A DNA stretch of 64,000 bases from Allosphingosinicella sp. (GTDB taxonomy: Bacteria > Pseudomonadota > Alphaproteobacteria > Sphingomonadales > Sphingomonadaceae), in contig DASWNT010000022.1 in assembly GCA_036399095.1 (NCBI GenBank), positions 9,309 to 73,308 of the forward strand, given 5' to 3'. The position numbers were made by a program, and so were the translations under genes. Below are positions 1 to 64,000 of the stretch, in pieces. The first letter of the stretch is position 1. The number at the start of each line of letters is the position of its first letter. The notes under the pieces were generated by a model, which saw only the letters and a list, made by a program, of their open reading frames with translations, was not told where the DNA came from and searched no databases.

Positions 1-853
1 CGACGACATGTTCCTGTTCGTGCTGGAGAATGTCGACACCGGCCAAATCCGCGGCACCTGTCAGGTGTTCGGCAAGGTGGGGGTGGAAAGCGCCTTCTAT
101 TCCTACAGAATTAGCACGCTCACCCAGACCAGCCAGGCACTGGGCAAGACGTTCCGGGCGGAGATGCTGAGCCTTACCACCGATCTCGAAGGGTCGTCGG
201 AAGTCGGCGGCCTGTTCCTCCACCCCGGCGAGCGCGCTGGGGGCCTCGGCATGCTGCTTGCCCGAAGCCGCTACCTGTTCATCAAGCGCCACCGCGAGCG
301 GTTCGGCCGGCGGCTGCTTGCCGAGCTGCGCGGCGTGATCGACGAAGCGGGCGGCTCGCCTTTCTGGGACGCCATTGCGGGGCGCTTCTTCGGCATGAAC
401 TTTCAGGAAGCCGATGAATTCAACGGCTCCCACGGCACACAATTCATCGCGGACCTGATGCCCAAGACGCCGATCTACACCGCTATGCTTCCCGAAAGCG
501 CCCGGGCTGTGATGGGCGTGCCCCACCCTTCCGGCCGCGCCGCAATGCGAATGCTGGAGCGCGAGGGCTTCTCCTATGACTGCTACATCGACATCTTCGA
601 CGGCGGTCCGACGATGATCGCGCAGACCGATCAGGTGCGCACCGTTCGGGATTCGCGCGACCTGCTGCTGGTGGGTGTCGCCGACCATGTCGAAGGTCAG
701 AATATGATGCTTGCCGCCGGGCGCCTGTCGGGCTTCGCCGCCGCATGCTCAAACGTGCGGATGGAGCCGGAGGGGGGCGCGACCATCTCGCGGAGCGCGG
801 CGGAAGCTTTGGGCATCTGGCCGGGCGACAGCTTCACCGCGATCGGGCGCTGA
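1..853 (+). CDS. astA: arginine N-succinyltransferase, 5'-truncated at window edge
   Basis: The frame is open from nt 2 with no start seen. Blocks FLFVLEN, AELRGVIDEAGGSPFW and YIDIFDGGPT match AstA as I recall the E. coli protein. astB starts 5 nt downstream. Confidence 0.8.
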   Translation, partial: DDMFLFVLENVDTGQIRGTCQVFGKVGVESAFYSYRISTLTQTSQALGKTFRAEMLSLTTDLEGSSEVGGLFLHPGERAGGLGMLLARSRYLFIKRHRERFGRRLLAELRGVIDEAGGSPFWDAIAGRFFGMNFQEADEFNGSHGTQFIADLMPKTPIYTAMLPESARAVMGVPHPSGRAAMRMLEREGFSYDCYIDIFDGGPTMIAQTDQVRTVRDSRDLLLVGVADHVEGQNMMLAAGRLSGFAAACSNVRMEPEGGATISRSAAEALGIWPGDSFTAIGR

Positions 854-858
854 CACCC

Positions 859-2112
859 ATGGCGATTCAGGAGATCAACTTCGACGGCATTATCGGGCCG
901 AGCCACAATTATTCCGGCCTGAGCCTCGGCAATATCGCGTCGGCGACCAACAAGGGCTTGGTCTCCCACCCGCGCGCCGCGGCGCTGCAGGGGCTGGAGA
1001 AGATGCGGCACAATCTGCGCCTCGGCCTGCCGCAGGGCGTGTTCGTGCCGCACCCGCGCCCGGACAAGCCTTGGCTGGCGGAGCTTGGCACCACAATCGA
1101 GGAGGTGCCCGCCTCGCTTCGCCCGGCGGCCTTTTCCGCCTCGGCGATGTGGGCCGCCAATGCCGCCACCGTCTCGCCGGCGCCGGACACCGCCGACGGG
1201 CGCTGCCACCTCACCGCGGCAAACCTCCGCACCATGGCGCACCGAAGCCATGAATGGCCGCACACGCTGGCGCAGCTTCGCCTGGCCTTCTCCGACGAGA
1301 CGCACTTCGCCGTGCACCCGCCGGTGCCGGGCACCTTCGGCGACGAAGGCGCGGCCAATCATATGCGGATCGCCGCCAGCCACGTTGCGCCTGGAGTGGA
1401 GATCTTCGTCTACGGACAGCGTGGGGGCGCCTTTCCGGTGCGCCAGCATGTCGAGGCGAGCCGCGCGGTGGCACGCTTCCACCGGCTGGACGAGGCGCGG
1501 ACCTTGTTCGTCTGCCAGTCCGAGGAAGCAATCGCCGCGGGCGCGTTTCACAACGATGTGGTGGCGGTGGCGAACGAGAACGTTCTTCTCGCCCACGAGC
1601 AGGCGTTCGAGGATCGGCCGAGCTTTTACGCGGAGCTGAAGCGGCTGGTGCCGGAGGTGGAGATCGTCGAAGTACCGGCGTCGGCGGTAACGCTTGCCGA
1701 CGCGATCTCAAGCTACTTGTTCAACGCCCAGCTGGTGACGCTGCCCGAAGGCGGCATGGCACTGATCGTGCCGGAGGAAGCGCGGGAGACACCGAGCGTG
1801 TGGCGCTGGCTGGAGGGGATGCTCGCCGGCAACGGGCCGATCCGCCAGGTGCTCGTGGTGGACGTGCGGCAATCGATGGCCAATGGCGGCGGTCCGGCCT
1901 GCCTGCGGCTGCGGGTGGTGGCCGACCCGGCGGCGATCGATCCCCGTTTCCTGGTGGACGAGGAAAAGCTCGACCGGCTGGCCGCGGTGATCGCGCGCGA
2001 ATGGCCGGAGCGGATCGCGCCCGAGGATCTGCTCAAGCCGGAGCTGTGGGCGCAAATGGAAGCCGCCCGCGCCGCCCTTCTGGAAGAGCTGGCGCTGAGC
2101 GAACTGCTTTAG
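859..2112 (+). CDS. astB: N-succinylarginine dihydrolase
   Basis: ATG at 859 gives MAIQEINFDGIIGPSHNYSGLS. The ORF-track start at 745 lies inside astA. GDEGAANHMR, FHNDVVAV and SMANGGGPACLRLRV (catalytic Cys context) are AstB hallmarks. Confidence 0.9.
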   Translation: MAIQEINFDGIIGPSHNYSGLSLGNIASATNKGLVSHPRAAALQGLEKMRHNLRLGLPQGVFVPHPRPDKPWLAELGTTIEEVPASLRPAAFSASAMWAANAATVSPAPDTADGRCHLTAANLRTMAHRSHEWPHTLAQLRLAFSDETHFAVHPPVPGTFGDEGAANHMRIAASHVAPGVEIFVYGQRGGAFPVRQHVEASRAVARFHRLDEARTLFVCQSEEAIAAGAFHNDVVAVANENVLLAHEQAFEDRPSFYAELKRLVPEVEIVEVPASAVTLADAISSYLFNAQLVTLPEGGMALIVPEEARETPSVWRWLEGMLAGNGPIRQVLVVDVRQSMANGGGPACLRLRVVADPAAIDPRFLVDEEKLDRLAAVIAREWPERIAPEDLLKPELWAQMEAARAALLEELALSELL

Positions 2113-2825
2113 GCTTCAGGGCACCAGAAGATATCGATCGGCACTTCGATATTGGCGAGGACCCGGCCAATCGGAGCGGAGGAAAGCGGGCCTTCCTTGA
2201 TCGCCTGTTCAAGCACCGAACGCTTCTCGTCGCCGGTGATCATCACCATCACCGTCCGCGCCGAAGCGAGCGCAGCAGCGGTGAGCGTTACGCGGTCGCT
2301 CTTGTCGCCTTCCGGCAGCGGATCGGGGCGAAGGCCTATCGCGCGGCGGCTGCGCGGGCCGTTGATCGCGGCGTCATATTCGGCGCCCGGATAGATGCCG
2401 GCGACCGAACCGTCGGCGCCCATGCCCAGGCAGGCGAGGTCCAGCGGCCATTGAAGCAGCGAAAGGTGGGCGTCGGCGAGGCGGCCGGCTTCCTTGTAGT
2501 CGCCAAGCGCGGCTTCATCGACGAGCGAAACGATGTTCGCCTTCTTGGCGCCGAAATATCCGGTGAGCTTGTTGTGGTTGCTCGCTGCGTCGTCCAGCGT
2601 GACCAGACGGTCATCGGTGGGGATCAGGGTGACCCGGCTCCAGTCGATGTCCTTGCGCTTCAGCAAGGCGGCATAGACCAGGTCCGGCGTCTTGCCGCCG
2701 GGAACGGCGAGACGCGCATCCTTGTGCGCTTCCAACGCGCTTTCGATTACGAAGCCGATGTCGCCCGCGACCTGCGTCGCCATTTCCGCGGCGGAGTCGA
2801 ACTCCCACCATTCGATTTCGTCCAT
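2109..2825 (-). CDS. 6-phosphogluconolactonase-like protein (Pgl/NagB sugar-phosphate isomerase fold)
   Basis: The ATG at 2825 (MDEIEWW) follows 'ggaggaatc'. LAVPGGKTP and LGMGADGSVAGIYPG resemble the DevB/Pgl motifs, but the canonical DGHTAS His is replaced. Confidence 0.65.
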   Translation of the reverse strand: MDEIEWWEFDSAAEMATQVAGDIGFVIESALEAHKDARLAVPGGKTPDLVYAALLKRKDIDWSRVTLIPTDDRLVTLDDAASNHNKLTGYFGAKKANIVSLVDEAALGDYKEAGRLADAHLSLLQWPLDLACLGMGADGSVAGIYPGAEYDAAINGPRSRRAIGLRPDPLPEGDKSDRVTLTAAALASARTVMVMITGDEKRSVLEQAIKEGPLSSAPIGRVLANIEVPIDIFWCPEA

Positions 2826-2907
2826 GATTCCTCCGCTCAAGTTGCATGGGAACCGCGCCGCCGGGGCGCAGGTTCCGCGTTCCCAACAGCCGTTAGAGGA
2901 GCAAGCC

Positions 2908-3090
2908 ATGCCTGCCAAATCGAAAGCGCAGCAGCGCGCCGCCGGCGCCGCCCTTTCCGCCAAACGCGGCGACACGCCAAAGAGCAAGCTGAAGGGGCCG
3001 TCGAAGGACATGGCCGAATCGATGACGGAAAAGCAGCTGGAAGAGCTCGCCGCCACCAAGCGCAAGGGGAAGCCGGAGCACGCCGGCTAA
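2908..3090 (+). CDS. DUF3008-family small basic protein
   Basis: AGGAG lies 6 nt upstream of the ATG. MPAKSKAQQRAAGAALSAKRG...EKQLEELAATKRKG matches my memory of the DUF3008 consensus. Confidence 0.6.
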   Translation: MPAKSKAQQRAAGAALSAKRGDTPKSKLKGPSKDMAESMTEKQLEELAATKRKGKPEHAG

Positions 3091-3100
3091 GCGCACCCGC

Positions 3101-3301
3101 TCAATCGGGCGGCGAGATCGTGCCCGGCGAGCGGAACGGCGTGCCGCCGCCTCCCGAGCCGCCGCTGCCGGCGCGCTCGTCCTCATCCTCGCTTGCAGGA
3201 AGACTGTGGCCCGGCGCTTGGGGCTTTTCGCCGTCCTCGGTGCCGCGCCATTTCTCGCGCGCCGCCGCTTCGTCCTTCAAAGGTTCCTGCTCGTCAGACA
3301 T
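3101..3301 (-). CDS. hypothetical acidic, Gly-rich small protein (66 aa)
   Basis: GAGGAGG lies upstream of the ATG and third codon positions are mostly G/C. No recognisable family. Confidence 0.4.
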   Translation of the reverse strand: MSDEQEPLKDEAAAREKWRGTEDGEKPQAPGHSLPASEDEDERAGSGGSGGGGTPFRSPGTISPPD

Positions 3302-3367
3302 GGCAACGCCTCCTCTTCGGGAGGCGAACGGCGCCCGCCGCGTGGGGTTCCGACGGTGTTGGGAGAT

Positions 3368-3444
3368 TGGCGCGCCCGGAAGGATTCGAACCTCCGGCCC
3401 CCAGATTCGTAGTCTGGTGCTCTATCCAGCTGAGCTACGGGCGC
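3368..3444 (-). tRNA. tRNA-Arg (anticodon ACG), CCA encoded
   Basis: The reverse complement reads GCGCCCGTAGCTCAGCTGGATAGAGCACCAGACTACGAATCTGGGGGCCGGAGGTTCGAATCCTTCCGGGCGCGCCA. It folds as a cloverleaf with anticodon loop CTACGAA and a GGTTCGAATCC T-arm. Confidence 0.92.
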
Positions 3445-3524
3445 GCGGCAGGAGGGGCCATAGGGCCAAGGTTTGGGGGACGCAAGGGCGTTGCGGGGAA
3501 AAGCGCCGCGACCTAGGAGGTGAC

Positions 3525-4028
3525 ATGCATCGCTTTACCCCTCTCCCCCTTCTCGCCGGCCTTCTGACGGTGGGTTGCGCCGCGTCCGGGACCTTTCCCT
3601 CGCTTGCGCCGCGCGAGGTGGAGGCGATCTATGCGGCCGGCGATCCGCTGCAAAGCGCGCCGGAAGCGCCGGACCGGGCGGGGCTAAGCGGGCGGGTTGC
3701 GGCCTTTGCAGCGGCCGCGAACGAAAACGATGCCGCGTTCGAGCGTGCTTTAGGGGCGGCACGGCCGCTTGCCGCGCGAGCGGGCGGATCGGGAAGCGAA
3801 AGCTGGATCGCGGCGCAGCAGGCTATCTCCCGCGTCGAGGCCGCACGCGCGGCAACCACCCGCGCGGTTGCCGATCTGGATGAGTTTGCACTGGCCGAGG
3901 CGCGGCAGGGGCCGCTCAGCACTTCCGATTACGAGCTGCTAACGGCGGCGATGGCGCGGCTGCATGCGCTCGCCAAGCGGCAGCAAGACTCGGTGGACGC
4001 GCTTCGAAGCCGGGTCAGTGGGCGCTGA
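3525..4028 (+). CDS. hypothetical lipoprotein
   Basis: AGGAGG lies 5 nt before the ATG. The signal peptide has lipobox LLTVGC. The remainder is Ala-rich and helical. The long ORF 1254..4028 is open upstream only by chance. Confidence 0.65.
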   Translation: MHRFTPLPLLAGLLTVGCAASGTFPSLAPREVEAIYAAGDPLQSAPEAPDRAGLSGRVAAFAAAANENDAAFERALGAARPLAARAGGSGSESWIAAQQAISRVEAARAATTRAVADLDEFALAEARQGPLSTSDYELLTAAMARLHALAKRQQDSVDALRSRVSGR

Positions 4029-4560
4029 GCGCCTGCTTGTGTGCCTGGGCGAGGGCAACGTAGTGGGCCACGCCTTCGCGTTGGCCAGCAAGCTCCACTG
4101 GGCTTAAATCGCGGACATATTTGGCGGGGCGGCCTGCCCAGAGCTGCCCGGAGGGAATTGTCTTGCCGGGCGTCAGCATCGCGCCCGCGGCGAGCATTGC
4201 GTCGCTTTCAATTTCGCAGCCATCCATCACGATTGCGCCCAAGCCCACAAAGGCGCGGTCATGAAGGATGCAGCCGTGCACCATTGCGAGGTGGCCGATC
4301 AGCACATCCTCGCCGATGATCGTCGGGTGGCCCGCTTCGGCGCCCGGCTTGGGCGAATCGACGTGGATGACGCTGCCGTCCTGGATGTTGGTGCGGGCGC
4401 CGACCGAGATGCGGTTCACGTCGCCGCGAAGCACGCAATTGTACCAGATGCTTGCCTCCGGCCCAATCTCGACATTGCCGATCAGCCGGGCGCCGGGCGC
4501 AACAAAGGCGCTGCCGTCGATGCTCGGCGCGTGGCCGCCAAAGGGGATCAGATCCGCCAT
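4015..4560 (-). CDS. gamma-carbonic-anhydrase-like / hexapeptide-repeat (LbH) protein
   Basis: MADLIPFGGHAPSIDGSAFVAPGARLIGNVEIG... shows left-handed beta-helix hexapeptide periodicity. HVDSP and GHLAMVHGC match the YrdA/PaaY family. Confidence 0.85.
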   Translation of the reverse strand: MADLIPFGGHAPSIDGSAFVAPGARLIGNVEIGPEASIWYNCVLRGDVNRISVGARTNIQDGSVIHVDSPKPGAEAGHPTIIGEDVLIGHLAMVHGCILHDRAFVGLGAIVMDGCEIESDAMLAAGAMLTPGKTIPSGQLWAGRPAKYVRDLSPVELAGQREGVAHYVALAQAHKQALSAH

Positions 4561-5084
4561 TCTTCCCTCCGAAGCACGTAGGCGATGACGATGCCCTCCG
4601 CCCATTCCGGGCCTTCATAATCGAGGTCCGGGCGGCGTTTCATGCCCAGCCGCTCCATCAGCCCCCAGCTCGCTTTGTTGCCCTCAACCGTCAGAGCGAT
4701 GACCTGGGGGACGCCGATCTCGTCGAAGGCATAGTCGATGGAGGCGATCGCGGCTTCCTTGGCATAGCCCTGGCCCCACACGTCTTCGCGGAAGCGCCAG
4801 CCGACTTCCATATTGCCTTCAACCGGGCTGCCGCCGTCGTCGGCGACCTTAAGGCCGCAAAATCCCAAGAACGCGCCGTCGGACTTGCGCTCCACCACCC
4901 AGAAGGTGTGGCCGAGATCCTCCTGCCAGGCAATGAAGCGGTCCCGTACCACCAGTTCCAGCGCTTCGCGGCTGCGCACGCCGCCGAGCCAGCGCATGAC
5001 GTTTTCGGTGTTGGTGTAGGTGTCGAAGGCGACCACGTCCTCGGGGCGCCAGTTCCGCAGCCGGAGCCGCTCTGTTTCAATCAT
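4548..5084 (-). CDS. GNAT family N-acetyltransferase (RimJ/RimL-like)
   Basis: MIETERLRLRNWRPED is the typical N-terminus, followed by a WGQGYAKEA acetyl-CoA motif. The ATG overlaps the upstream stop (ATGA at 5081-5084). Confidence 0.8.
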   Translation of the reverse strand: MIETERLRLRNWRPEDVVAFDTYTNTENVMRWLGGVRSREALELVVRDRFIAWQEDLGHTFWVVERKSDGAFLGFCGLKVADDGGSPVEGNMEVGWRFREDVWGQGYAKEAAIASIDYAFDEIGVPQVIALTVEGNKASWGLMERLGMKRRPDLDYEGPEWAEGIVIAYVLRREEWRI

Positions 5085-7345
5085 CGTACGTCCTTGATCG
5101 CATCGGGGACCCAGTTCCGCCAGTCCTCCAGCAGCGGGATAATGGTGGCGTAATCGTCGGACCAACCGTCAAAGCCGGCGCGGCCGATCAAAGGCCGCCA
5201 CAGGTGCGCGTCGGCGGCGCTGGACACGCGCAGGGCAAGAAGCGTGTCCTCCTTGGGCGCAAGCGCGACCCAGACCGACATGCTCATGCTGTGCAGCTTT
5301 TCTTCCTCGTTGGGCATGAAGTCGAAAACGGCTCCGTGCCAGCCGTCGAGCCGCGCGGCTGCGGCGAGAACGGGCTCGAGATCGAGGTAACGGTTGGAGA
5401 TGTGGATCAGCAACAGCCCGTCGGGGCTGAGCGCGCGGCGGTAGACCTGGAGCGCCTCGCGGGTGAGGAGGTGCATCGGCACGGCGTCCGAGGAGAAGGC
5501 GTCAACGGCAAGGACGTCCAGCGAGCCTGGTGCCTGGCGGCCGAGGCTGATCCGGGCGTCGCCGAGCACCACTTTGGCCTGCGGCGCGCAGCGGCTGAGG
5601 AAGGTGAACTGGCCGGAGCGGCGGGCGATGCGGACCATTTCGGGATCGATTTCGAAGAAGGTCCAGCTTTGGCCGGGCATTGCGTAGCAAGAGAGGGTGC
5701 CGGTGCCGAGGCCAACGATGCCAATGCGCGGGTTGGGGCCGTGGAAGACCTCCGCCGAGGCAAGCGCATGGCCGATGCCGGAGCGGCGGGCGTAGTATGA
5801 TGTAGGCTCGGTTTCCCAGCCGGGGGTGAGGTTCTGGATGCCGTGGAGGGTGGTGCCGTGGGAAAGGAGGCGCGCGGGCGGGCTGTCGTCGCTGCTGACT
5901 GTATAGACGCCGAAATAGGAGCGGGTGCGGCCGGGCTCCAGCGAGCCGTCGATGGTCCGCCAGCCGCCGTAGCTCAGCATCAAGGCGGCGAGGCAGAGGG
6001 CGAAAAGCAGGCGCTTGCCGACGAACAGCAAGGCGATGAGCGAGATCAGGACGCTGAGGGCAAGCGCGCGCGGCTCGTCCAGCCAGGAATAGGGGCGGCG
6101 GTCGGCGGCCCAGGAGAGAACGAAGACGAGGCCGACGAGGGCGAAGCGGACCCACGGCTTCATCCGCTCGGCAAGGGGCAGGAGCGGCTTTTGCGGCACC
6201 AGGGCAGCGGCGGCGAGCAGAAGCAGCGGATGCTCGTAGGTCCAGTCGAAGACGTGCGGGGCGATCACCGCGCAGAAGATTCCGCCGACGACGCCGCCGA
6301 CCGACATGGCGAGGTAGAAAGCGGTGAGGTGACCGACCGCGGGCCGCGAGCGGTACATCGCCGTGTGCAGCGCCACCGCGACCACGAACAGCAGCAGAAG
6401 GCCGAGCGTAGCGATGAACAGCGGGCTCTTGGAGCCGCCGCTGAAGGCGAAGCCGCCGGCGATGAGCAAGAGATAGGGGGCAATGAAGGTCAGGAGATCG
6501 GCGGTGCCGCGGCGGCGGGCAAAGGTGACCACGAAGCTTAAGAGGTAAAGGCCGAGCGGGACCACCCAGAGCAAGGGCAGGGCGACGATGTCGGTGGTGA
6601 GGTGGGTCGTCGTCGACAGCATCAGGCCAGACGGGACGGCGGCAAGCACCACCCACCAGGCGAGCTCGCGCCATGTCGGCGCCGGACCGGCATCCTCGAC
6701 CGTCCGGGCGGCCACTGCGGGCGCGCGCAGGGTGAGTGCGGAGAGGGCGACGAGGAGTACAAGGAGGGCGTAACCCGCCGTCCAGAGCAGGCTTTGCTGC
6801 TGGAGCGTGAGGCTCGGCTCGACCAGCAAGGGGTAGGAGAGAAGGCCGGCGAAGCTGCCGAGGTTGGAAGCGGCGTAGAGCGGATATGGGTCGCCTCGGG
6901 CAGGATCGAGCGCATACCAGCGCTGCATCAACGGCGCCTGGGCGGAGACGATGAAGAAGAGGGGGCCGATCGAGCTCAGCAGCAGCCACGGCGCCCACCA
7001 GGCGGCGGAGGCGTGCTCGGGAAGCACGATGTCGCGGAGGCCGATCGGCAGCCACAAAGCGGCAAGCGCGAACAAGGCGAGGTGAATGACCGCCTGCCGC
7101 CGCGGGGCAAGGCGCGAAACCCAATGGGCGTAGGCATAGCCGCCGAGCAAAAGCGCCTGGTAGACCACCATGGCGCTGTTCCAAACCGCGGGCGCGCCGC
7201 CGAGCCTGGGCAGCGCCATGCGGGCCACCATCGGCTGGGTGAGGAACAGCAGAAACGAGCCGACCAGGATGGTGGCGAGAAACAGCGGCCGGGCGAAACG
7301 CGCGCCGGCGCCTCCCCCGCCCAAGTCAGCCGCGGCGCCGTTCAC
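5081..7345 (-). CDS. fused polytopic membrane domain + spermidine-synthase-like SAM-methyltransferase-fold protein
   Basis: About 480 aa of repeated hydrophobic helices are followed by IGIVGLGTGTLSCY...FFEIDPEMV...LAVDAFSSD, a spermidine synthase-like fold. Confidence 0.75.
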   Translation of the reverse strand: MNGAAADLGGGGAGARFARPLFLATILVGSFLLFLTQPMVARMALPRLGGAPAVWNSAMVVYQALLLGGYAYAHWVSRLAPRRQAVIHLALFALAALWLPIGLRDIVLPEHASAAWWAPWLLLSSIGPLFFIVSAQAPLMQRWYALDPARGDPYPLYAASNLGSFAGLLSYPLLVEPSLTLQQQSLLWTAGYALLVLLVALSALTLRAPAVAARTVEDAGPAPTWRELAWWVVLAAVPSGLMLSTTTHLTTDIVALPLLWVVPLGLYLLSFVVTFARRRGTADLLTFIAPYLLLIAGGFAFSGGSKSPLFIATLGLLLLFVVAVALHTAMYRSRPAVGHLTAFYLAMSVGGVVGGIFCAVIAPHVFDWTYEHPLLLLAAAALVPQKPLLPLAERMKPWVRFALVGLVFVLSWAADRRPYSWLDEPRALALSVLISLIALLFVGKRLLFALCLAALMLSYGGWRTIDGSLEPGRTRSYFGVYTVSSDDSPPARLLSHGTTLHGIQNLTPGWETEPTSYYARRSGIGHALASAEVFHGPNPRIGIVGLGTGTLSCYAMPGQSWTFFEIDPEMVRIARRSGQFTFLSRCAPQAKVVLGDARISLGRQAPGSLDVLAVDAFSSDAVPMHLLTREALQVYRRALSPDGLLLIHISNRYLDLEPVLAAAARLDGWHGAVFDFMPNEEEKLHSMSMSVWVALAPKEDTLLALRVSSAADAHLWRPLIGRAGFDGWSDDYATIIPLLEDWRNWVPDAIKDVR

Positions 7346-8337
7346 GCGCCGAGCAGCCGCGCGGCGAGCGGCGCATGGTAGGAGAGAACGCCCGAACAGC
7401 CGGCGCGCTTGAACGCCATCAGCGTCTCGAGCACCAGCGCGTCGCGATCCCCCGCGCCCGCCGCGGCGCCGGCTTCGATCATCGCATATTCGCCGGACAC
7501 CTGGTAGGCGAAGACCGGCACTTCGAAGCGGTCCTTCACCCGGCGAACGATGTCGAGATAGGCGAGGCCCGGCTTCACCATCACGTAATCGGCGCCTTCC
7601 GCGACGTCGAGCGCCACTTCGCGAAGCGCCTCCGTGCTGTTCGCCGGGTCCATCTGGTAGGTTTTCTTGTCGCCCTTCAAGAGCCCGCCCGAGCCGACCG
7701 CGTCGCGGAACGGACCGTAGAAGGCGGAGGCGTATTTGGCGGCATAAGCCATGATCTGGACGTTGCAGTGGCCTTCGCGTTCAAGCGCGTCGCGGATCAC
7801 GCCGACCCGGCCATCCATCATGTCGGAAGGAGCGACGATGTCCGCGCCGGCTGCGGCCTGCACCAGCGCCTGCTCTGCAAGAAGGGCGCTGGTTTCGTCG
7901 TTCATCACATAACCGCAGGGGTCGGTGATCCCGTCATGGCCGTCCAGCGTATAAGGGTCGAGCGCGACATCGGTGAGCACGCCGACTTCCGGCGCGGCGT
8001 CCTTCACGGCCTTCACCGCGCGGCAGATGAGGTTGTCCGGGTTGAGCGCTTCGCGGGCGTCGGCGGTGCGCAGCGCGCGCGGCGTGTTTGGGAACAAGGC
8101 GATGCAGGGGATGCCGAGATCGCGCGCTTCGCGCGCACGCTTAGCAAGACCATCAAGGGACCAGCGCGAAATGCCCGGAAGGGTGGCGATCGGCTCCTCC
8201 CCCCCCTGCCCTTCCGCGACGAACAAGGGCCAGATCAGGTCGGACGGGGTGAGCACATGCTCCGCAACCAAGGCGCGGCTCCAAGCGGCGGAGCGGGCGC
8301 GGCGCAGCCGGGTCGCGGGGAAAGCGGGGGACATCAT
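7342..8337 (-). CDS. hemB: porphobilinogen synthase (delta-aminolevulinate dehydratase)
   Basis: The full-length match includes DVALDPYT, DIVAPSDMMDGRV, YASAFYGPFRDA and VMVKPGLAYLDI (active-site Lys). Confidence 0.93.
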   Translation of the reverse strand: MMSPAFPATRLRRARSAAWSRALVAEHVLTPSDLIWPLFVAEGQGGEEPIATLPGISRWSLDGLAKRAREARDLGIPCIALFPNTPRALRTADAREALNPDNLICRAVKAVKDAAPEVGVLTDVALDPYTLDGHDGITDPCGYVMNDETSALLAEQALVQAAAGADIVAPSDMMDGRVGVIRDALEREGHCNVQIMAYAAKYASAFYGPFRDAVGSGGLLKGDKKTYQMDPANSTEALREVALDVAEGADYVMVKPGLAYLDIVRRVKDRFEVPVFAYQVSGEYAMIEAGAAAGAGDRDALVLETLMAFKRAGCSGVLSYHAPLAARLLGA

Positions 8338-8463
8338 GCGCGGCTACTAGCGGCCCCTGCGGTCCCTGCAAAGCGGTGAGGCGGCGGCGCCTGCATAGGC
8401 ACGTGAGGCAGGCACGAACGATTGCGGGACATTTCCGCGCCTGCTGCGTTAGACGCGGTGCCT

Positions 8464-9387
8464 ATGACCACCCAACGCCCCGTTCCACGCGAAGCCGTCT
8501 TGATCGTCAACGCCGCGTCCCGGCGGGGCGAGGCCTTGTTCCGCGACGCCCGCCGTTTGCTCGAAGAAGCCGGCGTGAAGCTGATCGACGCCCACGGCGT
8601 TCGCAACCCGAAGAAGATCAACGGCATCGTCCGCGACGCGATCGCCAAGGGCGCGCCGATGATCATCGTCGGCGGCGGCGACGGCTCGCTTTCCTCCACC
8701 GTCGATTTCGTGGTGGACAAGGATTGCGTCTTCGCCTTGCTTCCGCTCGGCACCGCCAACAGCTTCGCCCGGACGCTCGGCATCCCCCTCGACCTCGAGG
8801 GCGCGGTGAACGTGATCGCCACGGGCGAGCGGCGGCAGATCGATCTTGGCCAAATCAACGGCGATTATTTCGCCAATTGCGCGGCCATGGGCCTGTCGCC
8901 GATGATCGGCGAAGGCGTGCCGCACAAGCTCAAGCGTTATCTCGGCCGCTTCGGCTATCTCCTCTGGGCGATCTGGTGCCTGATCCGCTTCCACGCGTTC
9001 CGGATCACCGTCGACAATGGCGAGACCACCGAAACGATGTGGGCGACGGAAGTGCGCATCGCCAACGGCCGCTTCCACGGCGGCGTCGAGCTGGTCGAGG
9101 ATGCGGAGGTCGACACCGGCCAGATCGTCGTCCAGGTGGTGCTTGGGCGAAGCGTGCTACCGTTGATTTGGAACTGGGTGGGCAGCGTACTCAAGCTGCC
9201 GAAGCGGCAGTCGCCGACGCGCGACTTCCACGGCCGCAAATTCACCGTGGATACGCGGCCGCATCTGCCGATCTCCATCGACGGGGAAGTTACGGCCCGC
9301 ACTCCGGCGACTGCCCAGGTGGCGAGCTGCGCAATCGAAGTGGTGGTGCCTCGGGTGGAGCCGGCTGGCGAAATCCCGGCGGGCTGA
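8464..9387 (+). CDS. diacylglycerol/lipid kinase family protein (YegS/LCB5-like)
   Basis: Motifs IIVGGGDGSLSS and LPLGTANSFARTLG. Start is the ATG at 8464, with an alternative TTG at 8422. Confidence 0.8.
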   Translation: MTTQRPVPREAVLIVNAASRRGEALFRDARRLLEEAGVKLIDAHGVRNPKKINGIVRDAIAKGAPMIIVGGGDGSLSSTVDFVVDKDCVFALLPLGTANSFARTLGIPLDLEGAVNVIATGERRQIDLGQINGDYFANCAAMGLSPMIGEGVPHKLKRYLGRFGYLLWAIWCLIRFHAFRITVDNGETTETMWATEVRIANGRFHGGVELVEDAEVDTGQIVVQVVLGRSVLPLIWNWVGSVLKLPKRQSPTRDFHGRKFTVDTRPHLPISIDGEVTARTPATAQVASCAIEVVVPRVEPAGEIPAG

Positions 9388-9410
9388 CGCACCCAACTCC
9401 GTTCCTAATT

Positions 9411-12035
9411 TCAGCCGAGCCGCGCGAGCGCCGCCCGATATTTATCCGCGTCCGAGGCCTTCTCGGCATGGTCGGCGCGGGCTTTCTCCACTGCTTCCGG
9501 CTTGGCGCGTTCAACGAAGCTTGGGTTGTTCAGGCGCCCGGCAAGGCCGTCGCGCTCCTTTTCCGCCGCTTGCAGCGCCTTTGACAAGCGGGAGCGCTCC
9601 GCTTCGATGTCGATCACGCCTTCGAGCGGCAGGATGAAGGTCGCTTCGTCCACCACCACCTGGGCGGCGCCGCCCGAGGCTTCGGCGAAGCTGACGCTCT
9701 CGATGCGCGCGAGCCGCCTCAGCGCCGCTTCGTTGCGCGCAAGCCGCGCCCCCGTCTGTTCGCCGCCGTCGCGGACGTGGAGGGCGAGCTTGGCGCCCGG
9801 TGGGACATTCAATTCGGTGCGGGCGGCGCGGATGCCGCTCACCAGGCGGATCAGCCAGTCCACTTCCGGCCCGGCCTCCGGATCGAGCGCGCGGGCGTCC
9901 GGCATCGGCCATTTGGCGTGGATCAGGGGATAGGGCCTCTCGCCTAGAGCGTTCCAAAGCTCTTCGGTGATGAAGGGCATGAACGGGTGGAGCATGACCA
10001 AAATCTGGTCCAGCACCCAGCCGGCGACGGCCTTCGTCTCCTCGTCGATCTGCCCCTTGATCAGCTCCAGATACCAGTCGCAGAAGCTGCCCCAGACGAA
10101 ATGGTAGAGGGTGTTGGCGCTTTCGTCGAAGCGCAGTTCGGCGAGCGCGAGGTCGAGCGCCTGCACCGTTTTCACCGTTTCGCCGACGATCCAGCGGTTC
10201 ACCGGGAGCTGCGCCTGCGGCGGCTCAAGCGAGGCGCTCGCGCCGATGCCGTTGGACTGGCAGAAGCGGGCGGCGTTCCACAGCTTGGTCGCGAAATTGC
10301 GGTAGCCTTCGATGCGTTTCTCATCGAGCTTGATGTCGCGGCCCTGGCTTTCCATCGCGGACAGCGTGAAGCGCAACGCGTCGGCACCGAAGCGGTCGAT
10401 CAGGCCGAGCGGATCGACCGTATTTCCCTTCGACTTCGACATCTTGGCGCCCTTGGCGTCCCGCACCAGGCCGTGGAGGTAGAGCGTCTTCCACGGCGCC
10501 TCCCCCATGAAGTGGATGCCCTGCATCGCCATCCTGGCGTCCCAGAAAAAGATGATGTCGAAGCCGGAAATCAGCACGTCGTTGGGGTAATGGCGGCGCA
10601 GCATCTGCGTTTCCTCGGGCCAGCCGAGGGTGCCGAAGGGCCAGAGGGCGGAGGAGAACCAGGTGTCGAGCACGTCGCTGTCGCGGCGCAGGGTTACGCC
10701 TTCGCCGGCCTCCGCCTGCGCTTCCGCTTCGGTTTCGGCGACATAGCATTTGCCGCTTTCGTCGTACCAGGCGGGGATCTGGTGGCCCCACCAGAGCTGT
10801 CGCGAAACGCACCAGGGCTGGATGTTTTCGAGCCAGTTGAACCAGGTTTTCTCCCAGGTCTTGGGCACGACCTTGATCTTGCCGGAGCGCACCGCTTCGA
10901 TCGCCGGCTGGGCGAGCGTGTGTGCATCGACATACCATTGGTCGGTGAGCCAGGGCTCGATCACCACGCCGGAGCGGTCGCCATAGGGCGTCTGGATGAC
11001 TCGGTCCTCGACCCGCTCGAGCAGCCCCTCCGCCTCCAGCCGCTCGACCACGGCCTGGCGGGCCTCGAAGCGGTCGAGGCCGAGCAGATCGGCTGGGATA
11101 AGGCCGTCGGCGGTTTGCACAATCTTGGCATCGGCGCTGAGCATGTTGAGCATGTCGGCGGCCTTGATGCCGGCGCGCTTGCCGACTTCGAAGTCGTTGA
11201 AGTCGTGGCCGGGCGTGATTTTCACCGCGCCGGAGCCGAGTTCCGGGTCGGCATGTTCGTCGGCGACGATAGGGATGAGGCGGCCGGTGATCGGCAGGCG
11301 GATTCGCTTGCCGACAAGCGCCGTGTAGCGCGGATCCTCCGGATGCACGGCAACCGCCATGTCGGCGAGCATCGTCTCGGGCCGGGTGGTTGCGACAAGG
11401 ATGTGGCCGGAGCCGTCCTCCAGCGGGTAGCGCAAGTGCCAGAACTTGCCCTGCACTTCGCGGGTTTCGACTTCGAGGTCGGAGATTGCGGTGCCGAACT
11501 TCGGGTCCCAGTTCACCAGCCGCTTGTCGCGGTAGAGCAGGCCTTCGCGGTGGAGCTGGACGAACACCTTGAGCACGCCGGCGGAGAAGCCTTCGTCCAT
11601 GGTGAAGCGCTCGTTCGCCCAGTCGCACGAGGCGCCGAGGCGGCGGAGCTGGCGGGTGATCTGGCCGCCGGACTGCGCCTTCCACTCCCAGACATGCTCG
11701 ATGAAAGCTTCGCGGCCCATGTCGGTGCGCTTCACGCCCTGGCTTTCCAGGTTGCGCTCCACCACCATCTGCGTGGCGATGCCGGCATGGTCCATGCCGA
11801 CGACCCACAGCGCGTCCTTGCCCTTCAGCCGCGCGTGGCGGACGAGAATGTCCTGGAGCGTGTTGTCGAGCGCGTGGCCGATGTGCAGCGATCCCGTGAC
11901 GTTCGGCGGCGGGATGACGATGGTGAAGGGCTCGGCGTCCGGGCGCTCGGGGCGGAACATGCCCTCCCCTTCCCAGCGGGCATACCAATGCGCCTCGATG
12001 GCGGCGGGATCGAAGGTTTTGGGAAGTTCGGTCAT
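9411..12035 (-). CDS. valS: valine--tRNA ligase
   Basis: 874 aa with HIGH motif [19 protein letters not shown] motif [10 protein letters not shown] and a C-terminal coiled coil. Confidence 0.96.
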
Positions 12036-12083
12036 GGGCGCGGCTTAGACGAAGCAAAGCCGCGCGGGCAATGGTGAGGGCGC

Positions 12084-12491
12084 CTAGAGGCTCTTGCCGG
12101 TGATGCGGGCGATTTCGCGGGTGACGAGGTCTTCCACGATCTCGGGGAGGTGGCGGTCCAGCCAGTCCTTGAGCATCGGCTTCAGCATTTCGCGCACCAC
12201 GCCCTCCAGCGGGCCATCGCCTTGCGGGAGAGCGGGTTCGCTGCGTTCGCGGAGTGCAGATAAAGCGGCGAGCGACTGGCGGCTTGCTTCGGCGACGTCG
12301 CTGGAGATCAGGCCGTCGGCTTCCGTCACCGGATCGGAAAGCTCCAGCACGTCGTCCTCGGACGGCCGGGTGTCCGCAGGACGGGTGGCGCGGGCGGGGC
12401 GAGACCCGTTCACGCGCCCGTCCTCGGCGATCACTTTCTTGATGGAAGCCAGAATGTCTTCCATCGACGGTTCGTGGTTAATGTCCCCCAT
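12084..12491 (-). CDS. popZ: DUF2497 / PopZ-like pole-organising protein
   Basis: N-terminal EPSMEDILASIKKVIAED and C-terminal MLKPMLKDWLDRHLPEIVEDLV resemble Caulobacter PopZ. The middle is acidic and Pro-rich. Start is the ATG at 12491. Confidence 0.65.
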   Translation of the reverse strand: MGDINHEPSMEDILASIKKVIAEDGRVNGSRPARATRPADTRPSEDDVLELSDPVTEADGLISSDVAEASRQSLAALSALRERSEPALPQGDGPLEGVVREMLKPMLKDWLDRHLPEIVEDLVTREIARITGKSL

Positions 12492-12508
12492 GATGAGCGG
12501 GTTATTGC

Positions 12509-13930
12509 TCAATTTTGAGACGGTGTCACGGGGGAGTTTGCCGGGGTAGTAGCCGTACGGGTGGAGACCGCGGCGGGCACTGGATCGTCGGCCCAATCGG
12601 ACCAGCGCCGCGAGACGCGGTTGTAATTCGCCACCGGATCGTAAAGCGCGCCGCCGTCGAGGTTCAGATCCTCCGCTTCGGCGCGGCCCATTGCGTTGAG
12701 GAGCTGGAAGCCGGCGACATAAGCGTCGCGCCGGGCGGTGACGAGCGCCACCTGGCTGTTGAGCAGCTCCTGCTCGGCATTCAGCACGTCGAGCACGTTG
12801 CGGGTGCCCACCGTCTGCTCGGCGCGGGTGCCTTCAAGCGCAAGCGTGTTGGCGTTGACCGCGATCTGGTTCGATTCGATCGCTTCCTGCGCCGCCCGGT
12901 AGCTCGCGAAGGCGGCGCGTGTGTTGGCAACGACCAGCCGCTCGATCTCGACGCCGCGTTCCAGGAACTGGCTCTGCACCGCCTGCGCCCGGCGCACCTG
13001 AGCACTGACTAAACCGCCCTGATAGATCGGAATGCGGGCCTGGAGGCCGACGCTGGAGGTGGTGGCGCTGGAGCCCGACCCCGAGGGGGAGGAGCCGAGA
13101 TAGTTGATATAATCGCTGCTCGACACGCCCGACACAGTCGGCAGGCGGTCGGCGCGGGCGATGGATACGTCGCGGCCGGCGGCGCGGATCTGCGCGGCGA
13201 TCGACACCAGATCGCTGTTGTTGGCGAGCGCGATGTCTTCGGCCTGCTCTGCGGTAGCCGGCAGCGCCGGAAGAACCGGCGGCGGATCGAGTTCGTCGGG
13301 AAGCTCGCCGATCACCCGGCGATAATTTTCCTCGCTGCCCTGAAGGCGCCCTTCGGCGGTGGCGAGGCTCGACTGGGCAAGGGCAAGCCGCGCTTCCGAC
13401 TGCGCAACGTCCGTGCGGGTCAGATCGCCTACTTCGAAACGGTCGCGGGTGGCCTGGAGGTTGGTTTCCAGCACCCGAACCTGGTTGCGGTTCAAGGTGA
13501 CGATTGAGCGGTCGCGGATCACGTCCATGTAGGCGCTCACCGTTTCCGTGAAGATGTCGCCTTCGGTTGCGCGCAAATTGGCACGGCCGGCGAGGACGCG
13601 TTCGTCCGCGGCGCGGATCGAGTTGCGCACCCGGCCACCGTTGAAGATTTCATAGCCGATATCCACGCCGACATTGACGCTGCGCCCGGGCGCGGCGCCG
13701 CGCCGGATGAGGTTTTGGTTGACCCCGCCGGTGCCCGAAATCTGCGGCCGTCCGAGCGCACGCGCCACCGAGACGCCTTCGTCGAGCGAGCGCAATTGCG
13801 CGCGCTGCGCCATGATCGTCGGGTTCGTGTTGTATGTCTGAATCAGCGCATCGCGAAGCGTATCCGCTTGCGCTGCCCCGCCCGCCAGCAATGCCGCAGC
13901 TCCCGCCGCCGCTAAAAGCCCACCCCGCAT
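12509..13930 (-). CDS. tolC: TolC-family outer membrane efflux protein
   Basis: Signal peptide MRGGLLAAAGAAALLAGGAAQA followed by a duplicated alpha/beta TolC repeat architecture (DTLRDALIQTYNTNP...). Confidence 0.85.
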   Translation of the reverse strand: MRGGLLAAAGAAALLAGGAAQADTLRDALIQTYNTNPTIMAQRAQLRSLDEGVSVARALGRPQISGTGGVNQNLIRRGAAPGRSVNVGVDIGYEIFNGGRVRNSIRAADERVLAGRANLRATEGDIFTETVSAYMDVIRDRSIVTLNRNQVRVLETNLQATRDRFEVGDLTRTDVAQSEARLALAQSSLATAEGRLQGSEENYRRVIGELPDELDPPPVLPALPATAEQAEDIALANNSDLVSIAAQIRAAGRDVSIARADRLPTVSGVSSSDYINYLGSSPSGSGSSATTSSVGLQARIPIYQGGLVSAQVRRAQAVQSQFLERGVEIERLVVANTRAAFASYRAAQEAIESNQIAVNANTLALEGTRAEQTVGTRNVLDVLNAEQELLNSQVALVTARRDAYVAGFQLLNAMGRAEAEDLNLDGGALYDPVANYNRVSRRWSDWADDPVPAAVSTRTATTPANSPVTPSQN

Positions 13931-13946
13931 TCGCTCTACTCCGCTC

Positions 13947-14597
13947 TTAAAATGTGAAAGTCTTCGGCTTCGCGAATTCCGGCAGGATCGCCGCGGCCGC
14001 GTCGGTAAACGCAGCCGTGCCGAACCCCTCTCCTGCCTTGCGCCCCAGCGAAAGCCGCGAAACCCCGTTTTCCAAAACCGCTGCCGCAAGCCGACCCCCA
14101 TCGACCAATTGCGCGATCAGCGCCTCCGGCACGAACTCCACCGCACCGTCGATCAAAATCAGGTCGTACGGCCCGCCCTCGGCATAGCCTTCGGTCAGCG
14201 GCCCCTCGATCAACGTCACCGGATAGCCGGCAAGCGCTTTCCGCGCAAAGGCGGCAAGCTCCGGATCCTGCTCAACCGCCGTCACCGACCCGACCAGGCG
14301 CGACAGGATCGCGGCCGCGTAACCGGTGGCGGCACCGACAACCAGCGCCCGCTCCCCTTCGCGGGTGTCCGCTTCGGTGAGCAAACGACCGAGCGCCATC
14401 GGGTTGTTGAGGTGGCGCGTCGCCGTCAGCGGCACCAGCGCATCCGCATAAGCAAGCGCCCTTTTTCCTTCCGGCATAAACCGTTCACGCGCCACTTCGC
14501 CGAAGGCGGCAAGCACGCGCGGATCGTTGGTGCCCGTGGTGCGGAGCAGGTTCGCGATCATGGCGCGGCGCATGTGGTCGAAATTATGTTCGGTCAT
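13947..14597 (-). CDS. pcm: protein-L-isoaspartate O-methyltransferase family protein
   Basis: SAM-binding block ERALVVGAATGYAAAILS and DLILIDGAVE. tolC-pcm adjacency is common in alphaproteobacteria. Confidence 0.75.
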   Translation of the reverse strand: MTEHNFDHMRRAMIANLLRTTGTNDPRVLAAFGEVARERFMPEGKRALAYADALVPLTATRHLNNPMALGRLLTEADTREGERALVVGAATGYAAAILSRLVGSVTAVEQDPELAAFARKALAGYPVTLIEGPLTEGYAEGGPYDLILIDGAVEFVPEALIAQLVDGGRLAAAVLENGVSRLSLGRKAGEGFGTAAFTDAAAAILPEFAKPKTFTF

Positions 14598-14877
14598 CGG
14601 GCTCTCAATCGCACAACTGTCTTACGGATGCAACACACTGTGATCCGGCTCTCGTTCTTATCGGCTCACTGCAAGCAAACCAAGCATTCTCCACCATCGG
14701 ACTACCGCTTGTGAACAGCAAGAGCCGTGCCAGCGCTGGGGCCTTTGAGCACGGCTTTGCGCAAGCGCTGTGCTGTCCGGAAGCGGACAGGGGCTGTGCG
14801 GCGGCGGACAGGCTAAGCGGGCAGCCATGCCTTAACTGTTGACTTGCCGCCGCTTCCCTTCCAATTCGGCGCCCGGC

Positions 14878-14951
14878 GGCCCGATGGCGGAGTGGTTACG
14901 CAGAGGACTGCAAATCCTTGCACGCCGGTTCGATTCCGGCTCGGGCCTCCA
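14878..14951 (+). tRNA. tRNA-Cys (anticodon GCA), CCA encoded
   Basis: GGCCCGATGGCGGAGTGGTTACGCAGAGGACTGCAAATCCTTGCACGCCGGTTCGATTCCGGCTCGGGCCTCCA. The acceptor stem GGCCCGA/TCGGGCC pairs perfectly, and the anticodon loop is CTGCAAA. Confidence 0.9.
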
Positions 14952-15059
14952 TCTCCAACACAGATGTGGCGCAACGCGCCGTTACCGGTTCTCCCGATGC
15001 GCGTTCGGGCGTAGGCAAAGCCGCGCCGGCGGTTTTTGCGCTGTTGAAGGGAGCAAGGC

Positions 15060-17189
15060 ATGGCCGAGTATCAGCTGATCAGCGGCATCGAAGTGGACAC
15101 CCGGCTGCTCCGCTTCCTTGAGGATGAGGCGCTGCCGGGCACCGGAATCGAAGCGCCTGCCTTTTGGTCCGGTTTTTCCGCTTTGCTGCGTGAGCTGACG
15201 CCGGAGAACCGCCGCCTGCTGCGGGAACGGGGGAGGCTGCAGCGGCTAATCGACGGGCGGAATGAGGGGTTAGGCGGCAAGGTGCCCTCCCCTGCCGAGG
15301 AAGAAGAGTTTCTGCGCGAGATCGGCTATCTGGTCGATCCGCCCGCGCCGTTCGCCGTCGGTACGTCCGGCGTCGATCCGGAGGTGGGGACGATTGCCGG
15401 ACCGCAACTGGTGGTTCCGCTCAGCAACGCCCGCTATGCGCTCAACGCCGCCAATGCACGCTGGGGGAGCCTGTACGATGCGCTCTACGGCACGGACGCG
15501 CTTGGGCCGCCGGCGGTGGTCGGCGGCTACGACGAAGCGCGGGGGGCGGAGGCGATCGCCTGGGGGCGGCGCTTTTTGGACGAGGTCGCGCCGCTCACCG
15601 GTGGAAGCCATGCGGACGTGTCCTTCTACCGGATCGAGGGGGGCGCTCTGGTTACCGATCTCGGCGGCCTTGCCGACCCGTCGCTGCTCGCCGGCTGGCG
15701 CGGCGACAACATCCTGCTGCGCCACAACAACCTCCATCTTGAGGTCGTCGTCGACGCCGAACACCCGATCGGCCGCACCGACAAAGCAGGAGTCGCCGAC
15801 ATCCTGCTGGAAAGCGCCGTCACCGCGATCATGGATTGCGAGGATTCGGTCGCGGCGGTGGACGCGGAGGAGAAGGTGGCCGTCTACCGCAACTGGCTCG
15901 GGCTGATGAAGGGGGACCTCCAGGCCCGCTTCACCAAGGACGGCAAGGCGGTTGAACGGCGGCTGGCGGAGGATCGCGAATTCGAGGCGCCGGGCGGCGG
16001 TACGCTGACGCTCAAGGGACGAGCGCTGATGTTCGTGCGCAATGTCGGCCACCTGATGACCAACAAGATGCTCCTAATCGACGGCGAGGAGGTGTATGAA
16101 GGGCTGGCCGACGCGGTGATCACGACATTGTGCGCGCTGCACGACATCAAGGGAACCCGCCGCAACAGCGCCGCCGGGGCGGTCTATATCGTTAAGCCGA
16201 AGATGCACGGGCCGGAGGAAGCCGCGTTCGCGGACCGCCTGTGCAACCGCACGGAAGATCTACTCGGCCTGCCGCGTCATTCGATCAAGATCGGCGTGAT
16301 GGACGAGGAGCGGCGCACGTCCGTCAACCTCGCGGCAACGATCCGGGCGGTGAGCGAGCGGGTGGCGTTCATCAACACCGGCTTCCTGGATCGCACCGGC
16401 GACGAGATCCACACGTCGCTGAAGATCGGTCCGGCGATCCGGAAGATGGAAATGAAGCAGGCGGGGTGGCTCGCCGCGTATGAGGACAACAATGTCGACA
16501 CCGGCCTCGCCTGCGGCTTTGCGGGGCGGGCGCAGATCGGCAAGGGCATGTGGGCGATGCCGGACCGGATGGCGGCCATGCTGAAGGACAAGATCGCTCA
16601 TCCGCGGGCGGGCGCAAGCACCGCGTGGGTGCCGTCGCCGACCGCCGCGACCTTGCACGCCGTCCATTACCACCACGTCGATGTCGCGGGCCGGCAGCGG
16701 GAGCTGGCGGCGCGGGCCCCCAGGCCGGTTGAAGACATGCTCGCCATCCCGATCGCCGTCGCCCCCGCCTGGTCGGCCGGCGAGATCCGCGAAGAGCTGG
16801 AGAACAACCTTCAGGGCATCTTGGGCTACGTCGTGCGCTGGGTCGAGCAAGGCGTCGGCTGTTCCACCGTCCCCGACATTCACGACGTCGGCCTGATGGA
16901 AGATCGCGCCACCTGCCGCATTTCAAGCCAGCATGTCGCCAATTGGCTGCTCCACGGCGTGGTGACCGCCGAAGAGGTCGAGGCGGCGCTGGTTCGAATG
17001 GCGGCGGTGGTGGACCGGCAAAATAACGCCGATCCGAACTATCGGCCAATGGCTCCGGCACCCGAAACAAGCATCCCGTTCAAAGCCGCACGGGCGCTTG
17101 TGCTGGAAGGGGCGGCGCAGCCTTCCGGCTACACCGAGCCCCTTCTCCACGCCCACCGGCTCATGATGAAGAACAAGGCCGGAGCTTAA
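15060..17189 (+). CDS. glcB: malate synthase G
   Basis: 709 aa. The typical GlcB N-terminus is followed by [33 protein letters not shown], the [12 protein letters not shown] motif and [16 protein letters not shown]. Confidence 0.94.
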
Positions 17190-18115
17190 GCGGCCATCCC
17201 CTGCTCGACCCAGCTGCGCCCGGCCCGGACCAGCTGGGCTTCGCGCGCCGCCAGAGCCGCGGCCATGCCGGTGAGGCGCCCAGCCGCTTCTTCGTAAACC
17301 GCAATCCGGCTGTCGATGTCGGGCGCGGCGGCCGCTTTCGCGCGCCAGGCGGCGAAGCGAATCCGGTCGCTCGGGTGGCGAACCGCAAAGTCTTCGACCA
17401 GATCTTGCCCATTGCCGCCGCCGAACACACCGGCGAGGCGCACCAGCGTTTCCAGCGCGGACGGGTTCACCAGGCTCGCCACCCGGTTGGACGCGAGATC
17501 GAAGCGATACTGGTCCTGAAATTCGCTCGCCGGCGTTGCGGCCATGATGTTGAGCGACACGGAAAGGCTGTCCGGCGGAAGCTGGCTGTGGACGTCGAGA
17601 TGCTTGCGGTAGAGCAGCACCTTGCCTTCGGACAGGCAGGAGCGCTCGATGAAGCGCAGGTCCACCTCCTCGCCGGGGACGCCCATCACGCGGTCATAAT
17701 CATATTCGTAATAATCGCTCCAATAGCCGGGGCCGAGATAGCCGACGGTGAGAAAGCTGAAATTATGGTCGTGCGGCACTTCGTAGAAGAAGGGGTCCGG
17801 GCCGCTGTTTGCGTAAACGCTGTCGGATTGCGACGGCCACAGGTTGGCGCGGATCACGAAATCCCGCTGGATATGGAGCAGGATGACCTGCGAGCTATAT
17901 TGGTTGCGCGCGGTCTGGCCCATACAATGCTGCTTCAGTTCCGCGATGGCGAGATCGCCGAGGAAGCGGCGGTTATTGCCGAGCTGGCGCAGCGCCGGGC
18001 CCCATTGGACAAGCCCTTCTTCGTCGCGGGGATCGAAGCGGCCCTGCAGCGTTTCCACCAGATCGGCGAGTTCGATGGCGGACTTGTCCTCGCCGCAGTT
18101 GATGGTCAGGGGCAT
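17186..18115 (-). CDS. uncharacterised protein with cupin-like His motif (309 aa)
   Basis: Coding-like GC3. The start is 1 nt after the upstream stop. Motifs [23 protein letters not shown] and [12 protein letters not shown] suggest an H-x-H...H metal site. I recognise no family. Confidence 0.7.
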
Positions 18116-18116
18116 A

Positions 18117-19112
18117 TCAGTTCACCTCGAATTCGGGCTGCCGCGCCTCGGCGTCGGCGGGGAAGCAAGCTGCAAGCGTTGCGCCGGCGGTGGCGCGGAC
18201 TTCCGGGTGAGGGTCCCCCTCGGCCATGGCCTGGAGGTGCGGCAGCGCGGCTTCGGCATCGAGCGCGAGCAATTCGCGCATCGCCTGCCAGCGGGCGTAG
18301 AAATGCGGGTTGTCCAGCATCTCGATCATTACCGGCACCGCGTCGGCGCGGTCCATGGTGCGAAGCATGGCCAGCATCATCTGGGTCCGGCTGCTGATCT
18401 CGTCGGTGCTGCTTGCGCCGACCAGTTCGAACGTGTCGGAGTCATATTCAACCGTTACCGGCGCACGCTCCACGTTCACCGTCGCCTGGAGGTAGAAGAG
18501 GTCGCCGGTGGCGTGTTCGATGACGAAGCTGTGCTTGCGGCCGTCGATCTCCAGCAGCTCGCCGTCTTCGATGCGGCGGCGTTCCACCATGCGGCAGCGG
18601 CTGGAGGCGGTTGCGGTGAAGCCGGCCTCGATCTGCGGCGCTTCCCAAAAGGAGAAGGTGGCGCCGCCCGAGCGGATGAACTTGTAGAGCGACCGGTGGC
18701 CCGGGAATACGATCGAGCGCGCGCCGTCGCGGCCGAGGCGCTTCGCGGCCAGTGCATCGGCGGGCATCACCGCGGCGAACAGCAGCAAAGCCGGCGTCTC
18801 AACCAGCAGAATCCCGGAGTGGATGGGGCTCGAGAGACTGCGCAGAGCCGGGCGGAAGAAAGGGTCGGTCGCGGCGGCGCCGATCAGGTGGGAGAACAGA
18901 TCGGCGAGACCCTGCTCGTCCGCCATTGCCCGCTCGGCACAGGCGAGCACGTCGGCGGCGCGGGGCTGCGGCAGCGCCTCCAGGCTTTCGCGCAAGCCGC
19001 GAACGAACGGCAGCGCCTTGAGCTCGGCGGAGACCTCGCTGAACAGATCGAGGGTGGCGTTCTGCGCGCGCGGATCGGAGAGCCAGCGGCGCAATTCCTC
19101 TCGTGGCATCAT
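18117..19112 (-). CDS. uncharacterised protein with C-terminal HEAT-like repeats (331 aa from ATG 19112)
   Basis: GAGGA lies 8 nt upstream of ATG 19112, while the TTG at 19130 has no RBS. C-terminal DRADAVPVMIEMLDNPHFYARWQAMRELLALDAEAALPHLQAMAEGDPHPEVRATA is HEAT-like. Confidence 0.7.
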   Translation of the reverse strand: MMPREELRRWLSDPRAQNATLDLFSEVSAELKALPFVRGLRESLEALPQPRAADVLACAERAMADEQGLADLFSHLIGAAATDPFFRPALRSLSSPIHSGILLVETPALLLFAAVMPADALAAKRLGRDGARSIVFPGHRSLYKFIRSGGATFSFWEAPQIEAGFTATASSRCRMVERRRIEDGELLEIDGRKHSFVIEHATGDLFYLQATVNVERAPVTVEYDSDTFELVGASSTDEISSRTQMMLAMLRTMDRADAVPVMIEMLDNPHFYARWQAMRELLALDAEAALPHLQAMAEGDPHPEVRATAGATLAACFPADAEARQPEFEVN

Positions 19113-19133
19113 GATCGTGTTTCCTCGCAACCG

Positions 19134-19161
19134 AAGGGAGAGACCCGAAGGTCCCTCCCCT
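19134..19161 (-). promoter_or_regulatory. 12-bp stem / UUCG tetraloop RNA hairpin between the peptide ORF and downstream genes
   Basis: Minus-sense AGGGGAGGGACC-UUCG-GGUCUCUCCCUU. Its two G-U wobbles would be A-C mismatches in the plus sense. There is no U-tract. It lies 7 nt after the peptide stop. Confidence 0.6.
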
Positions 19162-19168
19162 CTTTGGC

Positions 19169-19297
19169 TCAGCCGGTGATGAGCACGACGATGACGCCGG
19201 CGCAGGCCGCGCCGCCGACTTCGCGCTGCTTGGCGGAGCCGTGGATGCCGACCTTGGTGGCCAGTTCCGGAAGCGTGTTGATGTCAATCTTCTTCAT
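19169..19297 (-). CDS. 42-aa peptide MKKIDINTLPELATKVGIHGSAKQREVGGAACAGVIVVLITG
   Basis: GGAAGGA lies 6 nt upstream of the ATG. 38 of 42 codons end in G/C. It is the first ORF of a tightly spaced three-gene unit. Confidence 0.55.
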   Translation of the reverse strand: MKKIDINTLPELATKVGIHGSAKQREVGGAACAGVIVVLITG

Positions 19298-19436
19298 GGT
19301 CGTTCCTTCCACTGTTTGAAGGAGCGACGACGTTTCGCTTGGCCTGAACCGCACGAAGCTTCGCAGCTCCGGTCATTCAGTCTCGGGCTCTGACCATTCC
19401 TGTCTGAAGAGCATCGCGTAAGTTGTGGATTCAAAA

Positions 19437-19492
19437 GGGGAATTCCACCGGAAAATCCGGGTATGCGGCGGGAAATAGATGTGGAAATTCCC
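19437..19492 (-). promoter_or_regulatory. pair of GGAATTCC-type palindromes forming a long-range inverted repeat
   Basis: The arms are GGGGAATTCCACC (19437-19449) and GTGGAAATTCCC (19481-19492). Read on the minus strand, the second arm is followed by TTTT. The repeat sits 3 nt after the anti-sigma-like stop. Confidence 0.4.
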
Positions 19493-19494
19493 GC

Positions 19495-20112
19495 TCAATC
19501 CTCTCGCTCGCGCTCCGCCTCCAACTCATAACCGATCCGGAGCCGATCTAATTTTTCAATTTCCCGCTGAATCTTTCTTCGGGAGTGCATGCTGAACGCG
19601 CCAACAAGCACCAGAATGGCGATAGTTATTGGTGCGCGGGGGGTGTGCAGCCACACGGCCATCGCTTCCAGGACCGCCTGGGGACCTCCGCCGGTGCGGA
19701 CGCTGACCTTGAAGATGAAGGCAATCGGAACCAGCAGCGGCAGGAGCGCGAGGCCCAAGCTGTTGCGCCGCAAGGCCGCGCGCGCGTGGCGCATGCTGCT
19801 GTCAATGAACGAGGCCCGGTCGGACGTGTTCAGCGTCTTCGCCATCTGGCGAAGCGCCCGCCGTCGCCAGGTCAGCCAGCTGATCCCGATCATCAGCGGA
19901 ACCGCAAGGGTGATCGTCAGCGGACTTGCCGACACGAACGCGCCGGCGATGAAGATGCCGACCAGCGCGATGCCCGACACATATTCGAGAATGTCGAACA
20001 ACCGCCCCCGGCGCCGTGCCTTGCGCGCGTAGGAATCCATCTGTTCCTGCTCGAGCGGATCGGGGCCGTCCTGCCACAATTCGGCGAATTCATCGAAATC
20101 GGGGCGGTTCAT
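19495..20112 (-). CDS. 4-TM membrane protein, putative anti-sigma factor
   Basis: It overlaps the ECF sigma stop by 4 nt. It has an acidic cytoplasmic N-terminus, four hydrophobic helices and a charged C-terminal tail REIEKLDRLRIGYELEAERERED. No zinc (HxxxCxxC) motif. Confidence 0.55.
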   Translation of the reverse strand: MNRPDFDEFAELWQDGPDPLEQEQMDSYARKARRRGRLFDILEYVSGIALVGIFIAGAFVSASPLTITLAVPLMIGISWLTWRRRALRQMAKTLNTSDRASFIDSSMRHARAALRRNSLGLALLPLLVPIAFIFKVSVRTGGGPQAVLEAMAVWLHTPRAPITIAILVLVGAFSMHSRRKIQREIEKLDRLRIGYELEAERERED

Positions 20113-20618
20113 GAGCGCTGCTCCATGATCGACTTGAGCGTTGTCTTGGCGCGTTGACAGCGCAGCATGACGGCGTTGGCCGAAATGCCGAGGATTTGCG
20201 CCATTTCCCCGTAGCTGAAGCCTTCGAAAGCGAGCACGATCGCCTCGCGCTGCGGGATGGGCAGCAACTGGATGGAATCCACCAGCCGCTTCTTCTGGTC
20301 GTTGCGCAGCGCGATCTCGTCCGGCGGCGGGTTGGCTGAGATGAGGTCCACCGGCAGCTCCACCTGGCGCGGCTCGCGGGCGCGTTTGGTGACGTGCGAG
20401 ATGCAGCGCTTCTGGGCGATCGACGCGGCAAAGGTCTTGAGCGACGCGTCGCCGCGATAATTGTCGAGCGCGATCCAGATGGCGAGGAGGATGTCCTGGA
20501 TCAGTTCGCGGCGAAGCGCCGGATCGGCTTCGTAGGACAACGCGATGCGCCCGATGAGCCCTGTGCAGGTGGCGCTTACTTCTCCGAACAGTTGCTCTTT
20601 ACCACGATTACCCGGCAT
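20109..20618 (-). CDS. ECF-type RNA polymerase sigma-70 factor
   Basis: Region 2 (IQDILLAIWIALDNYRGDASLKTF) and region 4 HTH (FEGFSYGEMAQILGISANAVMLRCQRAK). Start is the ATG at 20618, with an alternative at 20660. Confidence 0.85.
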   Translation of the reverse strand: MPGNRGKEQLFGEVSATCTGLIGRIALSYEADPALRRELIQDILLAIWIALDNYRGDASLKTFAASIAQKRCISHVTKRAREPRQVELPVDLISANPPPDEIALRNDQKKRLVDSIQLLPIPQREAIVLAFEGFSYGEMAQILGISANAVMLRCQRAKTTLKSIMEQRS

Positions 20619-20717
20619 GAAGGCGCCGCTGGCCGGGAAGGCCGAAAGGAGAGGCTGCAAGGCCGCAATGGTTGTGCCAAAGTTTCAATGGAAGTTCGCC
20701 GTGGGGGTTTTCAGCTA

Positions 20718-21788
20718 ATGGAACGCAGTAGCCAGAATAGCGGCACAATCGAAGTGCGCAATGCGCATCGCTTCGATGCCCGGCAGCTCGAACAATGGAT
20801 GGAAAGGGAAGTGGAAGGCTTTACCGGTCCGCTTCATGTGGAGCAGTTTCGCGGCGGCCAATCCAATCCGACCTATAAACTCACGACCCCGTCCAGAAGC
20901 TATGTTCTTCGCCGCAAGCCGCCGGGAAAGCTGCTGCCCGGCGCGCATGCCGTGGACCGAGAATATCGCGTAATCAGCGCTCTTGGCGCGCAAGGTTTTC
21001 CGGTCGCGAAAGCCTTCGGCCTTTGCCTGGACGAGGCGGTGATCGGCACCGCTTTCTACATCATGGAAATGGTTGAAGGGCGTATCTTCTGGGAAGCGGA
21101 ACTGCCGCAGATTTCTACTGCGGAGCGGCCGCTTTACTTCGACGCGATGAACGCGGCGATGGCGCAGCTCCACGGCATCGATCCACACGCGGCTGGGCTG
21201 GGCGACTATGGCAAGCCGGGAAATTATTTCGAGCGGCAGATCGGCCGCTGGTCCAAGCAATATCTCGGCGATGTGGAAGCAGGACCGGTGGCGGCGATGG
21301 ACCGGCTGGTGGAATGGCTTCCGGCGAACATTCCTCCCGGGGAGGATGAAGCAAGGATCATCCACGGCGACTTTCGCTGCGACAATATGATCTTCCATCC
21401 CACCGAGCCGAAGGTGCTTGCGGTGCTGGATTGGGAGCTGTCCACGCTCGGCCACCCCCTCGCCGACTTCAGCTACCACCTGATGATGTACCGGATGCCG
21501 GCGGGGATCACGACGGGACTTGCGGGGCTCGATCTGCGGGCACTGAACATCCCGAGCGAAGAGGAATATGTCGCGGCCTACTGCCGCCGCACCGGGCGCG
21601 AGGGAATTCCGCACCTCGATTTCTACATCGCCTTCAACCTGTTCCGCCTGTCGGCGATCGTGCACGGCATCAAGGGACGCCTGGCGCGCGGCACCGCCGC
21701 GTCGGCGCATGCGGACAAAATGGCGGCAAGCCTCGAGGGCCTCGCCGGCCTCGCCTGGGAGCAAGCGAGAAAAGCGGGGGCGCGCTAG
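20718..21788 (+). CDS. phosphotransferase (APH/choline-kinase-like) family protein
   Basis: Motifs QFRGGQSNPTYKL, IIHGDFRCDNMIF (HxDxxxxN) and VLDWELSTLGHP. Confidence 0.8.
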   Translation: MERSSQNSGTIEVRNAHRFDARQLEQWMEREVEGFTGPLHVEQFRGGQSNPTYKLTTPSRSYVLRRKPPGKLLPGAHAVDREYRVISALGAQGFPVAKAFGLCLDEAVIGTAFYIMEMVEGRIFWEAELPQISTAERPLYFDAMNAAMAQLHGIDPHAAGLGDYGKPGNYFERQIGRWSKQYLGDVEAGPVAAMDRLVEWLPANIPPGEDEARIIHGDFRCDNMIFHPTEPKVLAVLDWELSTLGHPLADFSYHLMMYRMPAGITTGLAGLDLRALNIPSEEEYVAAYCRRTGREGIPHLDFYIAFNLFRLSAIVHGIKGRLARGTAASAHADKMAASLEGLAGLAWEQARKAGAR

Positions 21789-21804
21789 GCACCCCCGCCT
21801 CTTC

Positions 21805-23979
21805 TTACTTCACTGGAAAGCCGCGCTTGCGCATCAACGCCTTCACGTCCGGGTCACGGCCGCGGAAGGCGCGGTAGGCTTCGGCGCGGTCGGTTTCGTT
21901 GCCGGTCGACAGCAAGGTCTGGCGGAAACGGTCCGCCGTCGCCTTGTCGAACGGATTGCCCGTTTCCTCGAACGCCGCCCAGGTGTCGGCATCCATGGTT
22001 TCCGACCACAGGTAGGAATAATAGCCGGCCGAGTAAGCGTCGGACGAGAAGAGGTGATTGAACTGCGGCAAGCGGTGCCGCATCACCATCTCCTTGGGCA
22101 TGCCGATCTTGGCAAGCGCGTCCCGCTCGAACTTGTCGGGATCGACAACGCCGCTCGGATCCATGTGCAGCATCATGTCGACGATGGCCGACGACAGATA
22201 CTCAACCGTGGCGAAGCCCTGGTTGAAGGTGGACGCCTTCTCGATCTTCTCGATCAGCGCCGCCGGCATCGGCTGGCCCGTCTTGTAATGCTTGGCGAAG
22301 CGGCTGAGCACCGGCTGGGTGAGCAGCCAATTCTCGTTCACCTGGCTTGGATATTCCACAAAGTCCCGCGGCGTGCCGCCGAAGCTCGGATAATAGACAT
22401 CCGACAGGAAGTAATGAATGGCGTGGCCGAATTCGTGGAACAGGGTCTCGGCGTCGTCGAGGCTGATCAGCACCGGCTGACCCGGCGCCGGCTTGACGAA
22501 ATTGTTGTTGTTGGAACCGAGCACGATCTTGTCGTCGAGCAAGCCGGCGCGGCTGCGGTAGGTGGTCGCCCAGGCGCCTGAGCGCTTGCCGGTGCGGGCA
22601 TAATCGTCGCGGTAGAAGACGCCGAGCTGCTCCCCGGTGCCGCGCTTGGTCACCGAATAGGTGCGGATGTCCGGGTTCCAGACGGGAATGGTGCCGGTGA
22701 TTTCCTTGAAATCGAGGCCGTACAGCTCACCGGCCGCCCAGTAGGACGCTTCGATGATGTTGTTCAGCTCGAAATAGGGTTTCACCTCTTCCTGGGTGAG
22801 GTTGTAGCGCTGGGCGCGGACCTTTTCCTGATAGTAGCGATAATCCCACGGCTCGATGGTGAGCTTCGGATCGGTCTTGCGGGCAAGCGCCTGCATGTCC
22901 GCGACCTCTTCCTTCACCCGGCCGACGGCGGCGGGCCAGACGCCCATCATCAGCTCCTGGGCACGCGCCGGCGTCTTGGCCATCGTGTCCTGCATGCGGA
23001 AGTCGGCATGGCTCGAGAAGCCGAGCAGCTTTGCGCGGTCGGCGCGAAGCTTGACGATCTCGGCGATGGTCTGGTTGGTGTCGTTGGCGCCGCCGTTGTC
23101 GCCGCGGTTGACGAAGGCGTTCCAAACCCGCTGACGAAGCGCGCGATTGTCCGCATAGGTCAGGATCGGATCCACGGCCGAACGGGTGTTGACGATGGCG
23201 TAGACGTCGGCGGGAAGGTTGCGCTCCTTGGCGGCGGCTTTTGCGGCATCCTTCACGTCCTGCGGCACGCCCTTCATCTCCGCTTCGTTGGCGGCGATGT
23301 GGGTGCTTTCGTCGGCAAGAACCTTTTCGCTAAAGGTCGCGAACTTGGAGGCGAGCTGCGAATTGTAGGCGGAAAGCTGCTGCTTCTGCGCTTCGTCGAG
23401 GTTGGCGCCGCGGCGGGCGAAGCTTTCGTAGAGGCGGGTAACCAGCCGCTGCTGCTTGGCATCGAGGTTGGACGTCTCGCGGGCTTCGTAGACCGACTTG
23501 ATCCGTGCAAAGAGCTTCGGGTTGAGCGTGATCTCGTCCGACGCGGCGGAGAGCTTGGGCGACCACTCCTTGTCGAGTGCCTGATACGCCGGCGTCGCCA
23601 TGTTGCTGGTCATGACGCCGAACAGCGACAGCACGCGATCGAGCCGTTCGCCGACCTTTTCCAGCGCTTCCACCGTGTTGGCGAAGGTCGGTGCGGCGGG
23701 GTTGTCGATGATCGCCATCACTTCGCGGCGCTGTTCGTCGATGCCGAACTGGATTGCTTCGGGAAACAGCTCGGGCGTCACCTTGTCCCACGGCGGCACC
23801 CCGTCATAGGGGCCGGTCCAGTCGGCGAGCAGGATGTTGTTCGGCACCGCCGGCGCGGCGGCGGCGGGCGCGGCGGGCGCGGGCTCGCCGGCCGAGACAT
23901 CGGCGGCGACGGCGTTGTCGGTGGTGGTGCAGCCGGCAAGCGCAACGGCGGCGGCGGAAGCGAAGAGCAATGCCTTCAA
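21805..23979 (-). CDS. dcp: M3-family peptidyl-dipeptidase (Dcp-like), lipoprotein
   Basis: Zinc motif LFHEFGHAIHYF. The likely start is TTG 23979, preceded by AGGAG, giving MKALLFASAAAVALAGC (lipobox). The ORF-track start at 24009 is a GTG. Confidence 0.85.
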   Translation of the reverse strand: MKALLFASAAAVALAGCTTTDNAVAADVSAGEPAPAAPAAAAPAVPNNILLADWTGPYDGVPPWDKVTPELFPEAIQFGIDEQRREVMAIIDNPAAPTFANTVEALEKVGERLDRVLSLFGVMTSNMATPAYQALDKEWSPKLSAASDEITLNPKLFARIKSVYEARETSNLDAKQQRLVTRLYESFARRGANLDEAQKQQLSAYNSQLASKFATFSEKVLADESTHIAANEAEMKGVPQDVKDAAKAAAKERNLPADVYAIVNTRSAVDPILTYADNRALRQRVWNAFVNRGDNGGANDTNQTIAEIVKLRADRAKLLGFSSHADFRMQDTMAKTPARAQELMMGVWPAAVGRVKEEVADMQALARKTDPKLTIEPWDYRYYQEKVRAQRYNLTQEEVKPYFELNNIIEASYWAAGELYGLDFKEITGTIPVWNPDIRTYSVTKRGTGEQLGVFYRDDYARTGKRSGAWATTYRSRAGLLDDKIVLGSNNNNFVKPAPGQPVLISLDDAETLFHEFGHAIHYFLSDVYYPSFGGTPRDFVEYPSQVNENWLLTQPVLSRFAKHYKTGQPMPAALIEKIEKASTFNQGFATVEYLSSAIVDMMLHMDPSGVVDPDKFERDALAKIGMPKEMVMRHRLPQFNHLFSSDAYSAGYYSYLWSETMDADTWAAFEETGNPFDKATADRFRQTLLSTGNETDRAEAYRAFRGRDPDVKALMRKRGFPVK

Positions 23980-24109
23980 GTGCGGATACTCCTGAAAAGG
24001 ATGGCGCACGCGGGCGCGGCGCCTCGTTGACGGCCTCTCTATAGGAGCGCGCCTTAACCATCAGCAACAGACGGTTTTTGCGCGTTTCGCGTGGGTGCTC
24101 GCGGCGAAG

Positions 24110-24841
24110 CTAAGCGGCGGCGCGGCTGAGCCGTTCGAGCAAGCGGGCGCGGGCGTCGAGCACGTCCGCCTGCCGCTCGATCAGCAAGTCGCGGGCTAGG
24201 AAGTGGCCGGTGATCCGGAAGCCGGCATGGATGTCCGCCCACCCCGCCGCGCCGCCGGCGAGCAGGAAAGGCGGCAGGGCAAAGAGCTGGGCGCGGTAGG
24301 GCTCGCCCGCCCCGGCGCTGACCGCGCGGCCGCTTTTGGGGCTGACGAAAGCGAGATCCTCTTCCGCACCCGTGGCGGCGCACTCGGAGAGATCGAGCCC
24401 GAAGCCGAGTTCGGCCAGCACCAGCAGCTCGAAACGCACAAGTGCCGCCGCCCAGTGGCGGGCGGAGGGGGCGGCGTCGATTGCCGAGAGCAGCCCGTCC
24501 AGGGCTTCGAACAGCCGCGGATAGGCCTGGCCTTCGGGCAAGGCGGCGGCGGTAAGGGCGGTGGACCATTCAAGCGCCGCGGCGGGGAGCGGTTCGGAGT
24601 GCAAGGCCGCGCGGCTGGCGGTGAGTTCCAGCGTCAGGTGGGGGAGCTGGTCTTCGGTGCGGGCGCGATATTCGGCGTGGACGAGGTTGCCGGGCATCAG
24701 CACCGGGCGCAGGCGGCGGGAGCGACCGCCGCGGACGTAGCCGGCCTGGATGCCGTCGCCCGGCGTCAGGGCGCGGACAATGGCGCCATGCTCGCCGTGG
24801 CTCCGCACCGCGCAGATAATGGCTTGGGTTTCGAGCCGCAT
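24110..24841 (-). CDS. recO: DNA repair protein RecO
   Basis: [26 protein letters not shown] is the N-terminal OB fold. Length and layout are typical of alphaproteobacterial RecO. Confidence 0.85.
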
Positions 24842-24854
24842 GGCCCCACGCCTA

Positions 24855-25757
24855 TCAGCGCCGGAAGCGGCGGGCGAGGCTTTCGAGGTTGAGCCGCTTC
24901 AGCAGCGCCTTGGTGCCTTCGATGCCGCCGTCAAAGGCTGCGAGCGACCAGGCGGCGAGGAGGTTGGCGGGTGTGCGGCGGAGCAGGAGGAGATCGACGC
25001 ACTCGACTTCGCCGGTGGAGAAGAGGCGTTTGTGCTGCCCCTCCCCTTCGGTGAAATCGAACAGCGCGAAGCGGCCTTCATCCATCAACTGCCGCATCGC
25101 CTCGTACTGAAGCACGCTGCCGGGCGAGAGATCGGCATGCTCAGGGTCATAGCCGAGATGGGCGTAGATCAGGGTCTCGCCGTCGGCCGGGGCGTAGAGG
25201 TAAGCGATCGGCCGCGCGTCCAGAAACAGGATCCAGCCGCGCATCGCGTCGCGGGCGGCGAGCGCCTGCATCGCGGCCAGCGCGGCGTCGCCTTCGGGCA
25301 GGCCGGCGCGCAGCAGGCGTTCCTGGTAGGTGAGCGCGGAAACGGCGCGGGCGTGGCGGTAGAATTCGACGACTTCGTTTGGCGAGCGGTAGCAGCGCAG
25401 GTCGGCATCGCCGCCGGAGCGCTCCGCAAGCTTGCGCACCTTGCGCTTCAGCGTCGAGCGGCTCTTGGACGACAGGGTGCCCAGCCAATGATCGAAGCCG
25501 CGGCCAAGCTCCGCATAAAAGCGGCGGTAGCGCTGGCGGATGAAGGGCTTGAGCTGCGGGTGCCGGGCCAGGAGCGGCGGCAAAGCTTCGGCGGGAAGCG
25601 AGGCGATCAGGTAGCCGTCGCCGTCGCTTTGCGGGAGGGCGGGCACGCTGCCTTTACGCGCCTGTTCCAGCGGCACGGTGACCCGAAGCAGGCGGCGGCG
25701 CACCTGCCACAGGGTGCGGGTGCCGACCCTGAAGGGGAGGGAAATGGCGGCGGTCAC
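24855..25757 (-). CDS. GNAT acetyltransferase, CelD/BioF2-like
   Basis: [13 protein letters not shown]...[31 protein letters not shown] matches the CelD-like family. The GTG at 25757 overlaps the upstream stop (GTGA). The alternative start is 25787. Confidence 0.65.
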
Positions 25758-26704
25758 AGCGCCCGCTCGTAGACCGCGTTCGACCATACCTGCTGCGCCA
25801 CCCGCCGCGCGGTGCGCAGGCGGCGGGCGGGAAGCGGGCGGGCTTGGGCGTCGAGCGGAAGTTCGCCGAGCGAGTCGAAACGCGCGGTCGGAAAGCGCTC
25901 GCGGTGCCGGCCGAGGAAGGCGCAGAGCTTTTCGAAGCGGCGGGCGAGCGTGCGGTTTGGCCGGGCGCCGTCCCTGCTTGCGAATTCGAAGCTGTGGCTG
26001 ACGATGTTGACGAGCGGGTGCCCCTCAGCCTCGGCGTGGAGCAAAGCGGCCTCGATTTCCTCGGAAGAGACGGCGCAGAATTGCATCGGGCGCAAGTGGC
26101 CGGGAGCGTCCTCGATCTGGGTGACCGGCACTTCGATGATCCCTCCGAGCCGCACCGGCGCGAGCGCGGCGGGGTCGAGCGGCAGGTCGCTCGGCCAGGG
26201 ATGTTCGCTGCCGTTGTGGCTGCTGTCGTAAGCGATGCCGTTGGCGGCGAGCGCGGCCAGCGTGTCCATGTTCGCCGCGAAGCTGCCCGAGCGAAAGGCA
26301 ACGGGCGGCGGCGCGCCGGCCTCGATGAGGAGCTGACGGGCGCGGGCGATCATCGCCTGCTGCTCGACGGCGGAGAAGCCGGTGAGTTCGAACCCCTCCC
26401 CGTTAGGATTGCCGGCGGCGACGCTTTGCCAGCAGGGGTGGAGGTGGAGCTGCACCTCCTGCCCGACGGCGAGGATCGGCTCGACCATCGCACGGATCGG
26501 ACCGAGTCCGTAAACCTCCGCCGGCATCGGATCGACGAAGAAGCAGGCGGAGAGGCCGTGGCCCGCGAGGAGATCGAGCTGCCACGGCACGCCGACACCC
26601 GCCGGATCGAACGACAAGGCGACATTCTCCCGCCAGGTCGCGCCGGCGGCATAATGGCGCCAGCGCAATTCGGTATCGACGGTGATGAGGACGCGGGTGG
26701 GCAT
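25754..26704 (-). CDS. polysaccharide deacetylase family protein
   Basis: MPTRVLITVDTE... with HLHPCW and VSHSFEF His motifs, as expected for the NodB-like/DUF2334 type deacetylase fold. Confidence 0.65.
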   Translation of the reverse strand: MPTRVLITVDTELRWRHYAAGATWRENVALSFDPAGVGVPWQLDLLAGHGLSACFFVDPMPAEVYGLGPIRAMVEPILAVGQEVQLHLHPCWQSVAAGNPNGEGFELTGFSAVEQQAMIARARQLLIEAGAPPPVAFRSGSFAANMDTLAALAANGIAYDSSHNGSEHPWPSDLPLDPAALAPVRLGGIIEVPVTQIEDAPGHLRPMQFCAVSSEEIEAALLHAEAEGHPLVNIVSHSFEFASRDGARPNRTLARRFEKLCAFLGRHRERFPTARFDSLGELPLDAQARPLPARRLRTARRVAQQVWSNAVYERAL

Positions 26705-26716
26705 GTCCCGACCCGC

Positions 26717-28639
26717 TTAACCGCTTGGATGAAAATAATCGTAAATGGAGCGCGCCATTGCCTTTGAGATGCCGGGCGCTTTTTCCAGGTCTTCGAGCGC
26801 GGCGCCTTTGACCGCTTTGGCGGTGCCGAAGTGCATCAGAAGGGCGCGCTTGCGGCCGGGGCCGATGCCGGGGACCTCGTCGAGGGGCGAGGCGGCCATC
26901 GACTTCGAGCGCTTCTGGCGGTGGGCGCCGATCGCGAACCGGTGTGCTTCGTCGCGCAGGCGCTGAAGGTAGAAGAGCACCGGCGAGTTGGGCGGGAGCT
27001 GGAAATCGCGCCCGCCGGGCAGGTGCATCGTCTCGCGGCCGGCGTTGCGATCGGGGCCCTTGGAGATGCCGACCACCGGCACGTCATGGATACCGGCGCA
27101 TTCCAGCGTTTCCAGCACCGCGCCGAGCTGGCCCTTGCCGCCGTCGATCAGGAGGAGGTCCGGCCACTCGCCGCGGCTCCGGTCCGGATCCTCCGTCTCA
27201 AGCCGGGCGAAGCGGCGGCCGAGCACTTCGCGCATCATCGCGAAATCGTCGCCCGGTGCCGTCTCCGGGCGCTTGATGTTGAACTTGCGATACTGGTTCT
27301 TGAGGAAGCCCTCCGGCCCCGCCACGATCATTGCGCCGACCGCGTTCGAGCCCATGACGTGGCTGTTGTCGTAGACCTCGATGCGTTGCGGCGGTTCGGA
27401 GAGTTCGAACATCTCGGCCAGCGCGCGCAGGTTCTTGGCCTGGGTGCTGGTTTCCGCGAGGTGGCGGTCGAGCTCCTCCTGGGCGTTGCGCGAGGCCTGC
27501 GCCATCATCCGGACCTGGTCGCCGCGCTTGGGGACCTTGAGCGTCACCTTGCGCTCGGCGCGCTCGCCAAGCGCCTCGGCGACCAGCTCCGCTTCCGGAA
27601 CCTCGCGGTCGAGCAGCACCAGCTTGGGCGGCGGCACTTCCTCGTAGAATTGCATCAGGAACGCGGCGAGAACTTCCTCTTCGGCGAGGTCGGCGGTGTG
27701 GGCGGGAAAGAAGCTGCGGTGCCCCCAGTTATTGCCGCCGCGGATGAAGAAGGCCTGGATGCAGACGGTGCCGCCCTTGCAGGCGAGCGCGAAGATGTCG
27801 GCGTCGCCGAGACCTTCGGCGGCGATCGTCTGGGTGCCCTGGATGAAGGTCAGCGAGCGGAGGCGGTCGCGGTAAAGCGCGGCAAGCTCGAAATCCATTT
27901 TCTCGGCCGCTTCCTGCATGGCGGCGGACAACTTCTGCTGCACCTTGGTGGATTTACCGGCGAGATAGTCCTTCGCGTCCGAGACCAGTTCGGCATAGCC
28001 GTCCGCGTCGATGCGGCCGACGCAAGGCGCCGAGCAGCGCTTGATCTGGTACAGGAGGCAAGGGCGCTTGCGGGTGGCCAGAAAGGTGTCGGAGCAGCTT
28101 CGCAGCAGGAACAGCTTCTGAAGCGCGTTCAGCGTCTTGGTGACGGAGCCTGCGCTTGCAAACGGCCCGTAATAAGAGCCCTTGAAGCGCCGGGCGCCGC
28201 GATGCTTGCGGACCTGGGCGAACTGGTGGTCCTCGCGGAGCAGGATGAAGGGGAAGCTTTTGTCGTCACGTAAGAGCACGTTGTAGGGCGGGCGGTAGCG
28301 CTTGATGAGCTGCGCTTCGAGCAGCAGCGCCTCCGCCTCGGTGTTGGTGGTGACGATCTGCATGGAGCGCGTCTGCGCAACCATGCGCTGGAGGCGCTTG
28401 GTCAGCCGCGAAACCTGCGTGTAGTTCGTCACCCGGTTGCGAAGCGCGCGCGCCTTGCCGACGTAGAGCACGTCGCCCTTTAAATCGAGCATCCGGTAGA
28501 CGCCGGGTCGCACCGGCAGAGTCTTCACCACCGAACGGATGGCGAGCACCCCCGCCTCCAGATCCGGCAGATCGCTGCCGCGGACGGTGAAAGCGCTCTT
28601 TTCTTCGTTGAAGCGGTCGGTGGGCGGTGTTTCGGTCAC
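26717..28639 (-). CDS. uvrC: excinuclease ABC subunit C
   Basis: GIY-YIG block GVYRMLDLKGDVLYVGKA, a UVR domain, and a C-terminal endonuclease plus HhH2 (GIGPGRKRALLMHFG). Confidence 0.94.
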   Translation of the reverse strand: MTETPPTDRFNEEKSAFTVRGSDLPDLEAGVLAIRSVVKTLPVRPGVYRMLDLKGDVLYVGKARALRNRVTNYTQVSRLTKRLQRMVAQTRSMQIVTTNTEAEALLLEAQLIKRYRPPYNVLLRDDKSFPFILLREDHQFAQVRKHRGARRFKGSYYGPFASAGSVTKTLNALQKLFLLRSCSDTFLATRKRPCLLYQIKRCSAPCVGRIDADGYAELVSDAKDYLAGKSTKVQQKLSAAMQEAAEKMDFELAALYRDRLRSLTFIQGTQTIAAEGLGDADIFALACKGGTVCIQAFFIRGGNNWGHRSFFPAHTADLAEEEVLAAFLMQFYEEVPPPKLVLLDREVPEAELVAEALGERAERKVTLKVPKRGDQVRMMAQASRNAQEELDRHLAETSTQAKNLRALAEMFELSEPPQRIEVYDNSHVMGSNAVGAMIVAGPEGFLKNQYRKFNIKRPETAPGDDFAMMREVLGRRFARLETEDPDRSRGEWPDLLLIDGGKGQLGAVLETLECAGIHDVPVVGISKGPDRNAGRETMHLPGGRDFQLPPNSPVLFYLQRLRDEAHRFAIGAHRQKRSKSMAASPLDEVPGIGPGRKRALLMHFGTAKAVKGAALEDLEKAPGISKAMARSIYDYFHPSG

Positions 28640-28912
28640 GGCTGGTCATCTAGGGACGCGAGCGGCGGGAGGCCAGAGTGGGCCGAGTCGCGGCGGGCGC
28701 CAAGGCGCTGAAAAGCGACGGTTCGCCGCGAAAGGTCCCAATGTTCCCACTCGTGACGCGGATCGACTCCGTTTTCGCCCCTCCCCGCGCGCTCGGGCGT
28801 CAGATTTGACGGCGGAGAAGAGGCTGGTGCGCAATCCATTCCTCGACTGGATCAGACGAAATCCTATTTTGGAAGCGGGTTTGTCCCTCCCGAGCCTTGG
28901 AGCGTTCATCGT

Positions 28913-29845
28913 TTGTCACTGATTGCCCTGTCAGGGGTGAGAAAATGGGAGCCGAAGTTGAAACGTGTAGCCGCACCCCATCTTCTTCTTGCCGCCGCCG
29001 CAGCGTACGCGCCGGCGGTTTCGGCCGCGCAGCCTGTCTCCCGTTCGGCGGCGCCTGAAGCACGGACGCTGGCGGGACCGTGGTCGGTTGTTCAGCGGGA
29101 TCTTGGCTGCGCGGTGGTCGACACAACGGCCGCCGCCGATCCGAACCTGCCGGCTTACTGGCGCCCCTTTCGGGGGGACACCGTGATCAACATCGCAACG
29201 GATGGTTACACGCGCACCGGCCTCGACCTTCACAGGCAGGCAGCGGGGCTGCTCCGGGTGGCGGGGAAGACATATCCGATCCAAGGGGGGCTGGTTGTCG
29301 TTGTCAACGCCGCGAGACCGACCGCGGCGACCAGCCAGTTCATTGTCGCGACACTGGGGAAGCAAACGCAGCAGCTGTTCAGCAGTCCGCCCGCGGCGGC
29401 AAACCGGGTGCAGGTGGAATTCCGCGGCCGGATCGCCGGCTCGGCACCCTTTCCGCCCGCCGCCGTTTGGCAGGAGGCCGAGCGGTGCCTGGCGCGTGTC
29501 GGCGAGGCGCTGCTGGCTGCCGCGCCGCCGCCGCAGCCGGGCGGGGTACCGGTGCCACGCGACGTGCCGGTGCCGCGGCAGCCGCCGTCTCGGTGGATCG
29601 ATTCGCAGAGCTATCCGGCCTCCGCTCTTAAGGCGAAGGCGCAAGGCGATACCGGGGTTCGGGTGGAGGTCGACCGCTACGGCTATCCGACGTCCTGCCG
29701 GGTCGTGTCGAGCGCCGGGTTCAAGGCGCTGGACGATGCCGCTTGCCCGCAGATCATGACGCGGGGGCGGTTTTACCCCGCGCTGGACAGCCGGGGGGTG
29801 GCCGTTCCCGGGGTCTGGGAGCGGCGGGTTATTTGGAGGCTTTGA
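28913..29845 (+). CDS. periplasmic protein with TonB C-terminal-like domain
   Basis: C-terminal YPASALKAKAQGDTGVRVEVDRYGYPTSCRVVSSAGFKALDDAA is preceded by a Pro-rich linker. The start is uncertain: TTG 28913, or a later GTG/TTG. Confidence 0.55.
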   Translation: MSLIALSGVRKWEPKLKRVAAPHLLLAAAAAYAPAVSAAQPVSRSAAPEARTLAGPWSVVQRDLGCAVVDTTAAADPNLPAYWRPFRGDTVINIATDGYTRTGLDLHRQAAGLLRVAGKTYPIQGGLVVVVNAARPTAATSQFIVATLGKQTQQLFSSPPAAANRVQVEFRGRIAGSAPFPPAAVWQEAERCLARVGEALLAAAPPPQPGGVPVPRDVPVPRQPPSRWIDSQSYPASALKAKAQGDTGVRVEVDRYGYPTSCRVVSSAGFKALDDAACPQIMTRGRFYPALDSRGVAVPGVWERRVIWRL

Positions 29846-29858
29846 CGGGCTTCACACG

Positions 29859-29885
29859 CCCTCCCCAACCCCCCTAAAGGGAGGG
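29859..29885. terminator. 7-bp GC hairpin between convergent genes
   Basis: CCCTCCC-N13-GGGAGGG lies in the 50-nt gap between the TonB-like stop (29845) and the atpF stop (29896). There is no U-tract on either strand. Confidence 0.3.
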
Positions 29886-29895
29886 GCTTGAGAGA

Positions 29896-30546
29896 TCAGT
29901 GGGCGGTGCCCAAGCCGGCGATGGTGCGGTCGACGAGGGCGCGGTCGCTTTCGGCATCCATTTCGCGGCGGATCAGCGTTTCGGCGGCCGCGGCGGCGGC
30001 GCGGGCGGCGCGGGCGCGGACTTCGTCCACGGCCTGACGCTCGGCGGCGGCGATCTTGTCTTCCGCCATGCGGGTGCGGCGTTCGATCAAAGCATCCGAA
30101 TTGGCCTGGGCTTCACGGACGATGACGTCGGCTTCGCTGCGGGCGCGTTCTACGATCGCGGCGGCTTCCGCTTCGGCGGCGGCGGACTTGGCTTCCTGTT
30201 CGGCGCGAAGCGCTTCGGCTTCGGCGCGAAGCTGGGCGGCTTCGTCGAGCTGCTGGCGGATGCCTTCGATCTTGCGGTCGAGCGCCTTGCCGATCGCCGC
30301 CGGCACCTTTTTCCAGAGGAGAAGCGCAAGCACCACGATCATCGCAAGCGCGACCCAGGCGGTCGCGTCGAGGCCGAGGCCGGTCGGCTCCGCGTGGATT
30401 GCGCCGCCATGGCCTTCGTCGGCGGTGGTCGCAACGGCGTCGCCGCCGGTGTGCGGCATTGCGCCATTCTCTTCGGTGCCGGTGACGACGGTGTCGAGCT
30501 CGGCGCCCGCAACGGAGTGGGTGGCGGTGGTGGTGTTATCAGCCAT
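29896..30546 (-). CDS. atpF: F0F1 ATP synthase subunit b
   Basis: It has a single TM helix (WVALAMIVVLALLLW) and then a long Ala/Glu/Arg coiled coil. It is the last gene of the F0 operon. Confidence 0.85.
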   Translation of the reverse strand: MADNTTTATHSVAGAELDTVVTGTEENGAMPHTGGDAVATTADEGHGGAIHAEPTGLGLDATAWVALAMIVVLALLLWKKVPAAIGKALDRKIEGIRQQLDEAAQLRAEAEALRAEQEAKSAAAEAEAAAIVERARSEADVIVREAQANSDALIERRTRMAEDKIAAAERQAVDEVRARAARAAAAAAETLIRREMDAESDRALVDRTIAGLGTAH

Positions 30547-31033
30547 TGGCCAGTGCCGTTCTTACTGCATCGGCCGCGGCATCGCGCGACACGTTTTTGC
30601 CGGTGAGGCGGGAAACGATGTCCTGCGCGGCCTCGGCGGCCACGCCCTCGATCTCGCCCTGCGCCGCATCGCTTGCGGCACGGATCCGCGCTTCGGCATC
30701 GGCGACGCGCGCGGATGCCTGGGCGTCGGCGGCCTTGAGCTTGGCTTCCGCCTCGCGGGCGGCGGCTTCCTTCGCGGCCTGGGTGACTTTCATCGCTTCG
30801 GCGCGGTTGGCGTCGGCGCGATCGCGGTTTGCCGCCCCGAGGCTTTCCGCCGATGCCCGCGCGGCTTCCGCCGCGGCGAGATCGCCGGCGATGCGCTGGT
30901 CCCGCGCATCCACCGTTGCTTCGATCTTCGGGAGCATTCCCCGGCCCACGATGACGTAGAGCAGGCCAAAGGTCACGACGAGCCAGAAGAGCTGCGACGC
31001 GAAGATCTCGGAGATTTGGGCTATCTGAGGCAT
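30539..31033 (-). CDS. F0F1 ATP synthase subunit b'
   Basis: MPQIAQISEIFASQLFWLVVTFGLLYVIV is a TM helix followed by a coiled coil. It overlaps atpF by 8 nt. The b/b' pair is typical of alphaproteobacteria. Confidence 0.85.
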   Translation of the reverse strand: MPQIAQISEIFASQLFWLVVTFGLLYVIVGRGMLPKIEATVDARDQRIAGDLAAAEAARASAESLGAANRDRADANRAEAMKVTQAAKEAAAREAEAKLKAADAQASARVADAEARIRAASDAAQGEIEGVAAEAAQDIVSRLTGKNVSRDAAADAVRTALANG

Positions 31034-31102
31034 AACAATCCCGCTGCCGCCGCCTGCCGCTCCCGGAGGAGAGGCGAAGCGGCGGTGACTATCTGAACCG
31101 GC

Positions 31103-31333
31103 TTATTCGGCGACGAAGAGCAGGATCATTGCAACAACGAACGCCAGCAGGCCGAGAAGCTCGGCGGCGGCGAAGCCGATGAAGAGACGGCCCTGCTGGC
31201 TGTCGGCGGCGGCCGGGTTGCGCAGCGCACTGGAGAGGAAGGAACCGAAGACGTTACCCACGCCAAGGGCGGCCATGCCAACGCCGATTGCGGCGAGACC
31301 GGCACCGAGCAGCTTTGCGGCTTCTGCGTCCAT
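31103..31333 (-). CDS. atpE: F0F1 ATP synthase subunit c
   Basis: A 76-aa hairpin proteolipid. GLAAIGVGMAALGVGNV is the GxGxGxG helix, and the proton-binding Glu is in FAAAELLGLLAFVVAM. Confidence 0.92.
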   Translation of the reverse strand: MDAEAAKLLGAGLAAIGVGMAALGVGNVFGSFLSSALRNPAAADSQQGRLFIGFAAAELLGLLAFVVAMILLFVAE

Positions 31334-31377
31334 TTTAGAAACTCCTTTGATTGAACCGTTGAATAGGTTGGTGAAAC

Positions 31378-32163
31378 TCAGTGAAGATTGACCGCGTCGT
31401 TGAGGTACAAGGACGTTAAGAGCGCGAAAACATAGGCCTGGATGGCGGCAACCAGCAGCTCGAGGAGCGTGATGCCGATCATCAGAATGAACGAAGGCAG
31501 GCTGACCACCGGGATGACCCAGAAGGCCTCCGCGTTGAGGCCGTTGATCACGAAGCCGGCAAGCACCTTCATCAGGATGTGGCCGGCCGTCATCGCCACG
31601 AACAAACGCAGCGCAAGGCTGAACGGGCGAACCATGAACGACACGAACTCGACCGGGATCAGGATGGGAAGCATCCACCAGGGCGCGCCGTGCGGCACGA
31701 AGAGGGAGAAGAAGTGGAAGCCGTGCTTCGCCAGGCCGACGGCGAGAACGATCCCAAACGACACGATCGCCAACACGCCGGTGATGGTAAGGTGGCTGGT
31801 GACGGTGAACGGGTGGAGGCCCACGATGCCCACCGGCAGCATGCCGAGCAGGTTGGCGACCAGGATGAACATGAAAAGCGTGAACACGTAGGGCGTGAAC
31901 TTGCGGCCTTCCGGGCCGATGTTCGTGGTCATCATCGAGGAGATGAAGCCGGTAACGCCTTCAACGGCCGCCTGCCAGCGGGTGGGGACGAGCTGGCGCT
32001 TCATGCCGCCCACCATGAACAGCCACACCGCGCCAAGCGCGAGCAGCATCCACAAGGCGCTGTTCGTAAAGGCGATCTGCTGACCGCCGATATTGAACCC
32101 CTCGAAGATGGACTGCACCTCGAACTGGTGCATTGGATCGATCTTGCCTGCTTCGGCCGCCAC
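31378..32163 (-). CDS. atpB: F0F1 ATP synthase subunit a
   Basis: Polytopic protein. The essential Arg context is VRPFSLALRLFVAMTAGHI. Confidence 0.92.
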   Translation of the reverse strand: MAAEAGKIDPMHQFEVQSIFEGFNIGGQQIAFTNSALWMLLALGAVWLFMVGGMKRQLVPTRWQAAVEGVTGFISSMMTTNIGPEGRKFTPYVFTLFMFILVANLLGMLPVGIVGLHPFTVTSHLTITGVLAIVSFGIVLAVGLAKHGFHFFSLFVPHGAPWWMLPILIPVEFVSFMVRPFSLALRLFVAMTAGHILMKVLAGFVINGLNAEAFWVIPVVSLPSFILMIGITLLELLVAAIQAYVFALLTSLYLNDAVNLH

Positions 32164-32198
32164 GTCTTGTTTCCCGTTAATGATCCAAACGCCCCGAA

Positions 32199-32510
32199 TC
32201 AGGGGCGCTTGTTGGAAAGCTTGATGATGTTTCTGAAGCCCGCCGCCGTTCCAAGGAACATCAGCAGCAACAGAAAAAGCGGAAGCGTATCGAACCAGGT
32301 GTCGAGCACCCAGCCGATCACGGCGCCGCCGCCCAGGCCCCCGATCAGATAGGACAAAGCACGGCTGCCGAGCTGCTCACCTTTGTCAGCCGGCGTCCGC
32401 GCGCTGCCCGTTCTGGCCGCCTCCGCCTCCTGGGCCCGCTTCAGCCGCTCGTCGAGCGACTGGAAACGGGCATCCCGTGGAGGCTTCGGGTCCGGTTCGT
32501 TCTCCGTCAT
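32199..32510 (-). CDS. atpI: AtpZ/AtpI-family ATP synthase protein I
   Basis: Small 2-TM protein immediately upstream of atpB, with a charged N-terminus. Confidence 0.7.
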   Translation of the reverse strand: MTENEPDPKPPRDARFQSLDERLKRAQEAEAARTGSARTPADKGEQLGSRALSYLIGGLGGGAVIGWVLDTWFDTLPLFLLLLMFLGTAAGFRNIIKLSNKRP

Positions 32511-32680
32511 GCCTTCTCTTCCAGGTGCAACCGAAGCTTTGAAAACAACGGTGCAAAAAGGGCGTGGGACATGCCGGCGAACGATCCCGCCAAGGCGCCG
32601 CCCCTTTAGGAAGGGGGGAGAGGCAAGTCAACACAGAGATGGGGTAAAGCGAGGCGTCGATCCCGCGCTCCAAAGCGTCG

Positions 32681-32763
32681 CCCCAGCGAAGGCTGGGGCC
32701 CATGCTGAGCCTCCACCCGCGGCGGCAATCGCGGAATCAGCATGGATGCCAGCCTTCGCTGGC
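32681..32763. repeat. two REP-like GC hairpins in inverted orientation
   Basis: CCCCAGCGAAGGCTGGGG (32681-32698) and GCCAGCCTTCGCTGGC (32748-32763). Their cores are exact reverse complements. A spurious ORF translates them as PAFAGMT. Confidence 0.55.
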
Positions 32764-32872
32764 ATGACGGTATCAAATTGGGCGGAGGTGTGTACTCGAG
32801 GGCGAACGAAGAAGGCCGGCGCCTTTCGACGCCGGCCTCGTCTCTCGCTTCATCGCCGATGAAGGTGATGTG

Positions 32873-33262
32873 TTACCCGCAATAGCTCGGCAGCGGGATG
32901 GTTTCGCCGGCCGCCCGTTTCTTCCAGGCGCCGTCGGTGCCGCGGTAGAATTGGCCGGGGGCGACCTTGCTCCGGAACAGTTCGCAGGCGGTGGTGGCGG
33001 CCACTTCCTCGATCTTGGCGCCGCGGCGGGCGGCGAGATCGGTGTAATAAGCGCGGCGCTGGATGTTCACCGAATCGACCTGGGCGCGGACGCTTGCGGG
33101 CACCGATCCGACCACGCCGAGATAACCGTCGGCCTGCTCGCCGGCCTGGCCGGAGGCGCGCAAGGACGCGGCGGCGTCCTGGAACGCGTAAGCGGCGCCG
33201 GCGCTGCCCACAGCGGCCAGAACCAGGCCCGCGGCGATGATAGTCTTGGTACGGCGGTTCAT
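32873..33262 (-). CDS. ydbL: YdbL-family periplasmic protein (DUF1318)
   Basis: A signal peptide is followed by GYLGVVG...VDSVNIQRRAYYTDLAARRG. It is the third gene of the ydbH-ynbE-ydbL arrangement. Confidence 0.7.
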   Translation of the reverse strand: MNRRTKTIIAAGLVLAAVGSAGAAYAFQDAAASLRASGQAGEQADGYLGVVGSVPASVRAQVDSVNIQRRAYYTDLAARRGAKIEEVAATTACELFRSKVAPGQFYRGTDGAWKKRAAGETIPLPSYCG

Positions 33263-33495
33263 CAGAACACTCCCGGGTTTTTCTCAATGAGGTCGCGTAC
33301 ATCCTCCTGCAGGCGGACAACGACCTCTTGCCTGATATTGATGTTGAGGTTGATCTCGATCGGCTTGTCGGGCGCGCTCACCTGAACGCATCCGGCCGTC
33401 AAGACCAGGGCCGGCGCGAGGAGGAGGAGTTGAGCCCGTCTCATCGCGCCCTGCGTCGCACTGGGGCGCAGTCTCGTCAATATCGACGCTGTCAT
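33262..33495 (-). CDS. ynbE: YnbE-family lipoprotein
   Basis: Lipobox LTAGC is followed by DKPIEINLNINI. The ATG at 33495 overlaps the ydbH stop (ATGA). The alternative ATG at 33444 gives a 60-aa product. Confidence 0.7.
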   Translation of the reverse strand: MTASILTRLRPSATQGAMRRAQLLLLAPALVLTAGCVQVSAPDKPIEINLNINIRQEVVVRLQEDVRDLIEKNPGVF

Positions 33496-36400
33496 CGCAT
33501 GGTCTCGCTTTCCTGGGGCTGAACGGGTTTGGCTTCGGGTTGAGTCGATGGCGCGGGCGCGAGCGGATCGCGCGGGCGCAGATGTTCGGGCAGAACGGAC
33601 TGGATGAGATTGGTCGGGTCCTCCAGCGAGCGCATGGTGGCCAGCAGGGAGCGGAAAGGCCCGCGTACCGAGATGTTGAACTCGAACGGGATCTTGGCCA
33701 GCTGAGTCATCGCCCGGTTGACGACGAGGCCGCTGATCCCGCCGCTGGGCGCGGTGGTGCCGGCGGTGTCGCGAGCGATGCCGTCCAGTTCGATAGCAGC
33801 GACGAATTCGCCCTCCAGGGCGCCGTCGAGGCCGATGGTCAGCTTGGAATAACGCAGCGATTTCAAGGCATCGAAGGCGAGCTTGCCGTAGACGCCGAGC
33901 TGCTTGTCGGTGAGTTCGCCAATGTAGGACAAGGTGCCGCCCGGATCGCGGGCGACCAGGCTTCCCCCGACGATGCGGCCGCCGCGTTCGTCGAACACCA
34001 TCGGGATGATGCCGTCGAAGGTGCCGGTGGCGGAGATGTTGGAGAATTCCATCTGCTGGATGAAGAGCGCCGCATCCAGGCCGACGACGCGGAAGGTGAG
34101 GCGCTTGGCGGAGGGCTTGGAGAAATCGAGCACGGTCTCCTCCAGCCGAAGCTCGCCGCCCGCGAAGGGCCAGGCGCCGGCTTCCACTTTTACCTGGAGG
34201 CCGGGAAGAAGCTGGTAGCGGATTCGGCCGTCGAACACGTCGATGCCGGTGCGGATCACGTCGGCTTCCGCCGTCTGGCCGGGCGCGGAGGTGAGGCCGA
34301 GCAAATCGGTGAAGTTTACCCGGGTGCGGAAGCCTTCGACCGGGCCGAAGGTTGCGGCGAAATCCATGTCGTCCGTTCCGAAGCTGCCGGTGCTGGTCGT
34401 GCCGCGCCCATCCCAGGCGATTTCGCCGCGGCCGGACAGCACGCCGTTGACCAGCGCAACGACGCCGGTGGTGAGGCGGGTGAGTTGTTCGGGCTGATAA
34501 CCCTTGTCGAAGCGGATGCCGGGCACGTCGAGGGTGGCGCGGCCTTGGCCGTTGGAGAGGGAATGGGCGATGTCCGCCTGAAGGATGCGGGTGCCGGTTT
34601 CCGGATCGAACAGCCAGCCGCCGGCGCGAATTTGATTGTTCTGGAGGGTCAGGCGGAAATCGGGGGCGGTGAGCGGGTAGAAGCGGGCGGGATCGACGGC
34701 GTCCGCGACCTTAAGGCCGCCGGTCATCAGCAGCGCCCCGCCGCGCAAGGACCAATTTCCGGCGCCTTCGGAGAGGAGCAGCGGCACGGCGGCGAGCTTG
34801 GCGTCGAGCCCGGCGTAAGTGCCGGCGAGACCCCTGCGGCCGAAGCGGCCGGTGAAGGTGGCGGCGTTGAGGCGGTTGACGCTTTCGCCGCTGCCCAGGC
34901 GGACGGCAAGACCCGAGGCGGTGAATTGCTTGTCGCGGAGGCCGAACAGGAAGCGGGCGGCCTGAAGGTCGATGGGCGTATTGCCGAGGCGCCCGGCCAG
35001 GCGGAGCGGGCGAAGGGTGGCGCCACCTTGGACGCCGCTGCCGGGGCCTTTCCACAGCAAGGCGCGGCCGGTGGGGCAGAGCGGGAGGGTTGCGGCGCCA
35101 AGGCGGAGGGTGGCGTAGCGGAAGGAGGCGAAGCGGGCGGAGACGCAGCCGGTGCCGAAGGCGAAGCCGCCGCGCCCGTCGAGCCGGCCACTGACCGGCA
35201 CGACCAGGCCGGTGACGGTGCCATTATCGAAGGGGCCGTCGAGCGTGGCTACCGTGTCGATGCGGGTCGCGCCGCCCTCCCCCGCCGTGAAGCGGATTTC
35301 GCCGAGCGCGAGACGGGAGGCCCCGACGGCGATCGGGGCGACTCGGCCGGTGCCGCTGATCGGCCCGCCGAGGCGCGGCTGGTTGAGCGCGAACCGGGCT
35401 TGGGGGAAGCCGCCGCCGGAGAGGTTCACCGTGCCGTCGATTCGCGACAAGCCGGCGGGCCAGGCATAGGTCAGCCCCTCCCCGCCTTCCAGCGTCAGGC
35501 GGGCGCCGCTTCGGCTGCGCGCAATCAGGCGGCCGAAGCGGAGGCCGCCGCCGCCCTTGGCGTTCACCAAGCGAAGCTCGCCGGCAAGATCGAACGCGCC
35601 CGCCGCCCGGCGGATGGACGCGGCAAGCGACTCACCTATTGCCTCGATCGGCGTGCCGCCGGTGGCGGCGAGCGCCTTGGCGAGGCCTTCGGCGGTGGAG
35701 CCGGCGTTGACGCCGCGAGCGCCGACATCGGCCACCAAGGTGGCGTCACCCGTTTTCGGCGAGACGGAGTAGCGGCCCTCCACGCGGGTGCGGCCGGCGG
35801 TGAAGGGCGGAACGCGGAGGGAGGCGGCGGCGAGATCAACCGCGCCTTTGGTGGTCTGGGCATTGCCGTCGAAGTCAAAGGTTCCGGCAAGCGCCCCCAG
35901 CGCATTGCCGCCGATCCGGGCACCCGCCGCTTCGATGCCGGCCTTGCCCGCCCATGCGTCCAGCCGTTCGGAGAGACCGCCGTTCAGGGCGAAATTCGGC
36001 AGCTGGAGGGTGAAGCTGGTGCCGCAGCCGATGCTTGCGGCACTCACCGGCCCGGCCATGCGGGGCTTGCCGGCGTCGATCGCCACCTTCCAATGAACGC
36101 GTGGCGCCGCCGCCCGGCACTCCCCGAGGGCGAGGGCGGGCGAGAAACCGGCAAGCTCGCCTTGAAACCCATTCGACAAATTGCCTCGCCCAGCAAGCGC
36201 AAGCCCTACCCGTCCGGCGGGCGTGTCGAGGCTGAGCGACGCGTCGGCGACATCGACGTTCATATCGGGGAAGCGGAACGGGGCCCCGCTCGGCGGCGGC
36301 AGGAGCTTGTCGATTTCGCCGAAGCGCAGCTTGCCGCCGACGACGCGCCCTCGCAGCCGGACGCCGCGCGCCGTGATCAGGGTGATCTTCGGCCGCCGGA

Positions 36401-36686
36401 AGCCCCAGCTGACCTTGAGCTCGACCGACTTGGCGGTCAGGTCCGGGTTGCGGGGGTCGCCGATCACCAGGTTCTCGACCCGCTGCCGACCGAAGCCGAT
36501 CTGCGTCACCCTGTAGCTTGCCTCGACGTCGCGCCGTTCGAACTCGCGGCGGAGGAAATCGGAGGCGAGCGGAAGCCGGAACAGCCAGAGCGCGAGGACG
36601 AGCAGCAGCAGCAGAACAAGCACAGCCGCCGCGATGCGCCGCTTGCGGCGTCTCGGGCGCTGGATTTCCTGGGGCTCGTCGTCCAC
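33492..36686 (-). CDS. ydbH: YdbH-like AsmA-family large envelope protein
   Basis: 1064 aa. It has an N-terminal Arg-rich segment plus a TM helix (AAAVLVLLLLLVLALWLF) and a long Gly/Ala-rich beta-rich body. Synteny with ynbE and ydbL supports the call. Confidence 0.75.
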   Translation of the reverse strand: MDDEPQEIQRPRRRKRRIAAAVLVLLLLLVLALWLFRLPLASDFLRREFERRDVEASYRVTQIGFGRQRVENLVIGDPRNPDLTAKSVELKVSWGFRRPKITLITARGVRLRGRVVGGKLRFGEIDKLLPPPSGAPFRFPDMNVDVADASLSLDTPAGRVGLALAGRGNLSNGFQGELAGFSPALALGECRAAAPRVHWKVAIDAGKPRMAGPVSAASIGCGTSFTLQLPNFALNGGLSERLDAWAGKAGIEAAGARIGGNALGALAGTFDFDGNAQTTKGAVDLAAASLRVPPFTAGRTRVEGRYSVSPKTGDATLVADVGARGVNAGSTAEGLAKALAATGGTPIEAIGESLAASIRRAAGAFDLAGELRLVNAKGGGGLRFGRLIARSRSGARLTLEGGEGLTYAWPAGLSRIDGTVNLSGGGFPQARFALNQPRLGGPISGTGRVAPIAVGASRLALGEIRFTAGEGGATRIDTVATLDGPFDNGTVTGLVVPVSGRLDGRGGFAFGTGCVSARFASFRYATLRLGAATLPLCPTGRALLWKGPGSGVQGGATLRPLRLAGRLGNTPIDLQAARFLFGLRDKQFTASGLAVRLGSGESVNRLNAATFTGRFGRRGLAGTYAGLDAKLAAVPLLLSEGAGNWSLRGGALLMTGGLKVADAVDPARFYPLTAPDFRLTLQNNQIRAGGWLFDPETGTRILQADIAHSLSNGQGRATLDVPGIRFDKGYQPEQLTRLTTGVVALVNGVLSGRGEIAWDGRGTTSTGSFGTDDMDFAATFGPVEGFRTRVNFTDLLGLTSAPGQTAEADVIRTGIDVFDGRIRYQLLPGLQVKVEAGAWPFAGGELRLEETVLDFSKPSAKRLTFRVVGLDAALFIQQMEFSNISATGTFDGIIPMVFDERGGRIVGGSLVARDPGGTLSYIGELTDKQLGVYGKLAFDALKSLRYSKLTIGLDGALEGEFVAAIELDGIARDTAGTTAPSGGISGLVVNRAMTQLAKIPFEFNISVRGPFRSLLATMRSLEDPTNLIQSVLPEHLRPRDPLAPAPSTQPEAKPVQPQESETMR

Positions 36687-36852
36687 GCGCCGCGCTTTAG
36701 CTCAAGGCCATGGAAAAGGCTCTGCTCAACACGCTGCGCACCATGTGTCCCAAACCCTTTGCTTCGCGCATCCGTTCCGGGGCCGTCACAGCTGCGGCTC
36801 TGGCACAAACACGTGAATTGCCTCAAGCCACGGCGAAGCTTAATCTCGCCTG

Positions 36853-37536
36853 ATGGGCGAACTTCCCCTCGACGGCAGCGGCCACCGCGCTCGGCTCCGC
36901 CAGCGCTTGTTCGAGGGCGGTCCGGACGCGCTGCTCGACCATGAGCTTGTTGAATATCTTCTCGCTTTGGCGATCCCGCGCCGCGACACCAAGCCGCTTG
37001 CCAAGAAGCTGCTTCACGATTTCGGCGGGCTTGGCGGGCTCCTCTCCGCCGATGCCGAAGCAATCGTCCGCATCGGCGGAGTAAGCGAAGGCGCCGCCGC
37101 CGCGCTCAAGATCGCCCAAGCTTCGGCGCTCCGGCTGCTGGAGAAAGGCATGGAAGGGCGGCCGGTTCTCGGCAGCTGGCAGGCGTTGCTCGATTATCTC
37201 CACGCCGACATGGCGCATAACCCGATCGAGCGGGTGCGGGTGCTGTATCTGAATGCCAAGAACATGCTGATCCGCAACGAGCCGATTTCAGAAGGCTCGG
37301 TGGACGAGGCGGCGGTTTATGTGCGCGAGGTGATCCGCCGCGCGCTCGATTACCACGCCACTTCCCTGATCCTGGTTCACAACCACCCGAGCGGCGATCC
37401 GCAGCCGAGCCAAGCCGACATTCGAATCACCCGCGAAATCGTGGAGGCCGCGCGGCCCTTGCGCATCACGGTTCACGACCACGTGATCGTCGGCGCACGC
37501 GGCTATTACAGCATGCAATCGCACGGGCTGCTCTAA
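36853..37536 (+). CDS. radC: RadC-family (JAMM/MPN) protein
   Basis: An HhH N-domain is followed by the JAMM motif LILVHNHPSGDPQPSQADI. Confidence 0.88.
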   Translation: MGELPLDGSGHRARLRQRLFEGGPDALLDHELVEYLLALAIPRRDTKPLAKKLLHDFGGLGGLLSADAEAIVRIGGVSEGAAAALKIAQASALRLLEKGMEGRPVLGSWQALLDYLHADMAHNPIERVRVLYLNAKNMLIRNEPISEGSVDEAAVYVREVIRRALDYHATSLILVHNHPSGDPQPSQADIRITREIVEAARPLRITVHDHVIVGARGYYSMQSHGLL

Positions 37537-37638
37537 AGCTTCGTCCTGCACCTGTCCGCAGACGGGACAGCCGATTTCGCCCCGTTGCCTTTCCGCCCCT
37601 TCGCGCATTGAGCAGGGAGAAGGAACCGGAAGAGGTAA

Positions 37639-38313
37639 GTGACACCCATGCTGCGGACGATCCCCTCGCACCTGCGCATTGCCTTGCTCGGCCTGCTCGC
37701 CTTTACGGCGCTGGCGGCGGCCTATCTGATCGCCGGGAAAGAGGCGCCGGCGGCGCCACGGCTTATTCCGCCCGCACATGCCGAAGCTCTGATCCCCGCG
37801 CCGCCGCCGTCGCAAGCCCGCGCCGCGCCCGCGCCCGCCGCTTTCGCTTTGCTTCCGGTCAACCGTTGGCTTGCCTCGGGCGAATATGCCTGGCGGGCCG
37901 AAGAAACCGCGCCGGGGCCGGTGACGATCGTCGTCGATCTCCGTGCTCGAACCCTCTCCGTTTACCGCGCCGGCGTCGAGATCGGTCGGAGCTCGGTCGT
38001 CTACGGCTATGAAGACAAGCCGACGCCGCTCGGCACGTTCGCAATTTTGCAGAAGAAAGCGGACCACATCTCCAACCTCTACAATGCGCCCATGCCATGG
38101 ATGCTTCGGCTGACTTGGGACGGCGTTGCTATCCACGGTTCCGAAATGGCGGACGACAAGGCAACCCACGGCTGCATCGGCGTCCCGAACGAATTCGGCG
38201 AGAAGCTGTTCGGCCTTGCCCAGAAAGGCGGGCGGGTGATCGTCAACAACGGCCCCCCAGGGCGTGCCGATTACGGCGCTTACGCCGCTTTGCCGTACGG
38301 CGCCGCCGTTTAG
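37639..38313 (+). CDS. L,D-transpeptidase (YkuD) domain protein
   Basis: A TM/signal anchor is followed by the YkuD core FAILQKKADH...IHGSEMADDKATHGCIGV (catalytic His/Cys). Confidence 0.8.
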   Translation: MTPMLRTIPSHLRIALLGLLAFTALAAAYLIAGKEAPAAPRLIPPAHAEALIPAPPPSQARAAPAPAAFALLPVNRWLASGEYAWRAEETAPGPVTIVVDLRARTLSVYRAGVEIGRSSVVYGYEDKPTPLGTFAILQKKADHISNLYNAPMPWMLRLTWDGVAIHGSEMADDKATHGCIGVPNEFGEKLFGLAQKGGRVIVNNGPPGRADYGAYAALPYGAAV

Positions 38314-38348
38314 GACGCAGCCGGGCGTCGGGTCCGGCTGCGCGCGCC

Positions 38349-41300
38349 TTACAGGTTGAAGTCGCTCGCCGCCGGCACGAAACCCGGCTGGCCGATCACA
38401 AAGATGGTCAGGTCGGCCGCCCCGTCGCCGTTGATGTCGCCTTCCACCACCCAGCGGTTCGGGTCCTGCCCGTCCTGATAAGCGCGAAGCTGGCCTGCCT
38501 GGTTGGAAAAGGCATTGCTTCCGATCCAGCCGAAGGCGCTGTTGCCGTTGGCCGCGTTGCCGTCCGCGTCGATGTTCCACAGGTTGATCCGGTCGCCCTT
38601 GGCGAAATCCAGGATCGTATCGGCCGCGCCCGTGGCGGAATCGGCGACGGAGACATATTCGAACTTGTCGTCGCCGCCGCCGCCCTTGAGCAAATCGGCG
38701 CCGAGATTGCCGACGATCTGATCCTTGCCCGCGCCGCCGGTGATCGAGTCGTTGCCCCAGCCGCCGCGCACGTAGAACCTGCCGTCCGATTCGGCCGAAC
38801 CGTTGAACACCAGCACTTCGTTGCCGCGAAGGGTGCCGGCCAGTACAAGCAGCGTCTGGCCCGCCGCGACGTTCGCATTGTGCATGGTGTAGTTGTAGCT
38901 GCTCGGCGCTGCCGGATCGCCCGAACTGTAGCCGACGAGGCTTTCAATCCCGACCAGATCGTCCGCGTCGAACGCGATCGTGTAATTGCCGACCAGGGCA
39001 AGCGTGTCATAGCCGGCGCCGCCGTCGGTGCTGTCGGCGTTGGTCAAGGTGCCGCCGTAATAAATGAAGTCGTTGCCGCCGCCGGCGAACACCGCGTCGT
39101 TGCCGCCGTCGTGCATCACGATGAGATCGTCGCCGGCGCCCATGCGCACGAGGTTGTTGAGCGCATTGGCGTAGACGCCTTGCGATCCCGAAGACGTCCC
39201 GGTGAGGTTCTCGACGTTGGCCGCCAGGACGTACATCTGGTTGAAATCGGTGCGCGAGCCGAGCGAGGTACGAACCTCGTCCACGCCTTCGCCGGCATTT
39301 TCCAGCACCGCATCGTTCATATCGTCGAGCGTGTAGACGTCGTTTCCGGCGCCGCCGCTCATCGAATCCGCACCCGCGCCGCCGCTTAGTTCGTCGTTGC
39401 CGCCCCCGCCAAAGAGCTGGTCGTTGCCGGCGCCGCCGTCGATCTGGTCGTTGGCCTGGCCGCCGCGTAAAATATCCGCGCCGGCACCGCCGAAGATGGC
39501 GAAGCGGTCGTTCAATTCCGCCGAACCGTTGAAGTCCAGCGTCTCGGTCGCAAGCAGACCGGAAGCGTCGATCTTGAGTATCGCGCCGGCCGACACCGTC
39601 GCGTCGTTGGTCGCCATCTTGTATTGGAACGGCGTCGCGGCCTGAAGCCCAAGGCTTGTGTCGGAATGGCTTAGGAACTGGATCGTTTCCACCGCCACAA
39701 TCGTCTGCGCCGACAAGGTGACGTTGATGTTCGGCCCCTGCACCGTAACCACATCGGTTCCAGCGCCGCCGTTGATGCGATCCCACATATCAAGCGTGTT
39801 GCCGAAGTGGATCGTGTCGTCGCCGCCGCCGCCATTGACTTCGTCGCTGCCGCCGCGAACCAGCAGGTTTGAACCACCCTGGTACATGTGGAAGACATCG
39901 TTGCCGCCCGCGCCCGTCATCAGGTTCGAGAGGGTGTTGCCGGTGACGCTCTGCCCTTCCGCCGAAAGGCCGGTGAACCGCTCGACGTGGTCGCCCAGGG
40001 CGTAAGCGGCAAGCGCGCTACGCACTTCGTCGGTGCCGGCGCCGCTTTGTTCGTAAACGACGTCGCCCAGATCATCGACATAGTAGATGTCGTTGCCGTA
40101 GCCGCCGCCCATGAAATCCGCGCCGCCCGCGCCGTCGAGCGTATCCGCGCCCGACGAAGCGGTGATGTGGTTGTTGTAGGCGTTGCCGGTCAGCACCTGA
40201 CCCGAGGAGGACTGGCCGCTGAGGCGCTCGAGATGGTCGCCAAGCGTCCAATTGCCGCCGTTCACCGAAACGGTGTCGATGCCCTCGCCTTCGAGCTCGA
40301 TGATCGTGTCGCCGGCATAGACCGAATATTGGTCGTCGCCCTTGCCGCCGATCAGGGTGTCGTTGCCGCCGCCCGAGCCGATCACGTTGCCGCGATCAGT
40401 GCCGACCAGGCGCTGCTGGGCGGCCGTCCCATGGAGGTTCTCGAGATCGGCCCGGAGCGTGTAATCCGCAAGGCTGGTGACAACGGTGTCGCCCGAACCG
40501 TCGCCGACATAATCCCAGGGAATTGCATCCTCTTCCTCGACGATGACGTCGCCCGCATTGTCGATCGTGTAGCGGTCGTTGCCCTTGCCGCCGATCAACC
40601 TGTCGGCGCCCGCGCCGCCGTCGAGGAGGTCGCCGCGATCGGTGCCGTAGATGATGTTGTTCAGCGCGTTGCCGACGATGTAAGCGGTGCCGTCCGGGCC
40701 GATGCGGGCGTTTTCGATGTGGTCGGGAAGGTAGAACCAGCCGGTCAGAACGATCACTTCATCGATGCCGCCGTCGGCAAGCTCGATCACCGTGTCGTTG
40801 GGATGATCGACATAATAGATGTCGTTGCCGGCGCCGCCTTCCATCCGGTCGGTCCCACCGGCACCGTCCAGAATGTCGTTGCCCGCGCCGGCGCGGATCG
40901 TGTTCGCCTCGCCGTTGCCGGTCAGCGACTGGCCGGTGGCAAGGATGCCGGTGACGTTTTCGACATTGTAGAAGTCGGCGAGGCTGAAGACGGCCAGGGT
41001 CGTGCGGATCTCATCCGTGCCCCCGCTGGCACCGATATTCTCGGAGATCGTGTCGCCGAGATCGTCGACGTAATAGGTGTCGTTGCCGGCGCCGCCGAAC
41101 ATCCGGTCCGCGCCGCCGGCACCGTCGAGAATGTCGTTGCCGTCGCCGCTGCTCAGCGTGTTGGCGGTGGCGTTGCCGGTCAGCGTCTGGCCGCTTTGCA
41201 GCATTCCGCGCAGCCATTCGACGTTCGCGGACAAGGTGTAGACGGCGGCGCTCGCCTGCACCTGGTCGTTCCCGCCGTCCGAATCCTCGATGACCACGTC

Positions 41301-43274
41301 GCCGGTTTCGCCCACCTGGTAGATGTCGTCGCCCGCGCCGCCCGCCATGACATCGTTGCCGGTGCCGCCGATCAGCTGATCCGCACCGCCGAAGCCATGC
41401 AGGGTGTCCGCGCCCGCGCCGCCGATCAAGATGTCGGCGAGCTCGCCGCCGGCAAGCGCATCGTCGAGCGATGTGCCGGAAATGTTGAAGCGTTCGATGC
41501 CGGTAAAGGTCAGCAGGAAGCCGGCGCCGTTCGACAGCCAGCCGTCGAAGCCGCCGTTCGGATTCAGCCGCCAATAGGTCAGCCCGCTGCCGCTTGCGCT
41601 TGCCGGCAGGCTGAAGAAGAGGTGATCGACGCCCGATCCGCCATGGGCGACTTCCTCGCCCGCGAGATCGGCGTTGACGTAGAGCTGATCGTCGCCTTCG
41701 CCGCCATCGAGAATGTCGAGGCCGCTGCCGCCGTCGAGCAGATCGTTGTTCGCGCCCCCGGTAAGCGTGTCGCTTCCCGCTTCGCCGAGCAGATCGTCGT
41801 CGCCGTCGCCGCCCAGCAGGCTATCGTCGCCGCCCGCGCCGGCAAGGAGGTCGTTGCCCGCCTCGCCCTCCAGCGTGTCGACGCCCGCGCCGCCGTCGAG
41901 GAAATCATGGCCTTCGCCGCCGAACAACCGGTCGTCGCCATCACCGCCGATCAGCTCGTCGTCGGCGCCCATGCCGTAGAGCATGTCGTTGCCGCCGAAG
42001 CCGTGCAGCGTATCGGCGAAGGCGGTGCCGGCGAGCGCGTCCGCTTCTTCGGTTGCCGGAGCGATGACGAAGTGGGTGAGCTTCACGCCCGCGCCGCTGC
42101 CGTCGCCGCCCGTGGGGCTTGCATCCACCGTGATGAAGGTCAGGCCATTGGGGCCGACCGCCACGCCCGCGGCATATTGATCGCCATCGCGGGTGGTGTT
42201 GATCAGGAACTCGGCGCCGACCTTGGCTCCGGCGGCGTCGAAGAACTGCCCGCGCGCCGCGGCGCCGCTGCCGTCGCCGGTCGGCGTTTCGGTGGTGGTG
42301 GTCCACACCGCAACGAAGCCGCCGTCCGGCAAGGCGGTGACAAAGGAGGAATCCTGGTAACCGCTGGTATAGGTGTTGACGAGGAACTCGGTGCCGACGC
42401 GATTGCCGGCGGCGTCGAAGATCTGGCCCTTGATCCCGCTGTAGCTCGTATCGCCGCCGCGCTGGCTTGAATCGGTCCAGGTGACAACGAAGCCGCCGCC
42501 GGCAAGCGCCGCGATGCTCGGCGTCGACTGGGCGTTGGCAAGCTCCGTGCTGACCATGAATTCGGCGCCGGACTTGCTTCCGTCGGCGTTGAACAATTGG
42601 CCGACGATGCCGTTTTTGCTGCCAAGGTCGCGCCACACCACGACGTAGCCGCCGCCGGGCAGAGCCGCGACCCGCGACATGGATTGTTCATAGGTGGCGG
42701 TGGTGTTGGCGGCGAATTCGGTGCCGATCGGTACGCCCGCGGCGTCGAATCTTTGCACCCGGACGCCGATCGGGGAATTGCCGGTATTCGGCACCGTCGG
42801 CTCGGCGGTTGCGTCCGTCCAGGTCAGAACAAAGGTTCCGTCGGCAAGCACCGCGCCGCCGGCAAGCGTCTGCGCGCCGGCGACGTGGCTGTTGACCGCG
42901 ATTTCGCCGCCGGCCTTGCCGCCTGCGGCGTCGAAGACCTGGGCGCGGATGTTGGTGTCGGTGCCGGTGGCGTTGATGTCGCTCCACGCGACCACGAAGC
43001 CGCCGCCCGGCATGGCGAACAAGGCGGGCTGGGTCTGCGAGCCCTCGATGGTGGTGTTGACGAGGAACTCGCCGCCGGACGGCGTTCCATCCGCATTGTA
43101 AATCTGGCCGCGGATCGAATGGCCCAGGGGATCGGCGCCGGTGGCGCTGCGGTCGCGCCAGACGATCACGAAGCGGCCGTCGGAAAGGTAAGCGATCTGC
43201 GCCCAATCCTGGTGATCGCTTGTGGTTGTGTTGACGCGGACTTCGCCGCCCCGCCGCTCGTAAACCGTCGCCAT
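38349..43274 (-). CDS. giant RTX (hemolysin-type Ca-binding repeat) protein, probable T1SS substrate, 1641 aa
   Basis: The ATG at 43274 is preceded by GGGGAAGGG. There are seven N-terminal repeats of about 55 aa, many GGxGxDxL nonapeptides, and a serralysin-type C-terminal domain (DKFEYVSVADS...ILDFAKGDRINL...DINGDGAADL). Confidence 0.88.
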   Translation of the reverse strand: MATVYERRGGEVRVNTTTSDHQDWAQIAYLSDGRFVIVWRDRSATGADPLGHSIRGQIYNADGTPSGGEFLVNTTIEGSQTQPALFAMPGGGFVVAWSDINATGTDTNIRAQVFDAAGGKAGGEIAVNSHVAGAQTLAGGAVLADGTFVLTWTDATAEPTVPNTGNSPIGVRVQRFDAAGVPIGTEFAANTTATYEQSMSRVAALPGGGYVVVWRDLGSKNGIVGQLFNADGSKSGAEFMVSTELANAQSTPSIAALAGGGFVVTWTDSSQRGGDTSYSGIKGQIFDAAGNRVGTEFLVNTYTSGYQDSSFVTALPDGGFVAVWTTTTETPTGDGSGAAARGQFFDAAGAKVGAEFLINTTRDGDQYAAGVAVGPNGLTFITVDASPTGGDGSGAGVKLTHFVIAPATEEADALAGTAFADTLHGFGGNDMLYGMGADDELIGGDGDDRLFGGEGHDFLDGGAGVDTLEGEAGNDLLAGAGGDDSLLGGDGDDDLLGEAGSDTLTGGANNDLLDGGSGLDILDGGEGDDQLYVNADLAGEEVAHGGSGVDHLFFSLPASASGSGLTYWRLNPNGGFDGWLSNGAGFLLTFTGIERFNISGTSLDDALAGGELADILIGGAGADTLHGFGGADQLIGGTGNDVMAGGAGDDIYQVGETGDVVIEDSDGGNDQVQASAAVYTLSANVEWLRGMLQSGQTLTGNATANTLSSGDGNDILDGAGGADRMFGGAGNDTYYVDDLGDTISENIGASGGTDEIRTTLAVFSLADFYNVENVTGILATGQSLTGNGEANTIRAGAGNDILDGAGGTDRMEGGAGNDIYYVDHPNDTVIELADGGIDEVIVLTGWFYLPDHIENARIGPDGTAYIVGNALNNIIYGTDRGDLLDGGAGADRLIGGKGNDRYTIDNAGDVIVEEEDAIPWDYVGDGSGDTVVTSLADYTLRADLENLHGTAAQQRLVGTDRGNVIGSGGGNDTLIGGKGDDQYSVYAGDTIIELEGEGIDTVSVNGGNWTLGDHLERLSGQSSSGQVLTGNAYNNHITASSGADTLDGAGGADFMGGGYGNDIYYVDDLGDVVYEQSGAGTDEVRSALAAYALGDHVERFTGLSAEGQSVTGNTLSNLMTGAGGNDVFHMYQGGSNLLVRGGSDEVNGGGGDDTIHFGNTLDMWDRINGGAGTDVVTVQGPNINVTLSAQTIVAVETIQFLSHSDTSLGLQAATPFQYKMATNDATVSAGAILKIDASGLLATETLDFNGSAELNDRFAIFGGAGADILRGGQANDQIDGGAGNDQLFGGGGNDELSGGAGADSMSGGAGNDVYTLDDMNDAVLENAGEGVDEVRTSLGSRTDFNQMYVLAANVENLTGTSSGSQGVYANALNNLVRMGAGDDLIVMHDGGNDAVFAGGGNDFIYYGGTLTNADSTDGGAGYDTLALVGNYTIAFDADDLVGIESLVGYSSGDPAAPSSYNYTMHNANVAAGQTLLVLAGTLRGNEVLVFNGSAESDGRFYVRGGWGNDSITGGAGKDQIVGNLGADLLKGGGGDDKFEYVSVADSATGAADTILDFAKGDRINLWNIDADGNAANGNSAFGWIGSNAFSNQAGQLRAYQDGQDPNRWVVEGDINGDGAADLTIFVIGQPGFVPAASDFNL

Positions 43275-43450
43275 TGTCACCCTTCCCCGCGCGGGCGGGC
43301 GGCGTTTTGGCGCGGCGCTCCCGGATTCGCAGAGGTTTGGATGCGTCAAGCAAGCTAAAAAGTCAATGAATTCCGCTGCTAACGGGCAAGGCCCGCCCTT
43401 CCGAAATGCGGCCTCTGGCACCGCCCCGCGCCGCGCTCTAGGGTTGGGAA

Positions 43451-44455
43451 ATGGCGGGCGTTTTGAGTGGGATCAGGATCGTAGAGCTGGCGGGCCTGGC
43501 GCCGGCGCCGTTCGCCGCGATGATGCTTGCCGATCACGGTGCCGAGGTGATCCGGATCGAACGAACCGGCCAAGCGCCACCGATTCCGGCCGAGTTCGAC
43601 ATCCTCGCCCGCGGCCGCGCCGAGGTGCTGCAGCTCGACCTCAAGGATCCCGCCGATCTGGCGCGGGTGCGCGACCTTGCCGCCGGCGCGGATGGGCTGA
43701 TCGAGGGCTTCCGCCCCGGCGCGATGGAGCGGCTCGGCCTCGGCCCGGACGTGCTCTGCGCCGCCAATCCGCGACTGGTCTACGGCCGCCTCACCGGCTG
43801 GGGACAGGAGGGCGCGCTGGCGGAGCGCGCCGGGCATGACATCAACTACCTTGCTCTGTCCGGCGCCCTCTCCACCTACGGCCGCGCCGGCCAAGCGCCG
43901 ACTCCGCCGGTGAATGCGGTTGCCGATTTCGGCGGCGGCGGAATGCTGCTCGCTTTCGGGATGCTGGCCGGAATCCTCTCCGCCCGCGCCACCGGCAAAG
44001 GCACGGTGGTGGACTGCTCCATGGTGGACGGCGCCGCGCTTCTTTCGGCGCTTACCTGGTCGCTGCGCGCCGCCGGCATGTGGAAGGACGAGCAAGGCGC
44101 CAACCTCCTCGACACGGGAGCGCCTTTTTACGATTGCTACCGATGCGCGGACGGCGCGTGGGTGTCGGTTGGCGCGCTGGAGCCGCATTTCTTCGCGGTG
44201 TTGAAGGAGAAGCTTGGTCTTCGGTGCAAGCAGAACGACCCGGCGCTGCGGGACGAACTCACCGCCCTTTTCGCCTCCCAGCCGCGCGACCATTGGTGCG
44301 CGCTTCTGGAAAACAGCGATGCCTGCTTTGCGCCGGTGCTGAGCATGGCCGACGCGCCGCTTCACCCGCACAACCAGACGCGCGCCACTTTCATCGAGCG
44401 GCAAGGCCTTACCCAGCCGGCACCCGCGCCCCGCTTCAAGGATTTCCAATGCTAG
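43451..44455 (+). CDS. CaiB/BaiF family III CoA-transferase (alpha-methylacyl-CoA racemase-like)
   Basis: Motifs LSGIRIVELAGLAPAPFAAMMLADHGAEVIRIE, EGFRPGAMERLGLGP and GHDINYLALSG. Confidence 0.87.
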   Translation: MAGVLSGIRIVELAGLAPAPFAAMMLADHGAEVIRIERTGQAPPIPAEFDILARGRAEVLQLDLKDPADLARVRDLAAGADGLIEGFRPGAMERLGLGPDVLCAANPRLVYGRLTGWGQEGALAERAGHDINYLALSGALSTYGRAGQAPTPPVNAVADFGGGGMLLAFGMLAGILSARATGKGTVVDCSMVDGAALLSALTWSLRAAGMWKDEQGANLLDTGAPFYDCYRCADGAWVSVGALEPHFFAVLKEKLGLRCKQNDPALRDELTALFASQPRDHWCALLENSDACFAPVLSMADAPLHPHNQTRATFIERQGLTQPAPAPRFKDFQC

Positions 44456-45591
44456 ACACCAGCCGCCGCTTCGCCCTCAACGACGATCACCACGCTTTTC
44501 GCGACCAGGTCCGCCGCTTCTTCGAGCGCGAGCTCCTGCCCCACATGGACCGGTGGGAGGAAGACGGGATCATCGACCGCGCCTTCTGGACCAAGGCCGG
44601 CGAGGCGGGGCTGCTCTGCCCCACGGTGCCGGAGGAATATGGCGGCCCGGGGCTCGATTTCGGCTTCAATTCGGTGATCGACGAGGAACTCGGCTATGCC
44701 GGGTCGACCGCCGGCATCTCGCTCCATTCGGACATCGTCGCCGATTACATCGTTGCCTACGGGTCGGAGGAACAGAAGAAGCACTGGCTGCCGCGCATGG
44801 TCTCCGGCGAAACGCCGACGGCGATCGCAATGACCGAGCCCGGCGCCGGCTCCGACCTTCAGGGCATCCGCACAACCGCGCGGCGCGACGGCAACCATTA
44901 TGTGCTGAACGGCTCCAAGACCTACATCACCAACGGCCAGCATGCCGATCTCGTCATCGTCGCGGCCAAGACCGATCCGACCCTGGGCGCGCGCGGCGTG
45001 TCGCTGATCCTGGTGGAAAGCGACCGGGAGGGCTTCGCCCGGGGGCGCAACCTGGACAAGATCGGCTTCCACAGCCAGGACACGTCCGAATTGTTCTTCC
45101 AGGATCTGCGGGTGCCGATCACCAACTGCCTCGGCGCGGAAGGCATGGGCTTTGCCTATCTGATGAACCAATTGCCGCAGGAGCGGCTGTCCATCGCCTG
45201 CTCCGCGCAAGGCTCGGCGCAGCGGGCGTTCGACGAAGCGGTGAAGTTCACCAAGGAGCGCAAGGCGTTCGGCAAGACGGTGTTCGATTTCCAGAACACC
45301 AAGTTCACCCTCGGAGACTTGGCGGCCAAGCTGCAGGTCGGCTGGGCGCATCTCGATTGGGCGCTGGCGCGGCATATGAAGGGCGAACTCACCGCCGCCG
45401 AAGCGTCGGCCGCCAAGCTTTGGCATACCGAGCTGCAATGGGAGGTGTGCGACGCCTCGCTCCAGCTCCACGGCGGCGCCGGTTATATGAACGAGTATCT
45501 TATCGCCCGGCTGTGGCGCGACGCGCGGGTGACGCGCATCTTCGGCGGCACCAACGAGATCATGAAGGAAGTGGTGAGCCGTGCCATCTGA
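44449..45591 (+). CDS. acyl-CoA dehydrogenase
   Basis: The ATG at 44449 overlaps the upstream stop. Motifs AMTEPGAGSDL and YITNG, plus a C-terminal IFGGTNEIMKEVVSR with the catalytic Glu context. Confidence 0.9.
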   Translation: MLDTSRRFALNDDHHAFRDQVRRFFERELLPHMDRWEEDGIIDRAFWTKAGEAGLLCPTVPEEYGGPGLDFGFNSVIDEELGYAGSTAGISLHSDIVADYIVAYGSEEQKKHWLPRMVSGETPTAIAMTEPGAGSDLQGIRTTARRDGNHYVLNGSKTYITNGQHADLVIVAAKTDPTLGARGVSLILVESDREGFARGRNLDKIGFHSQDTSELFFQDLRVPITNCLGAEGMGFAYLMNQLPQERLSIACSAQGSAQRAFDEAVKFTKERKAFGKTVFDFQNTKFTLGDLAAKLQVGWAHLDWALARHMKGELTAAEASAAKLWHTELQWEVCDASLQLHGGAGYMNEYLIARLWRDARVTRIFGGTNEIMKEVVSRAI

Positions 45592-45599
45592 GCGGCACG

Positions 45600-47459
45600 G
45601 TGGCTGAGGCAGCCGCGCTTCCGAAGGGCAATTCAAGGGGTCGCATCGCCGGTCGCGCGCCTTGGGCGGTGTCGGTGGCGCTGGCGGCGGCCGCCACAGC
45701 CGTGTTCCTGAGCTTCGTTCCCCGCTTCGAGCTGCTAGGGTGGCGGCAGGCACTGGCCGCCAATGCGCGCGACACGCTGCTGCTGCTCGCCTGCTTGTGC
45801 ATCCATGGTGCCCTTGCGCACCGCCTTCAGCCACACCGGGCCGCGATCGCCCTGCTGTTCGCCGGGGCCTACACCCTGCTCGCGCTCGTTATGACCGCGA
45901 ACTATGTGATGCTGGCCGCCGCAGGCACCTTCTTCGATCTGGCGCTGCTTGGCCACCTCCGGCCAGGCAATATCGGCACCGCCTGGCCGGCGACCATGCC
46001 GATGCTGCCGGACGCATCAACCGTGCTTGTCGCGGGTTCCTTTGTCACCTTCCTCCTGGCGCTGGCGGGCGCGCGGTCGGGCCGCCTGTCGCTCAGGCTG
46101 ATCCTGATCCTCAGCGCCTTCCTCGCCGCGGTGAGTTTCACCGCAAGCCAGCTGGTCCCTCCGGCACCGCTCACCCGCCCATTCGCGATCAATCCGCTCC
46201 TTCACCTGGTTTCGCGCGCGCTGTTCCCGTCCACCACGCTTGCGGCGCTGCGCGGTCAGCATCCGCAGGCGCATCTGGTCGGCGACGCGGACTGGGCCGC
46301 GCAGCCGGCGCGGCCTGGCACCGGGTGCTGCGGCACGCCGAACATCCTGCTGCTGACGGTGGACAGCGTGTCGGCCGCGCAGTGGAGCCGGGAAGCCGTT
46401 CTCGCCGCGCCCGACATCTACCCCAACCTCGCGGCGCTCTACCGGCGAGGCACCTATTTTTCGAACTTCTACGCCAACGTGCCGCTGTCCGCGCTCAGCC
46501 AGCAGGCGATGATGAACGCGCTGCATCCGTCCGAACTGTTCAGCATGCGGGTGAATGGCGGATTTCCCACGCTTTCAGGCGAGCTTGCGGGCCGCGGCTA
46601 CGCCTCCGCCCATTTCATGACGGGACGCTTGTCGTTCTTGCAGGTCGATCGGTTCCTCGAGGGGCGCGGATTTCAAACGATTAAGGACAGCACGGGGCTG
46701 CGCTGCGCCCCTGAAGAGGCCAAGCAGGAAGCCTATTACGGCCACGGCGGCGACGATTGCACTGCGCGTGCGTCGGTGCAGTGGCTGCAAGGGCGCGGCG
46801 GGAAACCGTTTTTTCTTTGGACGTGGCTTGGCAACCCGCACTTTCCTTATTTCACCGGCAAGGGCCCCGACCCAGCAACCGACACCAGCAAGGACGCACA
46901 CGGCCTTGCACTGGCGGCCACGGACGCCGCGATCGGACGAATCACAGGGTACCTTCGCGCGACTGGGTTGGAGACGACGACGCTGGTCGCCCTTGTCGGC
47001 GATCATGGCCAAGCCTTTGGCGAACACGGGCTTTGGCGGCACGCCACCTCCGTTCATGAGGAGCAGGTGCATGTGCCGTTGCTTCTCGCCGGACCCGGAA
47101 TCGCGGCCGGTGGGACCGACCCGGTTCTTGGAAGCATGGTCGATCTCGCGCCAACCTTGCTCGACCGCGCCGGCTATTCCGTCCCGGCCGGGTGGCAGGG
47201 GCGAAGCCTGCTCGACGCCAACCGCCCGAAGCGCGTCTACTTCCGGTCGATCTACGGCGGCCGAACCGCCGGCTACCGCGAAGGCGACCGGAAAGTGATC
47301 CTCTCCGAATTCGGCCCGCCCGAGTTCTACGACCTGCGCCGCGACCCGGCCGAGCGCCGCCCCCTCCCCCTGTCCGCCGAACAGCAAAAGGCGGCGGAGG
47401 CGCGGATCGCCGCCTACATCCGATACAATCGCGGCGTGTGGTGGCCCCAGCGGCGGTGA
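45600..47459 (+). CDS. membrane-anchored sulfatase-family (alkaline-phosphatase superfamily) protein
   Basis: Several N-terminal TM helices are followed by NILLLTVDSVSA, VALVGDHGQAFGEHG and HVPLLLAGPG. GTG 45600 is the first in-frame start after the acyl-CoA dehydrogenase stop, so the start is uncertain. Confidence 0.65.
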   Translation: MAEAAALPKGNSRGRIAGRAPWAVSVALAAAATAVFLSFVPRFELLGWRQALAANARDTLLLLACLCIHGALAHRLQPHRAAIALLFAGAYTLLALVMTANYVMLAAAGTFFDLALLGHLRPGNIGTAWPATMPMLPDASTVLVAGSFVTFLLALAGARSGRLSLRLILILSAFLAAVSFTASQLVPPAPLTRPFAINPLLHLVSRALFPSTTLAALRGQHPQAHLVGDADWAAQPARPGTGCCGTPNILLLTVDSVSAAQWSREAVLAAPDIYPNLAALYRRGTYFSNFYANVPLSALSQQAMMNALHPSELFSMRVNGGFPTLSGELAGRGYASAHFMTGRLSFLQVDRFLEGRGFQTIKDSTGLRCAPEEAKQEAYYGHGGDDCTARASVQWLQGRGGKPFFLWTWLGNPHFPYFTGKGPDPATDTSKDAHGLALAATDAAIGRITGYLRATGLETTTLVALVGDHGQAFGEHGLWRHATSVHEEQVHVPLLLAGPGIAAGGTDPVLGSMVDLAPTLLDRAGYSVPAGWQGRSLLDANRPKRVYFRSIYGGRTAGYREGDRKVILSEFGPPEFYDLRRDPAERRPLPLSAEQQKAAEARIAAYIRYNRGVWWPQRR

Positions 47460-47512
47460 TGCCGGACCGGCCGCCCGCCACCGCCCTTTCCTCTGTCACG
47501 AATTTGTCATAA

Positions 47513-48022
47513 TCGGGCGCCTCCTCACCGGAGCATTTCGCCATTCGCCAGATTGCAGCCCTTCCCTACCGAGCGGGCGGTTCCACGTTCGACGCGCCGG
47601 TCAGCATCCTGCTGATCACCTCGCGCGAGTCGAAGCGCTGGGTGATCCCCAAGGGCAATGGGATGAACTCAGTGGCGCCGCACACCGCCGCCTCCATCGA
47701 GGCGGAGGAGGAAGCGGGGGTGCGCGGCGCGGTGTGCCCGACGCCGCTCGGCTCCTACCGCTACCGCAAGCGGCGGCGGAACGGCGCATCGCTGATGCTC
47801 GACGTCGACGTGTTTCCGCTGGCCGTAACCCAGGAGCTCGGCAGCTGGAAGGAAAGCCACGAACGCGAACGGCGCTGGTTCAGCCTTTCCGAAGCCGCCG
47901 ACGCGGTGGAGGAGGAGGATCTCGCCGATCTGATCCGGTCTTTTAACGCTTCCGAATTCAACAATGCCGCCCGGCGCAACACGATGCTTGGAGCGGTTGC
48001 AGACAAATCGAAAGTAGGTCCG
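47513..48022 (+). CDS. NUDIX-like reading frame without its own canonical start or stop
   Basis: IRQIAALPYRAGGS...ILLITSRESKRWVIPKG...IEAEEEAGVRG matches a NUDIX family. There is no ATG/GTG/TTG between the in-frame TAA (47510-47512) and the conserved N-terminus. The frame continues into the next gene. Confidence 0.45.
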
Positions 48023-48667
48023 ATGTTCGCCTGGTTCCAACGCTTGCTCCCGAAAACAGGCAATTTTTTCGAGCTTTTCGAAGCGCACGCGGTGAGCATC
48101 GTCGCCGCCGCCAACGCCACCGGCCGGCTGCTGGAAGGCGGCGCCGGCATGAAGGATCACATCCGCGAAATACACGAGCGCGAACACGACGCCGACAACA
48201 TCATCCGCGAAGTCCTGACCACCGTGCGCCGCACTTTCCTGACCCCGTTCGACCGCGGCGCGATCACCAGCCTGATCGCGTCGATGGACGATGCCATCGA
48301 CGAAATGCACGCCGCCGCGTCCGCGATCGAGCTTTATGAGATCACCGAGTTCGAGCAGGAGATGAAGGACATTGCCGCGATCATCGTCGATGCCGCGCGG
48401 CTGACCGCCGAAGCGATGCCGCTGCTTCGCGACGTCGGCCGCAACGGCGGGCGCCTCCACGAGCTGACCGAGCGGCTGGTGCGAATGGAAGGCCATGCCG
48501 ACGAGCTCCACGCCGCCGGGCTGAAGGCAGCGTTCCAACGCTACGGCGCCACCGACACGCTTCGCTTCATCGTCGCGCGCGAAATCTACAAGCATCTCGA
48601 ACGGATCACCGACTCCTTTGAAGATGTCGCGAACGAGATCGACGGCATCGTCATCGACCACAGCTAA
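48023..48667 (+). CDS. DUF47 (PhoU-like) phosphate-transport accessory protein
   Basis: MFAWFQRLLPKTGNFFELFEAH is the typical DUF47 N-terminus. It lies directly upstream of a PiT transporter, which is the conserved pairing. Confidence 0.82.
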   Translation: MFAWFQRLLPKTGNFFELFEAHAVSIVAAANATGRLLEGGAGMKDHIREIHEREHDADNIIREVLTTVRRTFLTPFDRGAITSLIASMDDAIDEMHAAASAIELYEITEFEQEMKDIAAIIVDAARLTAEAMPLLRDVGRNGGRLHELTERLVRMEGHADELHAAGLKAAFQRYGATDTLRFIVAREIYKHLERITDSFEDVANEIDGIVIDHS

Positions 48668-48681
48668 AGGCGCGACGGAAC

Positions 48682-49695
48682 ATGCACGAGCTTGCGCTGC
48701 CGCTGCTGATCGGCCTCATCTTTCTTGCCTTGGCCTTCGACTTCCTGAACGGCCTCCACGACGCCGCCAATTCAATCGCCACCGTGGTCGCGACGCGGCT
48801 GCTTGGGCCGGTGCAGGCCGTCGCCTTTGCCGCGTTCTTCAACTTCGCGGCCTATTTCCTGATGCTGGCCTTTCCGAGCCTCCACAAGGTCGCGGACACG
48901 ATCGGCAAGGGGCTGATCGACAAGGACCTGGTGACCCCCGCCGTGGTATTCGGAGCGCTGGTCGGCGCGATGTTCTGGAACGTGGTGACGTGGCTGAAGG
49001 GCATTCCTTCCTCCTCCAGCCACGCGCTGGTCGGGGGGCTGCTCGGCTCGGGCGTCGCCCATGCCGGCCTTACCGGCGTGCAGTGGACGGGGCTCAACAA
49101 GACCTTGGTCGCCATCGTGCTTTCGCCGACCCTCGGTATGCTGCTTGCCATGCTGATCATGCTTGTGACGAGCTGGCTCGCGGTCAGGGCAAGCGCGCGC
49201 GGGGCGGAGCGCAGTTTCCGGGCTTTGCACCTCGTCTCGTCGGCCGGTTATTCGCTCGGCCACGGCCTCAACGACGCCCAGAAGACCATGGGGATCATCA
49301 CCGTGCTCCTGTACTCGACCGGCTATTTGCAGGGCAAGTTCGAAGTTCCGCATTGGGTGGCGGTGAGCTGCTACGTCGCCATCGGGCTCGGCACCTTGAT
49401 GGGCGGGTGGAAGATCATCGAGACGATGGGCTCGCGGATCACCAAGCTATCGCAGCACCAAGGCTTCAGCGCGTCCATGGGCGGGTCGATCATGCTGTTC
49501 ACCGCCTCCGCGCTCGGCATTCCGGTGTCCACCACCCACACCATCACCGGCTGCATCATCGGCTCGGGCGTGGCGCGCCGTGCTTCGGCTGTGCGCTGGG
49601 GCGTGGCGGGGAACGTAGTCGCGGCGTGGGTGATCACCATCCCGGCCTCGGCGGCGGTCGGCGCCTTGTTCTACTACCTCACCACCTTCTTCTGA
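48682..49695 (+). CDS. inorganic phosphate transporter, PiT family
   Basis: The signature FDFLNGLHDAANSIAT and its internal repeat YSLGHGLNDAQKTMG are present in a polytopic protein. Confidence 0.9.
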   Translation: MHELALPLLIGLIFLALAFDFLNGLHDAANSIATVVATRLLGPVQAVAFAAFFNFAAYFLMLAFPSLHKVADTIGKGLIDKDLVTPAVVFGALVGAMFWNVVTWLKGIPSSSSHALVGGLLGSGVAHAGLTGVQWTGLNKTLVAIVLSPTLGMLLAMLIMLVTSWLAVRASARGAERSFRALHLVSSAGYSLGHGLNDAQKTMGIITVLLYSTGYLQGKFEVPHWVAVSCYVAIGLGTLMGGWKIIETMGSRITKLSQHQGFSASMGGSIMLFTASALGIPVSTTHTITGCIIGSGVARRASAVRWGVAGNVVAAWVITIPASAAVGALFYYLTTFF

Positions 49696-49770
49696 GCCTT
49701 CATCGCCGGTACAGCCGCGCACGCCTATCGCATCGCAGATGCGGGCAGCGGCACCCCGGCGGAGCAGGTA

Positions 49771-50253
49771 ATGATCATGAGCAAGCGCACCTTTCTTGGC
49801 GGAAGCCTCGCCGCCCTTTTCAGCGCCTCAGCCTGCGCGCGCGAGGAGGACGGGCCGGCCGAGACCTTCGAGATCACCAAAACGCCAGAGCAATGGCGCG
49901 CCACCCTCAGCCCCGAGCAGTATCGGGTGCTTCGCGAGGCGGGCACCGAACGCTCCGGCTCCAGCCTGCTCAACGCGGAGAAGCGGAAGGGCGTCTACGC
50001 CTGCGCCGGCTGCGCGCTGCCCTTGTACCCTTCGGAAACGAAGTTCGAGAGCGGAACCGGCTGGCCGAGCTTCTTTCAGCCGCTGCCCAATGCGATCGGC
50101 ACCAAGCCCGACAACGGCCTCTTCATGGCCCGCACCGAAGTGCATTGCAGGCGCTGCGGCGGGCATATCGGCCATGTTTTCGACGACGGCCCGCCGCCAA
50201 CGGGGCTTCGTTACTGCATGAACGGCGCTGCGCTGACGTTCGCCCCCGCGTGA
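49771..50253 (+). CDS. msrB: peptide-methionine (R)-S-oxide reductase with N-terminal export signal
   Basis: Zinc CxxC pairs (CAGC, CRRCGG), GWPSF and the catalytic Cys in GLRYCMNG. The N-terminus MIMSKRTFLGGSLAALFSASACA looks like a signal peptide. Confidence 0.88.
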   Translation: MIMSKRTFLGGSLAALFSASACAREEDGPAETFEITKTPEQWRATLSPEQYRVLREAGTERSGSSLLNAEKRKGVYACAGCALPLYPSETKFESGTGWPSFFQPLPNAIGTKPDNGLFMARTEVHCRRCGGHIGHVFDDGPPPTGLRYCMNGAALTFAPA

Positions 50254-50315
50254 GCGCGAGCGCCGCGCAATTGCCTTGCGTCTCGTGCCTCGGCTAAGGA
50301 GCGGCGGGGACTGAA

Positions 50316-51134
50316 GTGGGAAATCACGTGACTTTCGCGGCCTTTAGCGACGGCGCCCTCGCCGCAGAGGCGCCGCGCTTGTCCGATTTCCAGCTGTGGC
50401 GGGAGGAGATGCGAGAGTCGCTGCGCCGGCGAGGCGCATCGGGGGCTCTGGTGCTCGCGCTGCACGCGCTGCTGCTGTTCCTGCTGCTCCGCTTGGCGCC
50501 GCCCTTCGATCCCATCGAAGAGCCGTCTCGGCCGACTACCGTTACCCTGGTTCCCGGCGAAGAAGCCGCGCCGGTGGAAGCGCCCAAGCCCGCCAATAAG
50601 CCAAATCCCGCGGGGGGCGGCGCGCCGGCCAAGGCGTCGGCGCCTCCGCCCGTGCCGCTGCCGGTCCCAAAGCCGCAGCCGGCGCCGGAACAGCCGTCCA
50701 CCGAGCCGATCAAGCTTTGGGAGGGGATGGAGAAGTTCAATCTCGCCAACGTCCGCTCCTCCGGCCCAGCGCGCGGTGCCGGTGCGCCTGGGGCTAGCGC
50801 AGGCGCGGGCGATGCGGTGGTTGGTACCGCACCCGGCGGCGAGAAATTGTACAATGCGCAGTGGCATCGCCGGCCCACCAGCGCCGAGCTTGCCACCTAC
50901 CTTCCCGCCCGGATGCAGAACGGCTGGGGCATGGTCGCCTGCCGGACCATGCCCGATTACCGGGTGGAGGATTGCCAGGAAGTTGGCCAGTCGCCGCCAG
51001 GCTCCGGCCTGTCCCGCGCGGTGCGCCAGGCGGCCTGGCAGTTCCGCGTCCGCCCCCCGCGCATCGGCGGCAAGCCGATGATCGGCGAGTGGGTGCGCAT
51101 CCGCATCGAGTGGAGCGAAGGCGTCCCTCGCTAA
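50316..51134 (+). CDS. TonB-like energy-transducer protein
   Basis: A TM anchor (ALVLALHALLLFLLL) is followed by a long Pro/Ala-rich spacer and a C-terminal TonB-like fold (YLPARMQNGWGMVACRT...AWQFRVRPP). It starts with GTG. Confidence 0.6.
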   Translation: MGNHVTFAAFSDGALAAEAPRLSDFQLWREEMRESLRRRGASGALVLALHALLLFLLLRLAPPFDPIEEPSRPTTVTLVPGEEAAPVEAPKPANKPNPAGGGAPAKASAPPPVPLPVPKPQPAPEQPSTEPIKLWEGMEKFNLANVRSSGPARGAGAPGASAGAGDAVVGTAPGGEKLYNAQWHRRPTSAELATYLPARMQNGWGMVACRTMPDYRVEDCQEVGQSPPGSGLSRAVRQAAWQFRVRPPRIGGKPMIGEWVRIRIEWSEGVPR

Positions 51135-51137
51135 GCG

Positions 51138-53066
<1,929 letters not shown>

Positions 53067-53191
53067 TGATGACTCTCCTATGCCCGTCTGATTAGCCAGC
53101 CGGGCGCGGACGCGAAAGCCACGGCGGCGAGTAACCTGGATCAGCTTCTTCTTCCGGAACCCGCCCGCGATTTCGAGGGTTTAGGCAGATC

Positions 53192-56059
53192 ATGTCGGCT
53201 CCGAACCAGTCCATAACCGCGTCTGCGCCACCGGAAGCTTCAAGCGATCAATCCCCAGGGGGAAAACAAATGTTCTTCGGCACGAAAACCGATGCAGGCA
53301 CGGCAATGCTGACCCAGGAAGCTTCGGTGAACGAAGTCGCCGTCTACCGGGGGCCGCATTATTTCAGCCACACGCCAATGGTGCGGGTGCAGGTGGATCT
53401 CGGCCGGCTTGAGGAATTCCCGACCAATCGCCTGCCCGGCTTCACCGACGCCTTGCTCGCCCTGATCTCCGGCGTTGGGCGCCACCGTTGCTCGTTGAAG
53501 GTGCGCGGCGGCTTTGAAAAGCGCCTCAAGGAAGGCACCTGGCTCGGCCACGTCGCGGAGCATGTTGCGCTGGAGCTTCAAACGCTTGCCGGCTCGCGCG
53601 CCGTGCGTGGCAAGACGCGGTCCGTGAAAAACAAGCCCGGCGTCTACAACGTCATGTTCGCCTACAATGAAGAGCAAGTCGGTCTCGCCGCCGGCCGCGC
53701 GGCGTTCGAGTTGGTCAATTCGCTGCTCCCCGCCGACCTCCAGGGCATTCGCGGGCTTGACCGCATCTTCCAGTTCGAAGGGGGCAACAGCGGCGAATTC
53801 GATCTTGAGCGCCGCCTGGACGCGCTTCGCCGTCTGGTACGCCGCAACCAGCTTGGGCCGACCACCAAGTCGCTTGTCGACGAAGCGACGCGGCGCGGCA
53901 TTCCCGTGATGCGCCTAGACAATCAGAGCCTGATCCAGCTCGGCCACGGCCGGTTTGCCAGACGCATCCGCGCCTCCATCACCGGCCAGACCAGCTTCGT
54001 CGCGACCGAACTCGCCTCCGACAAGAACATGACCAAGAAGCTGCTCGACGAGAGCGGCGTCCCCGTGCCGCGCGGCGTGGTGGTGCGCGACGCGGATGAA
54101 GCGGTGCGCGCCGCGAAGCGCCTCGGATACCCGCTGGTGGTGAAGCCGCTCGACGGCAATCACGGCCGCGGCGTTTCCATCGGCATCACCGGCGAGGATC
54201 AGCTTCGCTTCGCGTTCGGGGAAGCGCAGGCCCATTCCAAGGGCCGCCGCGACGTAATCGTTGAGCAATATTATCCGGGCAACGACCACCGCATCCTGGT
54301 GGTCAACGGCAAAATGGTCGCGGTTGCCGAGCGCATCCCCGCCCAGGTGGTCGGCGACGGCGTCTCAACGATCCGCCAGCTCGTAGCCGAGGTGAATACC
54401 GATCCCCGCCGCGGCAATGGCCATGAAAATGTCATGACCCGGATCAAGATCGACGCCCTGGTGGAGGAATTCCTCTCCCGCTCCGCGTTAACGCCGGACA
54501 GCATCCCGCTTGCGGAGCAGGTGGTGCAGCTTCGTGCCACCGCCAACCTGTCCACCGGCGGAACCGCGGTTGACCGCACCAACGAAATCCACCCGGACAA
54601 TGCCGACATCGCCCGCCGCGCGGCGATGGTGATCGGCCTCGACGTCTGCGGCGTAGATTTCGTCTGCCCGGACATCAGCCGCTCGGTGCGGGAAACGGGC
54701 GGCGGCGTGATCGAAGTCAATGCCGCGCCGGGGCTGCGCATGCATATCGAGCCGTCGGAAGGCGCGCCGCGCGACGTCGCCAAGCCGATTATCGAGATGC
54801 TGTTCCCGCGTGGTCACAGGAGCCGGGTGCCGATCCTTGCGATCACCGGCACCAACGGCAAATCCACGGTCGGGCGGATGATCAAGCACATCCTGCGCTA
54901 CACCGGTTGCACCGTCGGCCTGACCTCCACGACCGGCGTCTACGTCAATGACATCCTCACCCATGACGGCGACGCCACCGGCCCGCGCAGCGCGCGGATG
55001 ATCCTTCGCGATCCGACGGTGGAAGTGGCGGTTCTGGAGACGGCGCGCGGCGGCCTGCTACGCGAAGGCTTGGCGTACAAGGAGGCGGACATCGCCGCCT
55101 GCCTCAACGTCACGCCCGACCACCTTGGCTTGAAGGGCATCGAGACGATCGACGACCTGGCCAACGTGAAGCAGGTGGTGGTGGAGGCGGTGCGCCGCGA
55201 CGGTTATTCCATCCTAAACGCCGACGATCCGCTCTGCATCCGGATGGCGCGGCGGGCGGGCGGCCAGGTCGTCTGGTTCACCTTGTGCGGCGGCGCGGAG
55301 ATGTCACCGATGGTGCGCGAGCACATCGAGAATGGCGGAATGGCGATCGTCCGGGAGCCCGGCCACGAAGGCGGCACCATTGTTCTTTACGAGGATAATC
55401 GCCGCGAGTTCATCATGAAGGCCGGCGACATTCCGGCGACCCTGCACGGTATGGCGGAGTTCAACGTCGCCAACGCGCTTGCCGCGGCGGCGATGGCGGT
55501 GGCGCACGGCGTGCCGATCCTCACCATCCGCTCGGCGTTGACCCAGTTCAGCTCCACGTTTGAGCAGAATCCTGGCCGCCTCAACGTCCATGACGCCCAC
55601 GGCTTCCGGGTGATTGTTGATTATGCCCACAACGCCGCGGGCCTTGAAGCGCTTGGCCGGGTCGTGAAGGGCCTGAGCCACCGCTACAAGCGCACCATCG
55701 GCACCGTCTCCATGGCCGGCGACCGCCGCGATCAGGACATTATCGAACTTGGCCGGATCGCCGCCGGGATCTTTGACGAGTTGATCTTCCGTGAAGACCC
55801 GGCAACCCGCGGCCGGCCGCGCGGCGAAGTGATGGGTCTTCTTAAGGAAGGCGCTCAGGAAGCGGGCCGCACCGACGATCATATCCACCTGATTGCCGGT
55901 GAACCGGAGTCCACCGCCGCAGCGCTCGCCATGGGCCGGCCGGGCGACCTGATCGTGATCACTCCAACGGATGTGCGCGGCGCCTGGCAACAGGTCAACG
56001 AGTTCAAGCCCGCCGCCGCCCGCACCGGCGCGCGCGGTCCCTTTGTGGCGGCGGAATAA
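53192..56059 (+). CDS. cphA: cyanophycin synthetase
   Basis: N-domain (VYRGPHYFSHTPMVRVQVDLG), ATP-grasp domain, and Mur-ligase-like domain with P-loop LAITGTNGKST. Alternative starts are 53270 (preceded by GGGGGA) and 53306. Confidence 0.88.
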   Translation: MSAPNQSITASAPPEASSDQSPGGKQMFFGTKTDAGTAMLTQEASVNEVAVYRGPHYFSHTPMVRVQVDLGRLEEFPTNRLPGFTDALLALISGVGRHRCSLKVRGGFEKRLKEGTWLGHVAEHVALELQTLAGSRAVRGKTRSVKNKPGVYNVMFAYNEEQVGLAAGRAAFELVNSLLPADLQGIRGLDRIFQFEGGNSGEFDLERRLDALRRLVRRNQLGPTTKSLVDEATRRGIPVMRLDNQSLIQLGHGRFARRIRASITGQTSFVATELASDKNMTKKLLDESGVPVPRGVVVRDADEAVRAAKRLGYPLVVKPLDGNHGRGVSIGITGEDQLRFAFGEAQAHSKGRRDVIVEQYYPGNDHRILVVNGKMVAVAERIPAQVVGDGVSTIRQLVAEVNTDPRRGNGHENVMTRIKIDALVEEFLSRSALTPDSIPLAEQVVQLRATANLSTGGTAVDRTNEIHPDNADIARRAAMVIGLDVCGVDFVCPDISRSVRETGGGVIEVNAAPGLRMHIEPSEGAPRDVAKPIIEMLFPRGHRSRVPILAITGTNGKSTVGRMIKHILRYTGCTVGLTSTTGVYVNDILTHDGDATGPRSARMILRDPTVEVAVLETARGGLLREGLAYKEADIAACLNVTPDHLGLKGIETIDDLANVKQVVVEAVRRDGYSILNADDPLCIRMARRAGGQVVWFTLCGGAEMSPMVREHIENGGMAIVREPGHEGGTIVLYEDNRREFIMKAGDIPATLHGMAEFNVANALAAAAMAVAHGVPILTIRSALTQFSSTFEQNPGRLNVHDAHGFRVIVDYAHNAAGLEALGRVVKGLSHRYKRTIGTVSMAGDRRDQDIIELGRIAAGIFDELIFREDPATRGRPRGEVMGLLKEGAQEAGRTDDHIHLIAGEPESTAAALAMGRPGDLIVITPTDVRGAWQQVNEFKPAAARTGARGPFVAAE

Positions 56060-56069
56060 GGACACAGAC

Positions 56070-56972
56070 ATGTTCGGCAAGGAAGAGGGCCGCTGGGCCT
56101 TGATCGTCCACGGCGGCGCGAAGCCGTGGGAGGAAGAGGAAGAGCAGGCTAATCGCGAGGGGATCGCGGAGGCGGTGAAGGCGGGCGCGAAGGTGCTGGA
56201 GGGCGGCGGAAGCGCGGTGGACGCGGTGGAAGCTTCCATCCGCGTTCTGGAGGATCTGCCCGTGTTCAACGCCGGGCGCGGATCGGCCCCCAACGAGGCC
56301 GGAGGCATCGAGATGTGCGCCGGGCTTATGGACGGCAAGGACCTCTCGGCAGGCGCGGTGGGCGCGATCCGGCAGGTGCGCAACCCGATCAGCGTTGCCA
56401 AGCAGTTGATCCCGGAAAAGGAAATCATCCTGGTCGGCGAAGGCGCGCTGATGTTCGCCAAGGCCAAAGGCGCTTCTCTTGCTACGGACGAGGAGTTGAA
56501 GGCGGAAGAAGAGAAGCAGGCGCTTGCCGAAGGGCTTCACGACACGGTGGGCGCGGTTGCTCTCGACGCAGGCGGAAACCTTGCCGCCGGCACGTCGACC
56601 GGCGGTCTCAACGGTCAAAAGGTCGGGCGGATCGGCGATAGCCCGCTTCCCGGCGGTGGGCTCTATGCCGATAACCACCTCGCCGCCATCTCCTTCTCGG
56701 GTGACGGGGAGACGATCACGCGGCTGGCGCTTGCAAGCCGGGTGATGGCCTCGATCGAAGACGGGCTGCCGATGGAAGAGGCGATCGCCAAGGGCCTCGC
56801 AAAGCTTCCCGGCACCGGCGGCGCGGACGCGGATGGCGGCGCAATCGGCATCGACAAACACGGCACGCTCGCTTGGGCGCACAACAGCCCGATGTTCGCC
56901 GTCGCCTATCTCACCGCCGGCATGGCCGAACCCAAAGCATTTCTGCACAAGGATGAAGAAACACGTGGCTGA
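56070..56972 (+). CDS. iaaA: isoaspartyl peptidase / L-asparaginase (Ntn hydrolase)
   Basis: WALIVHGGA, the autoprocessing site HDTVGAVALD, and GTSTGGLNGQKVGRIGDSPLPGGG. Confidence 0.85.
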   Translation: MFGKEEGRWALIVHGGAKPWEEEEEQANREGIAEAVKAGAKVLEGGGSAVDAVEASIRVLEDLPVFNAGRGSAPNEAGGIEMCAGLMDGKDLSAGAVGAIRQVRNPISVAKQLIPEKEIILVGEGALMFAKAKGASLATDEELKAEEEKQALAEGLHDTVGAVALDAGGNLAAGTSTGGLNGQKVGRIGDSPLPGGGLYADNHLAAISFSGDGETITRLALASRVMASIEDGLPMEEAIAKGLAKLPGTGGADADGGAIGIDKHGTLAWAHNSPMFAVAYLTAGMAEPKAFLHKDEETRG

Positions 56973-57786
56973 CCAGGAAACCCGCCCACGCGGCTGCCTT
57001 ATCATCATCGGCGGCCACGAGGATCGCGATCCCTCCGGCGACCGGACCATTCTTCGCGAAGTGGCGCGGCACGTAAAAGGCGGCAAGCTCGTCCTCGCCA
57101 CAGTGGCAAGCCACCGGCCGGAGGGCTATTTCGAGGAATATGAAAAGGCATTCGCGGATCTGGATGTCGGGGAGCTTGTGGAGCTTTATGTCGAAGAGCG
57201 CAGCCGGGCGGGGGACCGGGAAAAGCTTGCGGTGCTCGACGACGCGCAGGCGGTGTTCTTCTCCGGCGGCGACCAGCTTCGCATCACCAGCCAGATCGGC
57301 GACACCGGGATCGAAGCAAAAATACGAGCGATCTTCGACCGGGGCGGCTTGGTAGCAGGCACGTCGGCCGGCGCTTCCGTGATGAGCGAAACCATGCTGG
57401 TCAAAGGCTCCAGCAAGGAAACGCACCGCATCGGCGACCTTCATATGTCACCGGGTATGGGGCTGATCCGGGACGTCATCATTGATCAGCATTTCGCCGA
57501 GCGCGGCCGGATGGGCCGCCTGCTCGGTGCGGTGGCGCACAATCCGCGCGTGCTGGGGCTCGGCATCGACGAGGACACCGCGGTGATGGTCGAAGGCGAC
57601 GAATTCCGGGTCATCGGATCGGGCGGCGTCTACGTGGTGGACGGCACGGACGTCAGCTATTGCAACCTCGCCGAGGCACGGGCGGAATGCGCCCTCTCCA
57701 TGCACGACGTGCGGGTGCACGTGCTGTCGAGCGGCGACGGGTTCGACTTGAAGACGCGAAAGCCGATCCCGCCGGAAAAGGGATGA
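56953..57786 (+). CDS. cphE: cyanophycinase
   Basis: LIIIGGHED, FFSGGDQLRI and the Ser nucleophile in GTSAGASVM. It overlaps iaaA by 20 nt. Confidence 0.85.
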   Translation: MKKHVADQETRPRGCLIIIGGHEDRDPSGDRTILREVARHVKGGKLVLATVASHRPEGYFEEYEKAFADLDVGELVELYVEERSRAGDREKLAVLDDAQAVFFSGGDQLRITSQIGDTGIEAKIRAIFDRGGLVAGTSAGASVMSETMLVKGSSKETHRIGDLHMSPGMGLIRDVIIDQHFAERGRMGRLLGAVAHNPRVLGLGIDEDTAVMVEGDEFRVIGSGGVYVVDGTDVSYCNLAEARAECALSMHDVRVHVLSSGDGFDLKTRKPIPPEKG

Positions 57787-57792
57787 GTGTTG

Positions 57793-57940
57793 TTCACGCG
57801 GAGCCGCGGAGACGCGGAGGGGCTCAGGCCTTCACTGCGGCCGAGCGACAGCTCGGGCGCGATTAGAAAGCGGCTTCGCCGGAAGGACGCAACGTCCTCG
57901 CCCCACACGAACCCTCCGCGACTCTGCGCCTCCGCGTGAA
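57793..57940. repeat. 148-bp structured element with 29-bp imperfect terminal inverted repeats (REP/MITE-like)
   Basis: TTCACGCGGAGCCGCGGAGACGCGGAGGG (57793-57821) matches the reverse complement of 57912-57940 at 26 of 29 positions. Inner hairpins are CCGAGC-GACA-GCTCGG (57841-57856) and AGGACG-CAA-CGTCCT (57884-57898). Confidence 0.6.
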
Positions 57941-57995
57941 TACTTATCTTCTTCTTTGACCGGGAGCTTTTCGCCCGCTCGCCGGTTATGTTGCG

Positions 57996-58844
57996 ATGCA
58001 GCATAGTCAGACGCTCGATCTCGGCTCCGGCCGGACCCTTCACGTTCATCAGCATGGGAAGGGCCCAGACCTTGTTCTGATCCACGGCGCGATGACCACC
58101 GCGCATGATTGGCTGCAGAGCCCACTGTTCGCCGCGCTCGCGAAGTCGCATCGGGTGACGGTGGTCGACCGTCCCGGCCACGGCAAAAGCCGGCGGCCGC
58201 GCTTCGGCGGCACGCCCCGCGAACAGGCGGACCAGATCGCCCATGGTCTGGCTGCACTCGGCATCCGCCGCGCCGTGTTCGGGGCGCACAGTTATGGGGG
58301 GCTGGTGACACTTGCCATGGCGGAGCGGCACCCGGAACTCATCGCCGAGATGGTGCTGATCGCGCCCCTCGCTTTTCCGGAACCCCGGCTGATCGAGCAT
58401 ACCATGCTTACCCCGCGCGCCGCGCCTTTGTTCGGGCCGCTATTATCGCAATTCGCCGAGTTCACGCAGATGGACCGGCCGATGGTGGACCTGCTCCACC
58501 AGGTGATGTTCGCGCCTGCCCCGATCCCCGACCGATGGAAGGAGACTTACCCGTTTGGCGAGATCCTCACCGCCGAGGCAATGGTGGCGGAGGGCGAGGA
58601 CGCGTCCTCGATGCTGCCGCTCTCCCCGGCCGGGACGATCGACATGCGCGGGATCGAGGTGCCGACGCAGGTGCTGACCGGCACGTCCGACCGGGTGGTG
58701 GAGGACGAGAGGCAGGCCAAGGCGCTTGCTCGCCAGCTTCCGCGCGCAAGCCTCACCGAGGTGGAAGGCGCGGGCCATATGCTCCACCACAGCCACCCCG
58801 ATCTGGTGATCGACGCACTGAAGCGGGCCTTTGCTTCGGCCTGA
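57996..58844 (+). CDS. alpha/beta-fold hydrolase
   Basis: HG oxyanion motif (LVLIHGAMTT), nucleophile elbow GAHSYGG, and C-terminal GAGHMLHH. Confidence 0.82.
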   Translation: MQHSQTLDLGSGRTLHVHQHGKGPDLVLIHGAMTTAHDWLQSPLFAALAKSHRVTVVDRPGHGKSRRPRFGGTPREQADQIAHGLAALGIRRAVFGAHSYGGLVTLAMAERHPELIAEMVLIAPLAFPEPRLIEHTMLTPRAAPLFGPLLSQFAEFTQMDRPMVDLLHQVMFAPAPIPDRWKETYPFGEILTAEAMVAEGEDASSMLPLSPAGTIDMRGIEVPTQVLTGTSDRVVEDERQAKALARQLPRASLTEVEGAGHMLHHSHPDLVIDALKRAFASA

Positions 58845-59027
58845 AGCATCAACGCGAGCGAGGTGGCACCGGATCGGACGAAGGCTTCGCCGCACTCGCG
58901 GCCTTTTCCTACCTGTTGCATCCGAGTCACGTTGATCGAAATCATATGCTCTTATCTTGCACCGACACCAATTCGGTGATTTACCTGCCCCTAATCGCGC
59001 ATCCGCGAGAGCGAAGAGGGGAAAGAA

Positions 59028-59594
59028 ATGAAGAAGATTGCATTGATTGCAAGCGCGGCGGTTCTGCCGTTCGCGCTTCCGGCTGCTGCTTTTGCACAGG
59101 AATCCACGTCCGGCGCCCATGCTTATGTCGGCGGCCAGGTCGGCCTTCACAACCTGGGCATCGACGAAGAAGATTTCGACGATGACGATTTCCAGATCGA
59201 CGACGGCGCCCTGATCTACGGCGTCTACGGCGGCGTTGATTTCGACATCGGCACCAGCGCGGTGATCGGCGTTGAAGGCAATTTCAACATGGGCAACGGC
59301 CCGATCGACACCGAATATGGCGTCGCCGGCCGCATCGGCTTCAAGGCCGGCACCAGCGGCACGGTGATCTTCGCCCGCGCCGGTTACCAGTGGATCAACA
59401 TCGATCCGGAAGGCCTCGTCGGCGTTGACGAAGACCTGATCGACGACGACGATCTCGACGACACCATCGGCGATTACCTCGTCGGCGTCGGCGCGGACAT
59501 CGCGGTCGGCCAGAATGCCGGCCTGCGCGTCGCGGTCGATACGATCTCGTTCGACACGCTGCGCCCGACCGTCGGCTTCCACTTCCGGTTCTAA
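59028..59594 (+). CDS. small outer-membrane beta-barrel protein with two poly-acidic loops
   Basis: GGGGAAAG lies upstream of the ATG. Signal peptide ...AAAFAQE, alternating-hydrophobic strands, and a C-terminal GFHFRF terminal Phe. Confidence 0.75.
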   Translation: MKKIALIASAAVLPFALPAAAFAQESTSGAHAYVGGQVGLHNLGIDEEDFDDDDFQIDDGALIYGVYGGVDFDIGTSAVIGVEGNFNMGNGPIDTEYGVAGRIGFKAGTSGTVIFARAGYQWINIDPEGLVGVDEDLIDDDDLDDTIGDYLVGVGADIAVGQNAGLRVAVDTISFDTLRPTVGFHFRF

Positions 59595-59624
59595 AAAACC
59601 GGTAGCGCAAGCTGCGACTTTGAA

Positions 59625-59658
59625 GCGGCCGGTTCCCCTGGGAGCCGGCCGCTTTTCT
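59625..59658 (+). terminator. rho-independent terminator
   Basis: GCGGCCGG-N12-CCGGCCGC followed by TTTTCT, 30 nt after the outer-membrane protein stop. Confidence 0.65.
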
Positions 59659-59720
59659 GTGCTCCAATGCCGCCGTCTGCTCCCCTGTCGTTTTGCGCTG
59701 CGCTGGGTTAGGGCGCTTTC

Positions 59721-62036
59721 ATGCTGACCAAGACTTCGCCCGACCTCGACGCGCTCCGCCTTCTCGACGATCGCCTGCGCTGGCTGTCCGCCTGGACGAT
59801 CCACAACGCCAACCACCTCAGAGAAAGCCGCGACGGATTAAAGGTCGGCGGCCACCAGGCGAGCTGCGCGTCGATGACGGCAATTATGGCCGCGCTGTAT
59901 TTCCACGCACTCGGGCCGAACGACCGGGTGGCGGTGAAGCCGCACGCCGGACCGGTGCTCCATGCCATCCATTATCTGATGGGCACGCAAAGCCGGGAGC
60001 AGCTGGAGAATTTCCGCGGCTTCGGCGGCATGCAAAGCTATCCGAGCCGCACCAAGGACAAGATCCCGGTGGATTTCTCGACAGGCTCCGTCGGGCTCGG
60101 CGTCGCCATCACCGCTTTCTCCAGCCTGGTGCAGGATTACATGATCGCTAACGGCATGATGCAGCCGGAGGATGCGGGGCGCTTCGTGGCACTGATGGGC
60201 GACGCGGAGCTCGATGAAGGCAATATCTACGAGTGCCTGATCGAGGGCTATAAGCACGACATCCGCAATTGCTGGTGGATCGTCGACTACAATCGGCAGT
60301 CGCTCGATCACACCACCGCCGAGCGGATGTTCCGCCGGTTCGACGACATCTTCGCCGCCTGTGGCTGGCGGGTGGTGACGCTGAAATACGGCACCAGGAT
60401 GGAAGCCGCTTTCGTTGAACCGGGCGGCGAGGCGCTGAAGGCCTGGATCGACGAGTGCGGCAACGCCGATTATGCGGCGCTCACCTATCTTGGCGGCGCG
60501 GCCTGGCGGGAGCGGCTGCTCAAGGAGGCACCGGCCACCAAGCCGATCCTGGACGCCCGCGACGACGAGGCGCTTGCCTCCTTGATGACCAACCTGGCCG
60601 GCCACGACATGGCGAGCCTGGTGGAAGCGTTCGACAAGGCGCAGGACGATGTGCCGACCCTGTTCATCGCCTACACGGTGAAGGGGAAGGGGCTGCCTTT
60701 CGCGGGCCACAAGGACAATCATGCCGGGCTGATGAACCCGGGGCAGATTGCCGCTTTGCGCGAGCGCATGGGCATCGCCGAAGGCGAGGAGTGGGAGCCC
60801 TGGGCGGGGCTCGGCGGCAATTCGGCCGAGGCGGTGCGCTCTGTCGTCGAGAACAGCCGCATCGCGCGGGCGAAGCGGGAGCGGGTTTGGAACGTCGCGG
60901 ACGTGCCGGCCATTCCGGTGCCTTCGGGTGAGGAGCAATCGACGCAGGCGGCGTTCGGGCGAATCCTGCTCGATCTCTCGCGCGCCGGCGGAGCGCTTGC
61001 GGACCGCATTGTCACGACTTCGCCCGACGTCACCGTCTCCACCAACCTCGGCGCCTGGGTGAACCAGCGCGGCCTGTTCCGCCGCCAGGAACTCGCCGAC
61101 GTCTTTGCCGCCGCCAAAATCCCGTCCGCGCAGAAATGGGGCGGCCACCAAGCGGGCCAGCATATCGAATTGGGAATCGCCGAGAACAACCTGTTCCTGA
61201 TGCTCGCCGCCATGGGCCTGGCCGGTGACATGTTCAGCGACCGGTTGTTCCCGATCGGCACCGTCTACGACCCTTTCATTGCTCGCGGCCTCGATGCGCT
61301 CAACTACGCCTGCTACCAGGACGCGCGCTTCCTGCTTGTCGCGACGCCGTCCGGCGTGACGCTTGGGCCCGAGGGCGGCGCGCACCAGTCGATCAACCCA
61401 CCGCTGATCGCGCTCGGCCAGCCGGGCCTTCGCCATTACGAGCCCGCTTTCGCCGACGAGCTTGCGTTGCTGATGGAGGAAGCCTTTCGGCTGATGCAGA
61501 CGCCGGACGGGGAGAGCGTCTATCTGCGCCTCACCACCCGCACCATCACCCAGGTCGCCCGCGAGGATGACGGCTGGAAGGCGGACGCGGTGGCTGGCGG
61601 CTATTGGCTCCGCAAGCCGGCCGGCGGCGCCGAAGCGGCCTTGGTCTATTCCGGCGCACTTGCCCCCGAAGCCCTCGCCGCCTGGGACGCGCTGAAGGAT
61701 GACGTCCCTGGCCTCGGTCTCCTTGCAATCACCTCGCCCGATCTCCTCCACCGCGGCTGGAGCGCCCGCGCGGCGGGCCGCTGGAAGGGAGGCGGCGCGG
61801 AGCCGAGCCACATCGAGCGGCTGCTTGCCCCGCTTGCCCCAGGCGCGGGGCTCGTTACCCTGCTCGACGGCGCACCCGCCTCCCTCTCCTGGCTTGGCGG
61901 CGTGCGCGGGCAGCGGGTCAGTCCGCTCGGCGTCGACCGCTTCGGCCAAACCGGCGACCTTCACGATCTCTACCGCGAATACCGGCTCGACGTGGAGGCC
62001 ATCGTCGAAGCGGCGGCGGAGCTGTTCCTGGGCTGA
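59721..62036 (+). CDS. thiamine-diphosphate enzyme, homodimeric E1 (AceE-like) / transketolase superfamily
   Basis: GGHQASCASMTAIMAALYF and the ThDP motif GDAELDEGNIYE...VDYNRQSLD are followed by pyrimidine-binding and C-terminal transketolase-like domains. 771 aa. Confidence 0.72.
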   Translation: MLTKTSPDLDALRLLDDRLRWLSAWTIHNANHLRESRDGLKVGGHQASCASMTAIMAALYFHALGPNDRVAVKPHAGPVLHAIHYLMGTQSREQLENFRGFGGMQSYPSRTKDKIPVDFSTGSVGLGVAITAFSSLVQDYMIANGMMQPEDAGRFVALMGDAELDEGNIYECLIEGYKHDIRNCWWIVDYNRQSLDHTTAERMFRRFDDIFAACGWRVVTLKYGTRMEAAFVEPGGEALKAWIDECGNADYAALTYLGGAAWRERLLKEAPATKPILDARDDEALASLMTNLAGHDMASLVEAFDKAQDDVPTLFIAYTVKGKGLPFAGHKDNHAGLMNPGQIAALRERMGIAEGEEWEPWAGLGGNSAEAVRSVVENSRIARAKRERVWNVADVPAIPVPSGEEQSTQAAFGRILLDLSRAGGALADRIVTTSPDVTVSTNLGAWVNQRGLFRRQELADVFAAAKIPSAQKWGGHQAGQHIELGIAENNLFLMLAAMGLAGDMFSDRLFPIGTVYDPFIARGLDALNYACYQDARFLLVATPSGVTLGPEGGAHQSINPPLIALGQPGLRHYEPAFADELALLMEEAFRLMQTPDGESVYLRLTTRTITQVAREDDGWKADAVAGGYWLRKPAGGAEAALVYSGALAPEALAAWDALKDDVPGLGLLAITSPDLLHRGWSARAAGRWKGGGAEPSHIERLLAPLAPGAGLVTLLDGAPASLSWLGGVRGQRVSPLGVDRFGQTGDLHDLYREYRLDVEAIVEAAAELFLG

Positions 62037-62098
62037 GCGGCGGAACCATCACCCGTCCGCCACTGTTTTCCAGCCGAACCTTTATTCGGAGACGAACC

Positions 62099-62311
62099 AT
62101 GTTGGGCAAAATTCTCGGCGGCTATGTCGGCCAGCGCGTTGGCAACCGGTACAACCGCGAAAGCGGCGGCAGCGGGCTTCGCGGCGCATTGATCGGCACC
62201 GGCATTGCCATGGTTGCGCGCCGCGGCCTCGGCCCGCTCGGCCTGCTGCTCGGCGGCGGCTATGTTGCCAAGAAGGTGATGGACCGCCGCCGCGACCGGC
62301 GCGACCGCTAA
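62099..62311 (+). CDS. hypothetical Gly-rich small membrane protein with Arg-rich tail
   Basis: GGAGA lies 7 nt upstream of the ATG. GxxxG-rich segments end in DRRRDRRDR. A terminator hairpin follows. Confidence 0.45.
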   Translation: MLGKILGGYVGQRVGNRYNRESGGSGLRGALIGTGIAMVARRGLGPLGLLLGGGYVAKKVMDRRRDRRDR

Positions 62312-62343
62312 GGACGCTTTCGCAGCGAAGCCTACGAAATCAG

Positions 62344-62376
62344 CCCCTCTCGGATTCGTTCGGGGAGGGGTTTTCC
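62344..62376. terminator. hairpin with T-tract between convergent genes
   Basis: CCCCTC-N15-GAGGGG followed by TTTTCC. It abuts the stop of the minus-strand DUF202 gene. Confidence 0.5.
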
Positions 62377-62760
62377 TTATCCCCCGCTTTTGATCTTGAG
62401 CAGCCACATGGCGGCGATCAACGCCGCGATGGAGGCAATGATCGCGTAGCTGATCAGGCGCAGGTTGCGCGCCCGCACCGTCTCCACCTCGTGCGTCTTA
62501 AGCCGCGACATGATCGCGCAGGCGCGCCGTTCAGAGGTCCAGAAGACGACGATCGCAATCAGCAGGAACGCGGTCGCGATGCCCTTGGGCACCCAGTCGG
62601 GCTCCATTTTGTTGAACAAGGCCTGGAAGCCGAGGCCCACGCCGACCGCGGCGAAGCCCGTGCGCATCCAGCCGGCGAAGGTCCGTTCGTTGGCAAGGAT
62701 CGTCCGGTCCTCGGCAAGGTCCGTGCGGTCCTCAGCGAGTTCGGTCTTGCTTTCAGCCAT
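62377..62760 (-). CDS. DUF202 (YidH-like) membrane protein
   Basis: MAESKTELAEDRTDLAEDRTILANERTFAGWMRT has the duplicated DRT/ERT motif characteristic of DUF202, followed by three TM helices. Confidence 0.72.
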   Translation of the reverse strand: MAESKTELAEDRTDLAEDRTILANERTFAGWMRTGFAAVGVGLGFQALFNKMEPDWVPKGIATAFLLIAIVVFWTSERRACAIMSRLKTHEVETVRARNLRLISYAIIASIAALIAAMWLLKIKSGG

Positions 62761-64000
62761 CGCCGCCCGGCTCCGCCGATCCGCGTGCGCCGCGTCCGCC
62801 GGCGCCGCTCGGTTCCCCTCGCCCGCCGGGCTCGCGGCTTCGCTCGGACTGGCCTGGAGGCGCCGGGGGAGGACCGATTGTCGGTATCTCCTCGTCCGGC
62901 GCGTCGCGGTCGCTCGGGATCGGCTCGCTGCCGGTGTCCGATGGGCGGGCGGAGACGGTAAAGCCGTTTTCATCGACGCTGACGCCGACATCCAGCCCTT
63001 CAACCGGCAGCGTCACTGAAGCGTTGGAGCCGGTCGCCTGCACTTCCACCGGCGCTGCGATCGGCGGCGCGGTCGGCTGGGCCGGGCGGGTGCCGACGGC
63101 TTGTGCGGTGAAGTCGCGCCAGATCTTGGCCGGCATGCCGCCGCCCGCCATTCCGCCGGGGAGCGGGCTGTTGTCGTCGTTGCCGATCCACACGCCTACG
63201 ACGAGGTCTTCGGCAAAGCCGACGAACACCGCGTCTCGGCTGTCCTGGGTGGTGCCGGTCTTCCCGAAAGCGGGCACAGACAAAGCAGCAGCGCGGCCCG
63301 TGCCCTGCTGAACCACCGCGCCGAGCATTTCCTTCATTTCATCGAAATTGGGATCGCTGGTCGCCCCGGCGACGCTGCGCTTCCACATGCTCTGCCACCA
63401 GCTTTGCTCCTCATCCTCCAGCCCCACCGGCCGGATCGGATAAGCACCCGCCGCGACCGCCGCATAAGCGGAGGTGAGTTCGAGCAGCGTGACGCCCGAC
63501 GTGCCGAGGGCGAGGCTGGGGTTGGAGGTTAGCGGGCTGCGGACCCCAAGATCGCGGGCGGTGCGGATCACATTATCCATGCCGACGCGCTGTGCGAGCC
63601 GCACGGAGGCCACATTGCTAGACACGGCAAGCGCGTCCTTGAGGGTCAGGGTCCCGCGATACCGGTCTTGATAATTCTTGGGCTGCCAATTGCCGACGCG
63701 GAGCGGGCGGTCGGCGATCTGGTCGTCGGGGTCCATGCCGGAGCGCAAGGCGGCGAGCCAGACGAAGAGCTTGAAGGCGGAGCCGGGCTGGCGCCGGGCC
63801 TGGGTGGCGCGGTTGAACGGGCTGCGCGCATAATCCTTGCCGCCGACCATGGCGACAACGCGCCCGTCCGGCCGCATCGCGACAAGCGCGACCTGAGCGG
63901 AGCCGAGCCCGGCTTTCTTCACCGTCTGCAGCGCCACCTTCTGTAGCTTGGCTTCCAGCGTGGTTTGCACGGTCTGCGCGCCATAAGCTTCCTCCGCGTC
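62753..64000 (-). CDS. class A penicillin-binding protein, C-terminal part (5' end outside window)
   Basis: Transpeptidase motifs SAFK (RQPGSAFKLF), SSN (AVSSNVA) and KTGTT. The frame is open to nt 64000. The C-terminal tail is Pro/Gly-rich. Confidence 0.82.
   Translation of the reverse strand, partial: DAEEAYGAQTVQTTLEAKLQKVALQTVKKAGLGSAQVALVAMRPDGRVVAMVGGKDYARSPFNRATQARRQPGSAFKLFVWLAALRSGMDPDDQIADRPLRVGNWQPKNYQDRYRGTLTLKDALAVSSNVASVRLAQRVGMDNVIRTARDLGVRSPLTSNPSLALGTSGVTLLELTSAYAAVAAGAYPIRPVGLEDEEQSWWQSMWKRSVAGATSDPNFDEMKEMLGAVVQQGTGRAAALSVPAFGKTGTTQDSRDAVFVGFAEDLVVGVWIGNDDNSPLPGGMAGGGMPAKIWRDFTAQAVGTRPAQPTAPPIAAPVEVQATGSNASVTLPVEGLDVGVSVDENGFTVSARPSDTGSEPIPSDRDAPDEEIPTIGPPPAPPGQSERSREPGGRGEPSGAGGRGARGSAEPGGDG

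Follow-up and report, generated by a model that had tools for sequence, protein, structure and literature searches.

The locus and the question it raises

A block of five co-directional genes in Allosphingosinicella sp. raises the question of whether these genes form a single system, and what a very small peptide, two large proteins and a sigma factor module could do together. The block lies in the window, which is the whole 64-kb stretch of DNA that was analysed. The initial annotation regarded it as an undescribed system and pointed out its likeness to peptide-modification loci. All five genes, together with the spacings and the hairpin that were described at that time, are present on the minus strand, as are the further features located below.

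The sigma factor gene (ECF type, 20109–20618) encodes 169 aa from the ATG that is used as the start by gene callers, and position 20660, where the block had been taken to end, is a TTG further upstream in this ORF and not a separate gene end. The gene of a 205-aa multi-pass membrane protein (19495–20112) overlaps the sigma stop codon by 4 nt. The 197-nt spacer that follows (19298–19494) is indeed rich in palindromes, with two GGAATTCC-type palindromes 45 bp apart and two TCCACA(A/T)CT boxes at 19421–19491. The remaining features are found as they had been described, namely the 42-aa peptide ORF MKKIDINTLPELATKVGIHGSAKQREVGGAACAGVIVVLITG (19169–19297; ribosome-binding site GGAAGGA), a stem-loop with a 13-bp perfect stem and a UUCG loop (19133–19162), the gene of a 331-aa partner protein with C-terminal HEAT_2 repeats (18117–19112) and, starting 1 nt past its stop, the gene of a 309-aa cupin protein carrying PHDHNF and HLDVH (17186–18115).

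The conserved unit

Only the last three of the five genes form the conserved unit, which encodes a peptide of 42 aa and proteins of 331 and 309 aa. This trio is complete in all loci for which enough flank was fetched: 80 genome loci (dominated by Sphingomonadales), some 90 distant loci from metagenomes and one plasmid of Alteromonas. The peptide is present in all of these loci, the partner gene is always directly upstream of the cupin gene, and the order peptide, partner, cupin is kept in every one of the ~170 related loci with sufficient flank, so that the arrangement is far beyond chance. A search of genome neighbourhoods had been proposed as a check on the block, and it thus supports the association of the small ORF with the two large-protein genes. 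The three-gene set is found across hundreds of bacterial lineages, and the cupin family comprises 893 clusters at 50% identity. Tandem precursor genes are observed in one locus and duplicated cassettes in two. Across many genera, the cupin gene has a fixed chromosomal site, flanked by an APH-family kinase gene and a gene for malate synthase G or SOD.

The sigma factor pair, which the initial annotation had counted as part of the block, behaves differently. The sigma gene adjoins the cassette in 59 of 81 genome loci, and the membrane-protein gene is present or absent together with it; around three quarters of the sphingomonad loci have the pair. Neither gene is found in any truly distant locus, and ~16 sphingomonad loci that are otherwise syntenic lack both. 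The pair is a clade-specific add-on, and an accessory regulator rather than a defining part. The system as a whole does appear undescribed, as had been suggested: no family model for the peptide, the cupin or the membrane protein exists in Pfam or NCBIfam, and no paper or curated family that describes the three-gene system was found in the literature.

The peptide and its hairpin

The peptide consists of a conserved leader-like N-terminus, the sequence EVGGxxC and a variable hydrophobic tail. The conserved part reads I-D-I..L-P-E-L.T.V-G.H-G-S.K-Q.E-V-G-G, and across 79 loci there is no variation at T-18, G-12, V-5 or the Cys. The summed codon-position entropy of the gene is 19.9, 16.1 and 36.3 at positions 1, 2 and 3, respectively, indicating that purifying selection acts on the peptide. 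The small ORF is therefore conserved as amino acids in relatives, which the proposal of a functional peptide had depended on. In RefSeq, the homologue from S. parva (WP_263854055.1) is annotated as a hypothetical protein.

The pattern of a conserved leader and a variable core holds across the peptides, and distant members still share the leader (D/E)-L-(D/E/P)-x-x-(V/I)...G. As in RiPP systems, a short precursor gene of this type stands beside an enzyme gene, and this adjacency is universal. About half of the distant peptides have a core without cysteine, so the family as a whole cannot work by oxidising a thiol. The core is short and very hydrophobic, and could equally be a membrane anchor.

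The stem-loop behind the peptide gene in the window has a centroid energy of -25 kcal/mol, and none of 200 shuffled sequences folds as well. It has no T tract behind the stem and is not listed by the terminator scan. A strong hairpin or terminator 3' of the peptide stop is found in ~70 of 77 loci, differing in sequence between loci and followed by a T tract in many of them.

The cupin pair

The initial annotation could assign none of these last three genes to a family. This still applies to the peptide, but no longer to the two large proteins, for which Foldseek searches with predicted structures, proposed earlier as a check, returned thiol-dioxygenase-like cupin folds. The AlphaFold2 (AF2) model of the 309-aa protein (pLDDT 90) has a cupin barrel between a helical N-terminal domain and a HEAT-like C-terminus, and its best matches are 4tlf, 8vni, CDO and PCO4 (E 1e-7 to 1e-5). 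The model of the 331-aa protein (pLDDT 87) likewise matches thiol dioxygenases best (E 3e-6). In both models, 10–12 strands lie between helical domains, and dozens of cupin matches reach a Foldseek probability of 1.0. The models thus place both proteins in the cupin superfamily, with a double-stranded beta-helix barrel, in line with the cupin-like motif noted earlier in the 309-aa protein. The two are full-length paralogues (hhalign 99%, E 6e-18). Pfam HEAT_2 matches the 331-aa protein at residues 245–314 (37.9 bits, cut-off 27.7), and an Alteromonas cupin homologue has a weak HEAT match at its C-terminus (E 8e-5).

The residues H115, H117 and H176 of the 309-aa protein (HxH...H) show no variation across 139 representatives taken at 50% identity, and motif inspection finds no Glu after HxH. 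This protein looks like an iron-dependent, oxygen-using enzyme and is the presumed catalytic subunit. The barrel of the 331-aa protein has no invariant His among its homologues, and this degenerate paralogue has lost the putative metal motif HxH...H that the 309-aa protein keeps.

The tie of the 309-aa protein to thiol dioxygenases comes from the predicted fold only. The protein has no match to Pfam CDO_I or PCO_ADO even at E<=1, a family-profile search against PDB chains gave no sequence match, and hhalign against a hand-entered rat CDO sequence gave a probability of 0.1%. CDO carries an S-x-H-x-Y motif, and inspection of motifs, made without a structural alignment, places SVSLN at this position in the 309-aa protein.

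Comparison with known systems

Thiol dioxygenases (CDO, 3-mercaptopropionate dioxygenase 4TLF/6XB9, mercaptosuccinate dioxygenase 8VNI, PCO4 7CHJ and ADO) share the cupin barrel with these proteins at a Foldseek probability of 1.0. PCO and ADO act on cysteine within polypeptides. The HxH...H of the 309-aa protein without a following Glu would fit a metal site of the three-His type, of which the triad of CDO is an example (PMC10989515). Unlike thiol dioxygenases, the proteins of the cassette have no detectable sequence similarity to that family, lack the Ser-His-Tyr motif on sequence inspection, and carry ~100 extra helical residues at the N-terminus and ~90 HEAT-like residues at the C-terminus. 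In addition, a degenerate paralogue gene directly upstream and a small peptide gene are obligatory here, and many family members are paired with cysteine-free peptides.

Caulobacter bufferin operons are under the control of an ECF sigma factor with a multi-pass membrane anti-sigma factor (SigF/NrsF). The MNIO/DUF692 RiPP systems to which bufferins belong, together with MbnBC, TglHI, BufBC and PbsC/D (PMC12257519), combine a metallo-oxidase with a non-catalytic partner and resemble the cassette in having a small precursor gene followed by enzyme and partner genes. These systems use iron and O2 to modify a peptide guided by its leader, frequently at cysteine, and comparable chemistry is predicted for the cassette. 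The folds are unrelated, with a TIM-barrel multinuclear iron enzyme in the MNIO systems and a presumably mononuclear cupin here; moreover, the partner here is a paralogue of the enzyme and the precursors have no signal peptide. Cupin-fold oxygenases are known as RiPP tailoring enzymes, namely PbsQ (PMC12257519) and TcaO (bioRxiv 10.64898/2026.01.07.698260), and a cupin-fold enzyme is likewise proposed here to modify a ribosomal peptide. However, PbsQ and TcaO are JmjC- or pfam08007-related accessories in clusters defined by other enzymes, whereas the cupin pair described here is thiol-dioxygenase-like and is the only enzyme candidate, and would therefore be class-defining.

The double-glycine-leader bacteriocins that are exported by peptidase-C39 ABC transporters (PCATs; PMC6363468) also have a short acidic/hydrophobic leader that ends in small residues, comparable to HG followed by S and to EVGG in the window peptide, and to SAG followed by A in the related locus L085. 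In L085, a Peptidase_C39 ABC transporter and HlyD adjoin the trio, as in PCAT systems. In contrast to these bacteriocins, the leader fits the canonical L-12/E-8/L-7/I-4/GG spacing poorly, L085 is the sole PCAT locus found, and two large cytoplasmic proteins are always present.

Exporters and other neighbours

The initial annotation found no recognisable modifying enzyme, protease or exporter. For the 64-kb window, the absence of a protease or exporter, which a RiPP locus would be expected to include, still stands, and most other loci also have none nearby; it does not extend to the relatives as a whole. Besides the C39 locus, 11 distant loci have a MacB-type permease, and 9 of the genome loci encode a T1SS-type ABC transporter. 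On the Alteromonas plasmid, Yip1, HlyD, MacB ATPase, MacB permease and two small ORFs are co-directional with the cassette genes, and the series continues through the partner and cupin genes to an ABC ATPase and an ABC-2 permease. A Vibrio plasmid encodes a remote, shorter cupin homologue near a Tn3 transposase.

The likeness to a peptide-modification locus noted at the outset thus holds up, with a leader-type peptide, a cupin pair and, in some relatives, exporters. The leading explanation, which we hold at about even odds, is that the three genes form a RiPP- or bacteriocin-type cassette for peptide modification, most likely representing a new kind of pathway.

The sigma factor, the membrane protein and a candidate promoter

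The sigma factor matches PF04542 (Sigma70_r2, E 1.8e-10) and PF08281 (Sigma70_r4_2, E 1.5e-11) and scores 76 bits with TIGR02937 (cut-off 42.9); no equivalog model reaches its cut-off. These matches indicate an ECF (group 4) sigma-70 factor with regions 2 and 4 only. By hydropathy, the membrane protein has three hydrophobic segments that are clear and a fourth that is borderline, with almost no periplasmic loops. As noted before, its gene overlaps that of the sigma factor by 4 nt, which couples the two translationally, and its product lacks a classical anti-sigma zinc motif, since it contains no Cys. It has no recognisable anti-sigma domain and no Pfam or NCBIfam match above cut-off, and its homologues are all annotated as 'hypothetical'. 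Conserved in these homologues are an N-terminal D..LxxLW..RRR, a basic cytoplasmic loop and a C-terminal EL.RL..LR..Y..E helix. The protein is a candidate anti-sigma factor.

A bipartite motif, GACAGG-N-GAGACT (19379–19404), is a candidate ECF-type promoter of the peptide operon; it has a single occurrence in the 64 kb, where 0.01 would be expected. Of 42 loci that share the sigma subfamily of the window, 32 carry the related pattern [CA]GA[CA]A[GT]-N17-GACT upstream of the peptide, and a different motif is carried by 12 of the 14 loci with the other subfamily; the type of promoter motif thus co-varies with the sigma subfamily. Two results weaken the case for sigma dependence: of 19 loci that have no sigma gene beside them, 17 still keep the pattern, and no copy of the bipartite motif precedes the sigma gene, as auto-regulation would require. 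A TCCACAACTTA box is conserved among the closest relatives of the window locus, and the upstream palindromes and boxes together possibly form a regulator-binding region.

The pair resembles known ECF sigma/membrane anti-sigma pairs in its two sigma regions, its gene overlap and its adjacent candidate target operon with a bipartite motif. It differs from them in the missing auto-regulatory motif and in a membrane protein without anti-sigma domain, zinc motif or family.

Alternative explanations

A signalling or sensing role is the strongest alternative, although we consider it rather unlikely. In such a role, a tail-anchored peptide would dock the cupin pair at the membrane through its conserved cytoplasmic N-terminus, the cupin would sense O2, redox state or metal, perhaps by oxidising an interface cysteine, and the 4-TM protein would read the state of the peptide inside the membrane and free the ECF sigma factor. 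The hydrophobic C-terminus is near transmembrane length in many peptides, as an anchor would require, but in several clades it has only 6–8 hydrophobic residues, too short to anchor. With almost no periplasmic loops on the 4-TM protein, any signal has to arise in the membrane or cytoplasm, which suits this explanation, as does the lack of a protease or exporter at most loci; the dedicated exporters, C39 peptidase and ABC-2 transporter of relatives are hard to account for, and most of the family has no sigma pair. The eukaryotic thiol dioxygenases PCO and ADO are oxygen sensors that act on protein cysteines, and PCO4 is among the fold matches of the 309-aa model. One cupin family member is fused to TPR-S and a class III cyclase (nucleotide cyclase) domain, which also points towards signalling. 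GGDEF-EAL genes adjoin the cassette in 15 distant loci, but they are convergent and confined to one clade and may therefore reflect synteny only. Finally, the terminator-like hairpin after the peptide gene is more in keeping with a substrate made in surplus than with a stoichiometric subunit.

It is improbable that the 309-aa protein is an ordinary small-molecule thiol dioxygenase, acting for example on cysteine, 3-mercaptopropionate or mercaptosuccinate, with the 331-aa protein as a regulatory subunit and the small ORF as an unrelated, co-transcribed membrane protein. Small-molecule thiol dioxygenases are the best fold matches and the HxH...H motif is present, and yet the strict co-occurrence of three genes over very distant lineages and the conserved leader motif would be left without explanation. 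The lack of membership in CDO_I or PCO_ADO, the SVSLN in place of S-x-H-x-Y (by motif inspection), the extra helical and HEAT-like domains on both proteins and the same-operon exporters of relatives also argue against it.

The reading of the 309-aa protein as a transposase in a mobile element, which is favoured by its RefSeq name ('transposase') and by the Tn3-associated Vibrio homologue, can be dismissed, as it is contradicted by the cupin fold, by the absence of any transposase, integrase or nuclease domain (DDE, HUH, serine/tyrosine recombinase) in Pfam or NCBIfam, and by a gene that is single-copy in the window and fixed in chromosomal position across many genera.

Proposed function

In the proposed peptide-modification cassette, the 42-aa product would be a precursor, with the conserved N-terminus as recognition leader and the variable hydrophobic C-terminus as core. 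The 331-aa and 309-aa proteins, as ancient paralogues, probably form a heterodimer. The former, having lost the metal ligands, would act as a peptide-binding scaffold, and the latter would oxidise the core with O2 at a three-histidine site of the thiol-dioxygenase type. Within the Sphingomonadales clade, the invariant Cys three residues past GG would most likely be the residue attacked. The hairpin 3' of the peptide gene may hold the level of peptide mRNA above that of enzyme mRNA. In some lineages, the linked C39-peptidase ABC, MacB-type pumps or T1SS-type ABC would remove the leader and export the product; in the window genome, unlinked functions may carry out cleavage and export, or the product may stay in the membrane of the producer. 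In the lineage of the window, the ECF sigma factor and its co-translated membrane protein would have been recruited beside the cassette, which they probably switch on from the bipartite promoter ~85–110 nt upstream of the peptide start codon.

A more specific version of this proposal is put forward tentatively, at somewhat less than even likelihood. The cassettes would define a new, widespread peptide class, of which the sole enzyme is an active/inactive cupin heterodimer that binds the leader and oxidises the core, converting the Cys in Sphingomonadales to a sulfinate or a further-rearranged product. If this is true, the cupin pair would do in bacteria, guided by a leader, what the protein-cysteine dioxygenases PCO and ADO do in eukaryotes.

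Organization of the Locus

The window comes from a metagenome-assembled genome of Allosphingosinicella sp., and identical copies of the locus occur on contigs from JGI and ENA with lengths of up to 939 kb. Five co-directional genes on the minus strand make up the block, and re-reading of the sequence bore out the order and spacings claimed in the initial annotation. The ECF sigma gene (20109-20618) is read from the ATG chosen by the gene callers; the block end of 20660 reported earlier belongs to the same open reading frame (ORF) but corresponds to an upstream TTG. The gene for a 205-aa membrane protein (19495-20112) overlaps the sigma stop by 4 nt and is separated by a spacer of 197 nt from a 42-aa peptide ORF (19169-19297), which has the ribosome-binding site GGAAGGA. 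This ORF is followed by a hairpin (19133-19162) with a perfect 13-bp stem and a UUCG loop, for which 0 of 200 shuffles fold equally well. The last two genes encode a 331-aa protein, here called the partner (18117-19112), and a 309-aa cupin (17186-18115), the latter starting 1 nt past the stop of the former. The peptide, partner and cupin genes are referred to as the cassette.

The sole Rfam match in 16900-21000 is a sub-threshold snoRNA within the membrane-protein gene, and thus no Rfam element was found. A scan of 17000-20900 gave no sigma-70 consensus promoter, and the single terminator-like site in the scan (17028-17046) lies outside the block. The malate synthase G gene (15060-17189, plus strand) converges on the cupin gene; the stop regions of the two genes share 4 nt (17186-17189), with no terminator between them. 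A tRNA-Cys (GCA) gene at 14878-14951, flanked by the genes for protein-isoaspartate methyltransferase and malate synthase G, probably has no connection with the cassette.

The Cupin and Its Paralogue

Neither the 42-aa peptide nor the 309-aa protein has a match in Pfam or NCBIfam, and the only match of the 331-aa protein is HEAT_2, at its C-terminus. AlphaFold models of both large proteins, built on homologue alignments (pLDDT 90 for the 309-aa and 87 for the 331-aa protein), have a common plan, in which a beta barrel sits between a helical N-terminal domain and a C-terminus of helical repeats. When compared to the PDB using Foldseek, thiol dioxygenases are the top matches for both, namely 3-mercaptopropionate dioxygenase of P. 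aeruginosa and A. vinelandii, mercaptosuccinate dioxygenase and cysteine dioxygenase; the 309-aa protein matches the plant cysteine oxidase PCO4 as well. The cupin-like motif noted earlier in this protein is thereby supported. The last three ORFs had been called unassignable, which holds for the peptide and the cupin in terms of Pfam and NCBIfam families but not for the folds of the two large proteins. Searching the family profile against PDB sequences gave noise only, and hhalign against rat CDO gave no signal. The predicted likeness to thiol dioxygenases is one of fold level only, and by sequence the 309-aa family belongs to neither CDO_I nor PCO_ADO.

Comparison of the two narrow sphingomonad alignments (A1 against A2) by hhalign gave no signal (probability 2%). 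With broad alignments of the 309-aa and 331-aa families, a probability of 99.0% (E 6e-18, 276 columns) was obtained, against 0.7% for the reversed control. These profiles clearly show full-length paralogy of the two proteins, which is visible in broad alignments only. Among 139 representatives of the 309-aa family at 50% identity, H115, H117 and H176 are kept in all 139; the same holds for R89, W93, G128, G130 and Y131, and very nearly for D174, Q178, N189 and Q202. The HxH is not followed by Glu, which is the pattern of three-His thiol dioxygenases; the three-His triad of cysteine dioxygenase has been described (PMC10989515). In the homologue alignment of the 331-aa family, no conserved His is found within the barrel. 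Because the triad is invariant in one family and no barrel His is conserved in the other, the pair is made up of an apparently active cupin and a degenerate paralogue.

Distribution of the Cassette

An exhaustive profile search (E<=1e-3) yielded 893 clusters at 50% identity, comprising many clades with 30-45% identity to the window cupin and a composition spanning low-GC to high-GC organisms. Relatives are encoded at at least 530 loci among GTDB species representatives. The best 80 of these are almost all from Sphingomonadales, and the order of peptide, partner and cupin is intact in every one with enough flank. In distant loci, which were found through single representatives and a metagenome scan with a narrow alignment, the end of a partner homologue lies no more than a few bases from the cupin start in every case with upstream sequence.

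A remote, shorter homologue pair (243 aa and 225 aa), together with a 59-aa ORF, is present on the Vibrio sp. ED002 plasmid p1-ED002 (locus L175, 4300-5856). It shows 24.5% identity over residues 6-206 of the 309-aa query, sits between Tn3 transposase/recombinase and restriction-modification genes, and may be a reduced, mobile form of the cassette.

In about 22 sphingomonad loci (including L011, L012, L015, L023, L031, L034, L041, L042, L044-L047, L049, L051, L052, L059, L072, L082 and L084), a Fe/Mn superoxide dismutase gene lies on the same strand 0.7-4 kb downstream of the cupin gene, often preceded by a TPR lipoprotein gene. This is treated as shared synteny, not as functional evidence; a link to oxidative chemistry is possible.

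The Peptide and Its Hairpin

Over 28 aligned codons from 79 loci, the entropy of the peptide gene is 19.9, 16.1 and 36.3 at codon positions 1, 2 and 3, respectively, so that the third position is about twice as variable as the other two. T-18, G-12, V-5 and the Cys are invariant in these loci, and the homologue of Sphingomonas parva is already annotated in RefSeq. These observations argue that the 42-aa peptide is a real gene, kept at the amino-acid level. In most distant loci, too, a small ORF lies upstream; its leader is acidic, of the form (D/E)-L-(D/E/P)-x-x-(V/I)...G, and its C-terminus varies but is mostly hydrophobic. The core Cys is invariant in the sphingomonad clade and occurs in some distant loci as well, such as GGLAC (L090) and VGAAC (an Alteromonas plasmid); about half of the distant cores have no Cys.

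In about 70 of 77 loci, the stop codon of the peptide gene is followed by a strong GC-rich hairpin, with differing sequences. As many of these have a T tract 3' of the hairpin, they look like intrinsic terminators. In lantibiotic operons, a hairpin after the precursor gene is the usual means of keeping precursor transcripts in excess over enzyme transcripts. By analogy, a putative excess of precursor mRNA over enzyme mRNA is our interpretation of the hairpin here.

Two tandem peptide genes with differing cores are found in L005. A second complete cassette, with a Cys-less peptide, directly follows the first in L060 (Sphingomonas sp. DG1-23) and L061 (S. gei) at about 7700-9860, with an ABC transporter gene next. 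Tandem precursors, a hallmark expected of RiPP loci in general, are limited to this one locus, besides the two loci with duplicated cassettes. In addition, 18 related loci (L023, L025, L027, L031, L034, L036, L045-L047, L050, L052, L053, L057, L059, L066, L072, L082 and L084) have a 5'-UTR hairpin, CGG(C/T)T-TTTGGCC(G/A)-A(G/A)CCG, located some 45-60 nt before the ATG of the peptide gene. The loop of this hairpin does not vary, and a compensatory C-G to T-A change is seen in its stem. It is absent from the window's own clade and may be a regulatory RNA or protein-binding site.

The Sigma Pair and Upstream Motifs

The sigma factor is a plain ECF protein with regions 2 and 4, scoring above the cut-off of TIGR02937 and below that of every equivalog model. 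The membrane protein has no Pfam or NCBIfam family, its relatives are named only 'hypothetical', and it contains no Cys, in line with the lack of a classical zinc motif noticed initially. Features kept in 58 homologues are a D..LxxLW..RRR stretch in the cytoplasmic N-terminus, hydrophobic segments arranged in two pairs, a basic loop on the cytoplasmic side and an amphipathic helix at the C-terminus. Based solely on position and co-inheritance, it is a candidate anti-sigma factor.

The inclusion of the sigma pair in the system applies to part of the loci: it adjoins the cassette in 59 of 81 genome loci but is missing from about 16 loci at the same chromosomal position, directly after a divergent APH-family kinase gene. 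The distant loci that carry it are all close relatives (cupin E<1e-128). Therefore, the sigma pair is a clade-specific addition.

A bipartite motif, [CA]GA[CA]A[GT]-N17-GACT, lies upstream of the peptide at 19379-19404, where the window copy reads GACAGGAATGGTCAGAGCCCGAGACT; this type occurs once in 64 kb against 0.01 expected. The motif precedes the peptide in 32 of 42 loci with the window's sigma subfamily, in 17 of 19 loci without an adjacent sigma gene and in 0 of 14 loci with a second sigma subfamily (46-52% identity), 12 of which have TTAGCAAAGTxTCAA... at this place. This co-variation agrees with sigma-specific promoters, although it is confounded with phylogeny. Across the loci, the sigma genes lack the peptide-promoter motif in their upstream regions, giving no sign of auto-regulation; many loci have a TTGATC-N17-CACTAA element there instead. 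Owing to the phylogenetic confounding, the motif without an adjacent sigma gene and its absence before the sigma genes, putative sigma control of the peptide operon is no firmer than plausible. The 197-nt spacer is rich in palindromes, as first described: two GGAATTCC-type elements were found, together with two TCCACA(A/T)CT boxes. Their conservation is limited to the closest relatives, and they may be sites for an additional regulator.

Exporters in Related Loci

A tblastn search of the 64-kb window for PCAT/C39 peptidase, exporter-type ABC, HlyD and MacB proteins found none, while the control query was found. The absence of exporter and protease reported initially is thus true for the window but does not extend to all relatives. 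In L085, a Peptidase_C39 ABC transporter gene and an HlyD-family gene are divergent from the cassette. MacB-type permeases are encoded in 11 distant loci, several with HlyD and Yip1 genes, and T1SS-type ABC transporters in nine sphingomonad loci, with HlyD in 7/9 and an outer-membrane factor in 6/9. The most clear-cut example is plasmid pASTE61-200 of Alteromonas stellipolaris LMG 21861, whose cupin is 48% identical to that of the window. Here, one co-directional block encodes Yip1, HlyD, MacB ATPase, MacB permease, two small ORFs, partner, cupin, ABC ATPase and ABC-2 permease, a gene arrangement of the bacteriocin or RiPP cluster kind, complete with transporters of the export and immunity types.

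Proposed Function and Alternatives

We consider it an even call that the cassette encodes a leader-guided peptide-modification pathway. Partner and cupin would pair up as a heterodimer to bind the conserved leader, and the putative three-His metal centre would use O2 to oxidise the core. In the sphingomonad clade, the invariant Cys after EVGG would be the obvious target. Processing and export would come next, where transporters are present.

The main rival, a membrane-anchored sensing module feeding the ECF system, is rather unlikely. HAMP-GGDEF-EAL genes are convergent with the cassette in 15 loci of one clade. In L088 (1041-3746), a 901-aa protein (P0256) combines the cupin module in one chain with a TPR-S region and a nucleotide cyclase domain of class III (a weak Guanylate_cyc match), and the usual partner gene is directly upstream. 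These neighbours and the fusion point to signalling, and P0256 hints at a signalling output in some lineages. The sigma pair itself is confined to one clade.

A small-molecule thiol dioxygenase beside an unrelated small ORF would share the observed fold, but it is improbable because of the strict three-gene linkage. The RefSeq identity of the cupin as a 'transposase' has a negligible chance of being correct and is rejected for its fold and genomic context, no transposase domain or fold having been found in the 309-aa protein with Pfam, NCBIfam or Foldseek. NCBI spreads this name in cultured Sphingomonas species and MAGs (WP_135084408.1, WP_135962886.1, WP_100281013.1).

With regard to known systems, the proposed leader-guided pathway resembles MNIO-plus-partner RiPP systems in operon logic, whereas its enzyme is unrelated to MNIO and its partner is a paralogue of the enzyme. 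PbsQ (PMC12257519) and TcaO (bioRxiv 10.64898/2026.01.07.698260) are cupin-fold oxygenases acting as accessory RiPP tailoring enzymes; they are JmjC or pfam08007-type proteins, unlike the cassette cupin. Full-text literature searches and family databases gave no description of the cassette and no curated family, and PADLOC gave no defence-system match. Together with the lack of an Rfam element, this keeps the locus a candidate undescribed system, and the cassette is rated as a RiPP-like pathway with a new class-defining enzyme pair.

Significance

If this is true, a family of about 900 clusters, carried by soil, freshwater and marine bacteria across the GC range and at present labelled 'transposase', 'HEAT repeat protein' or 'hypothetical', would be a peptide-modifying oxygenase system, and a systematic RefSeq annotation error would be corrected. 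Cultured strains for testing are Sphingomonas parva, S. gei, S. psychrotolerans, Sphingosinicella terrae and Alteromonas stellipolaris LMG 21861. The cassette would also provide a new enzyme fold for leader-guided peptide chemistry and a new case of an active/pseudo-enzyme paralogue pair. Eukaryotes sense oxygen with cysteine dioxygenases, and the family could be the first bacterial peptide-directed relative of these enzymes.
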